From a virus (Duplodnaviria; Heunggongvirae; Uroviricota; Caudoviricetes), in IMG/VR virus record IMGVR_UViG_2617270954_000001: a stretch of 39,980 bases of DNA, one strand, 5' to 3'. The notes below the pieces were generated by a model. The model worked only from the letters and a program-made list of their open reading frames with translations. It ran no database searches and was not told the DNA's origin. Positions 1 to 39,980 of the stretch are shown piece after piece. How positions within the stretch are numbered: position 1 is the stretch's first letter; every line of letters starts with the position of its first letter. Both the position numbers and the translations under genes were made by a program.

Positions 1-8476: not shown

Positions 8477-10324
8477 TTATTGCTGTTCTGCTGTAATTTG
8501 GCTTGAAAGTATAGGGCGTATCGCATTTGCAGCATTATTTAGCGCTCTTTCATAAGCTGGCGTTCCAGTTTTAGTGTTTGCCAGGCGTAAGAGAGCATTC
8601 CTTGCTGCTTTGGACTCATACAAGCGCATCATTGCACCAAAACCAGCCTCAAGCCCCATTGATACGCCAAGGGTCGCAGTTGCGCCAATCGTCCTTATCC
8701 TGTTGGCTTGCGATTGCCCCGTCTGAGTTACTACATTTGCGGTGTCTGACCTTGCTGTTTGCTGTAGAACTTCATGAAGAGCATCAAGCTCTTTCATGTG
8801 CTTTCCAGAAAAAATAGTGTTGTAAATTTCACCGCCTGACTGAGATTTCAGCTTATTAACTTCAGTGATGAACTTGGCTGGAGAGTCCCCTGCCTTTTCC
8901 GCTATTTTGCTGACGTAAGCTGCACGCATAGCATCTTTCCCCTTATCATCCAGTGCGCTCCAGATTCGTTTCACGTCAGATGGTTTTCTGCTTAATACAA
9001 CGGTATTTATAAGTTCAGGACTGGCTTCACTGCTTGCCTTGTTGAGCTTGTTGGCAATGTTTTTATTAAGCACCTTATTATAAACGTTTGCATAATCGGA
9101 ATTTGCTTTAAGGTATTTTGCTGCGTCTGATGCACCGAGGTTTTTAGCAACTGCGTTACGAAGGTCTTTTGACATTGCATTCTCTACCATATTGGTAGCT
9201 GCTTTTGCCTGGTTGGGGAAGACCATAGCATCTCCCTGAACATTAGATCTAAATGCTGTTCTGTGCTGACGCAAGAGATCAAACGTAACATCCAAATCAG
9301 TTGCAGGGTTTGCTAATTCTTCACGTAGGTTACGCAAGGATGTAAGCAGGCTTTGATTGGCAGACGTCCCAAGCCGTTCCTGTCTTGCGATCGCTGTATT
9401 CAGAGCATTCATGGTATTTGTGGTATCAACTGCGGCATTACCCATTTTATTGGTGACGTCATTGATAACAGCGCCAGCGGCATCCTTCCGCCCCCTTAAC
9501 GTGGTGGTAAGAGATTTCACCACATCATCAGGGTTGTACTCACCAAAACGGTCAAAATAATTACTTACCAGCTTACTACGCGTTGCATATTGCTCCGCTC
9601 GCTTTGAGCCTGTCCCGAGCAAAGCCCCCTCGGCATCCTGAGTTAGGCCGCGAGTAAAAGCATTTTTCGGCCGGATAACATCAGATGTCATTGATGTCAC
9701 GCCCATCGATTCTGATGTGGCAATTTTCTTCGCCACTTCTGGCGCAATATCACCTTTTATAGCCGTTATTCCACGCCCTATTCCCTTTGCTGCTGCGGAA
9801 AGAACACCCTGAGCGGCAAGGTTAACTCCGGCATTTTTAGCTGCATTTTGTGCGAAATCGCCTTTCTGATTTGCGGCCTCTGCCAGTGATCCAATAGCCA
9901 TGCTTCCTGCCGTTCCAACTCCTGGAACTAAATACCCACCAATTGTTTCTCCAGCTTGCGCATAAGGGTCTGTCGGTCGATCGACAGGGCGATAAACATC
10001 ATCCAAAACCTTGGGGCCACCAAGACCCTGACTGATTGCATTAATCAGACTTGCGCCACCCTGCAATACGTCAAATGGTATGTTTACCAGACCACGACCA
10101 GCCTGTTCTGCAATTTGCCCTGCACTTTGACCACCAGTGAGCCAATCGCCAGCTTGTTGCATCAATGATGGTTCTTCACGTGCTGGTTCATTATTGGCCT
10201 GATTAACTGTTTGTTGCTGAACAGCCTGACCAGCAAAATACTCATCAATGGCGGTGCCAATATCTTCCGTGCTCGTACCATCAGGGAAGGTAAATGTCTT
10301 ACCGTTTGCAGTTACTTTCATCAT
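8477..10324 (-). CDS. Ejection (injection) protein, P22 gp16-like
   Basis: 615 aa; N-terminus [17 protein letters not shown] as recalled for P22 gp16; conserved position. Confidence 0.85.
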
Positions 10325-11787
10325 TCCACCGTAAATTGAATGCCTGATTTTGAGGTATATGATCCGGATTGACTCTGCTGCTGTTGGGTATTTGTCGGTT
10401 GTTGGCTATTGCTCTGTTGTTGACTATTTGCAGCACTTGAAACCACCAAAGCATCATAAACGCGACCAGACTGACCACGTAATGAGTTATATTGGCCCTG
10501 CATTTTTCGCATTTTTGTTTCAGTAGCAGCCTTGGAATCACCGGGCTGAGGCAGGTACATTTTGGAATACTCCTGCATCTCTGGCAGAGTAATTGCTGCA
10601 CCTGTTTCTGGGCGCAAAATTGCATACAAGGCGTCTCTCGCATTTACCATATATTGCTGCTCCGCTGGTGATAGGCTTAAATTTGCAATAGTCCCATCAC
10701 CAAGAGAGCGATTTATTAATGCAACTCGCTTAGGGTCAATGCTTTTACTAAGCTGATTCATTGAGTCCATTGAATCTTTTAATCGCAAAGCAAATCCTGC
10801 CGCCTTCTTGGAACCCTCATTAGCCTTATCTATGATGCTTTGCGCTTGTGGCAAGCTAATTGGTTTAATGCCATCACCAGATATAGGTTGGTTTAGTTTT
10901 CCGGCTTCCTCGCTGCCATCGGTGTAATACTTAGTTACCGAGCCATCAGGATTGGTTTCAACCTTAAGTAATTTCTTAGCATTGGGATTAATTCCCGCCG
11001 CTGCCGCAAATGCCGCTGCACCATCTGGATCCGCCTTTAACATTTGCGCGTACTGATTGTAATTCTGCATTGCGGCTGTTGGTGCATATGCTGACGTTAA
11101 CGCATTTGCTCGGCTAATATCCTGCCCTCTCGCCTGAAGTGCTTCACCAGCCTGATTGCTGCGGATTGTCTCTGCCAGCCTGCCTCGGTCAATATCACGA
11201 CCAGCCATCTTGTCCTGAACATTGAAGTAATCAATCGGACCAAGAGCAGCCATTCCAAGGTGATCAACAAACTCACCAAATCCTGAAGGATTCTGCTGAT
11301 ACATCTGAGCAACGCTGTTAGGGTCAACACCGACGCGAGTCAGTTCCTTGGCGTTGTTTTGCAGCCATGATTGCATTGCTTCTGGAGACGATGACGCAAG
11401 GCGTGCGCCAGCCGCTAAGGTGCCGATAGAATTGCGCTGCTCTTCATCAATGAATCCCATGCCTTTACGAACGGATTCAATCTGGTCTGGATATTGAGTA
11501 GCCAACTGACGCAAAGCACCGCGATCACCAGACGCATAAGCATTAGCGTATGCCTGCTGAAATTCTTTCTGCCGCTGAGCCTGCTTTTCCTGCTGAACCC
11601 CCCCCGCAATACCTGAAAGGCCTTGCAAAGCAGTCAGCCCAACATTGTTAGCGCCTGAACGCTCAATATCATTGTTCTGCCTGATAAGCTGAAGCGTATT
11701 GCCGATGTCATTTACGCTCGGAGCGTTTGAGTTGACGCCGCCGATACCAGCCAACAATCCGCCATTTGATCCTTGCCAAGTAGCCAT
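10321..11787 (-). CDS. Ejection protein, P22 gp20-like
   Basis: 488 aa, Gln/Ala-rich; synteny between gp7 and gp16. Confidence 0.8.
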
Positions 11788-11796
11788 GATTACCCC

Positions 11797-12489
11797 TTAA
11801 AACAACGAACCAAGCAATCCGATACCAGCACCAATGCCAGCGCCCCAAGGTGTTGATGTTCCCAAAAGGCTGGCAAGACCTGCACCGGCAATCGCACCAG
11901 ACGTTCCGCCACTAATTGCTGTCTGAAGACTTGATGGTTTGTTGGCATTAGCAGCGGCAAGAGCTGCGCTTTGCTGTGCAATGCTGCTCATGTTGTTGGC
12001 GTACGTCTGCCCGGCGTTTGCCTGACCTTGCAGAGCACCAAGCCCAACGTTTGCCAGATTGTTGTAATTGCTCATCTGATTTGATAACCAAGACTGACCG
12101 AGTGTCGGCGCGATCGTAGCCAGTTGATTGCTTGTGGCTGTCGAACCAAGTCCACCCGTCGCCTCCGCAGCAGCAAGACTCTGGTAACGCGCCTGACCTG
12201 CAAGGTCTTTATACTGCTGAGAGTTGTAATACTGATTAAGTGCCTGCCCCTGACCTTCTAAACTGGAAAGATTCTGAAGCTGGTTAACATACTGCTCCGC
12301 AAGCGGCGTGAACGGAGCAAGGTTTTTCATGATCGTCTGCCACTGCTGATTTTGCAGGTCTGCGGCATACTTCTGAGCTTCTGCTGCATACTTTGCGCTT
12401 TTATCAGAGCTGCCACCTTTCCCGCCTTTTTCAGGGCAATAAGGTTCCTCGCCGCGCAGTTTTCTGCCCAGCTTAAATGCATATAACAT
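11797..12489 (-). CDS. Ejection protein, P22 gp7-like
   Basis: 230 aa; N-terminus MLYAF.LGRKLRGEEP..PEKGGKGGS; Gly/Ala/Gln-rich C-terminal half. Confidence 0.85.
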   Translation of the reverse strand: MLYAFKLGRKLRGEEPYCPEKGGKGGSSDKSAKYAAEAQKYAADLQNQQWQTIMKNLAPFTPLAEQYVNQLQNLSSLEGQGQALNQYYNSQQYKDLAGQARYQSLAAAEATGGLGSTATSNQLATIAPTLGQSWLSNQMSNYNNLANVGLGALQGQANAGQTYANNMSSIAQQSAALAAANANKPSSLQTAISGGTSGAIAGAGLASLLGTSTPWGAGIGAGIGLLGSLF

Positions 12490-12491
12490 AG

Positions 12492-12947
12492 CTATCTCCC
12501 GTGATTCAGGAAGTCGATTAGTTCTTCGCGTGTGGCGCTGTAAAACGTCACGTCATCCACGCCTTTGAAGTATTTCTTGATGGTTCCTACACGCTTAAGG
12601 CCAATCATTGCGCAGTACATCTGACCGTGGCGGAATTTGCGCGCAGCGAACGATGTGACGCACTGAACGGTGGTGTTAGTCAGAATGTATCGCCAGAACG
12701 CCAGCCCGATTTCCTTGCTGAAGCCGCGAATCTCTGACAGGTACATGGCGTGGCAATCGAATGTCAGCGGCTGAATCTCCTGATAGTAAACAATGCCGCC
12801 AAACTGACCGTGCACGTTAACCTCAAAGTAACGGCATTCAGGCTTGTAATCGTATCCATCACCATTGTTGCTTCCGGCAATAATGTCAGGGTGATTTCCG
12901 ACTGCTTCGATCAGGTCGATGTTTCGCGTTGGTTTGAACTGAATCAT
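12492..12947 (-). CDS. P22 gp14-like virion assembly protein
   Basis: 151 aa; position between gp26 and gp7. Confidence 0.65.
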   Translation of the reverse strand: MIQFKPTRNIDLIEAVGNHPDIIAGSNNGDGYDYKPECRYFEVNVHGQFGGIVYYQEIQPLTFDCHAMYLSEIRGFSKEIGLAFWRYILTNTTVQCVTSFAARKFRHGQMYCAMIGLKRVGTIKKYFKGVDDVTFYSATREELIDFLNHGR

Positions 12948-13795
12948 TACTGCTCCGCGATTATCTTGATGGTTGTGGCAGTAAACGCCGCACCATTTGA
13001 CTGAATGGTTAACGTGCTGCCATTTGTGGCAAGAAAGCCGTCTTTATCCACGCTGAAGAACGTAGCTAACAAGATGTTGTCGGTTGTTGTCACCGCATTA
13101 CGACTGCTAACCAACGTGTCAGGAACAGAACCGGAAAATGTTAGCTGCATTGACCTGTTGGCGGTTCCGCTGGGCCACGTCCCGACAATCGACAGCTTGA
13201 AGAACAGGGTTTTGTTCTCGTTGAACACAACCATCTTGTTGTTAACAGTGTCGAAGAATGGTGCCAACGTGCCGGATGACGGCGTGAGCGTTTTCAGCAG
13301 GCTAACAAGGTTGGTCGGCGCTGTCGGGATGGTTACTGATACGCCAGAGTAAACAACCTCTGACTTCTTGCGAGTAGTGGCATACTCCAGAGCATCGATG
13401 CGCGATTCATGGTCTGAAACCTGCGACTCCAGCGACTGAACTCTGGTATCAAGCGACGCAATATCGCTTTCATTCTGAGCGATTCGCGTTTCATGTTCCT
13501 GAAGAGTTGATTCTGCCTGGCTGATTCTCTCCTCATGATTAACAAGCGTTGCTTCCGCAGCAGAAATTCGCTGCTCATGGTCAGCGAGAATCACATCCTG
13601 CTCATCGTTCCTGACTTGTGCGTCATAAGCGCCCTGTCCGGCCTCGTTGGCCTTGTTAGCCACGTTACCAACATCAGTACCCTGTGCGATAACGTACAGC
13701 AGATATGACTGCGAAAAGATATTGCGTGGAAGGACTGATGTGTCGAGCCGTGTAGCCTGAATGATTACCGGCACATTGAGATTCGAATCCGCCAT
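12947..13795 (-). CDS. Tail needle, P22 gp26-like, with C-terminal extension
   Basis: N-terminus [39 protein letters not shown]...[18 protein letters not shown] matches gp26; 282 aa versus about 233 in P22. Confidence 0.9.
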
Positions 13796-15213
13796 TACTC
13801 AATCCTTATCTGGCAGCCAGACAGAGTGACAGGTGACTTCGTGATAACGCGCAATTTGAATCCGACATTTTTCCTTATTCGCCCGACACGCTTCCACAAA
13901 ACGCGTTTGTCGTAAACGAACGGTTCATTCTGCTCAATTATCTGCTCACGCCCGTAATTGATGCCGTCAGTGGTTGCAGAGAGAAAAAGGCGGTCAGCAT
14001 ACTGCGCAACTCCAGTTGAAGATTCAACTTCAAGGTCGAAAACTCTGGCGTTATCTGCTTTGAACAACGGAGTAAACAGCAGGTGTTCCTGTTGAAGCCC
14101 ATACTGGCTGCTGATATCGAACTGCAATTTGCCGGTAACCGATTCCAGCTTATCGCCGCACGTTATCTGATTGCCTTCGTAAATGAAGTCGATAGCGCGG
14201 TACACATCGTCATACAAGCCAGTTTTCAACACACACCATTGCGGACCATTGGCGCTTGAAGATGCGTCGTACACGAGAACATGGCGCGGAAGGTGGATAA
14301 TCAGCAACTCATGAGCATCAAATCTCAGCGATTCCATCACACCATCAGCCAGTTCATCAGCAGTGTAGGAGCGGAGGATTTTCTCAATGCTCGCGCTGGC
14401 GATTGGTGAAACCTGACCGGATCCGATGATGTATACAGACGGAGCACCTGTTGCCGGATTGCTGATGAACGCATAAGAATCAGCGAATGGCGTTTTGCAG
14501 TAAGTCCCGGCGATGCCTTTTTGCACCATCAGTGATGGCTGTGCGACATACAAAGCGGCACCAACGGTGGTTGCGCCAGTCAGGGAAAAATACTCAATCG
14601 TCGATGAACCAAAGCAGACGATGAAGTCTCGCCATGTTCCGATTCCGATGATGCCGTCAGGCTGCGACTCGGCACGATATTGTGCGCTGTAGCGGTCAGG
14701 ATGCGATTCGTCTTCAAGGTCAGTGATAAACCATGAATCAGTGCCGTCTTTTGACCACGCATAACGCCCGCGTAAGCGCGTAATGTCACGAACAGAACCT
14801 AACTCATACTGCGTAAACCCGCTGTCTGCAGGCCAGTTTGAGACGGTTTTAACCGTGCCATCATAGCGATACTCGACCAGTTGACCATTAACGCCTACAG
14901 CCTGAGATGTCCGACCATGTGCCATTGATACGCGACCACTTCCAGCGACGTCACCGACTTCGCTTTCGCCTTTGTAGAGCTTCCCACCACACACGCGATA
15001 AACAGCATTCTGCGCCATGTTGTACTCGACACCGCGCGATACACCATTCACATCAGAACGTTTGGCAATGCCAGGGAATGAGCGAAGATATCCGCTGCTG
15101 TTGAGTATTTCTTTGGGTGTAGCCAACATATTCACTGGCAGATAGTCGATATAGTCGGCGTTTCGAAAGTCTTTGCCGACACCTTTCATAAGCGGAAGTT
15201 GCTGAATCGGCAT
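13795..15213 (-). CDS. Tail hub protein, P22 gp10-like
   Basis: 472 aa, same length and position as P22 gp10. Confidence 0.8.
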
Positions 15214-15221
15214 TTATTCAC

Positions 15222-15704
15222 CTATGCGTTTGGGATATCGCCATCAATCAGAGGGAGATCGCCTGGATAATATCGGTCAGATGTAAACACGTCATATTTA
15301 TTACCCTGTCCTACAGGAAAATCTCCACGTCGTCGCATTGAAGGAACAACCAGAGTGTCGGTCATCAAGGCATCATATGAGCGTTTGGCGTTACTGAGAA
15401 CTTGCGGAGTTGGTTCAAGGCTGTAATCAGATAGCATTCTCAGCAATAACTGATAGCCTACTGCGTGTTTGTATTTTCTTGGAAGACCTGACTCATCATC
15501 TGGTAATGGCTGCTCATCTCCAGTTGCGAAAGCGTAACCAATGTCGCCGGGGTTAATCATCCACTCGGACATCATATCTTCCAGATCATTTACACCATCT
15601 TCAATTGATTGCGGCTCAACATCAGTCAGCGATGCATTAGAAGCAATAGCAAACTTACGAAGCGCAAAAAGGACGATCTCACCCTTTGTCAGTACTGTTG
15701 CCAT
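15222..15704 (-). CDS. Tail adaptor, P22 gp4-like
   Basis: 160 aa; position between coat and gp10. Confidence 0.7.
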   Translation of the reverse strand: MATVLTKGEIVLFALRKFAIASNASLTDVEPQSIEDGVNDLEDMMSEWMINPGDIGYAFATGDEQPLPDDESGLPRKYKHAVGYQLLLRMLSDYSLEPTPQVLSNAKRSYDALMTDTLVVPSMRRRGDFPVGQGNKYDVFTSDRYYPGDLPLIDGDIPNA

Positions 15705-15864
15705 TGTCTGCCGCCTTACGACCTCGCTTACTGGTCGGTTTCAATTCATCAACTGAGGCAACAAAGCCCAACTTTTCGAAAAACTGGAAGTCTTTTTCTG
15801 CGATAACGGCCTGTACATGTCCGGATTCGTTATCTGCGGCAAGGAATACACTCATGCGATCCAT
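15679..15864 (-). CDS. Small hypothetical ORF between coat and gp4
   Basis: 61-aa ORF overlapping the gp4 start; no recognisable motif. Confidence 0.25.
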   Translation of the reverse strand: MDRMSVFLAADNESGHVQAVIAEKDFQFFEKLGFVASVDELKPTSKRGRKAADNGNSTDKG

Positions 15865-15906
15865 ATTGTTTCCTTAAAACATAAAAGGGGCGGAAGCCCC
15901 TTGTTA

Positions 15907-17178
15907 TTACGGATTACCGAAGAACTGACCGCCCATGTGAGGGTTAAAGCACACATATGCAGGCAGTAAGTCAAAGCGCATTTTTTGCACGTTGGCATCG
16001 CCATCTGCGTATTTATGTACGCGGATGGAGAAACCTTCATATGTTGCAACAGCAGAATCAATACTGTGCAGTTTCGGCAGTGGGATAGAGCCAAGTCCAC
16101 AGAAGAACTTGTTATAGAACAGGTTTGGCTTCATTGTCTGGCTAGCAGTGCCTACTACAGATACGGCATCGCCTGCCGCTACCTGACGACTTACAGAGTT
16201 GTACTGCGGGTTTGTAGTGTCATAAATCGGAACACCAGAAAGCGTAACCGTCACATCGCCACTGCTGTCTGAATTAGCATCAGCAGTAACCGTTGCAGTG
16301 AAGCTAATTGGTGTGGCTCCGTTATACAACGCCTGTTTGGTCTGCTGTTGCAGCCAGTAGGTATTGGTGAATTTAACCTGATCACCAGCTTTCAGAAAAC
16401 CTGTAACGCTGGCTGTCGCTCCGGTCAATGTTACAGTGAACTGGTATGAGTCTTTAACTGCGTTATAGGTAACAGTTGGCTGTGTTTTGACTGTCAGTGT
16501 TCCGCCAAATGCCCCCTGCGTACGAGAGGCAAGCCCATTAGACATCAGTGCGCGAATGCCGCCAAAATTGGTTGGAATCTGCGCATTCTCCCATGCAGTA
16601 CGAACCAATTGATCTGAAGCGTGCAAACCAGTCTGCGCATCAGCAAGTCGCTGTGCAGACCATGGATCCATTACAGCATAGTTTTCACCTTCATTAACGC
16701 CGAGGTCTTTCAGGAAAGATGCCGTCTGCGCAACATCAGACCATTTGGTGATTGGAGTATTGGGGCTACCAAGTGACAACGCACCGTTATTCATCATGAA
16801 GTGAGCAAGCTCTGTTTCAAGGTCGGTAACGATTCGCTGGCGAACCGGCGCGAGAATTTCTTCCAGTTGGTTAAGCTTGATCGCTTCCTCCAGTTGCTGA
16901 TATTCAACAGCAACAGTGATGTAGTTACCTACACGCCCCGTAGCTTTACCTGAGTTCAGGTTGTTTTTATTTTGCCCTGAAATATCACCAGTGGGAGTAC
17001 GGAGGGATGAGAATTGATGCGGACGTTTAAAGCTAACGCTATCGCCAGTGCTGGAGTTGATTTCACCTGCCAGCAACTGACGGTCTACGGTTTTCGCCAG
17101 AACTAAATCTGACATAAAACCAGGAAGGAATTTTTTCAGAACGATTTGACTGACGTTACTGTCGAGATTGTTAGGCAT
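15907..17178 (-). CDS. Major capsid (coat) protein, Sf6-type rather than P22-type
   Basis: 423 aa between scaffold and gp4; does not resemble the P22 coat sequence I recall; length equals the Sf6 coat. Confidence 0.7.
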   Translation of the reverse strand: MPNNLDSNVSQIVLKKFLPGFMSDLVLAKTVDRQLLAGEINSSTGDSVSFKRPHQFSSLRTPTGDISGQNKNNLNSGKATGRVGNYITVAVEYQQLEEAIKLNQLEEILAPVRQRIVTDLETELAHFMMNNGALSLGSPNTPITKWSDVAQTASFLKDLGVNEGENYAVMDPWSAQRLADAQTGLHASDQLVRTAWENAQIPTNFGGIRALMSNGLASRTQGAFGGTLTVKTQPTVTYNAVKDSYQFTVTLTGATASVTGFLKAGDQVKFTNTYWLQQQTKQALYNGATPISFTATVTADANSDSSGDVTVTLSGVPIYDTTNPQYNSVSRQVAAGDAVSVVGTASQTMKPNLFYNKFFCGLGSIPLPKLHSIDSAVATYEGFSIRVHKYADGDANVQKMRFDLLPAYVCFNPHMGGQFFGNP

Positions 17179-17189
17179 TTATCTTTTCC

Positions 17190-18074
17190 TTATTCGATTT
17201 TTGCGCCGGGGCATAATTTGTTGAATTCGTCTTGTTTCGCATCAGCACCGCCACCACGTACTTCCGGCTCTGGCTTGATGGCTTTCTTTGGTTTTGGAGC
17301 AAGGCTTACCTGTTTGCTAATCTGCCCCAAGAGGAATGCTGCGCGAATTGGATCTGTCTCAGCGGCTACACGCTGGCGTAATTGCTGGCTCTTACCTAAG
17401 CCATAGGCGAGTAGTTCAGAGCCTTCGTCTGCACAGTGAATGATGATTTCCTGCTGAATTGGTGGTAGCTCACTAAGAACAATGGCTTCCATTTCCTGAT
17501 AATCTTTCACAGGAAGTTTGGCTGCCCGTTGTTTATGCGCTTCTACCCTTTGCTGGAAACGCTGCTGGTATTCCTGTTGCTGACGTAGTTTTTGTTGCTG
17601 CTGCTGTTCGACACGGCCTTTTTTCTCATGCCAATCAGTCAATGCCTGTTCAAACGCCTGTTCGTCATAATCACACGACTCAAGAGTCGGTTTTGGTGGA
17701 ATAGCGTCTGGTTGTGGTTGCTGATGTTCCGCAGGCTTGGCTAATGCTTCCTCAAGCTGGCGTCGCAACTCACGGTTTTCTTTCTGTGTTTCTTTGAAGA
17801 CTTTGCGAAGATCTTTCACCCATTGCGGTGCAGGTTGCCCGTCAATGTGATCATCATCGTCAGCGTTAAGCTGAATTTCTTCATCACCAATACGCAAGGC
17901 GTAATCTTCTGGTGTCTCTTCGGTTTTTTCAGGATCAGTTGCCATCTCTTTTCCGTTGTCATCCTGGCTTTCATTCTCAGGCTGTGACTCTGTTTGGATG
18001 ATGGTTTCTTCTGCATTTTCCTGTGTTTCAGACAGGTCAATAACCTGACCGTCGATGATCAGTTCGTTTTCCAT
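17190..18074 (-). CDS. Scaffolding protein
   Basis: 294 aa, acidic N-terminus, Gln/Glu-rich helical composition; between portal and coat. Confidence 0.65.
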   Translation of the reverse strand: MENELIIDGQVIDLSETQENAEETIIQTESQPENESQDDNGKEMATDPEKTEETPEDYALRIGDEEIQLNADDDDHIDGQPAPQWVKDLRKVFKETQKENRELRRQLEEALAKPAEHQQPQPDAIPPKPTLESCDYDEQAFEQALTDWHEKKGRVEQQQQQKLRQQQEYQQRFQQRVEAHKQRAAKLPVKDYQEMEAIVLSELPPIQQEIIIHCADEGSELLAYGLGKSQQLRQRVAAETDPIRAAFLLGQISKQVSLAPKPKKAIKPEPEVRGGGADAKQDEFNKLCPGAKIE

Positions 18075-18087
18075 TGATTACTCCTGG

Positions 18088-20214
18088 TTAACTCGGCATT
18101 AAGTCTGCCGGTGACTGTGGTGGTGACTGGAATTGCTGTTGTTGTGACTCGGCGACATCTTTCAGAAGGCGTATTGCCTCCATCACTGCTTTGTCATCGA
18201 TGTTTCTGGCTTGAGCCAGTTTATAGACAGTGTTTGCCTGACTCTCCATCGCATCCTGCTGGGCAGTAAATGCTTTGATTTGAGTTTGAGCAGTTTCGTT
18301 AGTTGCTTTTTGCGCTTCTGCCTGCGCTGCTACCATTTGCGCCTGAGCGAGAACCATTTCAGGATTTGGCTGGCTTTGTGCTGCCATTTGCGCCTGTTGA
18401 ACAATCTGCTGCTCTTTCTCATTGCGTGGTTTTGCAATACCAGATATCAGCAGTTGGTTTCGGTTGTACTCTTTGAAGTCATCAAGGCCTTCGCCATCGA
18501 TATTGTCCAGAATAATACCCTGAATTGCCGGGCGCATTGGGTCTGTTGGAAGCATAGAGCTAAGGACATTTGTCAGTACAGAAACCGTTGCATCACGTCG
18601 TGCTGTGTAGCTTGGTCCAACATCAACCGTCACATCGTATCGACCGACAGAAAGGTCATTTAACGCAACAACAGCCCCTGTTTGCCTGTCAACAACCTGT
18701 GCGCTCATGACAGCGATATCATCACTTCCATCTTCGTTAACGATGCGCACTTCACGTTCTGAACCGTACACTTCACGCGCCATTGACAGCCATACTTCAC
18801 CAGCGCGTTTAAGACTTTTCGCCATATTGTCCAGATAGATAAACGAAGCCATATCTGCTCTGTTCATCAAGTTGTTAACCGTTTCCTGAGCAATATTACT
18901 TGGCATCTGCTGCATGGCCTGACTGCCGCCTGTAACCTCCTGAATATCTGCACTGGTTTGCTGTAGTAATGCAGCCAATGCCTGATTCATAACCGCAGGC
19001 TGTGTATATCCTGCCGGGGTAGCTCCAGCGATAATGTTGCCAGATTTATCTCTCACTTCGCGCAACGGCAAGAACGCTGGGCGTTTCTTGTTACGAGCCT
19101 CCCAGTGCTTCTCAAGTCCACGAATTTGCTCCATGCCAACTATAGGGATCTGACCGGGGTCTTGCGCTGCAGTATCAGCCAGCATTGATACCTGAAGGTT
19201 ATACAAACGCTGTGGATCCATTGCTTTTGCAATGTGCCCTTCGACACGCTCAATGTCATCAATGAACCAGCGTTTTCCATAAACCGGGATGAGGGGGATA
19301 TGTTCACCAGGAATACGTCGAGGTTTCTCAAGGAAACCATCACCATCCACTACGGATACATACACACGACGGCGCTTCACTGAGCGCCTTGCCACTTCAT
19401 GAAATCCAGCTATTGCCAGTTCATCTTCAATATCTTCAACCTGATCACTGTCGTATGTTGCAATCTCTCCAGTGATTGGATGTCGATAACTGATGACGTC
19501 AACAGACTCTTTACGAACTTCGTAATACTTCGCTATGTAAATAACATCTGCATCAAACCAGTCATATTCCCAACTGGTCATAGACGTTACGTCCAGAGAA
19601 GCAGGAGGTTTCTTTCCGTATTCAGTCTCATATTTTTCAGGTGACAACGAATACATGCAGAACGCCCACAACGCGTCAGATTTGTCGTACTTCTTAGCGT
19701 CAGGGTCAAACCACACAGAGCGCGACGGGTCGTATATTGGTTCAATAGCAATACGCTGACGATCGTCCATGGGGTCGAATTCATTGACCAGCATCGACGT
19801 CAAACGGAAGCAACCGAAACCACCGGTAGCAGCGTCGTCAAATGCATTATCGCAAGCCTCACCGCCATCAGTTTCTTCGTAGTCAGCACGGAACAGACCA
19901 TTTAATTTATTGGCTAACTCTTCGCTTGCCTCTCTGTCACCAGGGCGAAACTTAACAGTGATTCTGTTATTGCGGTATTCTGCAATGATGCGGTTAAGTT
20001 CAGTTGCTACCTTATTGATTTCAAACTTAGGATACTTCTCGAACTGCTCATCAAGCTTAGTTCCAGCCGCCGTTGCTCCTTCCCATTGACCTCCGGGGAC
20101 ACGAGCAAACCTCGTAGCTTCAATGCACTTTTCGCGCACTTCCTGCTGTGGAGAATAGGCGCGGTCAAACCTGAGCATGATCCGCTCATGTTTTTTCTCT
20201 AATGTCTCTGCCAT
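18088..20214 (-). CDS. Portal protein (ORF track extends to 20286; internal Met at 20214 avoids overlap with terminase)
   Basis: About 708 aa from MAETLEKKHERIMLRF; immediately downstream of large terminase. Confidence 0.85.
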   Translation of the reverse strand: MAETLEKKHERIMLRFDRAYSPQQEVREKCIEATRFARVPGGQWEGATAAGTKLDEQFEKYPKFEINKVATELNRIIAEYRNNRITVKFRPGDREASEELANKLNGLFRADYEETDGGEACDNAFDDAATGGFGCFRLTSMLVNEFDPMDDRQRIAIEPIYDPSRSVWFDPDAKKYDKSDALWAFCMYSLSPEKYETEYGKKPPASLDVTSMTSWEYDWFDADVIYIAKYYEVRKESVDVISYRHPITGEIATYDSDQVEDIEDELAIAGFHEVARRSVKRRRVYVSVVDGDGFLEKPRRIPGEHIPLIPVYGKRWFIDDIERVEGHIAKAMDPQRLYNLQVSMLADTAAQDPGQIPIVGMEQIRGLEKHWEARNKKRPAFLPLREVRDKSGNIIAGATPAGYTQPAVMNQALAALLQQTSADIQEVTGGSQAMQQMPSNIAQETVNNLMNRADMASFIYLDNMAKSLKRAGEVWLSMAREVYGSEREVRIVNEDGSDDIAVMSAQVVDRQTGAVVALNDLSVGRYDVTVDVGPSYTARRDATVSVLTNVLSSMLPTDPMRPAIQGIILDNIDGEGLDDFKEYNRNQLLISGIAKPRNEKEQQIVQQAQMAAQSQPNPEMVLAQAQMVAAQAEAQKATNETAQTQIKAFTAQQDAMESQANTVYKLAQARNIDDKAVMEAIRLLKDVAESQQQQFQSPPQSPADLMPS

Positions 20215-20216
20215 GT

Positions 20217-21629
20217 TTACCAACCGGAGGATGAGGGAACGTATATTTCTGTTTCTTCGCGGACCAATGCCGGGCAATGCATACACATCATCAGCGCATC
20301 AGCCAGGTTAGGAGATGGGATACCGAGCTTCTGCTTCATTTCGACCTTAGTCATAAGCTCCAGCTTCCCGTTGTTATTGAATTTGCGCTGAATCTGCGTA
20401 AGTTCTGCAAACAGCTTCTCCAGCATCTTCTCGCCTATCGCTTCTTTGTCGAAACTCAGCATGTCGTCGGGGTCTGCATACTCACCGTAGACAACCGCCC
20501 GATATGTCAGATACAGCCTGTCAGCCAGCGCGTAATAGAATTGCGCTCTCTTATTGCGGAACACATCACCAATAGTGCGAACGTTGTCGCCCTGTACGAC
20601 TTCATCAGCCCATGCTCCGGCCTGATACGGTGCATCTTCATCGAATGGCGATTCGCTGCCCTTGAACATCGTGGCGGTGATTTTCTTGCCGGAGAACGCT
20701 TCCGTTGTCTGTCTGCGTAGCCCAGCACCAACACCATCACCATCCCACAGGTAATGGTCAGCGCCGTCTTCAATCGCCAGCGAAGTAGCCCAGTCAGCAC
20801 CCTCGTTGATGTCCATCAGCAGACCTTCGGCAATGCGCTTAACCACCGAACCGTGACGCGATGCGTAACCTTTAGCATCTGGCCCTGTATCTGACGGGTC
20901 ATGTGCAGAAACAACCGCGCCTTTCGCTTTCCATCCGAGTTTCTTGTGCGCATCGGTTGCGGCTTCAAGCCATTCACGTTTGATGATTGCCATATCACTT
21001 GCGCTTACTGGCTCACCAAGCCAGATGTGACGATACAGTGTCGGATTTCTGCGTTTGCACTCTTCCATCTCCAGACGGAGAACTTCAGGAAAGTGCGGAT
21101 TGTCGGTGTAGTTCACCGTCAGCAGGCAAATATCATCTGGAGGATTTACGACGAATCGCTGATAGGTATCGTCGAGTATGTTTTTCGGGTTAAAGCTCAC
21201 CCATATTTCGGAAAACGGCTTGCGGATGGTTGGTATCAGGATATCCCATGATTCCTTCGTTACCGCTTCCGCTTCTTCCACCCAGCAGATATCAATGCCT
21301 TCGAGCGATTTAATCTTCGTCGGGTTGTTTTTTATGCCGTAGAACATGAATTCAGCATTCGTTCCGAGATGACGAATCATTGAACGCTGAATTTCAAACT
21401 CAGCCGAATACCCTTCCCGCTCTATGGTGTCTTCAAGCAACCGGATTACCGAATCGCTGATACTGTTTTGCAGTTCACGAGCACAGAGGATGCGCACCGG
21501 CTGCCGACGCGCCGCTTCAACAAGCAGCCTTGCGATTGCCCATGACTTACCGCTACCTCGACCGCCTTTGGCGACTTTGTAGCGATGCGCCTCAATGAAC
21601 GGTTCAAAGATAGGATTAATCGAGGTCAT
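20217..21629 (-). CDS. Terminase large subunit
   Basis: 470 aa; Walker A-like KGGRGSGKS near N-terminus; nuclease-like C-terminal half. Confidence 0.9.
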   Translation of the reverse strand: MTSINPIFEPFIEAHRYKVAKGGRGSGKSWAIARLLVEAARRQPVRILCARELQNSISDSVIRLLEDTIEREGYSAEFEIQRSMIRHLGTNAEFMFYGIKNNPTKIKSLEGIDICWVEEAEAVTKESWDILIPTIRKPFSEIWVSFNPKNILDDTYQRFVVNPPDDICLLTVNYTDNPHFPEVLRLEMEECKRRNPTLYRHIWLGEPVSASDMAIIKREWLEAATDAHKKLGWKAKGAVVSAHDPSDTGPDAKGYASRHGSVVKRIAEGLLMDINEGADWATSLAIEDGADHYLWDGDGVGAGLRRQTTEAFSGKKITATMFKGSESPFDEDAPYQAGAWADEVVQGDNVRTIGDVFRNKRAQFYYALADRLYLTYRAVVYGEYADPDDMLSFDKEAIGEKMLEKLFAELTQIQRKFNNNGKLELMTKVEMKQKLGIPSPNLADALMMCMHCPALVREETEIYVPSSSGW

Positions 21630-22066
21630 TTTCCGAATAGAGTGCTCATCGGTGATGTTTCAATCTGGATTGCGCCGCCGTCTTTGCCTGTTAGCTCGTG
21701 ATCAACCTTGTCGCGCCATTTATCCTTCTGTCGATTCTTAAGCCAGAAGATGGCAGCTGTTGTATCAGGCGGGTAATACTTCTCAAGCGGAGTTTCGACA
21801 ATTCTGTTTTCAATAACACGAATATCGATGTCTGGAGCCACGAAGCCCATAGCGCGTTGATAAAGACGATCACTAACTTCTGCATCAGCGACGGCCTTAC
21901 CCTTTTTTATGGACTCCGAAAACTTAGGATAATCAAGCTTCCACTTGTTAATAGTTGACTCACTGACTTCAAAGAAATCAGCAAGTTCTGCATCGGTGTA
22001 GCCCAGCAAGCACAGTTTGCGTGCCTGTTCGGCATACGCCTCTTGATACTTTGTTGGGCGCGCCAT
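21626..22066 (-). CDS. Terminase small subunit
   Basis: 146 aa; HTH-like N-terminus (LGYTDAELADFFEVSESTINKWK); start overlaps upstream gene stop. Confidence 0.8.
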   Translation of the reverse strand: MARPTKYQEAYAEQARKLCLLGYTDAELADFFEVSESTINKWKLDYPKFSESIKKGKAVADAEVSDRLYQRAMGFVAPDIDIRVIENRIVETPLEKYYPPDTTAAIFWLKNRQKDKWRDKVDHELTGKDGGAIQIETSPMSTLFGK

Positions 22067-22068
22067 GT

Positions 22069-22311
22069 TTATGCTCCTGTAGTGAACAGGTCTAACGCTT
22101 CCTTCGATTTACGCACCGCTTCGATAGTGCGGGTCGTGATATCTGAATTAGCGCCACCTGACTGGAAGTGAATTTTGAATAGCTCAAGCTTCAGCTCGTC
22201 AGTGCCAATGAATTGAAATGCTTCTTCTGCGGCTGCGTTCTGGTTCATGACCAGTTTGTAAATCTCTAACTGGAATTTCTGTTCTTCAGTCATGGGAATA
22301 ATCTCTGCCAT
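22069..22311 (-). CDS. Hypothetical small protein upstream of terminase
   Basis: 80-aa ORF tightly packed against the small terminase. Confidence 0.4.
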   Translation of the reverse strand: MAEIIPMTEEQKFQLEIYKLVMNQNAAAEEAFQFIGTDELKLELFKIHFQSGGANSDITTRTIEAVRKSKEALDLFTTGA

Positions 22312-22458
22312 TATTGGCTCCGTTTATCCGTTAAAAGGGATATCAGTTAAGTTATCCCGTGTAGGGTATAAGCCATTATCAAAGCCACTCTGTAGGGAAT
22401 GGCTTTTGTGATGGCAATAAAAAAGGCCGCCTGAGCGACCTTTCATTTTTCATCCGTT

Positions 22459-22677
22459 TTAATCATCTGGGTAATTAAGCGGCATCCAGTGTGTAACCTT
22501 GCTTGCTCCTGAATCGATGAATTCCTTGGTTCTCTGCCAGTAAGAGCCCATACATGATAGTTTGAACACGTCACCAGTATCAGTAAGAGCTATAACCTCT
22601 TTAGACCACATCCCTTCTTTGCTTTCTGGTAGCCGGTGTTCAACATTGATCCATTGGTTTCCGTTATCATCCATCAC
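22459..22677 (-). CDS. DUF551-like small protein
   Basis: 72 aa; C-terminal THWMPLNYPDD resembles the W-x-P-L-P tail of DUF551 proteins. Confidence 0.5.
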   Translation of the reverse strand: MMDDNGNQWINVEHRLPESKEGMWSKEVIALTDTGDVFKLSCMGSYWQRTKEFIDSGASKVTHWMPLNYPDD

Positions 22678-23113
22678 AACCTCGTCTAGTTGTTCGTCAT
22701 AGATTCAGTGGCTGGCGGTGACGATTCCGCTTTTCGGGAGCTACCCTAGCCACTGTTTTATTCTATCCGATGTCTTTCCATCAGTCCGCCACCACAAAGA
22801 ATCTTTTTTGCCATAAGGCAGGAGGTTCATCTTTCAGTGGCTGCCAGTGTTATTTCCCCACTTACTGGCTTGGGTTGTTTCGCTGTACTGCCGTAACTGG
22901 TTGCCCAGAATAAATTCCGGTTTCATTATCAAGCCCACCCGTAGATAGGCTTTGTAATGAACTGGCTCTTATCTCAACGCAGCCCCTTACCGCGCGCCAG
23001 ATGCTCAACTTCAAGCATCAGCAATGAGATGTTTAATCTGGATTCACTCCAGAAGTGATCACCACCCTGTCTACAGAGCCAGATGTGAAGGATGATAAGT
23101 AAAATTATCGCTA

Positions 23114-23581
23114 TCATCGAAGGCATTGCGTCCTGATGTATTCCTGAAGCGTTCTCAGTGCTGTCTGGTCTCTGATGATTCCGTCCCGGATACCGAGAAC
23201 GTTTCGTCCAGCAACTGGAGAGAGTTCGACGGTGGCATCATTGCCCATGCCGGAGGCGCTGGAGGTTTCGGCTGAGGATGGCACAGGGCATTTTCCTTTG
23301 ACGAGCACCCTGCCACCATTATCAAGCTTGCGCCGAAGAGCATCATTTTCAGCTTTCGCATCAGCTAACTCCTTCGTGTATTTAGCATCGAGTACATCAG
23401 CAGCACGCTGGCGTTGCTGCATGTCAGTAATGGTGGCGGTCGCCTGCTTCAGCTCACTGACTTTTTTATCTCGCTGCTCTTTGTAGGCGATGGCGTTATC
23501 ACGGTAATGATTAACAGCCCATAACAGGCAGACGATGATGCAGATAACCAGAGCGGAGATAATCGCGGTGACTCTGCTCAT
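23114..23581 (-). CDS. Rz: Inner-membrane spanin Rz
   Basis: 155 aa; N-terminal TM helix plus coiled-coil periplasmic domain; immediately downstream of the endolysin. Confidence 0.85.
23155..23361 (-). CDS. Rz1: Outer-membrane lipoprotein spanin Rz1, embedded in Rz in a different frame
   Basis: Lipobox VAGC followed by a Pro-rich segment ([16 protein letters not shown]), lambda Rz1-like. Confidence 0.8.
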
Positions 23582-24054
23582 ACCTCAATCTCTCTGACCG
23601 TTCCGCCAGCCTCTTTGAATTTTGCAATCAGGCTGTCAGCCTTATGCTCGAACTGACCATAACCAGCGCCCGGCAGTGAAGCCCAGATATTGCTGCAACG
23701 GTCGATAGCCTGACGGATATCACCGCGATCAATCATCGGTAAAGCGCCACGCTCTTTAATCTGCTGCAATGCCACAGCGTCCTGGCTTTTGGGAGAGAAA
23801 TCTTTCAGGCCAAGCTGCTTACGATAGGCATCCCACCAACGGGAAAGAAGCTGGTAACGTCCGGCGGCTGTTGATTTGAGTTTGGGGTTTAGCGTGACAA
23901 GTTTGCGAGGGTGATCAGAGTAATCAGTGAATAGCTCTCCGCCTACAATGACGTCATAACCATGATTTCTGGTTTTCTGTCGTCCGTTATCAGTCCCCTC
24001 TGACCACGCCAGCATATCGAGGAACGCCTTACGTTGATTATTGATTTCCACCAT
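23578..24054 (-). CDS. R: Endolysin, lambda R-type lytic transglycosylase
   Basis: 158 aa; sequence essentially matches lambda R as I recall it. Confidence 0.95.
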
Positions 24055-24361
24055 CTTCTACTCCGGCTTTTTTAGCAGCGACGCGTTTGATAAGCGAACC
24101 AATCGAGTCAGTGCCGATGTAGCCGATGAACACGCTCGTTATATAAGCGAGATTGCTACTTAGTCCGGCGAAGTCGAGAAGGTCACGAATGAACCAGGCG
24201 ATAATGGCGCACATCGTTGCGTCGATTACTGTTTTTGTAAACGCACCGCCATTATATCTGCCGCGAAGGTACGCCATTGCAAACGCAAGGATTGCCCCGA
24301 TGCCTTGTTCCTTTGCCGCGAGAATGGCGGCTAACAGGTCATGTTTTTCTGGCATCTTCAT
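24038..24361 (-). CDS. S: Holin, lambda S-type with MKM dual start
   Basis: 107 aa [41 protein letters not shown]..., near-identical to lambda S107/S105. Confidence 0.95.
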
Positions 24362-24603
24362 GTCTTACCCCCAATAAGGGGATTTGCTCTATTTAATTAG
24401 GAATAAGGTCGATTACTGATAGAACAAATCCAGGCTACTGTGTTTAGTAATCAGATTTGTTCGTGACCGATATGCACGAGCAAAACGGCATGAGGTTGTT
24501 AGCGCAGCCTCTTGCCACCCGCTTTCACGAAGGTCATGTTTAGAAGGCCGCAGCGTAACTATCACTGATGAATTCAGGATAGCCAGTGGCTACGGCTCAG
24601 TTA

Positions 24604-24679
24604 TGGTGCTGGTTAACGGACTTGAACCGCTACCCATTCGCTTACAAGGCGACTGCTCTACCATTGGAGCTAAACCAGC
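24604..24679 (-). tRNA. tRNA-Thr (anticodon UGU)
   Basis: Hand-folded 76-nt cloverleaf: 7-bp acceptor stem GCTGGTT/AACCAGC, D-arm GCTC-CAATGGTA-GAGC, anticodon loop CTTGTAA, T-arm AGCGG-TTCAAGT-CCGTT, discriminator A, CCA. Confidence 0.65.
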
Positions 24680-24684
24680 ATGTT

Positions 24685-24759
24685 TGGCGGGACAGCGTGG
24701 ACTCGAACCACGATAAGAAGGTTAACAGCCTTCCGTAATGACCTTTATACGACTGACCC
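24685..24759 (-). tRNA. tRNA-Asn (anticodon GUU), somewhat degenerate
   Basis: Hand-folded 75-nt cloverleaf: anticodon stem GAAGG/CCTTC, loop CTGTTAA, T-arm CGTGG-TTCGAGT-CCACG, CCA; one T-T mismatch in the acceptor stem and a weak D-stem. Confidence 0.55.
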
Positions 24760-24761
24760 AA

Positions 24762-24821
24762 ATAAAAAAGCCACCGTTGCAACTTAAGAGTCACTAACGG
24801 CAGCTTACCTGCTAATTATGG
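24762..24821 (-). promoter_or_regulatory. Late promoter / qut / tR' region downstream of Q
   Basis: Minus-strand hairpin GCUGCCGUU...AACGGUGGC (two G-U pairs) followed by UUUUUUAUUU just after Q, in the position of lambda PR'-tR'. Confidence 0.5.
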
Positions 24822-25340
24822 CTAAATGGCTAATTGCATGTCAAGGCTTTTAACAGCAACATGCTTAACTTTCTCAACACGTTTACGCATTTTGAAAGCA
24901 TTTTGCATTGGCTGGTACAAAACAAATAACGACGCTTTCAGGATGTCGTCAATTTCGTTTCTACAGGTTGCCAGTGAAGGTTTTCTCCATCCCTCGCCAC
25001 CACGTCCACACATCTTGCGTGGCTTTGCAGTCGCGTGATAGTAGGATGCAATTGCTCGCTTAGATGAACCATGAGCGTAGTAGCTGAGGAGGATGCCAAA
25101 GGCTTTCTTGTCAATGTACATGACGGAATCGACGACCTGAGAAATCAACATTCCATCATCATCATTACACATTGGCCTTGTCATAATTCTTCCCGGCTCT
25201 ACGCTCTCCATGAACTTCGCTATTACGCTGCTCATGCGCTTTTCCAGACGACCTGAATAAACCCATGCGCCCCACAGTTCAAGCCAGCCATTCAGCCACT
25301 CATGCTGTTCTTTGGTGAGGTTTAGTTCTCTTATGCCCAT
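24822..25340 (-). CDS. Late-gene antiterminator Q-like (P22 gene 23 position)
   Basis: 172 aa; Cys-containing motifs; immediately upstream of the late terminator and lysis genes. Confidence 0.65.
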
Positions 25341-26002
25341 GCGCCTTCTCCCTGTACCTGAATCAATGTGAGGTTTCCGCAGAACACTGCTCCGGTATCG
25401 ATATACATTTGGTTGGCAAATTTAAGTGGTTTCACTGCTGGCGTATGACCAAAGATGAACGTGTCCGCGCCTTTGATTTCTTTCACGATCCCGTCTTGTG
25501 AGTTGCTGATTCGTTCGCGGTTCCAGATTACCTGCTGATGATCAACTGGCTTTCCAAACTCGTATTCGTCACAAGGATAATCGGCGTGGCAGATGACATA
25601 TTTTTTACCTTCGCTCACCAGTTCGATGATTAACGGAAGTTCATCTGCTTTATGAGCAAGAGCTTTAGCCAGAATTTCTTTGTCGTAATCGAGATTAAAG
25701 AACCAGCCACCGCCATTAAGCATCCAGTGATTGACGTTTCCGCGCTCTGATAAGCCATCAATCATCATTTGCTCATGGTTTCCACGTACAGCTCGGAACC
25801 AGGGGAATGTGATTAATTCCAGACATTCGACGTTCTCTGTACCGCGATCGACCAAATCGCCAACCGAGATAAGCAGGTCTTTTTTGGTGTCGAATCCTAT
25901 CGTCTCCAGTTTTTTCATCAGGTTCGTGTAGCATCCGTGCAGATCGCCAACTACCCAAATATTTCGGTATTTGCTGCCATCAATTTTTTCGTAATAGCGC
26001 AT
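25331..26002 (-). CDS. Ser/Thr protein phosphatase, lambda-PPase type (track ORF extends to 26077)
   Basis: Metallophosphatase motifs GDLHG, GDLVDRG, GNHE; near-identical to lambda orf221 from [23 protein letters not shown]. Confidence 0.95.
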
Positions 26003-26186
26003 CTCTTTCACTCCATCCGCGATGAACCATGAGAACGTCGTTGACGATGGCGTGCATTTTCCCGTCTTTATCATCAACGTATTTTCTGACCGTACCGCGA
26101 CTACATTTCAGTCTGCGTGCTACTTCTGTCTGGTTTCCGTATGCTTCAACGAGCATGTCTGGAATGGTTTTTACTGAGAACGTCAT
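25980..26186 (-). CDS. ninH: NinH
   Basis: 68 aa [37 protein letters not shown]..., matches lambda NinH as recalled. Confidence 0.9.
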
Positions 26187-26794
26187 GCGGCCTCACTTCT
26201 GCTATTTCGCAGGTCTTTGAGTTTCTGCTGATACTCCGCCTTGATGGCCCTGCACTCTTCGACAGTCCAGCGATGGCGGTTATGGTTTGATTCGATTTCG
26301 TCTACTGCTTCCTGCCCGATGCGATTAATCAGTTCGACGCGATACGGAACGAGATTTCCGCTTTTGTGCTGGTTGCACACCACGCATTGCTTGTGAATAT
26401 TGCGTTCATCAAATCGGAGTTGAGGTGCCGCAGCAGTTGTCCGGTAATGTCCGGCATCCCACTGAGCAGACGTGAGCGTTCCGCACGAGATACATGGTAA
26501 GTCGCGGTCTCTTTCTCTGATGAAGGCGTTTACGGCTTGTTGGGCTTGTTTAATCCAGTAACTGCGGGGCTTTAAGGCGAGTTTTCGAATCTTAAGTTTA
26601 TCTTTCTGTTTCTGCTCCTCTCGTCGTCGTTTCTTCTCTGCTGCTTTTTCCGCTTTTTCGCGTTCTTTGCTTCGTCGTTCGAGTGCTATCTTGGTTCCAC
26701 ACTCTGGAGAGCACCACCACTGATTAGCGAATGCAGGGTGAAACCATTCCCGACATTCATCGTTTTTACATCGTCTTCGCGCTGGTTTAGCCAT
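26183..26794 (-). CDS. ninG: NinG / Rap recombination-associated endonuclease
   Basis: 203 aa; Cys-rich N- and C-terminal clusters, basic Lys/Arg/Glu-rich linker; lambda NinG-like. Confidence 0.9.
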
Positions 26795-26963
26795 CGTCTT
26801 CTTCCTCGTACATTGAGCTATTCGGATCGCTCATCAGTTCTGCGCAGCAGTGCTCACACACGTGAACTTCCAGCACATGCAGCTTCTGGCCGCAGTTAGC
26901 GCACGTTAAAGCCCGCTCGACGCTTTCTTTCTGGTATTGAAGGGATTGGGATGGGCTAAGCAT
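26787..26963 (-). CDS. ninF: NinF (58 aa, absent from ORF track)
   Basis: Hand-translated [58 protein letters not shown]; stop overlaps ninG start. Confidence 0.8.
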
Positions 26964-27381
26964 TATTGGCGTCCTGCATCATGAGAAAGACAATCATGGC
27001 GGCGCGGAGTGGAGATTCACCGCAGAAGTAGTAGCCAGGAATATTTTCCCATTCCCAACAACCTTCCTCTAAATCACCTCCTGACCATGCGCACCATTCT
27101 TTTTCCGCTGTCATCCACATAGTGCTGATTTTGCTTTCAGTGATTATTGGCCACGCATATTCAGGATTATTGCAAGGATTGAAGCAATTTCCGTTTGAAG
27201 AACGGAAGCCATTAATATCCCTTTTTTGCGTCTGCCAAATAGGACCTCTTTCGTCAGTGGGGATCTCAGAATCGAAGTCTGCTTCGTCATCAGGTATGAA
27301 GAAATGCTCCTCCATATCTAAAGCCTCACATACTCGTCTGTTAATTTCAAAATCACTTAACTGTGAATAATCCATTGTCAT
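26956..27381 (-). CDS. Nin-region protein, NinX-like (track ORF extends to 27417)
   Basis: About 141 aa from [17 protein letters not shown]...; Trp/Cys-rich C-terminus; start overlaps ninE stop. Confidence 0.45.
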
Positions 27382-27554
27382 TTCCTCGCACGATGTCTTA
27401 GCCACCGGATATCCCACAGGTGAGCCGTGTAGTTGAAGGTTTTTACGTCAGATTCTTTTGGGATTGGCTTGCGTTTATTTCTGGAGCGTTTCGTTGGAAG
27501 GTATTTGCAGTTTTCGCAGATGATGTCGGTGAAACTTCGTCGCTGTCGTCTCAT
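27378..27554 (-). CDS. ninE: NinE (track ORF extends to 27599)
   Basis: [58 protein letters not shown], lambda NinE-like; start overlaps ninB stop (ATGA). Confidence 0.8.
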
Positions 27555-27961
27555 TCGTACCTCCTGTCGGTAAATCTGACACCCTGACCAATAGCCCATG
27601 CTGTCGTGTACTCAATCAGACTTGCCATACGCTTCACGCTCATCTGCGCGCTGCTTTCGCGAATGTTGACGTATTCGCCTTCAAGGCCGGGCAAAACATC
27701 AGCTTCCTGTTTTGTTGCCACTGCATGACCGCTAATCAACAAAACCTTCCATTGTTCCGGTTTTAACCATTTGCCGCACCATTGAACCTGACGAGCGATA
27801 TCCGCCAGCATCGCGTGAAATTTTGCGTTCTGGTCAAGGTTGCGCTTGTAGTCAGTAATGCGGATGGTGACTGGCTTGTCTTTATCGAGTGGTGTTGCGA
27901 GGATGGCGTTGATTGCGGCTTGCTGTTGTTGCTTACTTCGGAGGAAGATTGTTTGCTTCAC
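27551..27961 (-). CDS. ninB: NinB / Orf recombination mediator
   Basis: 136 aa; architecture and position as lambda NinB (…[31 protein letters not shown]…). Confidence 0.75.
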
Positions 27962-27972
27962 TGAACACTCCT

Positions 27973-28164
27973 TTATTTTTTATGCCTGTAACCCCATTCT
28001 TCCAGCAACCTTGCGGCGTACCACCCAAGAAACAAAGGAAAGAACATTACAATGAGATATGCCACGCCACGGTCAATGTTCGAAATTGACCAGATTACGA
28101 TGTAACCAGTGCAGGACAGGAATATTACAAACCCCAAAAAGCTACTTCGTCGACTCATGCTCAC
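27973..28164 (-). CDS. Small membrane protein, two predicted TM helices
   Basis: 63 aa with two hydrophobic stretches and basic termini. Confidence 0.4.
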   Translation of the reverse strand: MSMSRRSSFLGFVIFLSCTGYIVIWSISNIDRGVAYLIVMFFPLFLGWYAARLLEEWGYRHKK

Positions 28165-28445
28165 TCCTTCACTTTGATTCCAGCGGCGCGGATGGATTCA
28201 TCGATATCGTCACGGTCGTACACAGCAATAGCATCACTGACAAACCATACAGGCAACTCAATTTCAATAGCTGCTCGCGATGCCTGCCACGTTTGCCAGT
28301 GGCCTTGAACATCGTCCATCACGTATTGACCACCAATATCACCACTGCCAATTTCATGGTGATTTTCAGGGTAACGGATAAGGTCTGATGATTCGCCTCC
28401 ACGTCGCAACCAACTTTCTTCAAACTGCTTTCTTGATTCGTCCAT
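28161..28445 (-). CDS. Hypothetical acidic protein
   Basis: 94-aa ORF; start overlaps downstream gene stop; no recognisable motif. Confidence 0.4.
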   Translation of the reverse strand: MDESRKQFEESWLRRGGESSDLIRYPENHHEIGSGDIGGQYVMDDVQGHWQTWQASRAAIEIELPVWFVSDAIAVYDRDDIDESIRAAGIKVKE

Positions 28446-28462
28446 CGATACTTACCCTCAGT

Positions 28463-28669
28463 TCAACTCACAAAACGCCACGCCATTTTTGCTACGACAA
28501 CAGGCATAACACCGATAATCACCCAGACAAATGCAGCGCCAAACAACGTATACCATGGGTCTTTACCGTCATTCACAAGACGAATGTAGCTATGCAGAAC
28601 AATAAAAAACGTCAGAAGAATCCATCCAACGCCAACGCATTTGAATGCGACGAGCATAAACTCAGCCAC
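28463..28669 (-). CDS. Small membrane protein, two predicted TM helices
   Basis: 68 aa with two hydrophobic stretches. Confidence 0.4.
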   Translation of the reverse strand: MAEFMLVAFKCVGVGWILLTFFIVLHSYIRLVNDGKDPWYTLFGAAFVWVIIGVMPVVVAKMAWRFVS

Positions 28670-28741
28670 GATTTACTCTCCCCCAAATAAAAAGGCCTGC
28701 GATTACCAGCAGGCCTGTTATTAGCTCAGTGATGTAGATGG

Positions 28742-30118
28742 TCATACGTCAGCCCCTTGTGCATATCGTCTGCCACGCGCAGCAGGTGCATTTGATGCTG
28801 TGCAAATCTGTCTGGCTTCATCCTGGTCACATGCAACAAAGTGTCCGTTACAGAACCGCTGGTAAACCGTACCAAGCGAGCCAAAACGGTTTTTCGTCAC
28901 AATGATTTCAGCAAATGGCGCGGCGCTACTGTTCTCGTCATATACCGCTTCCCGATAGAGCATGATGATTGAGTCTGCGTCCTGTTCAATGCTTCCTGAA
29001 TCACGCAAATCTGCGTTTGTCGGGCGTTTGTTTGGTCGCTTCTCAACATCGCGCGAAAGCTGACTTAGGGAGATAACAGGCGTTTTCAGGTCTTTCGCCA
29101 TCGCCTTAAGGCTTCCGGAGATGTGAGCAATTGCGAGGTCGTTGCGATCTGCTTTCGGCTTCTCAATCAGGCCAAGATAATCCGCCATGATGAGTGACAG
29201 GTTTGGATTTTCCTGTTTGTGCCGTTCTGCGATTGAGCGTATTTCTTCGACCGATAACCGCGAGGCATCGACTACCCATACATCCAAATCTGCAAGCTGA
29301 CTCATGCCGTTAGCAACACGCGCCCAGCCTTCGTCATCCATCGATGCAGGATTTCGCAGCACGCTAACCGACATCCTCCCGGCGTTGGCAATGCTTCGCT
29401 CTGCAATCTGCAATGCGCTCATTTCCATTGAGAAAATCAACACTCCGCGCCGGACGTCAGAACCAGGAATAACGCGGCTTGCAACGCCTTCGGCAATCTT
29501 CAGCGCCAGTTCGGTTTTCCCCATACCAGGACGAGCAGCGATTATCACCAGGTCTTCTGCGTTCATCCCTCCGGTGATGGCGTCAAGTTCTTCGATTCCG
29601 GTCTTCAGGGTATCTGACTCTTCTCCGTTCCTCAGACGCCTGTCAAGCGTGTCAGTGTAGTCAGTGATGATTTCCCCTAACCGTACAGGTTTAACCTCGT
29701 CACGGGGCTTTCTGATAGCTGAAAGACGCTTCACAAGCTCATCCATCGCCTGACTCGATGCGTCGATGGTTCCGCTCTGAATTGGTTCACGCATTTCATC
29801 CATGATTTCCAGCACCAGACGGCGGTGATAGTTATCCGCGACCATTCCGGCATATCCCTTCAGGTTTGCGGCACTCGGGCAGTTTTTGCTGGTCATCAGG
29901 ATTGACGTGAAATGCTCCTCTCCGCACGCCTCGGCAACCATCAGCGCGTCGATTAGGTTTCTGTTTCGCGCCTGCTTGCGGATAACCTCGAAGGCTTTCC
30001 GGTAGAGCGGAATTGAAAACGCTTCCGGCTCCAGCGTTGCCAGAACGTCGCTGGCGGTTGGTGTTAATCCACCAATCAGCAGGCCACCGATAACGCTCGC
30101 TTCGATATCCTGTTTCAT
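28742..30118 (-). CDS. Replicative DNA helicase, DnaB family (P22 gene 12-like)
   Basis: 458 aa; Walker A ARPGMGKT; DnaB-type N-terminal domain; start overlaps initiator gene stop. Confidence 0.9.
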
Positions 30119-31062
30119 GCAATCCCCCTGTCTGCAAACTTCCCTTCCCGAACTCCCGTTAACGAATCTTCCCTCAGCAGGTAATCAAAATCGGCCGTCC
30201 AGCCAGTGTCGTTGTCTCCGAAGTAAAACGGCTTGGCCTGATGTACAAACGCCCTGACATACGCTCTGAAACCGTCCACGTTTGGCGTTTTCAGTTGCGG
30301 GATGATTTTCTTCAGGCGGCGTTTGCGTTTCTCGTTGACCGCAACAGCGTGTGGCAGTCTGTCACCGACTTCGGTGTTGTAGGCGTTCAGGAAGGATTCG
30401 TAGTCGATTCGTTCTGCCTTGCGACGTTCAGGTTTAACCTGCCCATCGCCGCCCCCATTGGGGGGTAGGGGGGTATTATTTATATTCTTGTTAATACCTT
30501 CTTGTTCATGATGTGCGGTTGTTTGTGCGGCTTCATGTGCGCTTTCATGTGCGGCATGTACTCTGAAAGCCGCGCCATTGCTGGCTTCGTCATGTGCGGC
30601 ATCATGTGCGGTTGTTTGTGCGGCTTCATGTGCGGGTGAATTGTCCATTTTTTGAGCGTATTCATGGTAATTTGTGATGGTGATCACACGACCTTTTTGC
30701 TTCTCTCCATCAATGGAGATCATCCCCTCTTTCACAAAAACCTGAAGCATCCGCTCAACCTGATCACGGCTTGCTGGCTTGCCATGTCTGTCGCATAACT
30801 GAAGACCTAAATCAGCTGCTGTCACAACCAGTTGACCGGGTTGCAGATGCCATTCATGACCTTTGAAATTCGCTTTGTATGGCTTTCTGGCGGCATTCAG
30901 GAGAAGGTTTTCCCACAGGGTGCGAAGATAAACATCTTTCGCCCATGACTGTTTCAGAATGCTCCGGTACAACGGAATGTAACCAGTTTTCTGGTTCTCC
31001 ATCCTGTTGCTCCTGCGCTCGTGTGCGGCGCTGAAATCGTAGATTTTTGCTGTATTGCTCAT
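30115..31062 (-). CDS. Replication initiator, lambda O / P22 gp18-like
   Basis: 315 aa upstream of the helicase; contains a repetitive His/Ala-rich linker encoded by DNA iterons. Confidence 0.7.
30500..30640. repeat. Replication-origin iterons inside the initiator gene
   Basis: At least 8 copies of TGTGCGG at roughly 10-bp spacing (catgtgcggcatcatgtgcggttgtttgtgcggcttcatgtgcgg...). Confidence 0.7.
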
Positions 31063-31064
31063 AA

Positions 31065-31337
31065 CTACCTGCCTTGACGAAAGACATTAAGAACATCGTT
31101 AAACTGACTTACGGATATGTCTTCTTTGAGAAGCTTTTCCAGAAATGTGTTTGGAATGAACGTATATCCCTCCTCTTTTGGTAGAGACGGGAGCAACGCC
31201 CTCGCCTCAGCCTTCAGAAGCTCAGTTCTGGCAACTTTCACAAAAGAGATTTGAGTTCTTTCATCAATGGAACGAAGGAAGCGCAAACGCTTAGCTTCTT
31301 TGTGTGTATCAGGTGGATTAAAGCCTTTGTTTCGCAT
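31065..31337 (-). CDS. Hypothetical protein between cII and the initiator (track ORF extends to 31610)
   Basis: About 90 aa from internal Met MRNKGFNPPD...; the upstream part of the track ORF overlaps cII out of frame. Confidence 0.35.
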   Translation of the reverse strand: MRNKGFNPPDTHKEAKRLRFLRSIDERTQISFVKVARTELLKAEARALLPSLPKEEGYTFIPNTFLEKLLKEDISVSQFNDVLNVFRQGR

Positions 31338-31359
31338 ATAATTACCTCGTTGGATGTTG

Positions 31360-31653
31360 TTAAAATTCCATTTGTATTTGATCAGAACGCTCGGTTGCCG
31401 CCGGGCGTTTTTTATTGGTGAGAATCGAAGCAACTTGTCGTGCCAATCGAGCCATGTCGTCGTCAACGACGCCCCATTCAAGAACAGCAAGCAGCATTGA
31501 GAACTTTGGAATCCAGTCCCTCTTCCACCTGCTGATCTGCGACTTATCAACTCCCACAGCTTCCGCTGTCTTCTCAGTTCCAAGCATTGCGATTTTGTTA
31601 AGCAACGCACTCTCGATTCTTAGAGCCTCGTTGCGTTTGTTTGCACGAACCAT
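31360..31653 (-). CDS. cII: CII transcriptional activator (track ORF extends to 31740)
   Basis: From internal Met: MVRANKRNEALRIESALLNKIAMLGTEKTAEAVGVDKSQISRWKRDWIPKFSMLLAVLEWGVVDDDMARLARQVA.ILTNKKRPAATERS.QIQMEF, near-identical to lambda CII. Confidence 0.9.
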   Translation of the reverse strand: MVRANKRNEALRIESALLNKIAMLGTEKTAEAVGVDKSQISRWKRDWIPKFSMLLAVLEWGVVDDDMARLARQVASILTNKKRPAATERSDQIQMEF

Positions 31654-31710
31654 ATGTAAGTATTTCCTTAACAAATAAGAAGTTATGCGCATCAACTTAT
31701 GCGCGTTGTA

Positions 31711-31756
31711 TTCCCGCATTTCGGCGGGAATGAGGACCATGACTGTTAAAGAGCAA
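31711..31756 (-). promoter_or_regulatory. nutR (boxA GCTCTTTAACA, boxB hairpin CCCGC-CGAAAT-GCGGG)
   Basis: boxA-like and boxB stem-loop on the minus-strand transcript between cro and cII; same elements as nutL. Confidence 0.65.
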
Positions 31757-31761
31757 TTTGC

Positions 31762-31947
31762 TTATGCCGCTTTGCGGTAAGCGCTTTCTTGATACTTCAG
31801 GGCGCCAGCTGTAACGACTTCCAGTCGATAGGCGTCTTTCTCTGGGATGACTTCCTTCCACTGAGAGACTGCTGCGTCGCTAATGCCTAACGCTTTAGCT
31901 ACAGCACGCTGGGTTCCGAAGTGGTCGATAACATCTTTCTTGTACAT
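31762..31947 (-). CDS. cro: Cro repressor, P22-type
   Basis: 61 aa MYKKDVIDHFGTQRAVAKALGISDAAVSQWKEVIPEKDAYRLE..., matches P22 Cro as recalled; divergent from c2. Confidence 0.85.
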   Translation of the reverse strand: MYKKDVIDHFGTQRAVAKALGISDAAVSQWKEVIPEKDAYRLEVVTAGALKYQESAYRKAA

Positions 31948-31961
31948 AGACTCGCTCCGAA

Positions 31962-32027
31962 ATTAAAGAACACTTAAATTATCCACTAAAGGAATCTTAA
32001 GTCAAGTTTATTTAAGATGTCTTAACT
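31962..32027. promoter_or_regulatory. OR operator cluster with PR/PRM
   Basis: Three 18-bp pseudo-palindromes with half-sites ATT.AAG/CTTAA.T (ATTAAAGAACACTTAAAT; ATCTTAAGTCAAGTTTAT; ATTTAAGATGTCTTAACT), the last abutting the c2 ATG. Confidence 0.7.
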
Positions 32028-32678
32028 ATGAAAACTCAATTGATGGGAGAGCGCATTCGCGCTCGGAGAAAAGAACTCAAGATCAGGCAGGCCGCACTTG
32101 GAAAGATGGTCGGCGTGTCTAATGTTGCCATATCTCAGTGGGAACGCTCTGAGACAGAGCCAAATGGAGAGAATCTTCTCGCCCTGGCTAATGCGTTGAA
32201 GTGTTCCCCTGACTATCTGATGAAAGGAGAGGAAAGTCTTTCAAACATTGCCTATCACAGTAGGCATGATCCAAGAGGGTCATACCCTCTGATTAGCTGG
32301 GTGAGCGCAGGATGCTGGATGGAAGCTGTAGAACCATATCATAAGCGTGCAATAGATAACTGGTACGATACAACCGTAGACTGTTCAGAAGATTCGTTTT
32401 GGTTGGACGTGAAGGGAGACTCAATGACGGCTCCGGCCGGTCTCAGTATCCCTGAAGGAATGATAATACTCGTCGATCCTGAAGTAGAGCCGCGTAACGG
32501 GAAACTGGTAGTTGCAAAGCTCGAAGGAGAAAACGAGGCAACTTTCAAGAAGTTAGTTATTGATGCAGGCAGGAAGTTTCTAAAACCACTTAACCCACAA
32601 TATCCGATGATCGAGATCAACGGAAACTGCAAAATCATCGGCGTAGTTGTCGATGCAAAACTAGCAAACCTTCCATAA
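32028..32678 (+). CDS. c2: C2 repressor (LexA-like autocleaving repressor), P22-type
   Basis: 216 aa; near-identical over most of its length to P22 C2 as recalled (MGERIRARRK.LKIRQAALGKMVGVSNVAISQWERSETEPNGENLLAL...). Confidence 0.95.
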   Translation: MKTQLMGERIRARRKELKIRQAALGKMVGVSNVAISQWERSETEPNGENLLALANALKCSPDYLMKGEESLSNIAYHSRHDPRGSYPLISWVSAGCWMEAVEPYHKRAIDNWYDTTVDCSEDSFWLDVKGDSMTAPAGLSIPEGMIILVDPEVEPRNGKLVVAKLEGENEATFKKLVIDAGRKFLKPLNPQYPMIEINGNCKIIGVVVDAKLANLP

Positions 32679-32680
32679 GG

Positions 32681-32702
32681 GGGCATTCGCCCCTTTTTTA
32701 TT
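32681..32702 (+). terminator. Intrinsic terminator after c2
   Basis: GGGGGCATTCGCCCC hairpin followed by TTTTTTATTT. Confidence 0.6.
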
Positions 32703-32767
32703 TCCTTTAAAAATCAAAGCCAAACTTAAGTTACGAAAGAAAATTTAAGTTTTCTTCAAAAATACTC

Positions 32768-32796
32768 TTGACCATTAATTAAAGAGATCTTAAATT
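32768..32796 (+). promoter_or_regulatory. PL promoter with overlapping OL operator
   Basis: -35 TTGACC, 17-bp spacer, -10 TAAATT; 18-bp operator ATTAAAGAGATCTTAAAT overlaps spacer and -10; further half-sites upstream. Confidence 0.6.
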
Positions 32797-32842
32797 TAAG
32801 CCATCAGCAGGACGCTGGTAGCCAAACGGAACAGATTGGCAG

Positions 32843-32883
32843 GCTCTTTAACATTGATGGGATTGTCCCGCCGAAATGCGGGA
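32843..32883 (+). promoter_or_regulatory. nutL (boxA GCTCTTTAACA, boxB hairpin CCCGC-CGAAAT-GCGGG)
   Basis: Same boxA/boxB as nutR, in the PL leader upstream of the N-like gene. Confidence 0.65.
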
Positions 32884-33196
32884 ACCAAAGAGTAGTTGGC
32901 TTTGGGGTGACGTGAAGTGCAGCTGCACGACGGCAACCGGAAGATAAGCACCCGGCGCGTCACCGCCAAAGTCAATTCCATAGGCGTTATGCAGCCGCCA
33001 CCATATTCAAGAAAGCTGCACAAGAGGTAGGAGGATTTATGTGAATACTTACATTCAATTGAGAGATTAATTAAATAGAACTGATCGAGCAGAGTCCATG
33101 AAGGCTCATAAATGCTCTTCCATCCCCGTCTAATTGGCGGGGAAGGAAACCACTTTGTAATAAAAAAATTCCAAAGTTGTTTCATCGGAGGTCAAC

Positions 33197-33502
33197 ATGA
33201 CAGTAGTCATTACATATCTGGCTGACGATAACGCCAGAAATCGCCGCAGAGCACGCAGACAGGCTCAACGTGAACAGGAAATGCAAGAGCAGCGACTGGC
33301 GCGAAAAATTGCGCTAAAGCTCTCTGGTTGCGTCAGAGCAGATAAAGCAGCATCACTCGGAAGCCTTCGCTGTAAGAAAGCAGATGAAGTCGAGCTTAAA
33401 CAGAACTGTATTTACTACCGCAAGCCACGCAGTGAAATGGGTGTGACCTGTTCAGGCCGCCAGAAGCAACGCGGAAAATCAATTCCAGCTTATTACGATT
33501 GA
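33197..33502 (+). CDS. N-like transcription antiterminator (P22 gene 24 position)
   Basis: 101 aa; arginine-rich motif NARNRRRARRQAQREQ near N-terminus; C-terminus GVTCSGRQKQRGKSIP resembles lambda N; GGAGG RBS. Confidence 0.75.
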   Translation: MTVVITYLADDNARNRRRARRQAQREQEMQEQRLARKIALKLSGCVRADKAASLGSLRCKKADEVELKQNCIYYRKPRSEMGVTCSGRQKQRGKSIPAYYD

Positions 33503-33510
33503 GGTGAGAT

Positions 33511-33960
33511 ATGGAAGAACAAGCAAACAAGATTCTCGTAGAACTACTGCAAAAAGCCAGCAATGGAATAGACGCGGCTGTTTCATTCAGCCAAGCGCAG
33601 ATTCCTGATGTTGTTCATCAGTTGCTGCTATGGAATATGGTTGACAGTCTGATTAAAACATTAATAGCCATTCTAACAATCCCACTGGTTTTCTGGTTTA
33701 TGAAGAAGCAGTGCCAAAGAGTTGAGACAGGTAAAATCGGTGATGAAGGATACTCATGGGAGAGGGGAAATCCCAAATACAGGCCGACAATGGTTTGGGA
33801 TAGCAAAGGAGATATTAACCTTCTTATCATGCCATTGGTTGGAGTTTTGACTCTGTGGGGGATTTTTATTATTGGTGTAGTAACCAATATGACTTGGTTA
33901 AAAATTTGGCTGGCCCCAAAGCTTTACCTTATCGAATATGCAGCATCATTGGTTAAGTAA
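33511..33960 (+). CDS. Membrane protein, SieB-like superinfection exclusion candidate
   Basis: 149 aa with two predicted TM helices; located just after the N-like gene, where lambdoid phages carry sieB. Confidence 0.45.
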   Translation: MEEQANKILVELLQKASNGIDAAVSFSQAQIPDVVHQLLLWNMVDSLIKTLIAILTIPLVFWFMKKQCQRVETGKIGDEGYSWERGNPKYRPTMVWDSKGDINLLIMPLVGVLTLWGIFIIGVVTNMTWLKIWLAPKLYLIEYAASLVK

Positions 33961-33963
33961 TTT

Positions 33964-33992
33964 CAGGCCGCATAGTCGGCCTTTATTTTTGG
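33964..33992 (+). terminator. Intrinsic terminator after the SieB-like gene
   Basis: Hairpin AGGCCG-CATAGT-CGGCCT followed by TTTATTTTT. Confidence 0.6.
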
Positions 33993-34148
33993 CATAAACA
34001 ACAGAATAAACACTGCACTGTGTATTCATTCCAACGAGTGAATACACGGAGCAATGTCGCTCGTAACTAAACAGGAGCCGACTTGTTCTGATTATTGGAA
34101 ATCTTCTTTGCCCTCCAGTGTGAGGGCAATTTTTTTGATGGAGGATAT

Positions 34149-35117
34149 ATGAGTGAAGTAACAGATTTAGTTGTTATTGAAAAAGCAAATGCAATGACTG
34201 TATTTCAGTCTGCCGACCAGATTGAAGAAATCCTTCAAAAGGTTGAACGTGAAGTTATGTCCTTTGTGCCTGATATCACAACGGCAAAGGGCAGAAAGGA
34301 GATCGCTTCTCTGGCGTATAAAGTTGCGCAGACGAAAACATATCTCGATGGTCTTGGCAAAGACCTTGTTGCTGAACTGAAGGAAATTCCAAAGCTAATT
34401 GATGCCAACCGCAAGACAGTGCGCGATCGCCTTGATGAACTAAAAGCCAAGGCGCGCCAGCCTCTAACTGATTATGAGGAGGAGCAGGCACGGATTAAAG
34501 CCGAAGAAGAAGCTAAGGCAGCAGCTGAAGCTCTCGCAAAGCAAATTGAGTCTGACCATGAAATAGCGATTTTGATGGATCGCGAATTTGACCGCCAAAG
34601 AGAAGAGGCAAGACTCAAAGCGGAGCAGGAAAAGCGAGAGCATGAAGAACGCTTAAAAAGAGAGGCTGAAGAGAAAGCCAGAGCTGAAGCCGAAGCAAAG
34701 GCAAAAGCCGAAATTGAAGCAGCAGCAAGGCGAGAAGCAGAAGCTAAGGCAGCAGCGGAACGTGCAGAGCGTGAACGTATTGAAGCCGAGCAACGAGCAC
34801 AGCGCGAAGCAAAAGAGGCAGCAGAACGAGCTGAAAGAGAAAAGCAGGCAGCAATTGAAGCAGAACGCAGAAAAGCACAGGAGGAGGCTGAACGAATCCG
34901 TCGCGAGGCTGAAGCAAAAGAGCAAGCCAGAATAGCAGAAGAAAAAAGAATCAAGGACGAAGAAGAGCGTAGAGCAAAGGATAAAGCTCACCGGAAAGAA
35001 GTAAATAACAAAATACTTGCTGACCTTATCAAGGTTGGTGCATCAGAAGATGTTGCTAAAAATATCATAACAGCCATCGTAAAAGGCGAAGTATTCGCAA
35101 CAAAAATAACCTACTAA
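34149..35117 (+). CDS. Protein with about 170-residue E/R/K/A-rich predicted single alpha helix (track ORF starts at 34095)
   Basis: GGAGG RBS before MSEVTDLVV...; central run of AEAEAKAKAEIEAAARREAEAKAAAERAERERIEAEQRAQREAKEAAERAEREKQ...; short C-terminal domain. Confidence 0.6.
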   Translation: MSEVTDLVVIEKANAMTVFQSADQIEEILQKVEREVMSFVPDITTAKGRKEIASLAYKVAQTKTYLDGLGKDLVAELKEIPKLIDANRKTVRDRLDELKAKARQPLTDYEEEQARIKAEEEAKAAAEALAKQIESDHEIAILMDREFDRQREEARLKAEQEKREHEERLKREAEEKARAEAEAKAKAEIEAAARREAEAKAAAERAERERIEAEQRAQREAKEAAERAEREKQAAIEAERRKAQEEAERIRREAEAKEQARIAEEKRIKDEEERRAKDKAHRKEVNNKILADLIKVGASEDVAKNIITAIVKGEVFATKITY

Positions 35118-35141
35118 TAAAACCAACATAAGGAACCACCC

Positions 35142-35273
35142 ATGATTTACGCAATCGCGGGAGGCGCTCGCATGGGTGCCTTCCAATTAAATGAATCTTT
35201 ACTTGAACGAATCACCCGTAAATTACGTGACGGATGGAAAAGAGTTGAGGTCTTATTATGCGCAATGAAATAG
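35142..35273 (+). CDS. cIII: CIII (43 aa, absent from ORF track)
   Basis: Hand-translated MIYAIAGGARMGAFQLNESLLERITRKLRDGWKRVEVLLCAMK; core ESLLERITRKLRDGWKR matches lambda CIII. Confidence 0.8.
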   Translation: MIYAIAGGARMGAFQLNESLLERITRKLRDGWKRVEVLLCAMK

Positions 35274-35410
35274 CCATCAATCACCAGATGCTTCGTGCTG
35301 CACAGAACAAAGCAGTAATAGCCAGATTTATTGGTGATTCAAAAATGTGGCTTGAAGCAAATAAAGCGATGAAATCAGCTATCAACCTTCCATGGTATCG
35401 CAGGAAATGA
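35258..35410 (+). CDS. kil: Kil-like host division inhibitor (about 50 aa, absent from ORF track)
   Basis: Hand-translated MRNEIAINHQMLRAAQNKAVIARFIGDSKMWLEANKAMKSAINLPWYRRK; motif FIGD.KM as I recall for lambda Kil; overlaps cIII stop. Confidence 0.6.
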   Translation: MRNEIAINHQMLRAAQNKAVIARFIGDSKMWLEANKAMKSAINLPWYRRK

Positions 35411-35577
35411 GCTTTACAGATAACTGGTCAGACGAAGAATTCATTCGTCAGATGAAAGAATTATTCGGTAACGAAGGAGATATTCATGTCACTTGCAACC
35501 ACCGTGAAGGAGAGCAAGTTACAGAGACGCATGTACACGCAGCAGGCGTTAATGTATCGCCAGAAGGGAGATCGTGA
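35407..35577 (+). CDS. Small hypothetical protein (track ORF starts at 35392)
   Basis: About 56 aa from MSFTDNWSDEEF...; ATGA overlap with kil. Confidence 0.35.
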   Translation: MSFTDNWSDEEFIRQMKELFGNEGDIHVTCNHREGEQVTETHVHAAGVNVSPEGRS

Positions 35578-35666
35578 AGGTGTTCGCGTCTTTTTAAATG
35601 CGGCAAAGACTGAAGTATTAAATCAGCGTTATTTCCTTGGGCCATGCCCATTCTGAGAACAAACAT

Positions 35667-36272
35667 ATGAGCAAAGAATTTTACGCAAGACTGGCAGCTA
35701 TTCAGGAGAACTTGAACGCGCCAAAGAATCAGTACAACTCATTCGGTAAATATAAATACAGAAGCTGCGAAGACATTCTTGAAGGCGTTAAGCCGTTACT
35801 GAATGGCCTGTTTTTATCAATCAGCGATGAAGTTGTGTTGATTGGTGATCGGTATTACGTGAAAGCCACGGCAACTATTACCGATGGCGAAAACAGTCAT
35901 ACGGCAACCGCTCTTGCACGAGAGGAAGAAAGCAAGAAAGGAATGGATTCTGCACAAGTTACGGGAGCTACAAGCTCTTATGCACGCAAGTATTGCCTCA
36001 ATGGTTTGTTCGGCATTGATGATGCGAAAGATGCAGATACCGACGAGCATAAACATCAGCAGAACGCAGCAGCAAAGCAATCAAAACCATCACCTACACC
36101 TGAACAGGTTCTAAAAGCATTCACTGACGCAGCATTGCAGAAAAACACCGTGGAAGAGCTTAAACAGGCGTTCGCCAAAGCGTGGAAGATGCTCGAAGGC
36201 ACACCGGAGCAGCACAAAGCGCAGGACGTTTACAACATCAGACGAGACGAATTAGAAGGAGCTGCTGCTTAA
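35667..36272 (+). CDS. erf: Erf-family single-strand annealing protein (track ORF starts at 35637)
   Basis: ERF-family N-terminal motif (KYRSCEDILEGVKPLL), Gln/Ala-rich C-terminal tail; P22 Erf-like position. Confidence 0.8.
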   Translation: MSKEFYARLAAIQENLNAPKNQYNSFGKYKYRSCEDILEGVKPLLNGLFLSISDEVVLIGDRYYVKATATITDGENSHTATALAREEESKKGMDSAQVTGATSSYARKYCLNGLFGIDDAKDADTDEHKHQQNAAAKQSKPSPTPEQVLKAFTDAALQKNTVEELKQAFAKAWKMLEGTPEQHKAQDVYNIRRDELEGAAA

Positions 36273-36655
36273 TGGCACATTCGATTACTGTAAGACTAAA
36301 CAAGCCCGCAAGAGAGTTTCAGGCCGGGGAAAATATCGGATTCAACATCCGTGCTGGCGTTCAGTATTACGATCGCCAGACAAAAAAGAAAGAATGGACA
36401 AACTACAGCACCGTTGTATTTGCCAAGCCGGGAGCGCAAGCGGATTACTACCGTAGTGTTCTTGTTGAAGGTGGCATTGTGGAAATTACCGGAGAAAACA
36501 TCAGGGTTGATGTTTATCAGGGGCAAAATGGTCAATCCATCACTCTTGAATTACTGAATGCAAAGATTGGATTTGCAACTTCAGGAAACAGCCCGCAGCA
36601 GCAAAGTAGTAACCAGCAGAACACTCCTGTATACGACGATTCCATCCCATTCTGA
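36272..36655 (+). CDS. Short SSB-like protein (track ORF starts at 36182)
   Basis: About 127 aa from MAHSITVRLNKPARE...; OB-fold-like body, Gln-rich linker, C-terminal acidic tip YDDSIPF like the canonical SSB DDDIPF tail. Confidence 0.6.
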   Translation: MAHSITVRLNKPAREFQAGENIGFNIRAGVQYYDRQTKKKEWTNYSTVVFAKPGAQADYYRSVLVEGGIVEITGENIRVDVYQGQNGQSITLELLNAKIGFATSGNSPQQQSSNQQNTPVYDDSIPF

Positions 36656-36678
36656 TTTAGAAAAATAAGGATTTAATT

Positions 36679-36975
36679 ATGCCAGCGCCTCTGTATGGTG
36701 CGGATGACCCGCGCCGCTGTTCCGGCAATTCCGTATCGGAGGTGCTGGATAAATTCAGGAAAAACTACGACCTGATAATGTCGCTACCGCAGGAAACGAA
36801 AGAGGAAAAGGAATTTCGCCATTGTATATGGCTTGCAGAGAAAGAAGAACGCGAGCGAATTTACCAGACATCAATCCGACCATTCCGCAAAGCCACATAC
36901 ACCCACTTCCCTGAATATATCGACCCGCGCCTGCGTAATTACCGCTCACGCTATGGCGCTATCAGTAATGACTGA
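36679..36975 (+). CDS. Hypothetical protein, possibly Abc2-like anti-RecBCD
   Basis: 98 aa directly after the recombination genes, where P22 carries abc2/abc1; assignment by position and size only. Confidence 0.4.
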   Translation: MPAPLYGADDPRRCSGNSVSEVLDKFRKNYDLIMSLPQETKEEKEFRHCIWLAEKEERERIYQTSIRPFRKATYTHFPEYIDPRLRNYRSRYGAISND

Positions 36976-36985
36976 GGAATTAACA

Positions 36986-37276
36986 ATGAAAACAATGAAG
37001 CTAAACATCGACCTCGGAAAATACGTTATTACCGGAACAAAACACGATCTGATTCTTAGCGAAAGAGGAATTATCAAAGAAGACGAGAATGCAGGGAAAG
37101 AAACACTAAGTCGTATCGGTTATTACAGCAAGTTTGAGCATCTGGTTAAAGAGTTATGCAACCGTGAAATCCTGTTATCTCAGGCGCAGACGCTACAGGA
37201 TATTCAGCAGCATATCGAGACTTTAGGTGTGTCACTTAGCATGGCTATTGACCAGTTCGTGGAGAGTAAATCATGA
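36986..37276 (+). CDS. Hypothetical protein (track ORF starts at 36833)
   Basis: About 96 aa from [14 protein letters not shown]... with GAGG RBS. Confidence 0.4.
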
Positions 37277-37440
37277 GAGGACTTGCATACAATCCCGGCA
37301 TTCTTCCGGCAGAAATGATTATTCGCCAGCGCGTAAAGCCAATGCCATCGAGAGAGGAATTGCTTAAGAGAAATTCTTTTCCATCAGTGAATCAAAACAA
37401 ATATCTGAATGCGATGTGGCGTAAAGGAGGCAACCAGTGA
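37273..37440 (+). CDS. Small hypothetical protein (55 aa, absent from ORF track)
   Basis: Hand-translated [55 protein letters not shown]; translationally coupled on both sides. Confidence 0.3.
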
Positions 37441-38108
37441 GCAAGATTGACTATCAGGCACTGCGTGAGTTAGCAAAACAGGCAACACAGGGCGAATGGG
37501 TCGCATTCATTTCGCCGGGCACTGATACATATGCGGTGCATACGCCGGGGGATGAACGTTGCGGAGACATTATCAAATGGCCTGGCTTTGACGGCCAGAA
37601 AAATGCAGAGAACAACGCAGAATTTATCGCAGCTTTAAACCCTAAAGTAGTGCAGGCACTGCTGGATGAACGGGAAAGAAACCAGCAATATATCAAACGC
37701 CGCGACCAGGAGAACGAGGACATTGCGCTAACGGTAGGGAAGCTGCGTGTTGAGCTTGAGGAGACAAAATCAAAACTCAACGAGCAGCGTAAGTATTACG
37801 AAGGTGTTATCTCGGATGGAAGTAAGCGCATAGCAGAACTGGAAGCACGGGAAATAAAACCAGCCAAAGGTGAAGTTCTTGTCGTTGTTTCTGGTTTTAC
37901 TGGTTGCGGAAAAAGCGCCATTGCCGGGGAAATAGAAATCGCGATGAAGGCTATTGGTGTACCGGTTCAGTGGACTAATGGCGATGCGGAAAAGCGCATG
38001 ACAGGAGCTGACTGGCTGACAGCGATTGAGATGTACAAACCAACAGTGCGCATCGTGGAAGTTAATGTGCCACGCGCCGCAGGCATTCGCATCAAAGAGG
38101 GTGAGTAG
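37437..38108 (+). CDS. Ead/Ea22-like early protein
   Basis: 223 aa; N-terminus [17 protein letters not shown] typical of Ea22-like proteins; central coiled coil. Confidence 0.5.
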
Positions 38109-38280
38109 TGCGTGTGGCATGTATCGGCTTGTTACCGTACCCGACTCGTTTTTGGGCTTCTGCGCTAATTGCAAAGCCACATGTCCTGATAGCTGACAAC
38201 ATCATCCCGGCACCAAAGCGCCGCCATACCGGTATTGCAGCGGCACGACGAGCAGCAAAGAGACGCAGGAGAGCAAAACG

Positions 38281-38469
38281 ATGAAAAACCGTAAAGCAAA
38301 GATTCTGTTAGCTCGCAGAAACGGTGTTGGGGTCTGGCGATGGGTGAGGATTAGTAACAGACGAGTGAGGTTGATGGGGTGTTGCGGGGTGATGGGTCAC
38401 AGTTGTTGCAAAAAGCCCAGCGCGGCGCAAAACCGCTGGAAAAACTACTTGCGGACTAAAGGAGAGTGA
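38281..38469 (+). CDS. Small basic hypothetical ORF
   Basis: 62-aa Arg/Cys-rich ORF; could be spurious. Confidence 0.25.
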   Translation: MKNRKAKILLARRNGVGVWRWVRISNRRVRLMGCCGVMGHSCCKKPSAAQNRWKNYLRTKGE

Positions 38470-38470
38470 T

Positions 38471-38680
38471 ATGGCTATCGCTGCAAGTTACACCATGCAT
38501 CTCTATTGTGATTGTCGCCAGTGTACGGAAGGTGTATATCCAGTGCCAGACTTCGGTGAGTATATCGGTACGTCATGGTCTGGTTGTGCAAAAGAGGCCC
38601 GTAAAGACGGGTGGCGAATAAGCAAAGACAAAACACGTACTTTTGCGCCCGGGCATAAAGTTTTGAGGATTAACACATGA
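38471..38680 (+). CDS. Small Cys-rich hypothetical protein
   Basis: 69 aa with HLYCDCRQC motif; GGAG RBS; ATGA overlap with next gene. Confidence 0.4.
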   Translation: MAIAASYTMHLYCDCRQCTEGVYPVPDFGEYIGTSWSGCAKEARKDGWRISKDKTRTFAPGHKVLRINT

Positions 38681-39306
38681 CCACTATTACCAAAGAACGT
38701 ATTGAATTGTTCATTAAAAATCCGCTTGAAAACGGGCTTACTCGTGGCGAACAAATGGAACTGGCACGAATTGCACTGGCATCACTGGAACGCGAACAGA
38801 TTCGCCACGAGCATGCCAAATGGTCTGACTCCACATTTGGCTGCGTTGGCCCCATTGGTCCACTGAAACACCTCTCAAAAGAGGCACTGGAAGCCGCAGC
38901 CGAACCAGACGATCTTAGCGAGTGGGCTGATATGCAGTTCCTGTTGTGGGATGCACAGCGCCGTGCTGGTATCAGTGATGCTGAAATTACCGCTGCTATG
39001 GAAAATAAATTGAAGATCAACATGGAACGCCAGTGGCCTGAACCAAAAGATGGTGAGCCTCGCTTGCACATTAAAGAACCCGGCAACTCTCCGGTAACTC
39101 CGGATGGCTGGATAAGCTGTAGTGAGCGAATGCCGGATACCAAAACAGCCGTTCTTGTTGCCGTGGAGTTTGACAGGAAAGGTGACTGGCGAATGAAATG
39201 GGCGACTTACATCCCGGGTCATCCTGACGCTAATGATGGGTGGATAATTCCTGGTGCGTCGTGGAAACCGTCACACTGGATGCCGCTACCAGAGCCTCCA
39301 CTTTGA
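38677..39306 (+). CDS. DUF550 (dATP/dGTP pyrophosphohydrolase-like) fused to DUF551
   Basis: N-terminal all-alpha MazG-like pattern (EQIRHEHAKW..FG...PL.HL.KEA.E); C-terminal WKPSHWMPLPEPPL tail. Confidence 0.55.
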   Translation: MTTITKERIELFIKNPLENGLTRGEQMELARIALASLEREQIRHEHAKWSDSTFGCVGPIGPLKHLSKEALEAAAEPDDLSEWADMQFLLWDAQRRAGISDAEITAAMENKLKINMERQWPEPKDGEPRLHIKEPGNSPVTPDGWISCSERMPDTKTAVLVAVEFDRKGDWRMKWATYIPGHPDANDGWIIPGASWKPSHWMPLPEPPL

Positions 39307-39402
39307 AAGCGAAGCTTATACATATCTTTTACATCAGCAATCTATTGTTAATCTCCAATCAATGTTACGTTGTCATCTCACTCATGCTTTGGAGGTAGTG
39401 AT

Positions 39403-39582
39403 ATGTCTTGTCCAAAATGCGGTTCTGGAAATATTGCAAAAGAAAAAACAATGCGTGGATGGTCTGGTGATTATGTGTGCTGCGATTGCGGATACAACGA
39501 CTCTAAAGACGCATTTGGAGAGCGTGGTAAAAACGAGTTTGTTAAAATTAATAAAGAACGCGAAGGCAACGAAAAAAGCTAA
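39403..39582 (+). CDS. Small zinc-ribbon protein (track ORF starts at 39370)
   Basis: MSCPKCGSGN...CCDCGYND with two CxxC pairs; GGAGG RBS; followed by terminator. Confidence 0.5.
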   Translation: MSCPKCGSGNIAKEKTMRGWSGDYVCCDCGYNDSKDAFGERGKNEFVKINKEREGNEKS

Positions 39583-39713
39583 TTTATTTATTCATATATG
39601 AAAACAATGTAACCAATATTCGAATTGAAGAACTGAAAGAACACCAAGCCGCCTGATGGCGGTTTTTTATTGCCTGATTTGCAGGTTCGATTCCCTATTC
39701 GGAGATAGCACTC

Positions 39714-39914
39714 ATGCAACACGAACTACAGCCTGATTCACTGGTTGATTTGAAATTCATCATGGCTGATACTGGCTTCGGTAAAACCTTCATCTATGAC
39801 CGGATTAAGTCCGGAGACCTGCCTAAAGCCAAAGTTATCCACGGGCGAGCAAGATGGTTATATCGTGACCATTGTGAATTCAAAAATAAGCTCTTAAGCC
39901 GCGCCAATGGGTAA
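39714..39914 (+). CDS. xis: Second copy of the AlpA-family xis ORF (wrap-around duplicate of 135-335)
   Basis: Identical 66-aa translation to the ORF at 135-335. Confidence 0.7.
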   Translation: MQHELQPDSLVDLKFIMADTGFGKTFIYDRIKSGDLPKAKVIHGRARWLYRDHCEFKNKLLSRANG

Positions 39915-39980
39915 AATAGCGGGTAAAATATTTCTCACATCTAAAAAACACCATTCCAATCAATCCCCTGCCGCCTCAAG

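Follow-up and report, generated by a model that had tools for sequence, protein, structure and literature searches.

The locus considered here raises the question of why a phage should carry a tRNA-Asn and a tRNA-Thr gene between its late terminator and its holin gene. A sequence-only reading of the window (the whole 39,980-nt stretch of DNA analysed) had proposed two cloverleaf tRNAs there, Thr-UGU and Asn-GUU, 5 nt apart on the late strand. ARAGORN found exactly two tRNAs in the window, both on the minus (late) strand, and together with Rfam it bore out the proposal with exact coordinates: tRNA-Asn(GUU) at 24685..24759 (-), a 5-nt spacer, AACAU, at 24680..24684 (-), and tRNA-Thr(UGU) at 24604..24679 (-). 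The reading had listed the tRNAs as Thr then Asn; both identities are correct but the order of transcription is Asn then Thr. It had also named tRNA-prediction programs as the appropriate check: ARAGORN called both genes, and with Rfam RF00005 (gathering score = 29) the tRNA-Thr scored 61.5 bits (E = 4e-11) and the tRNA-Asn 55.3 bits (E = 2e-9) in a search of the whole window, far above the gathering score. Both matches were full length (model positions 1-71 of 71).

The tRNA-Asn is 75 nt long, with G73 and a 4-nt variable loop; the tRNA-Thr is 76 nt long, with G1:C72, C2:G71 and U28-A42. Both have a 3' CCA encoded in the DNA. The anticodon loops (Asn, CUGUUAA; Thr, CUUGUAA) each have 7 nt, U33 and a purine at position 37, both D-loops contain GG (G18 G19), and the T-loops are UUCGAGU and UUCAAGU, respectively. 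The first D-loop base of the tRNA-Thr is C (U in some alleles) instead of the usual A14. The acceptor-stem mismatch and weak D-stem that had been noticed in the tRNA-Asn are real, and correspond to U4•U69 and U13•U22. The tRNA-Thr has a mismatch of its own, G27•A43 at the top of the anticodon stem, which leaves a stem of 4 bp; this was absent from the earlier reading. In E. coli, the identity set for AsnRS is G34, U35, U36 and G73, and that for ThrRS is G1:C72, C2:G71, G35 and U36. All four AsnRS elements are present in the window tRNA-Asn and in 15 of 17 alleles. Among the tRNA-Thr alleles, G1:C72 is found in 19/20 and C2:G71 in 20/20, and the UGU anticodon is invariant. Judged by sequence, both are intact genes for functional elongator tRNAs, with aminoacylation predicted from the identity elements.

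The setting is that of a phage 21-type late operon, and the placement of the tRNAs on the late strand between the late terminator and the holin gene, as originally read, agrees with both the gene order and the Sf6 annotation. Adjoining the cassette upstream is a Q-type late antiterminator gene of the phage 21 Q family (24822..25340 (-); a 172-aa ORF matching PHROG 943, 'anti-termination protein Q-like', with E = 6e-93), whose counterpart is Sf6 gene 59, 'similar to phage 21 Q'. The late promoter PR' (TTGACA-18 nt-CATAAT; 24815..24844 (-)) matches 11/12 consensus positions, and the homologous site in the Sf6 record is PR', 'nearly identical to phage 21 late promoter'. A short late leader RNA with the qut region and terminator tR' follows (24760..24809 (-)), comprising a hairpin at 24768-24806 (-20.2 kcal/mol; z = -4.26; 0/200 shuffles equally stable) and a U-rich tail at 24760-24767. 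The U-run stops at 24760, one base ahead of the tRNA-Asn 5' end; in the phage 21 record, a 50-nt 'aRNA' also stops one base short of the tRNA-Asn. In the Sf6 record, PR', qut, tR' and the two tRNAs are already marked. Between the tRNA-Thr and the holin start there is an untranslated stretch of 242 nt (24362..24603 (-)), defined by alignment with HK75 and CUS-3, which is common to relatives without tRNAs; HK75/CUS-3 homology resumes 2 nt past the Thr CCA, and the CUS-3 record labels its counterpart 'bsq3 boundary sequence'. The first protein gene of the late operon is then the dual-start holin/antiholin gene (24038..24361 (-); a 107-aa ORF equivalent to Sf6 genes 60/61). A consensus scan for a separate tRNA promoter found only PR', and the terminator tail and the tRNA-Asn leave no room for one between them. 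Because the tRNAs are located behind tR', we infer that their expression is Q-dependent.

Identified by its close relatives, the cassette is the known late-leader tRNA cassette of phage 21 and Sf6, whose genes have already been described and annotated in GenBank. The window is ~98.6% identical to Shigella phage Sf6 across the 1.4-kb Q-to-lysis segment, and phage 21, Sf6 and SfI share the same tRNA pair, the place directly after tR', a 21-type Q and the 5-nt spacer. From Sf6 there is no difference of substance; Sf6 ninG is interrupted by IS911, whereas the window ninG ORF is intact. The tRNA pair is identical to that of phage 21 (AJ237660) at 166/166 nt, as are the ARAGORN sequences, and is 98-100% identical to those of Sf6, SfI, HK446 and several Salmonella phages. 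In total, the pair was found in 59 phage records and, at a coverage of at least 80%, in 361 of 5,426 complete E. coli genomes (~7%). Among species-representative genomes there were only 6 matches (Escherichia sp., E. albertii, Shimwellia, Phytobacter and two short gut-MAG contigs), too few for a host-range analysis; the two gut-MAG contigs are probably mis-binned. The window Asn allele is the majority allele (84/120 viral contigs), as is the Thr allele. The spacer was AACAT or AATAT in 92 of the cassettes sampled, and the same terminator lay upstream of ~83/120 sampled cassettes. Pairing is near-obligate: an Asn-family gene lies upstream in 103 of 104 Thr-family genes.

Many temperate phages use tRNA genes as integration sites and harbour tRNA fragments, and it could be argued that the pair is a relic of an integration site, gained by imprecise excision. 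One viral contig carries a chimera, phage Thr in its 5' half and host thrU in its 3' half, with a glyT-like gene after it, which shows that recombination with the host thrU operon occurs. However, the window genes are full length with their own CCA, and the Asn and Thr tRNAs are only 61.5% identical to asnT and 70.5% identical to thrU, respectively. Using blastn, 1,043 of the 5,426 E. coli genomes were matched, none of them at host tRNA loci. The cassette is moreover in the late-operon leader, ~23 kb from the putative integrase (a 397-aa ORF at 549-1742, assigned from its position only). Given the full-length genes, the low host identity and this distance, we rejected an attP relic, the probability of which is practically nil.

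The sequence-only reading had suggested that the tRNA-Asn may be a 'decaying or specialised' copy. If the Asn gene, or both genes, were a decaying, hitch-hiking remnant without function, then non-standard pairs such as U4•U69 and U13•U22 would be readily accounted for, as would the poor folding of the tRNA-Asn, which alone has no clean D-arm at minimum free energy and a z-score of only -1.7. HK75, CUS-3 and P22 are close relatives that manage without the cassette, and some copies look damaged: L144 has the anticodon GAU and two further changes, and in ST64T the anticodon arm of the second gene is rewritten. Set against this are the Rfam score of 55 bits and the occurrence of the identical sequence in phage 21, Sf6, SfI-type and Salmonella phages and hundreds of E. 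coli prophages, with the Asn anticodon loop, T-loop, G18 G19, G73 and CCA all intact. Compensatory double changes were seen at six stem pairs of the tRNA-Asn and at four of the tRNA-Thr. For both tRNAs the covariation score was not reached by any of 500 shuffles, and 90-94% of alignment cells were paired compared to 22-53% with the partners slid, although these alleles are near relatives of one another and the search pattern had fixed the Asn D-arm in advance.

The irregular pairs themselves behave as retained features. Three diverged Asn lineages retain U4•U69, with covariation at the adjacent pairs. No Asn copy seen has lost U13•U22, not even those with other D-arm changes: IUPAC patterns with a non-T at Asn position 13 or 22 gave 0 matches in 2.9 million viral contigs, and Thr-anchored sampling returned D-arm variants elsewhere but none restoring the 13:22 pair. 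Both this D-stem, with its U13•U22, and the 4-nt variable loop recur in glyT, a functional tRNA-Gly(UCC) of E. coli. In the tRNA-Thr, G27•A43 is kept in 20/20 alleles. On the comparison of alleles, what looks structurally odd in the two tRNAs is conserved and not a sign of decay. A pseudogene, which we rejected on Rfam score, conservation and covariation, is extremely improbable. Of the two possibilities originally raised for the tRNA-Asn, decay is contradicted by the majority allele, the covariation and the retained oddities, whilst specialisation stands, but in a sense that had not been foreseen, namely nuclease resistance (below).

The position of the cassette could alternatively mean that the tRNAs serve as a processing element or insulator, with RNase P and 3' processing freeing the late mRNA from the Q-modified leader and the amino-acid identity being incidental. 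Such a cut would set the 5' end and the stability of the late mRNA. In two terminator contexts unrelated to each other, the tRNA-Asn begins right against the U-run, and alignment with HK75 and CUS-3 shows cassette boundaries flush with the tRNA ends. This slot holds other tRNAs in other phages: Phe, Arg, Gly and Leu, or, in 933W, Ile, Arg and Arg. This reading would leave unexplained the near-obligate Asn and Thr pairing, the conserved identity elements and the rescue activity of the tRNA-Thr, and since relatives with the same Q, tR' and holin have no tRNA at this place, processing is not required; we consider it very improbable. ARAGORN found no tRNA remnants in the cassette-free HK75 and CUS-3, and in HK75 Rfam gave only a sub-threshold tmRNA/tRNA-like 3' fragment.

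The comparison with 933W-type phages drawn in the sequence-only reading holds, in that the 933W record has ileZ, argN and argO in this late-leader slot, downstream of Q and between PR', qut and the terminators on one side and stx on the other. Nonetheless, the two arrangements differ. In 933W the tRNAs are Ile and Arg rare-codon decoders, fitting a supply of AUA and AGA/AGG, whereas those of the window are Asn and Thr. The 933W record also has a separate putative tRNA promoter and ~370 nt from the first terminator to the tRNAs, whereas in the window the first tRNA begins one base past the terminator tail.

A pure codon-supplementation role would have the tRNAs only raise the decoders for ACA and AAU/AAC during the late protein burst, and the codon-usage comparison suggested at the outset supports this in part. 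Using a phage ORF set chosen with strand rules and a host sample of 42 E. coli K-12 genes, ACA accounted for 31.4% of phage Thr codons (16.4 per 1000) against 10.2% (5.4 per 1000) in the host sample, a 3.0-fold excess (odds ratio 4.0, p = 4e-24). Restricted to the late operon, the ACA share of Thr codons was 27.5%. The SfI paper likewise reported ACA at 17.3% vs 7.1%, the phage L paper suggested supplementation for capsid AAC codons, and in the host ACA is decoded by thrU alone, a single-copy gene (PMC12445682). For asparagine the outcome was different: Asn codons overall were 1.3-fold enriched, AAC was not enriched and AAU was weakly so (1.8-fold). The SfI paper found no Asn bias and no rationale for the tRNA-Asn. 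Furthermore, AGA (9.9x), AGG (8.4x), AUA (4.7x) and UCA (3.4x) were all more strongly enriched than ACA, yet there is no phage tRNA for these codons. The supply claim thus stands for ACA but does not fit Asn. The accompanying suggestion that AT-rich morons depend on the tRNAs is unlikely, because the tRNAs lie behind tR' and would be Q-dependent, while the AT-rich O-antigen acetylase gene is on the other strand and outside the late operon.

Codon supply cannot explain the tRNA-Asn and is inadequate alone. Nor does it explain why the anticodon stems differ from those of the host exactly at nuclease-critical pairs, why the Thr 27:43 mismatch is kept in all 20 alleles, or why phage Thr tRNAs protect from P2-OLD when host-type thrU gives little or no protection (PMC12445682). 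As the sole role of the cassette we judge it unlikely.

The nuclease-critical pairs are known from two 2025 papers (PMC12445682, PMC12409363) on the Toprim nucleases P2-OLD and PARIS AriB, for which host tRNA-Thr(UGU) is a prime target and tRNA-Asn(GUU) a secondary one. P2-OLD cuts the thrU anticodon stem at a paired CNG motif (nt 28-30 and 40-42) together with A37 (PMC12445682). The same study showed that 'tRNAThr21', which has C28U/G42A and a shorter anticodon stem, resists cleavage and rescues cells; C28U/G42A alone in thrU gave no protection, the shortened stem being needed too, and Thr tRNAs rescued cells only in part. For AriB, the targets are Lys(UUU), Thr(UGU) and Asn(GUU) and the cut lies between positions 40 and 41, with U36-A-A-U39, nt 41 and the D-loop U16 as determinants (PMC12409363).

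The window tRNA-Thr has both of the published P2-OLD resistance features: UCG/CGA where the host has CUG/CAG, and a 4-bp stem via G27•A43, in 20/20 alleles. It has the phage 21 sequence, and of the two published rescue tRNAs, tRNAThr21 and tRNAThr6, it matches tRNAThr21 in C28U/G42A and the short stem. Its resistance is carried over only through identity with the AJ237660 copy. The published tests were on plasmid-expressed tRNA, whereas here the gene is in its native place behind tR'; the neighbouring Asn gene goes unmentioned in that work (PMC12445682), and the tRNA-Asn of phage 21 and Sf6 is not mentioned in PMC12409363 either. Earlier genome papers called its significance unclear, and we found no experiments on this cassette's tRNA-Asn in the literature. 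The window tRNA-Asn has AAG/CUU where host asnT has CGG/CCG; the CNG motif is altered, but this is weak evidence since a tRNA 60-70% identical to its host counterpart would be expected to be motif-free by chance. The Asn alleles of Mulock-type (a Klebsiella phage) and a15 have C28-G42 with CNG present (CAG/CUG or CUG/CAG). The Asn anticodon stem is not shortened, with five standard pairs from G27-C43 to G31-C39 in 17/17 alleles.

The AriB determinants are also altered in both tRNAs. The CNG pair and UAAU, present in host asnT and thrU, are missing from both window tRNAs, whose D-loops also differ from the host's. Around U39 and nt 41, the Thr sequence is UAAGCG (host UAAUCA) and the Asn sequence UAACCU (host UAAUCC), and the D-loops CAAUGGUA and AAAGGUCA, compared to AGUAGGUA and AGUCGGUA in the host, have U16 substituted. 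The T5 tRNAs that neutralise PARIS AriB, Lys(UUU), Thr(UGU) and Asn(GUU) (PMC12409363), share two of three anticodons with the window and have substitutions at the same places (position 39 breaks UAAU, 41 is changed and there is no D-loop U16). However, T5 is virulent, has a large tRNA set and its sequences are unrelated. Neither of the two window tRNAs is a tRNA-Lys(UUU), the AriB prime target, a resistant version of which is required against PARIS (PMC12409363); the cassette should therefore not suffice against the PARIS system studied.

The best explanation, which we regard as probable, is a functional late-leader cassette that mainly replaces host tRNAs destroyed by Toprim nucleases. From their position, the tRNAs would be transcribed from the 5' leader of the late operon when Q allows RNA polymerase to read through tR', and host tRNA-processing enzymes would then cut the mature tRNAs out of the late transcript. 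[quoted passage not shown] The tRNA-Thr, as in phage 21, would resist P2-OLD via U28-A42 and the stem shortened by G27•A43; the tRNA-Asn, which has neither the motif that OLD cleaves nor the determinants of AriB, may be a second resistant replacement. Extra decoding of ACA, used threefold more than in the host, would be a secondary benefit. RecBCD inhibition is the trigger of P2-OLD (PMC12445682), and the phage encodes Abc2 (36679-36975), an anti-RecBCD protein and candidate trigger in the manner of lambda Gam. There is a tension in timing, in that the position behind tR' would delay the tRNAs until Q is present, whereas an early function sets off P2-OLD; the Q gene itself has an ACA codon.

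A stronger version of tRNA replacement, tentative and somewhat short of an even chance, is that the Asn and Thr pair is a module of two parts dedicated to counter-defence in temperate lambdoid/P22-like phages, directed against OLD-family Toprim nucleases (P2 old of competing prophages, PARIS-like systems). A28-U42, C39, the altered D-loop and perhaps U4•U69 of the tRNA-Asn would then be resistance determinants rather than decay, and the near-obligate pairing would arise because both host tRNAs are co-targeted by the same enzymes.

The tRNA genes themselves are textbook-level annotation (phage 21, Sf6, SfI, ST64T/L) and not a new discovery. The identical tRNA-Thr proved in 2025 to be nuclease-resistant and to defeat P2-OLD, which settled a 50-year-old question of P2-lambda interference. 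What is added here is that the oddities of the tRNAs are conserved, that the tRNA-Asn goes beyond codon supply, and that the targets common to two Toprim nucleases are exactly Asn(GUU) and Thr(UGU), giving a testable reason for their pairing. With ~7% of complete E. coli genomes carrying the cassette in a prophage, it may influence prophage coexistence and induction beside P2-like or PARIS elements.

Exactly two tRNA genes were called by ARAGORN in the whole window, both on the minus strand: tRNA-Asn(gtt) at 24685-24759 and tRNA-Thr(tgt) at 24604-24679. Both match the Rfam tRNA model (gathering score 29) at full length, with 55.3 bits (E = 2e-9) and 61.5 bits (E = 4e-11), respectively. The transcribed order is Asn then Thr, with AACAU in between, and each gene encodes its own CCA. 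The sequence-only reading had the coordinates, anticodons and 5-nt spacing right by both tools, and the flaws it saw in tRNA-Asn are genuine (non-standard pairs U4•U69 and U13•U22); it overlooked a G27•A43 mismatch in tRNA-Thr. Its observation is confirmed, and its interpretation is partly supported overall.

Upstream on the minus strand lie a Q-type antiterminator gene (25340-24822; PHROG 943, E = 6e-93), a promoter (TTGACA-18-CATAAT, 24844-24815) and a 50-nt leader in which a strong hairpin (-20.2 kcal/mol, z = -4.3) precedes UUUUUUAUUU. tRNA-Asn begins one base past this terminator tail; 242 nt of untranslated RNA separate tRNA-Thr from a dual-start holin gene starting at 24361 (minus). We infer that both tRNAs are expressed in a Q-dependent manner and excised from the late transcript. 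Two other RNAs matched Rfam at gathering level: sar RNA, the P22 immI antisense RNA (6912-6977, plus; 63.7 bits), and the int-alpA RNA motif (22694-22756, minus; 42 bits), the latter located between the lysis genes and the small terminase gene of the late operon.

The tRNA pair has been described before. Shigella phage Sf6 is 98.6% identical across a 1.4-kb segment around the locus, and its GenBank record annotates PR', qut, tR', tRNA-Asn and tRNA-Thr, each as 'similar to phage 21'. IS911 interrupts the ninG homologue in that record whereas the window ninG-like ORF (26183-26794, minus) is intact, so the window is an Sf6-like phage or prophage rather than the sequenced Sf6 isolate. The 166-nt pair is 100% identical in phage 21, whose record has a 50-nt terminated 'aRNA' that stops one base before the Asn gene. 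At ≥80% coverage, 59 phage records carry the pair, as do 361 of 5,426 complete E. coli genomes. The SfI genome paper reports the same tandem downstream of Q, also in Sf6, ST64T, PS3 and phage 21; it found an ACA bias but no Asn bias, and called the significance of tRNA-Asn 'not clear'. The phage L paper places the Sf6 Asn and Thr tRNAs here and leaves open their excision from late mRNA. The comparison with 933W made from the sequence was correct: that phage carries ileZ, argN and argO between PR'/qut/terminators and stx2. Short contigs assigned to Segatella copri and Collinsella MAGs (L194, L198; genome_contigs) carry the cassette too; they are almost certainly mis-binned enterobacterial prophage fragments.

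The mismatches had suggested a decaying Asn copy, and this did not hold up. With only 61.5% (Asn versus asnT) and 70.5% (Thr versus thrU) identity to the host genes, the pair are not copies of them. A search for the Asn D-arm pattern in 2.9 million viral contigs gave at least 120 matches; of the 120 listed, 84 have the window Asn allele, making it the majority form, and the window Thr allele is likewise in the majority (61 copies among the matches listed). Compensatory double changes were found at six pairs in Asn (17 alleles) and four in Thr (20 alleles); none of 500 shuffles reached the observed covariation score, and the signal was lost when partners were slid. The mismatches themselves are retained. 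Position 4:69 is unpaired in 15 of the 17 Asn alleles, with U4•U69 kept in three diverged lineages whose neighbours 5:68, 6:67 and 7:66 have co-varied. The pattern search of the viral collection found no Asn copy in which position 13 or position 22 alone had changed, and U13•U22 is kept in all Asn genes with other D-arm changes in the Thr-anchored sampling. The D-stem, U13•U22 included, and the 4-nt variable loop recur in identical form in E. coli tRNA-Gly(UCC), so this architecture is workable in a normal host tRNA. G27•A43 is present in 20/20 Thr alleles. The identity set for AsnRS is G34, U35, U36 and G73, and that for ThrRS is G1:C72, C2:G71, G35 and U36; each is complete in the corresponding window gene. 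Both genes are real, conserved and known.

A14 is nearly universal at the first D-loop position of tRNAs; after the 4-bp D-stem of the window Thr (24666) the base is C, or U in four alleles, and this C/U is conserved across the Thr family and might bear on how nucleases recognise the D-loop. In one IMG/VR contig (L144), the Asn-family gene upstream of Thr has the anticodon GAU (Ile by ARAGORN) and two more C-to-T changes, which points either to decay of this copy or to a shift of its anticodon.

Codon supply had been suggested for both tRNAs, and a strand-curated phage set (73 ORFs, 12,877 codons) was compared with 42 annotated E. coli K-12 genes (14,748 codons). ACA is over-used (31.4% versus 10.2% of Thr codons; odds ratio 4.0, p = 4e-24), at 16.4 versus 5.4 per 1000 codons (3.0x). 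Asn codons as a whole are at 48.5 versus 37.7 per 1000 (1.3x), AAU being enriched 1.8x and AAC not at all. Codons for which the phage has no tRNA are each enriched above ACA: AGA (9.9x), AGG (8.4x), AUA (4.7x) and UCA (3.4x). Codon supply is therefore a plausible role for Thr but leaves Asn unaccounted for. An O-antigen acetylase-like ORF of 640 aa (1959-3881, plus), a moron on the opposite strand from the tRNAs and outside the late operon, has a GC content of 0.34, much lower than elsewhere in the window, and uses ACA at 19 of its 29 Thr codons and AAU at 28 of its 38 Asn codons. Since the tRNAs lie behind tR', morons expressed in the lysogen are unlikely to depend on them as proposed.

The Q gene, terminator, downstream leader and holin gene are common to the window, HK75 and CUS-3, but in the latter two unrelated DNA fills precisely the interval from the terminator tail to 2 nt past the position of the Thr CCA. 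Judged by these boundaries, the tRNA pair is a discrete module. In Thr-anchored sampling, an Asn-family gene lies upstream in 103/104 Thr-family members. The slot also varies: Klebsiella phage Mulock has Asn-Phe-Thr-Arg, ST64T and L have Asn plus a rewritten second gene, and others have Asn, a phage/host thrU chimera and a glyT-like gene. In eight such IMG/VR loci (L015, L038, L084, L086, L095, L104, L116, L114) the chimera lies ~80-230 nt downstream of Asn and fuses a 5' half of phage type (acceptor and D-arm) to a 3' part resembling host thrU; the anticodon stem is down to 3 bp in seven of them, where ARAGORN makes no call. A glyT-like tRNA-Gly(UCC) comes next in these loci. These chimeras look like recombination of phage tRNA-Thr with the host thrU-tyrU-glyT operon. 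The second tRNA of ST64T (L002, 787-855; same gene in phage L) has Thr-type acceptor, D and T arms and a rewritten anticodon arm (Rfam 42 bits; no ARAGORN call); named Leu(UAA) in the phage L paper, it is either anticodon-switched or damaged. The HK75 filler (L129, 705-763) ends in a tRNA/tmRNA-like 3' fragment made up of a T-arm and the 3' strand of an acceptor stem (GGTTCGATTCCGGCCGCCACAACCC; Rfam 20 bits, sub-threshold), possibly a relic of a different tRNA formerly in the slot.

Cleavage of host tRNAs by P2-OLD depends on A37 and takes place at a paired CNG motif (nt 28-30 and 40-42). Cells are rescued by phage-encoded Thr(UGU) tRNAs, and the phage 21 tRNA-Thr ('tRNAThr21'), with C28U/G42A and a shorter anticodon stem, is protective and cleavage-resistant; host tRNA-Asn(GUU) is among the slower substrates tracked by northern blot (Govande et al., NAR 2025, PMC12445682). 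PARIS AriB cuts between positions 40 and 41, with determinants U36-A-A-U39, nt 41 and D-loop U16, and PARIS is neutralised by T5 Lys, Thr and Asn variants jointly (Belukhina et al. 2025, PMC12409363). Host thrU has the CNG pair CUG/CAG at nt 28-30/40-42, UAAUCA at nt 36-41, D-loop AGUAGGUA and a 5-bp anticodon stem; the window Thr has UCG/CGA, UAAGCG, CAAUGGUA and 4 bp (G27•A43). It agrees exactly with tRNAThr21 (U28-A42 and the 4-bp stem) and, by sequence, is the tRNA with published anti-OLD activity. Host asnT likewise has the CNG pair (CGG/CCG), UAAUCC, AGUCGGUA and 5 bp; the window Asn has AAG/CUU, UAACCU, AAAGGUCA and an intact 5-bp stem, has neither the OLD motif nor the AriB determinants, and would be predicted to be nuclease-resistant.

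A nuclease-defence reading has several weak points. A tRNA this far removed from the host sequence would be expected to lack the motif by chance, motif change without a shortened stem is insufficient (PMC12445682) and the window Asn stem is full, and Klebsiella-type Asn alleles have the CNG motif. The cassette has no tRNA-Lys(UUU), so the studied PARIS system should not be defeated, and the tRNAs would appear only once Q is made. The window also encodes an Abc2 anti-RecBCD-like 98-aa ORF (36679-36975, plus; PHROG 656 'abc2 anti-RecBCD', E = 1e-56) adjoining Erf-like (35637-36272) and SSB-like genes. As P2-OLD is set off by inhibition of RecBCD (PMC12445682), Abc2 is a candidate trigger. The pairing of Asn with Thr may reflect both host tRNAs being co-targets of the nucleases, and the sole element here that is new to the accessible literature is our proposal that the Asn partner would be a second nuclease-resistant replacement.

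Follow-up and report, generated by a model that had tools for sequence, protein, structure and literature searches.

Three small genes that lie between the gene for a DnaB-like replicative helicase and ninB in a lambdoid prophage, designated here ORF1, ORF2 and ORF3, are all protein-coding and under purifying selection. Comparison of related loci established that, among phages whose ninB is nearly identical, each of these genes appears and disappears on its own and enters new pairings, and that the underlying recombination took place at short conserved DNA linkers, namely the tR2 block, the ORF1 tail joined to the head of ORF2, the core of ORF2, and its tail with the ribosome-binding site of ninB. 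This anatomy, read as a set of non-essential, delayed-early accessory cassettes located where the nin region begins, between tR2 and ninB, is the explanation that we consider fairly probable. The analysis was performed on a window of 39,980 nucleotides (the whole stretch of viral DNA, to which all positions refer).

Genomic context of the tR2–ninB interval

The genes of the region are carried on the minus strand and are transcribed in the order of an O-type replication protein (31062..30115), the DnaB-like replicative helicase (28742..30118), the interval with ORF1–ORF3, ninB (27551..27961), ninE, ninX, ninF, ninG, a metallophosphatase gene and Q (25340..24822). The helicase, which forms the left border of the interval and is named "replicative DNA helicase" in RefSeq, matches Pfam DnaB_C (E=9.5e-78) and the DnaB N-terminal domain (E=4e-13). 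The right border, ninB, encodes an Orf-family recombination mediator (Pfam NinB, E=1.1e-55). In this window ninB starts with GTG, and its Shine-Dalgarno (SD) sequence, AAGGAG at 27973-27968, overlaps the stop codon of ORF3. Q is followed by a lysis cassette (24361..23114) that is composed of a lambda-S-type holin (PF05106, E=5e-30), a 158-aa ORF in endolysin position without a Pfam match, and Rz. A prophage of Escherichia coli NCCP15648 matches the segment at 100% identity, and Lederbergvirus vB_EcoP-611R6 matches it at 99.2%. Considering this near-identity and the fact that cro and cII precede the replication genes in the 611R6 record, the interval belongs to a P22-like (Lederbergvirus-type) lambdoid prophage, in whose PR operon it forms the delayed-early part.

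A preliminary description of this DNA had placed three tightly packed small genes between the helicase gene and ninB, two of them encoding membrane proteins and one an acidic soluble protein. All three are indeed found there on the minus strand with ribosome-binding sites, and two hydropathy peaks are predicted in each of ORF1 and ORF3 and none in ORF2. The intergenic gaps are 17 nt between ORF1 and ORF2, 2 nt between ORF2 and ORF3, and 11 nt between ORF3 and ninB. SD sequences overlap upstream stop codons, representing the tight packing and coupled translation signals of the nin type. The same description had named two observations that would speak against it, a lack of conservation in related phages and a lack of translation signals, and neither is made here: homologues occupy the same position in related phages, and SD sequences are present. 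The three ORFs do not stand out in their base composition (43-48% GC vs 46% for the window), and no RNA family was recognized when 27300-29100 was compared with Rfam.

The tR2 terminator and the ninA mini-ORF

Two further elements between the helicase gene and ORF1, a ninA mini-ORF and a tR2-type terminator, had been overlooked in the preliminary description. The ninA mini-ORF (28662..28745, minus strand; 27 codons), recognized by direct reading of the sequence and by a match to phrog_5907 (E=1.3e-18), encodes a hydrophobic product. Its ATG overlaps the helicase stop codon (ATGA); from there the frame passes across the tR2 hairpin and closes with a TGA that overlaps the GTG start of ORF1 (GTGGCTGA). 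In HK620 and SPN9CC, the same 84-nt ORF carries the annotation ninA. As HK022-type loci lack the mini-ORF on the upstream side of the hairpin, it may be no functional gene.

The tR2-type intrinsic terminator (28685..28716, minus strand) was located by a terminator scan and RNA folding. It contains a stem (AGGCCTGC / GCAGGCCT) with an 8-nt loop, followed by TTTTATTT; the hairpin itself occupies 28716..28693 and is continued by the T-run. The corresponding site of HK620 is annotated as terminator tR2. Among the 80 related loci described below, the hairpin is nearly unchanged in approximately 80%, and it stands 5' of almost every ORF1 copy. A second terminator-like site, inside ORF1 (28633..28608), was rejected, having only 3 GC pairs and lying within chance expectation. 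A promoter scan of 27400-29200 on both strands detected no sigma-70-like promoter, with the reservation that such a simple scan might overlook a weak or non-canonical one.

ORF1, a predicted membrane hairpin

ORF1 (28463..28669, minus strand) encodes a predicted two-helix inner-membrane hairpin of 68 aa, which matches phrog_1165 over its full length (E=1.6e-38), residues 1-68 being aligned with positions 1-68 of the profile. The gene starts with GTG, preceded by the SD sequence GGGGGAGAG at 28684-28676, 6 nt upstream, and its product shows Kyte-Doolittle peaks at residues 7-25 and 42-60. Homologues are spread over 107 phage records, among them those of HK620, HK022 (gp58), H-19B, mEp213, Salmonella P22-like phages and 48 Stx2a phages. 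These homologues form approximately 43 protein clusters from Escherichia and Salmonella, essentially all of which retain a length of 68 aa down to 50% identity, and the dN/dS ratio is ~0.33 at a dS of ~1. Alignment revealed invariant W49, G53 and P56, in addition to a KMAWxF tail that is 92% identical, vs ~62% for the gene body. An unrelated ORF in another locus (L018) ends in the same KMAWRFVS tail. The conservation of the ORF1 C-terminal tail is at least partly a linker effect at the DNA level, and hence argues only weakly that the tail makes a specific contact with another protein.

ORF2, a shuffled member of the PF26207 family

ORF2 (28161..28445, minus strand) encodes an acidic, soluble protein of 94 aa with a net charge of -10 and a pI of 4.6; it starts with ATG, with GAGGG located 9 nt upstream. 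The protein belongs to phrog_343 (E=1.2e-27) and to Pfam PF26207 (Phage_phiTE_015), the latter assignment having been precomputed on homologues up to 99% identical, and it is labelled "phiTE_015 family protein" in RefSeq. The family comprises 311 database relatives, among them Sf6 gp48, ST64T orf-86, HK022 gp59 and proteins of Pseudomonas jumbo phages, and the dN/dS ratio is ~0.42 with saturated dS. ORF2 has in common with the PF26207 family an MDESRKQFEE head, a W..WQASRAAIE core and an IRAAGIKVKE tail. The feature of this protein is the presence of two hypervariable segments between three conserved linkers. In a sample that was retrieved by similarity to the query, and is hence partly biased, approximately 18 alleles of the first segment and approximately 18 of the second are joined in 42 different ways. 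Certain family members are extended further, by a Cys-rich stretch at the N-terminus or by the sequence MRWAIKHKSGR. A literature search found no description of the shuffled two-segment make-up of PF26207, and searches on PF26207, phiTE_015, two RefSeq protein accessions and lambdoid anti-defense nin genes returned nothing.

Structural comparison of ORF2 gave no significant match. A sequence-profile search of the PDB with ORF2 yielded no match below E=0.3. AlphaFold models built from 25- and 51-sequence alignments reached pLDDT values of 63 and 70, and at this modest confidence the predicted layout leads from a first helix through a disordered loop into a long helix rich in Trp, which is followed by a small hairpin and a last helix. 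Foldseek searches of the models against the PDB and BFVD returned nothing at E<=0.001, the best match being a nameless 89-aa viral protein (E=8.6e-3). Distant relatives of ORF2, in phage Skate and in Pseudomonas phages, are neighboured solely by hypothetical early genes.

The hypervariable segments fit a protein that tracks a variable partner. Instead of being engaged in a host interaction, ORF2 might be a partner of NinB in recombination, since the gene usually lies directly 5' of ninB, its last codons form the ninB ribosome-binding site, and 57 of the 73 ORF2-family copies adjoin ninB through the joint ...GTGAAGGAGTAAcgATG. However, members of the family also occur without an adjacent ninB in Skate and in Pseudomonas jumbo phages and podophages, two copies are present in some loci, and in this window ORF3 stands between ORF2 and ninB. 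Hypervariable segments would, moreover, be unexpected in a partner of the highly conserved NinB (dN/dS 0.02-0.1). A recombination partnership between ORF2 and NinB is therefore regarded as quite unlikely.

ORF3, an uncatalogued small protein with predicted membrane helices

ORF3 (27973..28158, minus strand) encodes a predicted two-helix membrane hairpin of 61 aa with Kyte-Doolittle peaks at residues 7-25 and 31-49. The preliminary description had assigned 63 aa to this gene; its existence is borne out, and its length has to be revised. The longer product is obtained when the frame is read from the first GTG (28164..27973), which is overlapped by the SD sequence AAGGAG at 28169-28164. The SD sequence sits 5 nt before the ATG at 28158, and the database homologues are also called from ATG. 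As the SD sequence overlaps the GTG and precedes the ATG at this spacing, the product is almost certainly 61 aa.

ORF3 has no match in Pfam, PHROG, NCBIfam or PADLOC, and its relatives form just 4 clusters among 5.8 billion proteins, with 4 phage records. A search of 1.84 billion representatives with an ORF3 profile gave 0 matches and failed to recover even ORF3 itself; the family may be missing from that set or have been filtered for its composition. At the DNA level, ORF3 is present at an identity of at least 95% in 195 of 5426 complete E. coli genomes, in none of which it is annotated by RefSeq. Such scarcity, together with the systematic omission by the RefSeq pipeline, would agree with the idea that ORF3, like the ninA mini-ORF, is a non-functional frame left by recombination at ribosome-binding-site joints. 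The joints of the ORF3 cassette are constant on the left and right, with AAGGAGTG duplicated at both sides, and a 13-nt remnant of the ninB 5' end is found behind the cassette in some loci. The close variants of ORF3 point in the same direction, differing by 2-5 changes each, almost all of which are non-synonymous (one variant has a single synonymous change), although these changes are too few to interpret. On the other side, a divergent homologue (L087/L088) with 74% identity retains 61 codons and likewise lies just after a DnaB helicase gene. Between ORF3 and this homologue there are 22 synonymous and 23 non-synonymous differences, giving a dN/dS of 0.17 at a dS of 1.03. Furthermore, ORF3 possesses an optimal SD sequence and ATG, its frame is intact in all the retrieved loci, and its hydrophobic pattern is conserved. 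A recombination leftover is accordingly improbable, and ORF3 is very probably a real gene. Its product, a small membrane protein as judged by hydropathy, is new in the sense that none of the searched catalogues lists it, and annotation passes it over systematically.

Mosaic arrangement of the interval in related phages

The interval was compared in 80 viral contigs whose NinB proteins are 98-100% identical to that of the window, and every ORF between the replication gene and ninB was catalogued; as a single ninB allele guided their choice, these loci lack phylogenetic independence. The 80 loci display 30 arrangements that are assembled from approximately 23 families of small ORFs. The ORF2 family is present in 69 loci and absent from 11, ORF1 is present in 45 and absent from 35, and ORF3 is present in 15 and absent from 65, despite the near-identity of NinB; lambda-type Ren was found in 11. 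The other families of the interval include a DUF7301 protein, an uncatalogued 60-aa two-helix protein (designated C4tm) and a one-helix protein. Predicted membrane proteins, which belong to four unrelated families, account for 81 of the 228 interval ORFs, and comparison by hhalign revealed no relationship between ORF1 and ORF3 or between ORF1 and C4tm (probability ~1%). ORF1, ORF2 and ORF3 assort independently, and alleles of ORF1 pair freely with alleles of ORF2.

The DNA identity to other loci alternates along the interval between linkers (90-100%) and cassette bodies (35-65%, or near 100% where the allele is the same). Individually, the tR2 block is 100% identical to other loci, the stretch of the ORF1 tail, spacer and ORF2 head is about 90-100% identical, the ORF2 core 73-92% and the ORF2 tail 91-97%. 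The ORF2 tail, GTGAAGGAGTAA, normally provides the ribosome-binding site of ninB, and in loci without ORF3, ninB starts with ATG and takes its SD sequence from the last ORF2 codons. The end of the DUF7301 gene reads the same linker DNA in another frame. Both the service of the ORF2 tail as a ribosome-binding site and its reading in another frame show that it is as DNA that the linkers act.

In published descriptions, the nin region draws on a pool of 30-50 closely spaced genes that are not essential, approximately 10 of which are carried by each phage (PMC5630979, PMC8022706). The pattern of the tR2–ninB interval is that of a classic lambdoid mosaic. ORF1–ORF3 share the position between tR2 and Q with the nin genes of lambdoid phages (ninA-ninH of lambda and P22, ninX/Y/Z, and those of HK620, HK022 and Sf6), and they also share the tight packing, the coupled start and stop signals, the mosaic presence and an annotation that is mostly devoid of function. 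Direct homologues occupy this position in HK022 (gp58 and gp59); those of ORF1 do so in HK620, H-19B, mEp213 and Stx2a phages, and those of ORF2 in Sf6 (gp48) and ST64T (orf-86). The classical nin products to which a role has been assigned (NinB/Orf, NinG/Rap, RusA and the NinI phosphatase) are soluble enzymes of DNA or protein, whereas ORF1 and ORF3 are predicted membrane hairpins.

Relation to lambda Ren, holins, toxins and exclusion proteins

In the preliminary description, the three genes were equated in position with ren, the exclusion-escape gene of lambda. This comparison does not hold, as ORF1–ORF3 lie between tR2 and ninB, and Ren is encoded upstream of tR2. In the survey, Ren directly follows the replication gene in all 11 Ren loci; the tR2 hairpin could be detected in 10 of the 11, in each case after Ren. 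Most of the Ren loci also carry homologues of ORF1, ORF2 or ORF3, located after the hairpin. Lambda Ren resembles ORF1–ORF3 in that its gene is small, non-essential and situated ahead of ninB and behind the replication genes, and it differs from them in being non-homologous and soluble, with no hydrophobic peak; BLAST detected no link between the Ren cluster (96 aa; C5) and the clusters of ORF1, ORF2 and ORF3. Since Ren is located upstream of tR2 and co-occurs with homologues of the three ORFs, ORF1–ORF3 are outside the slot of ren, and the positional case for an exclusion-escape role therefore falls. It is still roughly near the place of ren in lambda that the ORFs are found, and a membrane-embedded antagonist of Rex-type exclusion would be conceivable, RexB being a membrane protein; nevertheless, given the separate Ren cluster and its co-occurrence with them, it is very unlikely that ORF1–ORF3 are functional replacements of ren acting as escape factors.

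The predicted membrane proteins invite comparison with other small hairpins. Basic residues cluster at the termini of ORF1 and ORF3, which suggests an N-in/C-in hairpin topology on the grounds of hydropathy only. The hydropathy and charge distribution of both proteins would be compatible with class II holins such as S21, which are similar in size and have two transmembrane helices, an N-in/C-in topology and a charged C-terminus. A holin-like or antiholin-like activity of ORF1, ORF3 or both, in which the membrane would be permeabilised or depolarised and the timing of lysis tuned, would match their 61-68 aa, two hydrophobic helices, likely N-in/C-in arrangement and, in ORF3, the charged end RLLEEWGYRHKK. 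Like S68/S71 of phage 21, which have two transmembrane helices and cytoplasmic termini, ORF1 and ORF3 are small hairpins by prediction; unlike them, they are located outside any lysis cassette, class II holins being encoded in the late lysis cassette beside the endolysin. ORF1 and ORF3 belong to the early operon approximately 4 kb upstream of Q, and the window has its own complete lysis cassette after Q, with the lambda-S-type holin described above. Both genes are, in addition, missing from many otherwise similar phages, and scans of Pfam and PHROG with ORF1 and ORF3 detected no holin family at E<=1. The holin-like character put forward in the preliminary description thus finds agreement in size and topology alone, and a role in lysis is highly improbable. 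A toxin, another function proposed there, would take the form of a host-killing protein of the "kil" type or of the toxic component of a type I toxin-antitoxin or abortive-infection module. Small hydrophobic proteins are often toxic on over-expression, and this general tendency is what speaks for such a reading. However, the known type I toxins are mostly single-helix proteins accompanied by an antisense RNA, and ORF1 and ORF3 have two helices. No promoter-like site, antisense or sense, was detected by the scan, no Rfam RNA was found, and there was no match to Hok-type or other toxin models or to defence HMMs. ORF1–ORF3 are also oriented in the sense direction within a polycistronic operon with coupled translation signals, and a toxin among the membrane ORFs is very improbable.

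T4 Imm is an early gene product that, like the predicted hairpins, is small and has two transmembrane helices and cytoplasmic termini. Neither class II holins nor T4 Imm show sequence similarity to ORF1 or ORF3, and the likeness is confined to size and topology. Searches of Pfam, PHROGs and PADLOC matched no known exclusion-protein family (T4 Imm, P22 SieA or HK97 gp15). An exclusion or counter-exclusion role for ORF1–ORF3 would be conceivable.

Proposed roles of the accessory cassettes

Returning to the reading as accessory cassettes, ORF1–ORF3 would be three independent cassettes which, together with the ninA mini-ORF, are embedded in the rightward early operon (cro-cII-O-helicase-nin-Q). 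With an intrinsic terminator directly upstream and no promoter-like site detected, their expression is probably restricted to antiterminated read-through, as judged from their position and from the biology of lambda and P22. They would be transcribed only when N-type antitermination passes tR2, that is, in the delayed-early phase of lytic growth, and would be silent in the lysogen. The patchy distribution among related phages implies that the three genes are dispensable for growth, as far as comparison of loci can tell, and the purifying selection, moderate in strength, implies that they bring a benefit which is real yet depends on conditions. Interaction with the host is the most likely field of action of these genes.

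As to the nature of this benefit, scans of ORF1–ORF3 against Pfam, NCBIfam, PADLOC and PHROG returned families of unknown function or nothing, and no informative match in Pfam, NCBIfam, PADLOC or PDB sequences ties any of them to a function. One mechanism may be outlined. ORF1 and ORF3 would be inserted in the inner membrane as N-in/C-in hairpins and would bind membrane components of the host or of an incoming phage during lytic growth. As an outcome, the DNA of a superinfecting phage would be excluded, or membrane-anchored effectors of abortive infection would be blunted. ORF2, evolving rapidly, would act in the cytoplasm by binding or inhibiting a protein of the host or of a competitor that is itself variable. 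Taken as a whole, this mechanism, with the membrane hairpins serving exclusion or anti-abortive-infection and ORF2 serving as the cytoplasmic binder, is tentative and has perhaps somewhat more than one chance in four of being correct in our estimation.

A more specific idea is that the tR2–ninB interval is a hotspot for a two-part counter-defence or exclusion module, in which a swappable hairpin is combined with a shuffled PF26207 protein that sets the specificity. A hairpin gene (ORF1, ORF3 or C4tm) stands directly before 50 of the 73 PF26207 copies, a PF26207 gene follows all 14 copies of C4tm, and membrane proteins make up 36% of the interval ORFs. Against this idea, the alleles of the partners assort freely, and a PF26207 gene never follows ORF3. 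The adjacency of hairpin and PF26207 genes could also just reflect common recombination linkers. Such a module is unlikely, and clearly less probable than the general mechanism outlined above.

Significance

ORF1–ORF3 are ordinary accessory cassettes of the nin region, and ORF1 and ORF2 belong to catalogued families of unknown function. The value of the present analysis is mainly one of bookkeeping, and its outcome would be no surprise for a specialist in lambdoid phages. Within these bounds, it brings to light a real gene for a 61-aa predicted membrane protein that is left out by RefSeq in approximately 3.6% of complete E. coli genomes, and it shows the stretch between tR2 and ninB to be rich in small predicted membrane proteins of unrelated families. 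It also describes the widespread PF26207 family as being assembled from two independently shuffled variable segments, a pattern typical of arms-race proteins. If a role in exclusion or counter-defence is true, the interval in HK620, HK022, Sf6 and Stx2a phages would be a small and easily deleted source of new factors of this kind.

The helicase-ORF1 junction and neighboring reading frames

Between the DnaB-like helicase gene and ORF1, the gene for a 68-aa predicted two-helix protein, lies ninA (28662-28745, minus strand), a mini-ORF of 27 codons recognized from the sequence, which encodes a hydrophobic peptide assigned to phrog_5907. The helicase stop is overlapped by the ninA start as ATGA, the ninA frame runs right through the hairpin of the tR2 terminator, and its TGA stop overlaps the GTG of ORF1 (GTGGCTGA). 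A ribosome on ninA could in principle impede formation of the hairpin, and ninA reading could in principle tie helicase translation to both read-through and ORF1 initiation. In HK022-type loci, the hairpin is kept and the ninA frame is absent. Two open frames of 109 aa (28059-28388) and 100 aa (28388-28690) lie on the plus strand opposite ORF1-ORF3, and they are unsupported as genes: homology, ribosome-binding sites and the pattern of substitutions each fit the minus strand. Just upstream of Q, a calcineurin-like metallophosphatase (PF00149, E=1.3e-16; 25331-26077, minus strand) occupies the same position as NinI (orf221), the Ser/Thr phosphatase of lambda.

Two-helix genes upstream of ninB

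ORF3 (27973-28158, minus strand), encoding a 61-aa predicted two-helix protein, is present as DNA at ≥95% identity in 195 of the 5426 complete E. coli genomes in RefSeq. None of the listed E. coli RefSeq records carries an annotated feature at this site; they have a gap of ~200 nt without annotation between the PF26207 gene and ninB, where ORF3 sits. A profile of the ORF3 family gave zero matches against 1.84 billion representatives, a null that is weaker than it appears because ORF3 itself was also unmatched; either the library lacks a representative of the family or composition filters removed it. A further two-helix family of 60 aa is C4tm (MVNAFICSLFLVAIFHGF...), for which neither Pfam nor PHROGs gave a significant match. 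It was found upstream of ninB in 14 of the 80 surveyed viral loci (including L008, L011, L012, L017, L022, L055, L065 and L068), in all 14 of which the PF26207 gene comes next. Overall, a two-helix gene directly precedes PF26207 in 50 of 73 copies.

Mosaicism and recombination joints

The PF26207 family, represented by ORF2 (28161-28445, minus strand), is mosaic inside the gene. Alignments A3 and A4 of this family revealed three conserved linkers, MDESRKQFEE, W..WQASRAAIEIELP and IRAAGIKVKE, separated by two hypervariable segments, for which ~18 x 18 alleles occur in 42 observed combinations; some members carry an N-terminal extension, either CxxC...CxC or MRWAIKHKSGR. Comparison of L009, L013, L014 and L020 (approximately locus positions 3150-3220) with 28161-28193 of the window revealed that the linker CTGGAxTxAAAGTGAAGGAGTGAGC forms the end of the PF26207 gene, read as ...AGIKVKE*, and also that of the DUF7301 gene, read in a different frame as ...SLDLK*. 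As the same DNA is read in two frames, it is conserved as DNA rather than as protein, and this shared linker is a recombination joint and ribosome-binding site. Likewise, a small ORF of L018, unrelated to ORF1 and located ~60 nt upstream of ninB, ends in the ORF1 tail ...KMAWRFVS*, making the 3′ end of ORF1 a recombination joint common to different genes.

The start of ninB was compared between the window (27959-27973, minus strand) and L008-L014, L020, L027, L068 and L089. It is GTG in the window and in every locus with ORF3 directly upstream, and ATG in loci without ORF3. If ORF3 is followed by another cassette, 13 nt from the 5′ end of ninB (GTGAAGCAAAC...) persist as a remnant behind ORF3, and this remnant is a record of the order of recombination events.

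Follow-up and report, generated by a model that had tools for sequence, protein, structure and literature searches.

Proteins that join a MazG-like domain of the DUF550 family to a small DUF551 domain are among the commonest uncharacterised products of prophage genes in E. coli and Salmonella. One of them, encoded at 38677-39306 of the 39,980-nucleotide stretch of phage DNA analysed here (the window), raises the question of which nucleotides such a protein may act upon and what the second domain contributes. Whether it depletes dGTP and dATP, cleans the nucleotide pool or removes alarmones bears on the way in which temperate phages prepare their host soon after infection or induction. The explanation that we consider probable is that the gene is a mosaic member of the EaA family in the early-left (PL) operon, and that its product combines an active purine (d)NTP pyrophosphohydrolase core with an exchangeable DUF551 module, outside any Z-genome pathway.

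Genomic context and integrity of the gene

The window is a P22-like prophage that is 100% identical to one found in E. coli 55989 and O104:H4. Its genes encode an integrase, ERF, an anti-RecBCD protein (Abc2), an Ea22-like protein, a P22 tailspike head-binding domain, the P22 injectosome translocase, an Sf6-type tail needle, a DnaB-like helicase and an O-like replication protein; given this helicase and the O-like initiator, the phage presumably uses the host polymerase. The gene under study is placed between an Ead/Ea22-like gene (37437-38108; match to Ead_Ea22, PF13935, E 1.7e-44) and the eag, xis and int genes, and its own product gave no match to PF13935. Previous work associates this ea or exo-xis region with the choice between lysis and lysogeny and with the induction of Shiga-toxin prophages. 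Two overlapping reading frames define the immediate locus:

38471-38680, + strand: Cys-rich 69-aa ORF (phrog_926), upstream of the DUF550 gene and overlapping it by 4 nt (ATGA)
38677-39306, + strand: EaA-type DUF550-DUF551 ORF, complete in the ORF listing, 209 aa, stop codon included

The coordinates, strand, 209-aa length and terminal WMPLPEPPL given for this gene in the original prediction are all exact, the C-terminal end reading …HWMPLPEPPL. A spacing of 7 nt separates a GAGGA ribosome-binding site (38665-38669) from the ATG, and the 4-nt ATGA overlap makes translational coupling to the upstream 69-aa ORF likely. A scan of 36500-39980 detected no sigma-70-like promoter, a result that fits read-through transcription from PL. 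The ORF, which is intact, is one of the accessory genes in the early-left operon of this P22-like prophage. A role as a prophage-expressed defence gene, which would deplete dNTPs against superinfecting phages, was also considered and is unlikely, because the early-left operon that contains the gene is under repressor control and the gene lacks a separate promoter-like site. PADLOC found no defence-system match, and NCBIfam no match, for either of the two DUF551-containing proteins of the window.

The gene is widely distributed. The exact 209-aa protein has been deposited in GenBank/UniRef (187 contigs), databases contain hundreds of full-length, nearly identical proteins (204-215 aa), and both domains occur together in more than 8000 homologues; a homologue search gave 3426 cluster representatives at E below 1e-3. 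Among 5426 complete E. coli genomes, 2045 (38%) contain part of the gene, O104:H4 and O157 strains included. The fusion to which the original prediction had drawn attention is not unusual: lambdoid and P22-like prophages of enterobacteria very commonly have this EaA-type architecture, which is standard for them, and the locus is an ordinary, already catalogued accessory gene that adds nothing beyond existing database records.

The DUF550 core and its relationship to MazZ

The fused gene can be divided into the following segments:

38677-38799, + strand: N-terminal leader module, residues 1-41, predicted helical, common to other ea-region genes
38800-39087, + strand: DUF550 (PF04447) core, residues 42-137, a MazG/MazZ-like NTP pyrophosphohydrolase domain (Pfam E 3.5e-42)
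39082-39137, + strand: conserved inter-module boundary, encoding …GNSPVTPDGWISCSERMP
39106-39300, + strand: DUF551 (PF04448) domain, residues 144-208 (Pfam E 5.5e-21)
39136-39273, + strand: allelic, cassette-like DUF551 interior, residues 154-199
39274-39306, + strand: conserved 3' boundary, encoding HWMPLPEPPL and the stop codon

The proposed order of a MazG-like DUF550 region followed by a DUF551 tail was borne out by profile searches, in which both families matched far above their gathering cut-offs (PF04447, 143 bits against 23, with profile positions 1-96 of 97 covered; PF04448, 75.6 bits against 22). PF04447, formerly DUF550, now carries the Pfam name "dATP/dGTP pyrophosphohydrolase". 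In Pfam searches with the core and five distant homologues, extended to E 10, no direct match to MazG, PRA-PH or DUF5664 was obtained; PF04447 was the only nucleotide-hydrolase family, the sole extra match being a weak one to Phage_cap_E (E 0.01). The structural relative that emerged was MazZ of cyanophage S-2L (7ODY), which was reached at E 0.41 in a single-sequence PDB search and at E 1.6e-4 when the profile was built from diverse homologues in phages of Microcystis, Mycobacterium, Pseudomonas, Burkholderia and Klebsiella. A redundant homologue profile gave no PDB matches; of the profiles, only that of distant homologues reached MazZ.

The resemblance to MazZ is remote. Alignment with 7ODY places every metal- or substrate-binding residue of MazZ on a counterpart in the 209-aa protein. 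The metal ligands E35, E38, E50 and D53 correspond to E69, E72, E82 and D85, which form the E-x2-E … E-x2-D metal-binding motif (E69-x2-E72 … E82-x2-D85), the second-chain residues K76, N80, R83 and W85 correspond to K111, N115, R118 and W120, and the guanine-N2 contact D60 corresponds to D92, the metal and substrate roles being those described for S-2L MazZ (PMC8342488); MazZ E34 is replaced by K68. Among 149 cluster representatives of DUF550, E69, E72, E82, D85, D92, K111, R118 and W120 are invariant and N115 is nearly so, and in the alignment with homologues of 30% identity all nine are invariant. None of the acidic metal-binding residues, whose loss had been raised as a reason for doubt, is therefore missing, even at that distance. 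More broadly, 16 PF04447 residues of the window protein (S50, F54, G55, H65, K68, E69, E72, P77, E82, D85, D92, R96, K111, N115, R118 and W120) stay unchanged in an alignment with homologues that belong to five further phage groups and have 30% identity, and most of them also in the 149 representatives. For the metal and substrate residues, such strict invariance at 30% identity argues for selection on catalysis. A four-helix MazG-like bundle is the predicted fold of the core; a full-length AF2 model, built from an 83-sequence alignment that was too redundant, had a mean pLDDT of 45, too low for the model to be relied upon, and placed helices at residues 39-49, 68-74, 80-96 and 101-118.

Comparison with characterised relatives clarifies what may and may not be transferred to this protein. 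S-2L MazZ, which is (d)GTP-specific and converts (d)GTP to (d)GMP (PMC8342488), shares the core, the E..E…E..D tetrad, the K/N/R/W set and the guanine-contacting Asp, but it has neither DUF551 nor a leader and belongs to a datZ-mazZ-purZ cluster for 2-aminoadenine DNA that was not found in the scanned window ORFs. Pfam searches covering most, though not all, of the large window ORFs detected no adenylosuccinate-synthetase-like (PurZ), HD-phosphohydrolase (DatZ) or PolA-like polymerase gene, and because of this the 209-aa protein appears to stand outside any 2-aminoadenine (Z-genome) pathway. The DUF5664-DUF550 protein of Acinetobacter phage SH-Ab 15497 belongs to the same family, PF04447, and is the origin of its Pfam name; it is cited in PMC12884076 as a dATP/dGTP pyrophosphohydrolase and is the one DUF550 protein characterised biochemically, and it differs in carrying DUF5664 in place of DUF551, in coming from a PurZ phage and in belonging to the separate DUF550 clade of Z-phages. 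Since DUF5664 alone hydrolyses dATP, dGTP and dUTP (PMC12884076), the activity of this protein may lie in either of its two domains, and since the DUF550 proteins of Z-phages form a clade of their own (PMC12884076), substrate specificity here may differ from that of the Z-phage enzymes.

The family annotated as EaA in phage records, represented by eaA of BTP1, EaA of Salmonella phage SEN22 and the 'Eaa-like' proteins of Klebsiella Webervirus, has the DUF550 core in common with the window protein, with 76-100% identity in P22-like phages and about 55% in Klebsiella phages. Their genes in P22-like phages share its location within the early accessory region, and many of the proteins have the same DUF550-DUF551 architecture, whereas leaders, inter-domain inserts and DUF551 alleles differ. 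To our knowledge, no EaA protein has an experimentally defined function, and we know of no experiment on the DUF550 proteins of phages whose genomes are canonical.

Mosaic structure and DUF551 alleles

Matches to separate parts of the gene show that it is a recombinational mosaic of leader, DUF550 and DUF551 segments that circulate independently, so that the two domains need not act together. PHROG matches (phrog_3323, 10451 and 660) are limited to residues 1-49, and the stretch of gene nucleotides 1-114 is found by itself, with 95-100% identity, in further prophage genes of E. coli; in IAI1 the same leader is joined to a C-terminus of the DnaJ zinc-finger type, and in EC556 it has a different partner. 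DUF550 is also found alone as a protein of about 105 aa, and DUF551 accompanies it in 20 of the 149 cluster representatives. The junctions behave as units in their own right: nucleotides 406-461 match many other DUF551 or Ea22-like genes independently at 93-100% DNA identity, the same linker peptide being present in proteins of IAI1, Xuzhou21 and EC556, and nucleotides 598-630 match other DUF551 genes at 100% identity. An apparent DUF550-HNH fusion, suggested by "HNH endonuclease" members of the same 90% cluster, proved to be a clustering artefact, these proteins being unrelated (20% identity).

The DUF551 interior is far more variable than DUF550, with a mean column entropy of 2.16 bits as against 0.05 bits. 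Among 83 proteins that are otherwise about 99% identical, 14 DUF551 alleles were distinguished, identity being 0.86-1.00 (86-100%) within alleles and 0.23 (23%) between them. This distribution indicates exchange of DUF551 as cassettes, and ongoing hypermutation of the domain was rejected on the same ground. These discrete alleles, at least 14 in number, lie between conserved boundary sequences of about 55 bp and 33 bp, the putative sites of recombination.

DUF551 is a small, mostly beta, usually acidic and aromatic-rich domain, whose predicted fold is common to other DUF551 proteins and for which no solved structural relative was found. It is an autonomous and exchangeable module, which may stand by itself or be attached to DUF550 or to an Ea22-like protein. 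An Ead/Ea22-like protein of E. coli O157 Xuzhou21 ends in the identical module, with 100% protein identity to residues 136-208 including the GNSPVTPDGW linker, and in EC556 a short helical N-terminus precedes a module that is almost identical. Variant V2 of Ea22 from Stx phages likewise ends in DUF551; both it and the Xuzhou21 protein differ from the 209-aa protein in having an N-terminal Ead/Ea22 coiled coil and no pyrophosphohydrolase. YfdS of the E. coli K-12 cryptic prophage CPS-53 is described as another prophage-borne DUF551 protein (PMC4776307), with a different N-terminal part; its mutant is reported to be H2O2-sensitive, and upon yfdQRST overexpression it is reported to contribute to the inhibition of replication initiation (PMC4776307). 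The domain probably binds a partner macromolecule rather than joining in catalysis, and its allelic cassettes offer a tractable handle for discovering binding partners. A more specific proposal, which is unlikely, is that DUF551 is a polymorphic recognition cassette by which phage effector or oligomerisation modules are docked onto a variable target of the host or of a rival phage, the module being a MazG-like pyrophosphohydrolase or the Ea22 coiled coil, or absent. Were this true, a nuclease or a defence protein might be the target, DUF551 would represent an arms-race interface, and the DUF550-DUF551 protein would either bring (d)NTP hydrolysis to one place or serve as a multivalent inhibitor.

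Proposed function and alternative explanations

Retention of every metal- and substrate-binding residue of MazZ makes it most likely that the DUF550 core is an active purine (d)NTP pyrophosphohydrolase. In the proposed arrangement, a helical leader of about 40 residues would precede the all-alpha DUF550 core, which would be followed by the small DUF551 domain, and the core most likely oligomerises, with each active site formed by more than one chain as it is in S-2L MazZ. Mg2+ or Mn2+ would be held by E69, E72, E82 and D85, and purine (d)NTPs would be cleaved to (d)NMP and PPi. The most likely substrate is dGTP, because the residue contacting the guanine 2-amino group in MazZ is kept as D92, and dATP is possible. 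Such an enzyme would be active early after infection or induction, its putative target being the canonical or non-canonical purine nucleotide pool of the host. Both the reshaping of nucleotide pools and the degradation of signalling nucleotides, mentioned in the original prediction, are plausible as candidate roles.

The identity of the nucleotide is the point on which two of the alternatives depart from the proposed hydrolysis of purine (d)NTPs. Sanitising of non-canonical NTPs is the classical role of the MazG family, and an enzyme with all its catalytic residues kept could clear damaged or non-canonical purine nucleotides (8-oxo-dGTP, 2-OH-dATP, dITP/ITP) during prophage induction by SOS or oxidative stress, or else nucleotides made by host defences, thereby protecting phage DNA synthesis. 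Such house-cleaning would accord with the natural induction of lambdoid prophages by oxidative stress and with the H2O2 sensitivity caused by loss of the DUF551 protein YfdS (PMC10834534, PMC4776307); this support is purely circumstantial, however, the YfdS link concerns DUF551 and not DUF550, and relatives efficiently hydrolyse canonical dGTP and dATP, so that house-cleaning as the main role is unlikely. The core might instead cut (p)ppGpp rather than dNTPs, damping the stringent response and the toxin activation of abortive-infection defences, for example those with TIR effectors. The precedent is the phage MazG-like protein Atd1, whose action depletes (p)ppGpp and shields cells from the toxicity of TIR-STING and retron-TIR (bioRxiv 10.1101/2022.06.09.495361), and both the kept D92, which suits a guanine nucleotide, and the location in an early accessory region adjoining anti-RecBCD genes fit an anti-defence function of this kind. 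Atd1 of Pectobacterium phage PcCB7V resembles the present protein as a MazG-like catalytic domain encoded in an accessory region, but by its description it acts on ppGpp, is inactive on rNTPs and probably represents a MazG subfamily different from DUF550. With the nearest characterised relatives using (d)GTP and dATP, PADLOC giving no match and two large phage accessory-gene screens making no mention of the family, alarmone hydrolysis is unlikely here.

The remaining alternatives question whether the fused protein is an enzyme, or a genuine protein, at all. DUF550 might serve mainly as an oligomerisation platform for a functional DUF551, in the manner of the Ea22 coiled coil, with catalysis irrelevant. 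Ea22 forms a tetramer (PMC10834534), an identical DUF551 allele is carried on an Ea22-type, tetramer-forming N-terminus in O157 and on a short helical N-terminus in EC556, and the pairing of DUF550 with DUF551 is not obligatory. A pure scaffold would nevertheless be difficult to reconcile with metal and substrate residues that show strict invariance in homologues of 30% identity, whether from phages of enterobacteria, mycobacteria or cyanobacteria, or with the existence of DUF550 on its own, and is quite improbable. Less credible still is a decayed chimera of a pseudogene N-fragment and an N-terminally truncated 150-aa protein, with the 209-aa product an artefact. The NCBI PGAP annotation of E. 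coli 55989 does split the ORF into a pseudogene fragment and a 150-aa CDS, and the leader circulates separately; yet the frame is continuous and has a good ribosome-binding site, the full DUF550 profile begins at residue 42, upstream of the PGAP start at residue 60, hundreds of near-identical proteins are full-length, and PGAP splits other continuous mosaic ORFs likewise.

The stand-alone DUF551 gene

A second DUF551 gene of 72 aa had been noted elsewhere in the window, and the corresponding features are as follows:

22459-22677, - strand: stand-alone DUF551 gene (Pfam PF04448, E 1.5e-9)
22414-22444, - strand: terminator-like hairpin (22421-22444) with U-run, directly 3' of the stand-alone DUF551 gene

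The domain assignment holds (39 bits against the PF04448 cut-off of 22), but the length probably needs correction by one residue. A GAGG ribosome-binding site lies 5 nt before ATG 22674 and just 2 nt before GTG 22677; as this spacing suits the ATG and database homologues are 71 aa long, translation probably starts at ATG 22674 to give a 71-aa product. The exact 71-aa protein, like the exact 209-aa protein, is already present in public databases (GenBank/UniRef) under these domain names, and its 25 homologues, mostly of 66-85 aa, are named DUF551. Searches of the six-frame translation with HMMs from both DUF551 sets found only these two copies in the window, which share 28% identity (pairwise E 2e-4). 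The stand-alone gene lies between lysis genes (Rz, 23114-23581) and a small terminase-like gene (21626-22066), and the AF2 model of its product has a pLDDT of 81. The hairpin that follows it has a predicted RNA folding energy of -14.6 kcal/mol, with a z-score of -3.4 relative to shuffled sequences.

Domain composition and mosaic structure of the 209-aa protein

The predicted fusion of DUF550 and DUF551 in a single 209-aa product was borne out by hmmscan against Pfam, in which both domains gave clear matches and DUF550 far exceeded the profile cut-off of 23 bits, spanning profile positions 1-96 of 97.

38677-39306 (+): 209-aa ORF, product ending in HWMPLPEPPL
Residues 42-137: PF04447 (formerly DUF550, now "dATP/dGTP pyrophosphohydrolase"), E 3.5e-42, 143 bits
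Residues 144-208: PF04448 (DUF551), E 5.5e-21

The gene family, its two-domain architecture and the exact protein sequences are already public under the names used in the original prediction, and phage records label homologous genes EaA. A word-index search returned at least 8000 homologs of the 209-aa protein, with both Pfam domains in 120 of 120 homologs among the matches listed. Exhaustive searching with the DUF550 core alone yielded 3426 cluster representatives (511 with E < 1e-30), the best 150 of which share at least 77% core identity within proteins of 111-477 aa, in which the core has no fixed position; DUF551 is also present in only 20 of 149 DUF550 cluster representatives.

By these and the following comparisons, the gene is a mosaic of three modules, namely leader, DUF550 core and DUF551. 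Across 83 proteins that are ~99% identical in leader, DUF550 and linker, the DUF551 interior (residues 154-199) resolves into 14 alleles, with identities of 0.86-1.00 within and 0.23 between alleles, and its mean column entropy reaches 2.16 bits versus 0.05 bits for DUF550. At the DNA level, the breakpoints in complete E. coli genomes are sharp and recurrent, delimiting the following segments.

Gene nucleotides 1-114: leader alone, recurrent
Gene nucleotides 93-458: core, recurrent
Gene nucleotides 406-630: DUF551 allele, recurrent
Gene nucleotides 406-461 and 598-630: the two boundaries alone, 93-100% identity
Window 39082-39137 (+): 5' boundary, ~55 bp, encoding GNSPVTPDGWISCSERMP
Window 39274-39306 (+): 3' boundary, ~33 bp, encoding HWMPLPEPPL and the stop codon

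Each DUF551 boundary is also found by itself, at 93-100% DNA identity, in many unrelated prophage genes of E. coli, and both are candidate linkers through which homologous recombination could exchange modules. The Ead/Ea22-like protein of O157 Xuzhou21 carries a DUF551 allele 100% identical in protein sequence to that of the window, strain EC556 has a near-identical allele after a 43-aa helical N-terminus at a locus that lacks DUF550, and in IAI1 the leader is joined to a zinc-finger module of the DnaJ type. Such shuffling of alleles and partners agrees with the Ea22 NMR paper (PMC10834534), where DUF551 is called a "portable domain", and implies that no mechanistic cooperation between DUF550 and DUF551 is required. 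The alleles' clean cassette structure, of which no description was found in the literature examined, adds modest value.

DUF551 alleles are rich in aromatic residues and mostly acidic (12 of 14, pI 4.1-4.9). The domain is a putative binding module. The reported phenotypes, H2O2 sensitivity of a mutant in the DUF551 protein gene yfdS (PMC4776307) and promotion of lysogeny by Ea22 proteins (PMC10834534), are indirect for DUF551 itself.

Genomic context and expression

The window is a P22-like (Lederbergvirus/HK620-like) prophage. E. coli 55989 and the O104:H4 outbreak lineage carry a prophage to which the region is 100% identical. The following genes were assigned from Pfam scans and from the record annotation:

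Integrase; TorI-type excisionase
O-antigen acyltransferase
Tailspike with P22 head-binding domain; antirepressor; P22 injectosome translocase; Sf6-type tail needle
DnaB-like helicase; O-like initiator
ERF; anti-RecBCD Abc2; Ead/Ea22-like protein

The early-left operon (+) runs in the order ERF, abc2, Ea22-like gene, small ORFs, 209-aa gene, eag, xis and int. A GAGGA ribosome-binding site lies 7 nt before the ATG of the 209-aa gene, and the start overlaps the preceding ORF.

38471-38680 (+): 69-aa Cys-rich ORF (phrog_926, without Pfam match), 4-nt ATGA overlap with the DUF550 gene start

This overlap suggests that the two genes are translationally coupled. No sigma-70-like promoter was found within 36500-39980, so the 209-aa gene should be expressed only after infection or induction.

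Several neighbors merit brief description. The Ead/Ea22-like protein (37437-38108, +) ends in a ~90-aa module (phrog_11761) that contains GFTGCGKS, a Walker-A-like motif, and gives weak, sub-threshold matches to APS kinase and AAA_16; it could represent a small P-loop domain carried by an Ea22 scaffold. Between that gene and the 69-aa ORF, small ORFs of 58 and 62 aa occupy 38108-38470 (+), a stretch that carries no annotation in the RefSeq record of E. coli 55989. The Eag-like 70-aa protein (39370-39582, +) is a Cys4 zinc ribbon whose match to Lar, a restriction-alleviation protein (PF14354; E 1.2e-4), falls below threshold at 22.7 bits versus a cut-off of 28.6, and a Lar-like domain also occurs in 2 of the 149 DUF550 cluster representatives. 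Adjoining the integrase (549-1742), a 640-aa AT3 + SGNH acyltransferase (1959-3881, +) is probably an O-antigen acetylase, carried as serotype-converting prophage cargo.

Active site and proposed function of the DUF550 core

A single-sequence PDB search gave a weak match to MazZ of cyanophage S-2L (7ODY, E 0.41), and a profile of distant DUF550 homologs (30-57% identity) from Microcystis, Mycobacterium, Pseudomonas, Burkholderia and Klebsiella phages reached the same structure at E 1.6e-4; from this sequence evidence we infer a MazG/MazZ-like fold for the core, the full-length AlphaFold model of the protein (pLDDT 45) being too poor to use. MazZ residue roles (PMC8342488) were mapped onto the window protein by alignment.

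Mn2+ ligands: MazZ E35, E38, E50, D53 = window E69, E72, E82, D85
Non-conserved ligand: MazZ E34 = window K68
Second-chain pocket and transition-state residues: MazZ K76, N80, R83, W85 = window K111, N115, R118, W120
Guanine 2-amino group contact: MazZ D60 = window D92

Among 149 representatives of clusters at 50% identity, the mapped positions do not vary, except for the nearly invariant N115, and all are invariant in a 30%-identity alignment. The acidic metal-binding residues, whose loss would have counted against the original prediction, are kept.

There are two biochemical precedents: S-2L MazZ turns (d)GTP into (d)GMP (PMC8342488), and dATP/dGTP pyrophosphohydrolase activity is known for the DUF5664-DUF550 protein of phage SH-Ab 15497 (cited in PMC12884076). 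As caveats, DUF5664, also present in that characterized protein, alone hydrolyzes dATP, dGTP and dUTP, and the DUF550 proteins of Z-phages make up a clade of their own (PMC12884076). The DUF550 core is likely to be an active NTP pyrophosphohydrolase. With somewhat less assurance, we favor a protein made early after infection or induction, whose oligomeric, Mg2+/Mn2+-dependent core would hydrolyze purine (d)NTPs and to which DUF551 would be attached as a separable binding module. The choice of substrate is tentative, with dGTP foremost and dATP possible. No PurZ-, DatZ- or DpoZ-like gene was found among the window ORFs scanned; on this gene content, the 209-aa gene is not a Z-genome gene, and its enzyme would draw on the ordinary nucleotides of the host. 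In the distant Pseudomonas phage H66 (comparison locus L006, 421-1403), a DUF550 gene is directly followed by a gene annotated as N-(deoxy)ribosyltransferase-like, and this nucleotide-metabolism neighborhood supports an enzymatic role outside Z-genome phages. What DUF550 does in phages whose DNA is canonical is the other point of modest value.

Four rival explanations rank below this reading. By analogy with the phage MazG-like anti-TIR factor Atd1, the protein might hydrolyze (p)ppGpp, or it might act as a house-cleaning enzyme that clears damaged purine nucleotides during induction. DUF550 could also be purely structural. A pseudogene could be read from the NCBI annotation pipeline PGAP, which on 55989 splits the gene into a pseudogene fragment (window 38677-38802) and a 150-aa CDS (38854-39306) starting at an ATT codon, residue 60. 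Against this, the frame is continuous, the full Pfam domain begins upstream of the PGAP start, and public records hold the exact 209-aa protein on 187 contigs, so we regard the split as an artifact of the mosaicism. The pattern recurs in IAI1. This division by PGAP of continuous mosaic ea-region ORFs (window coordinates above; comparison loci L001 6278-6907 and L010 1201-1776) into a "pseudogene fragment" and a CDS truncated at its N-terminus looks like a systematic annotation artifact arising from module shuffling.

A DUF550-HNH fusion was considered and rejected: the "HNH endonuclease" proteins (195-202 aa) in the 90%-identity cluster of the 209-aa protein (P0294) are only 20% identical to it, and their sequences mark the co-clustering as an artifact of the protein collection rather than a domain fusion.

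The stand-alone DUF551 gene

The second DUF551 gene of the original prediction is present, although its product is probably 71 rather than 72 aa long.

22459-22677 (-): stand-alone DUF551 ORF, 72 aa as called
Residues 8-70: PF04448, E 1.5e-9 (hmmscan, Pfam)

The probable start is the ATG at 22674, since a GAGG ribosome-binding site lies 5 nt upstream and homologs are 71 aa long. The two DUF551 copies share 28% identity, and HMMs built from each DUF551 set, run on the window translated in six frames, detected only these two. The gene sits between the lysis and terminase genes, a variable slot that holds unrelated accessory genes in other P22-like phages. Directly 3' of its stop codon, a strong 10-bp hairpin with a U-run (22414-22444, -; -14.6 kcal/mol, z-score -3.4), which a consensus terminator scan did not detect, suggests a moron-like insertion in the late region that ends in its own terminator.
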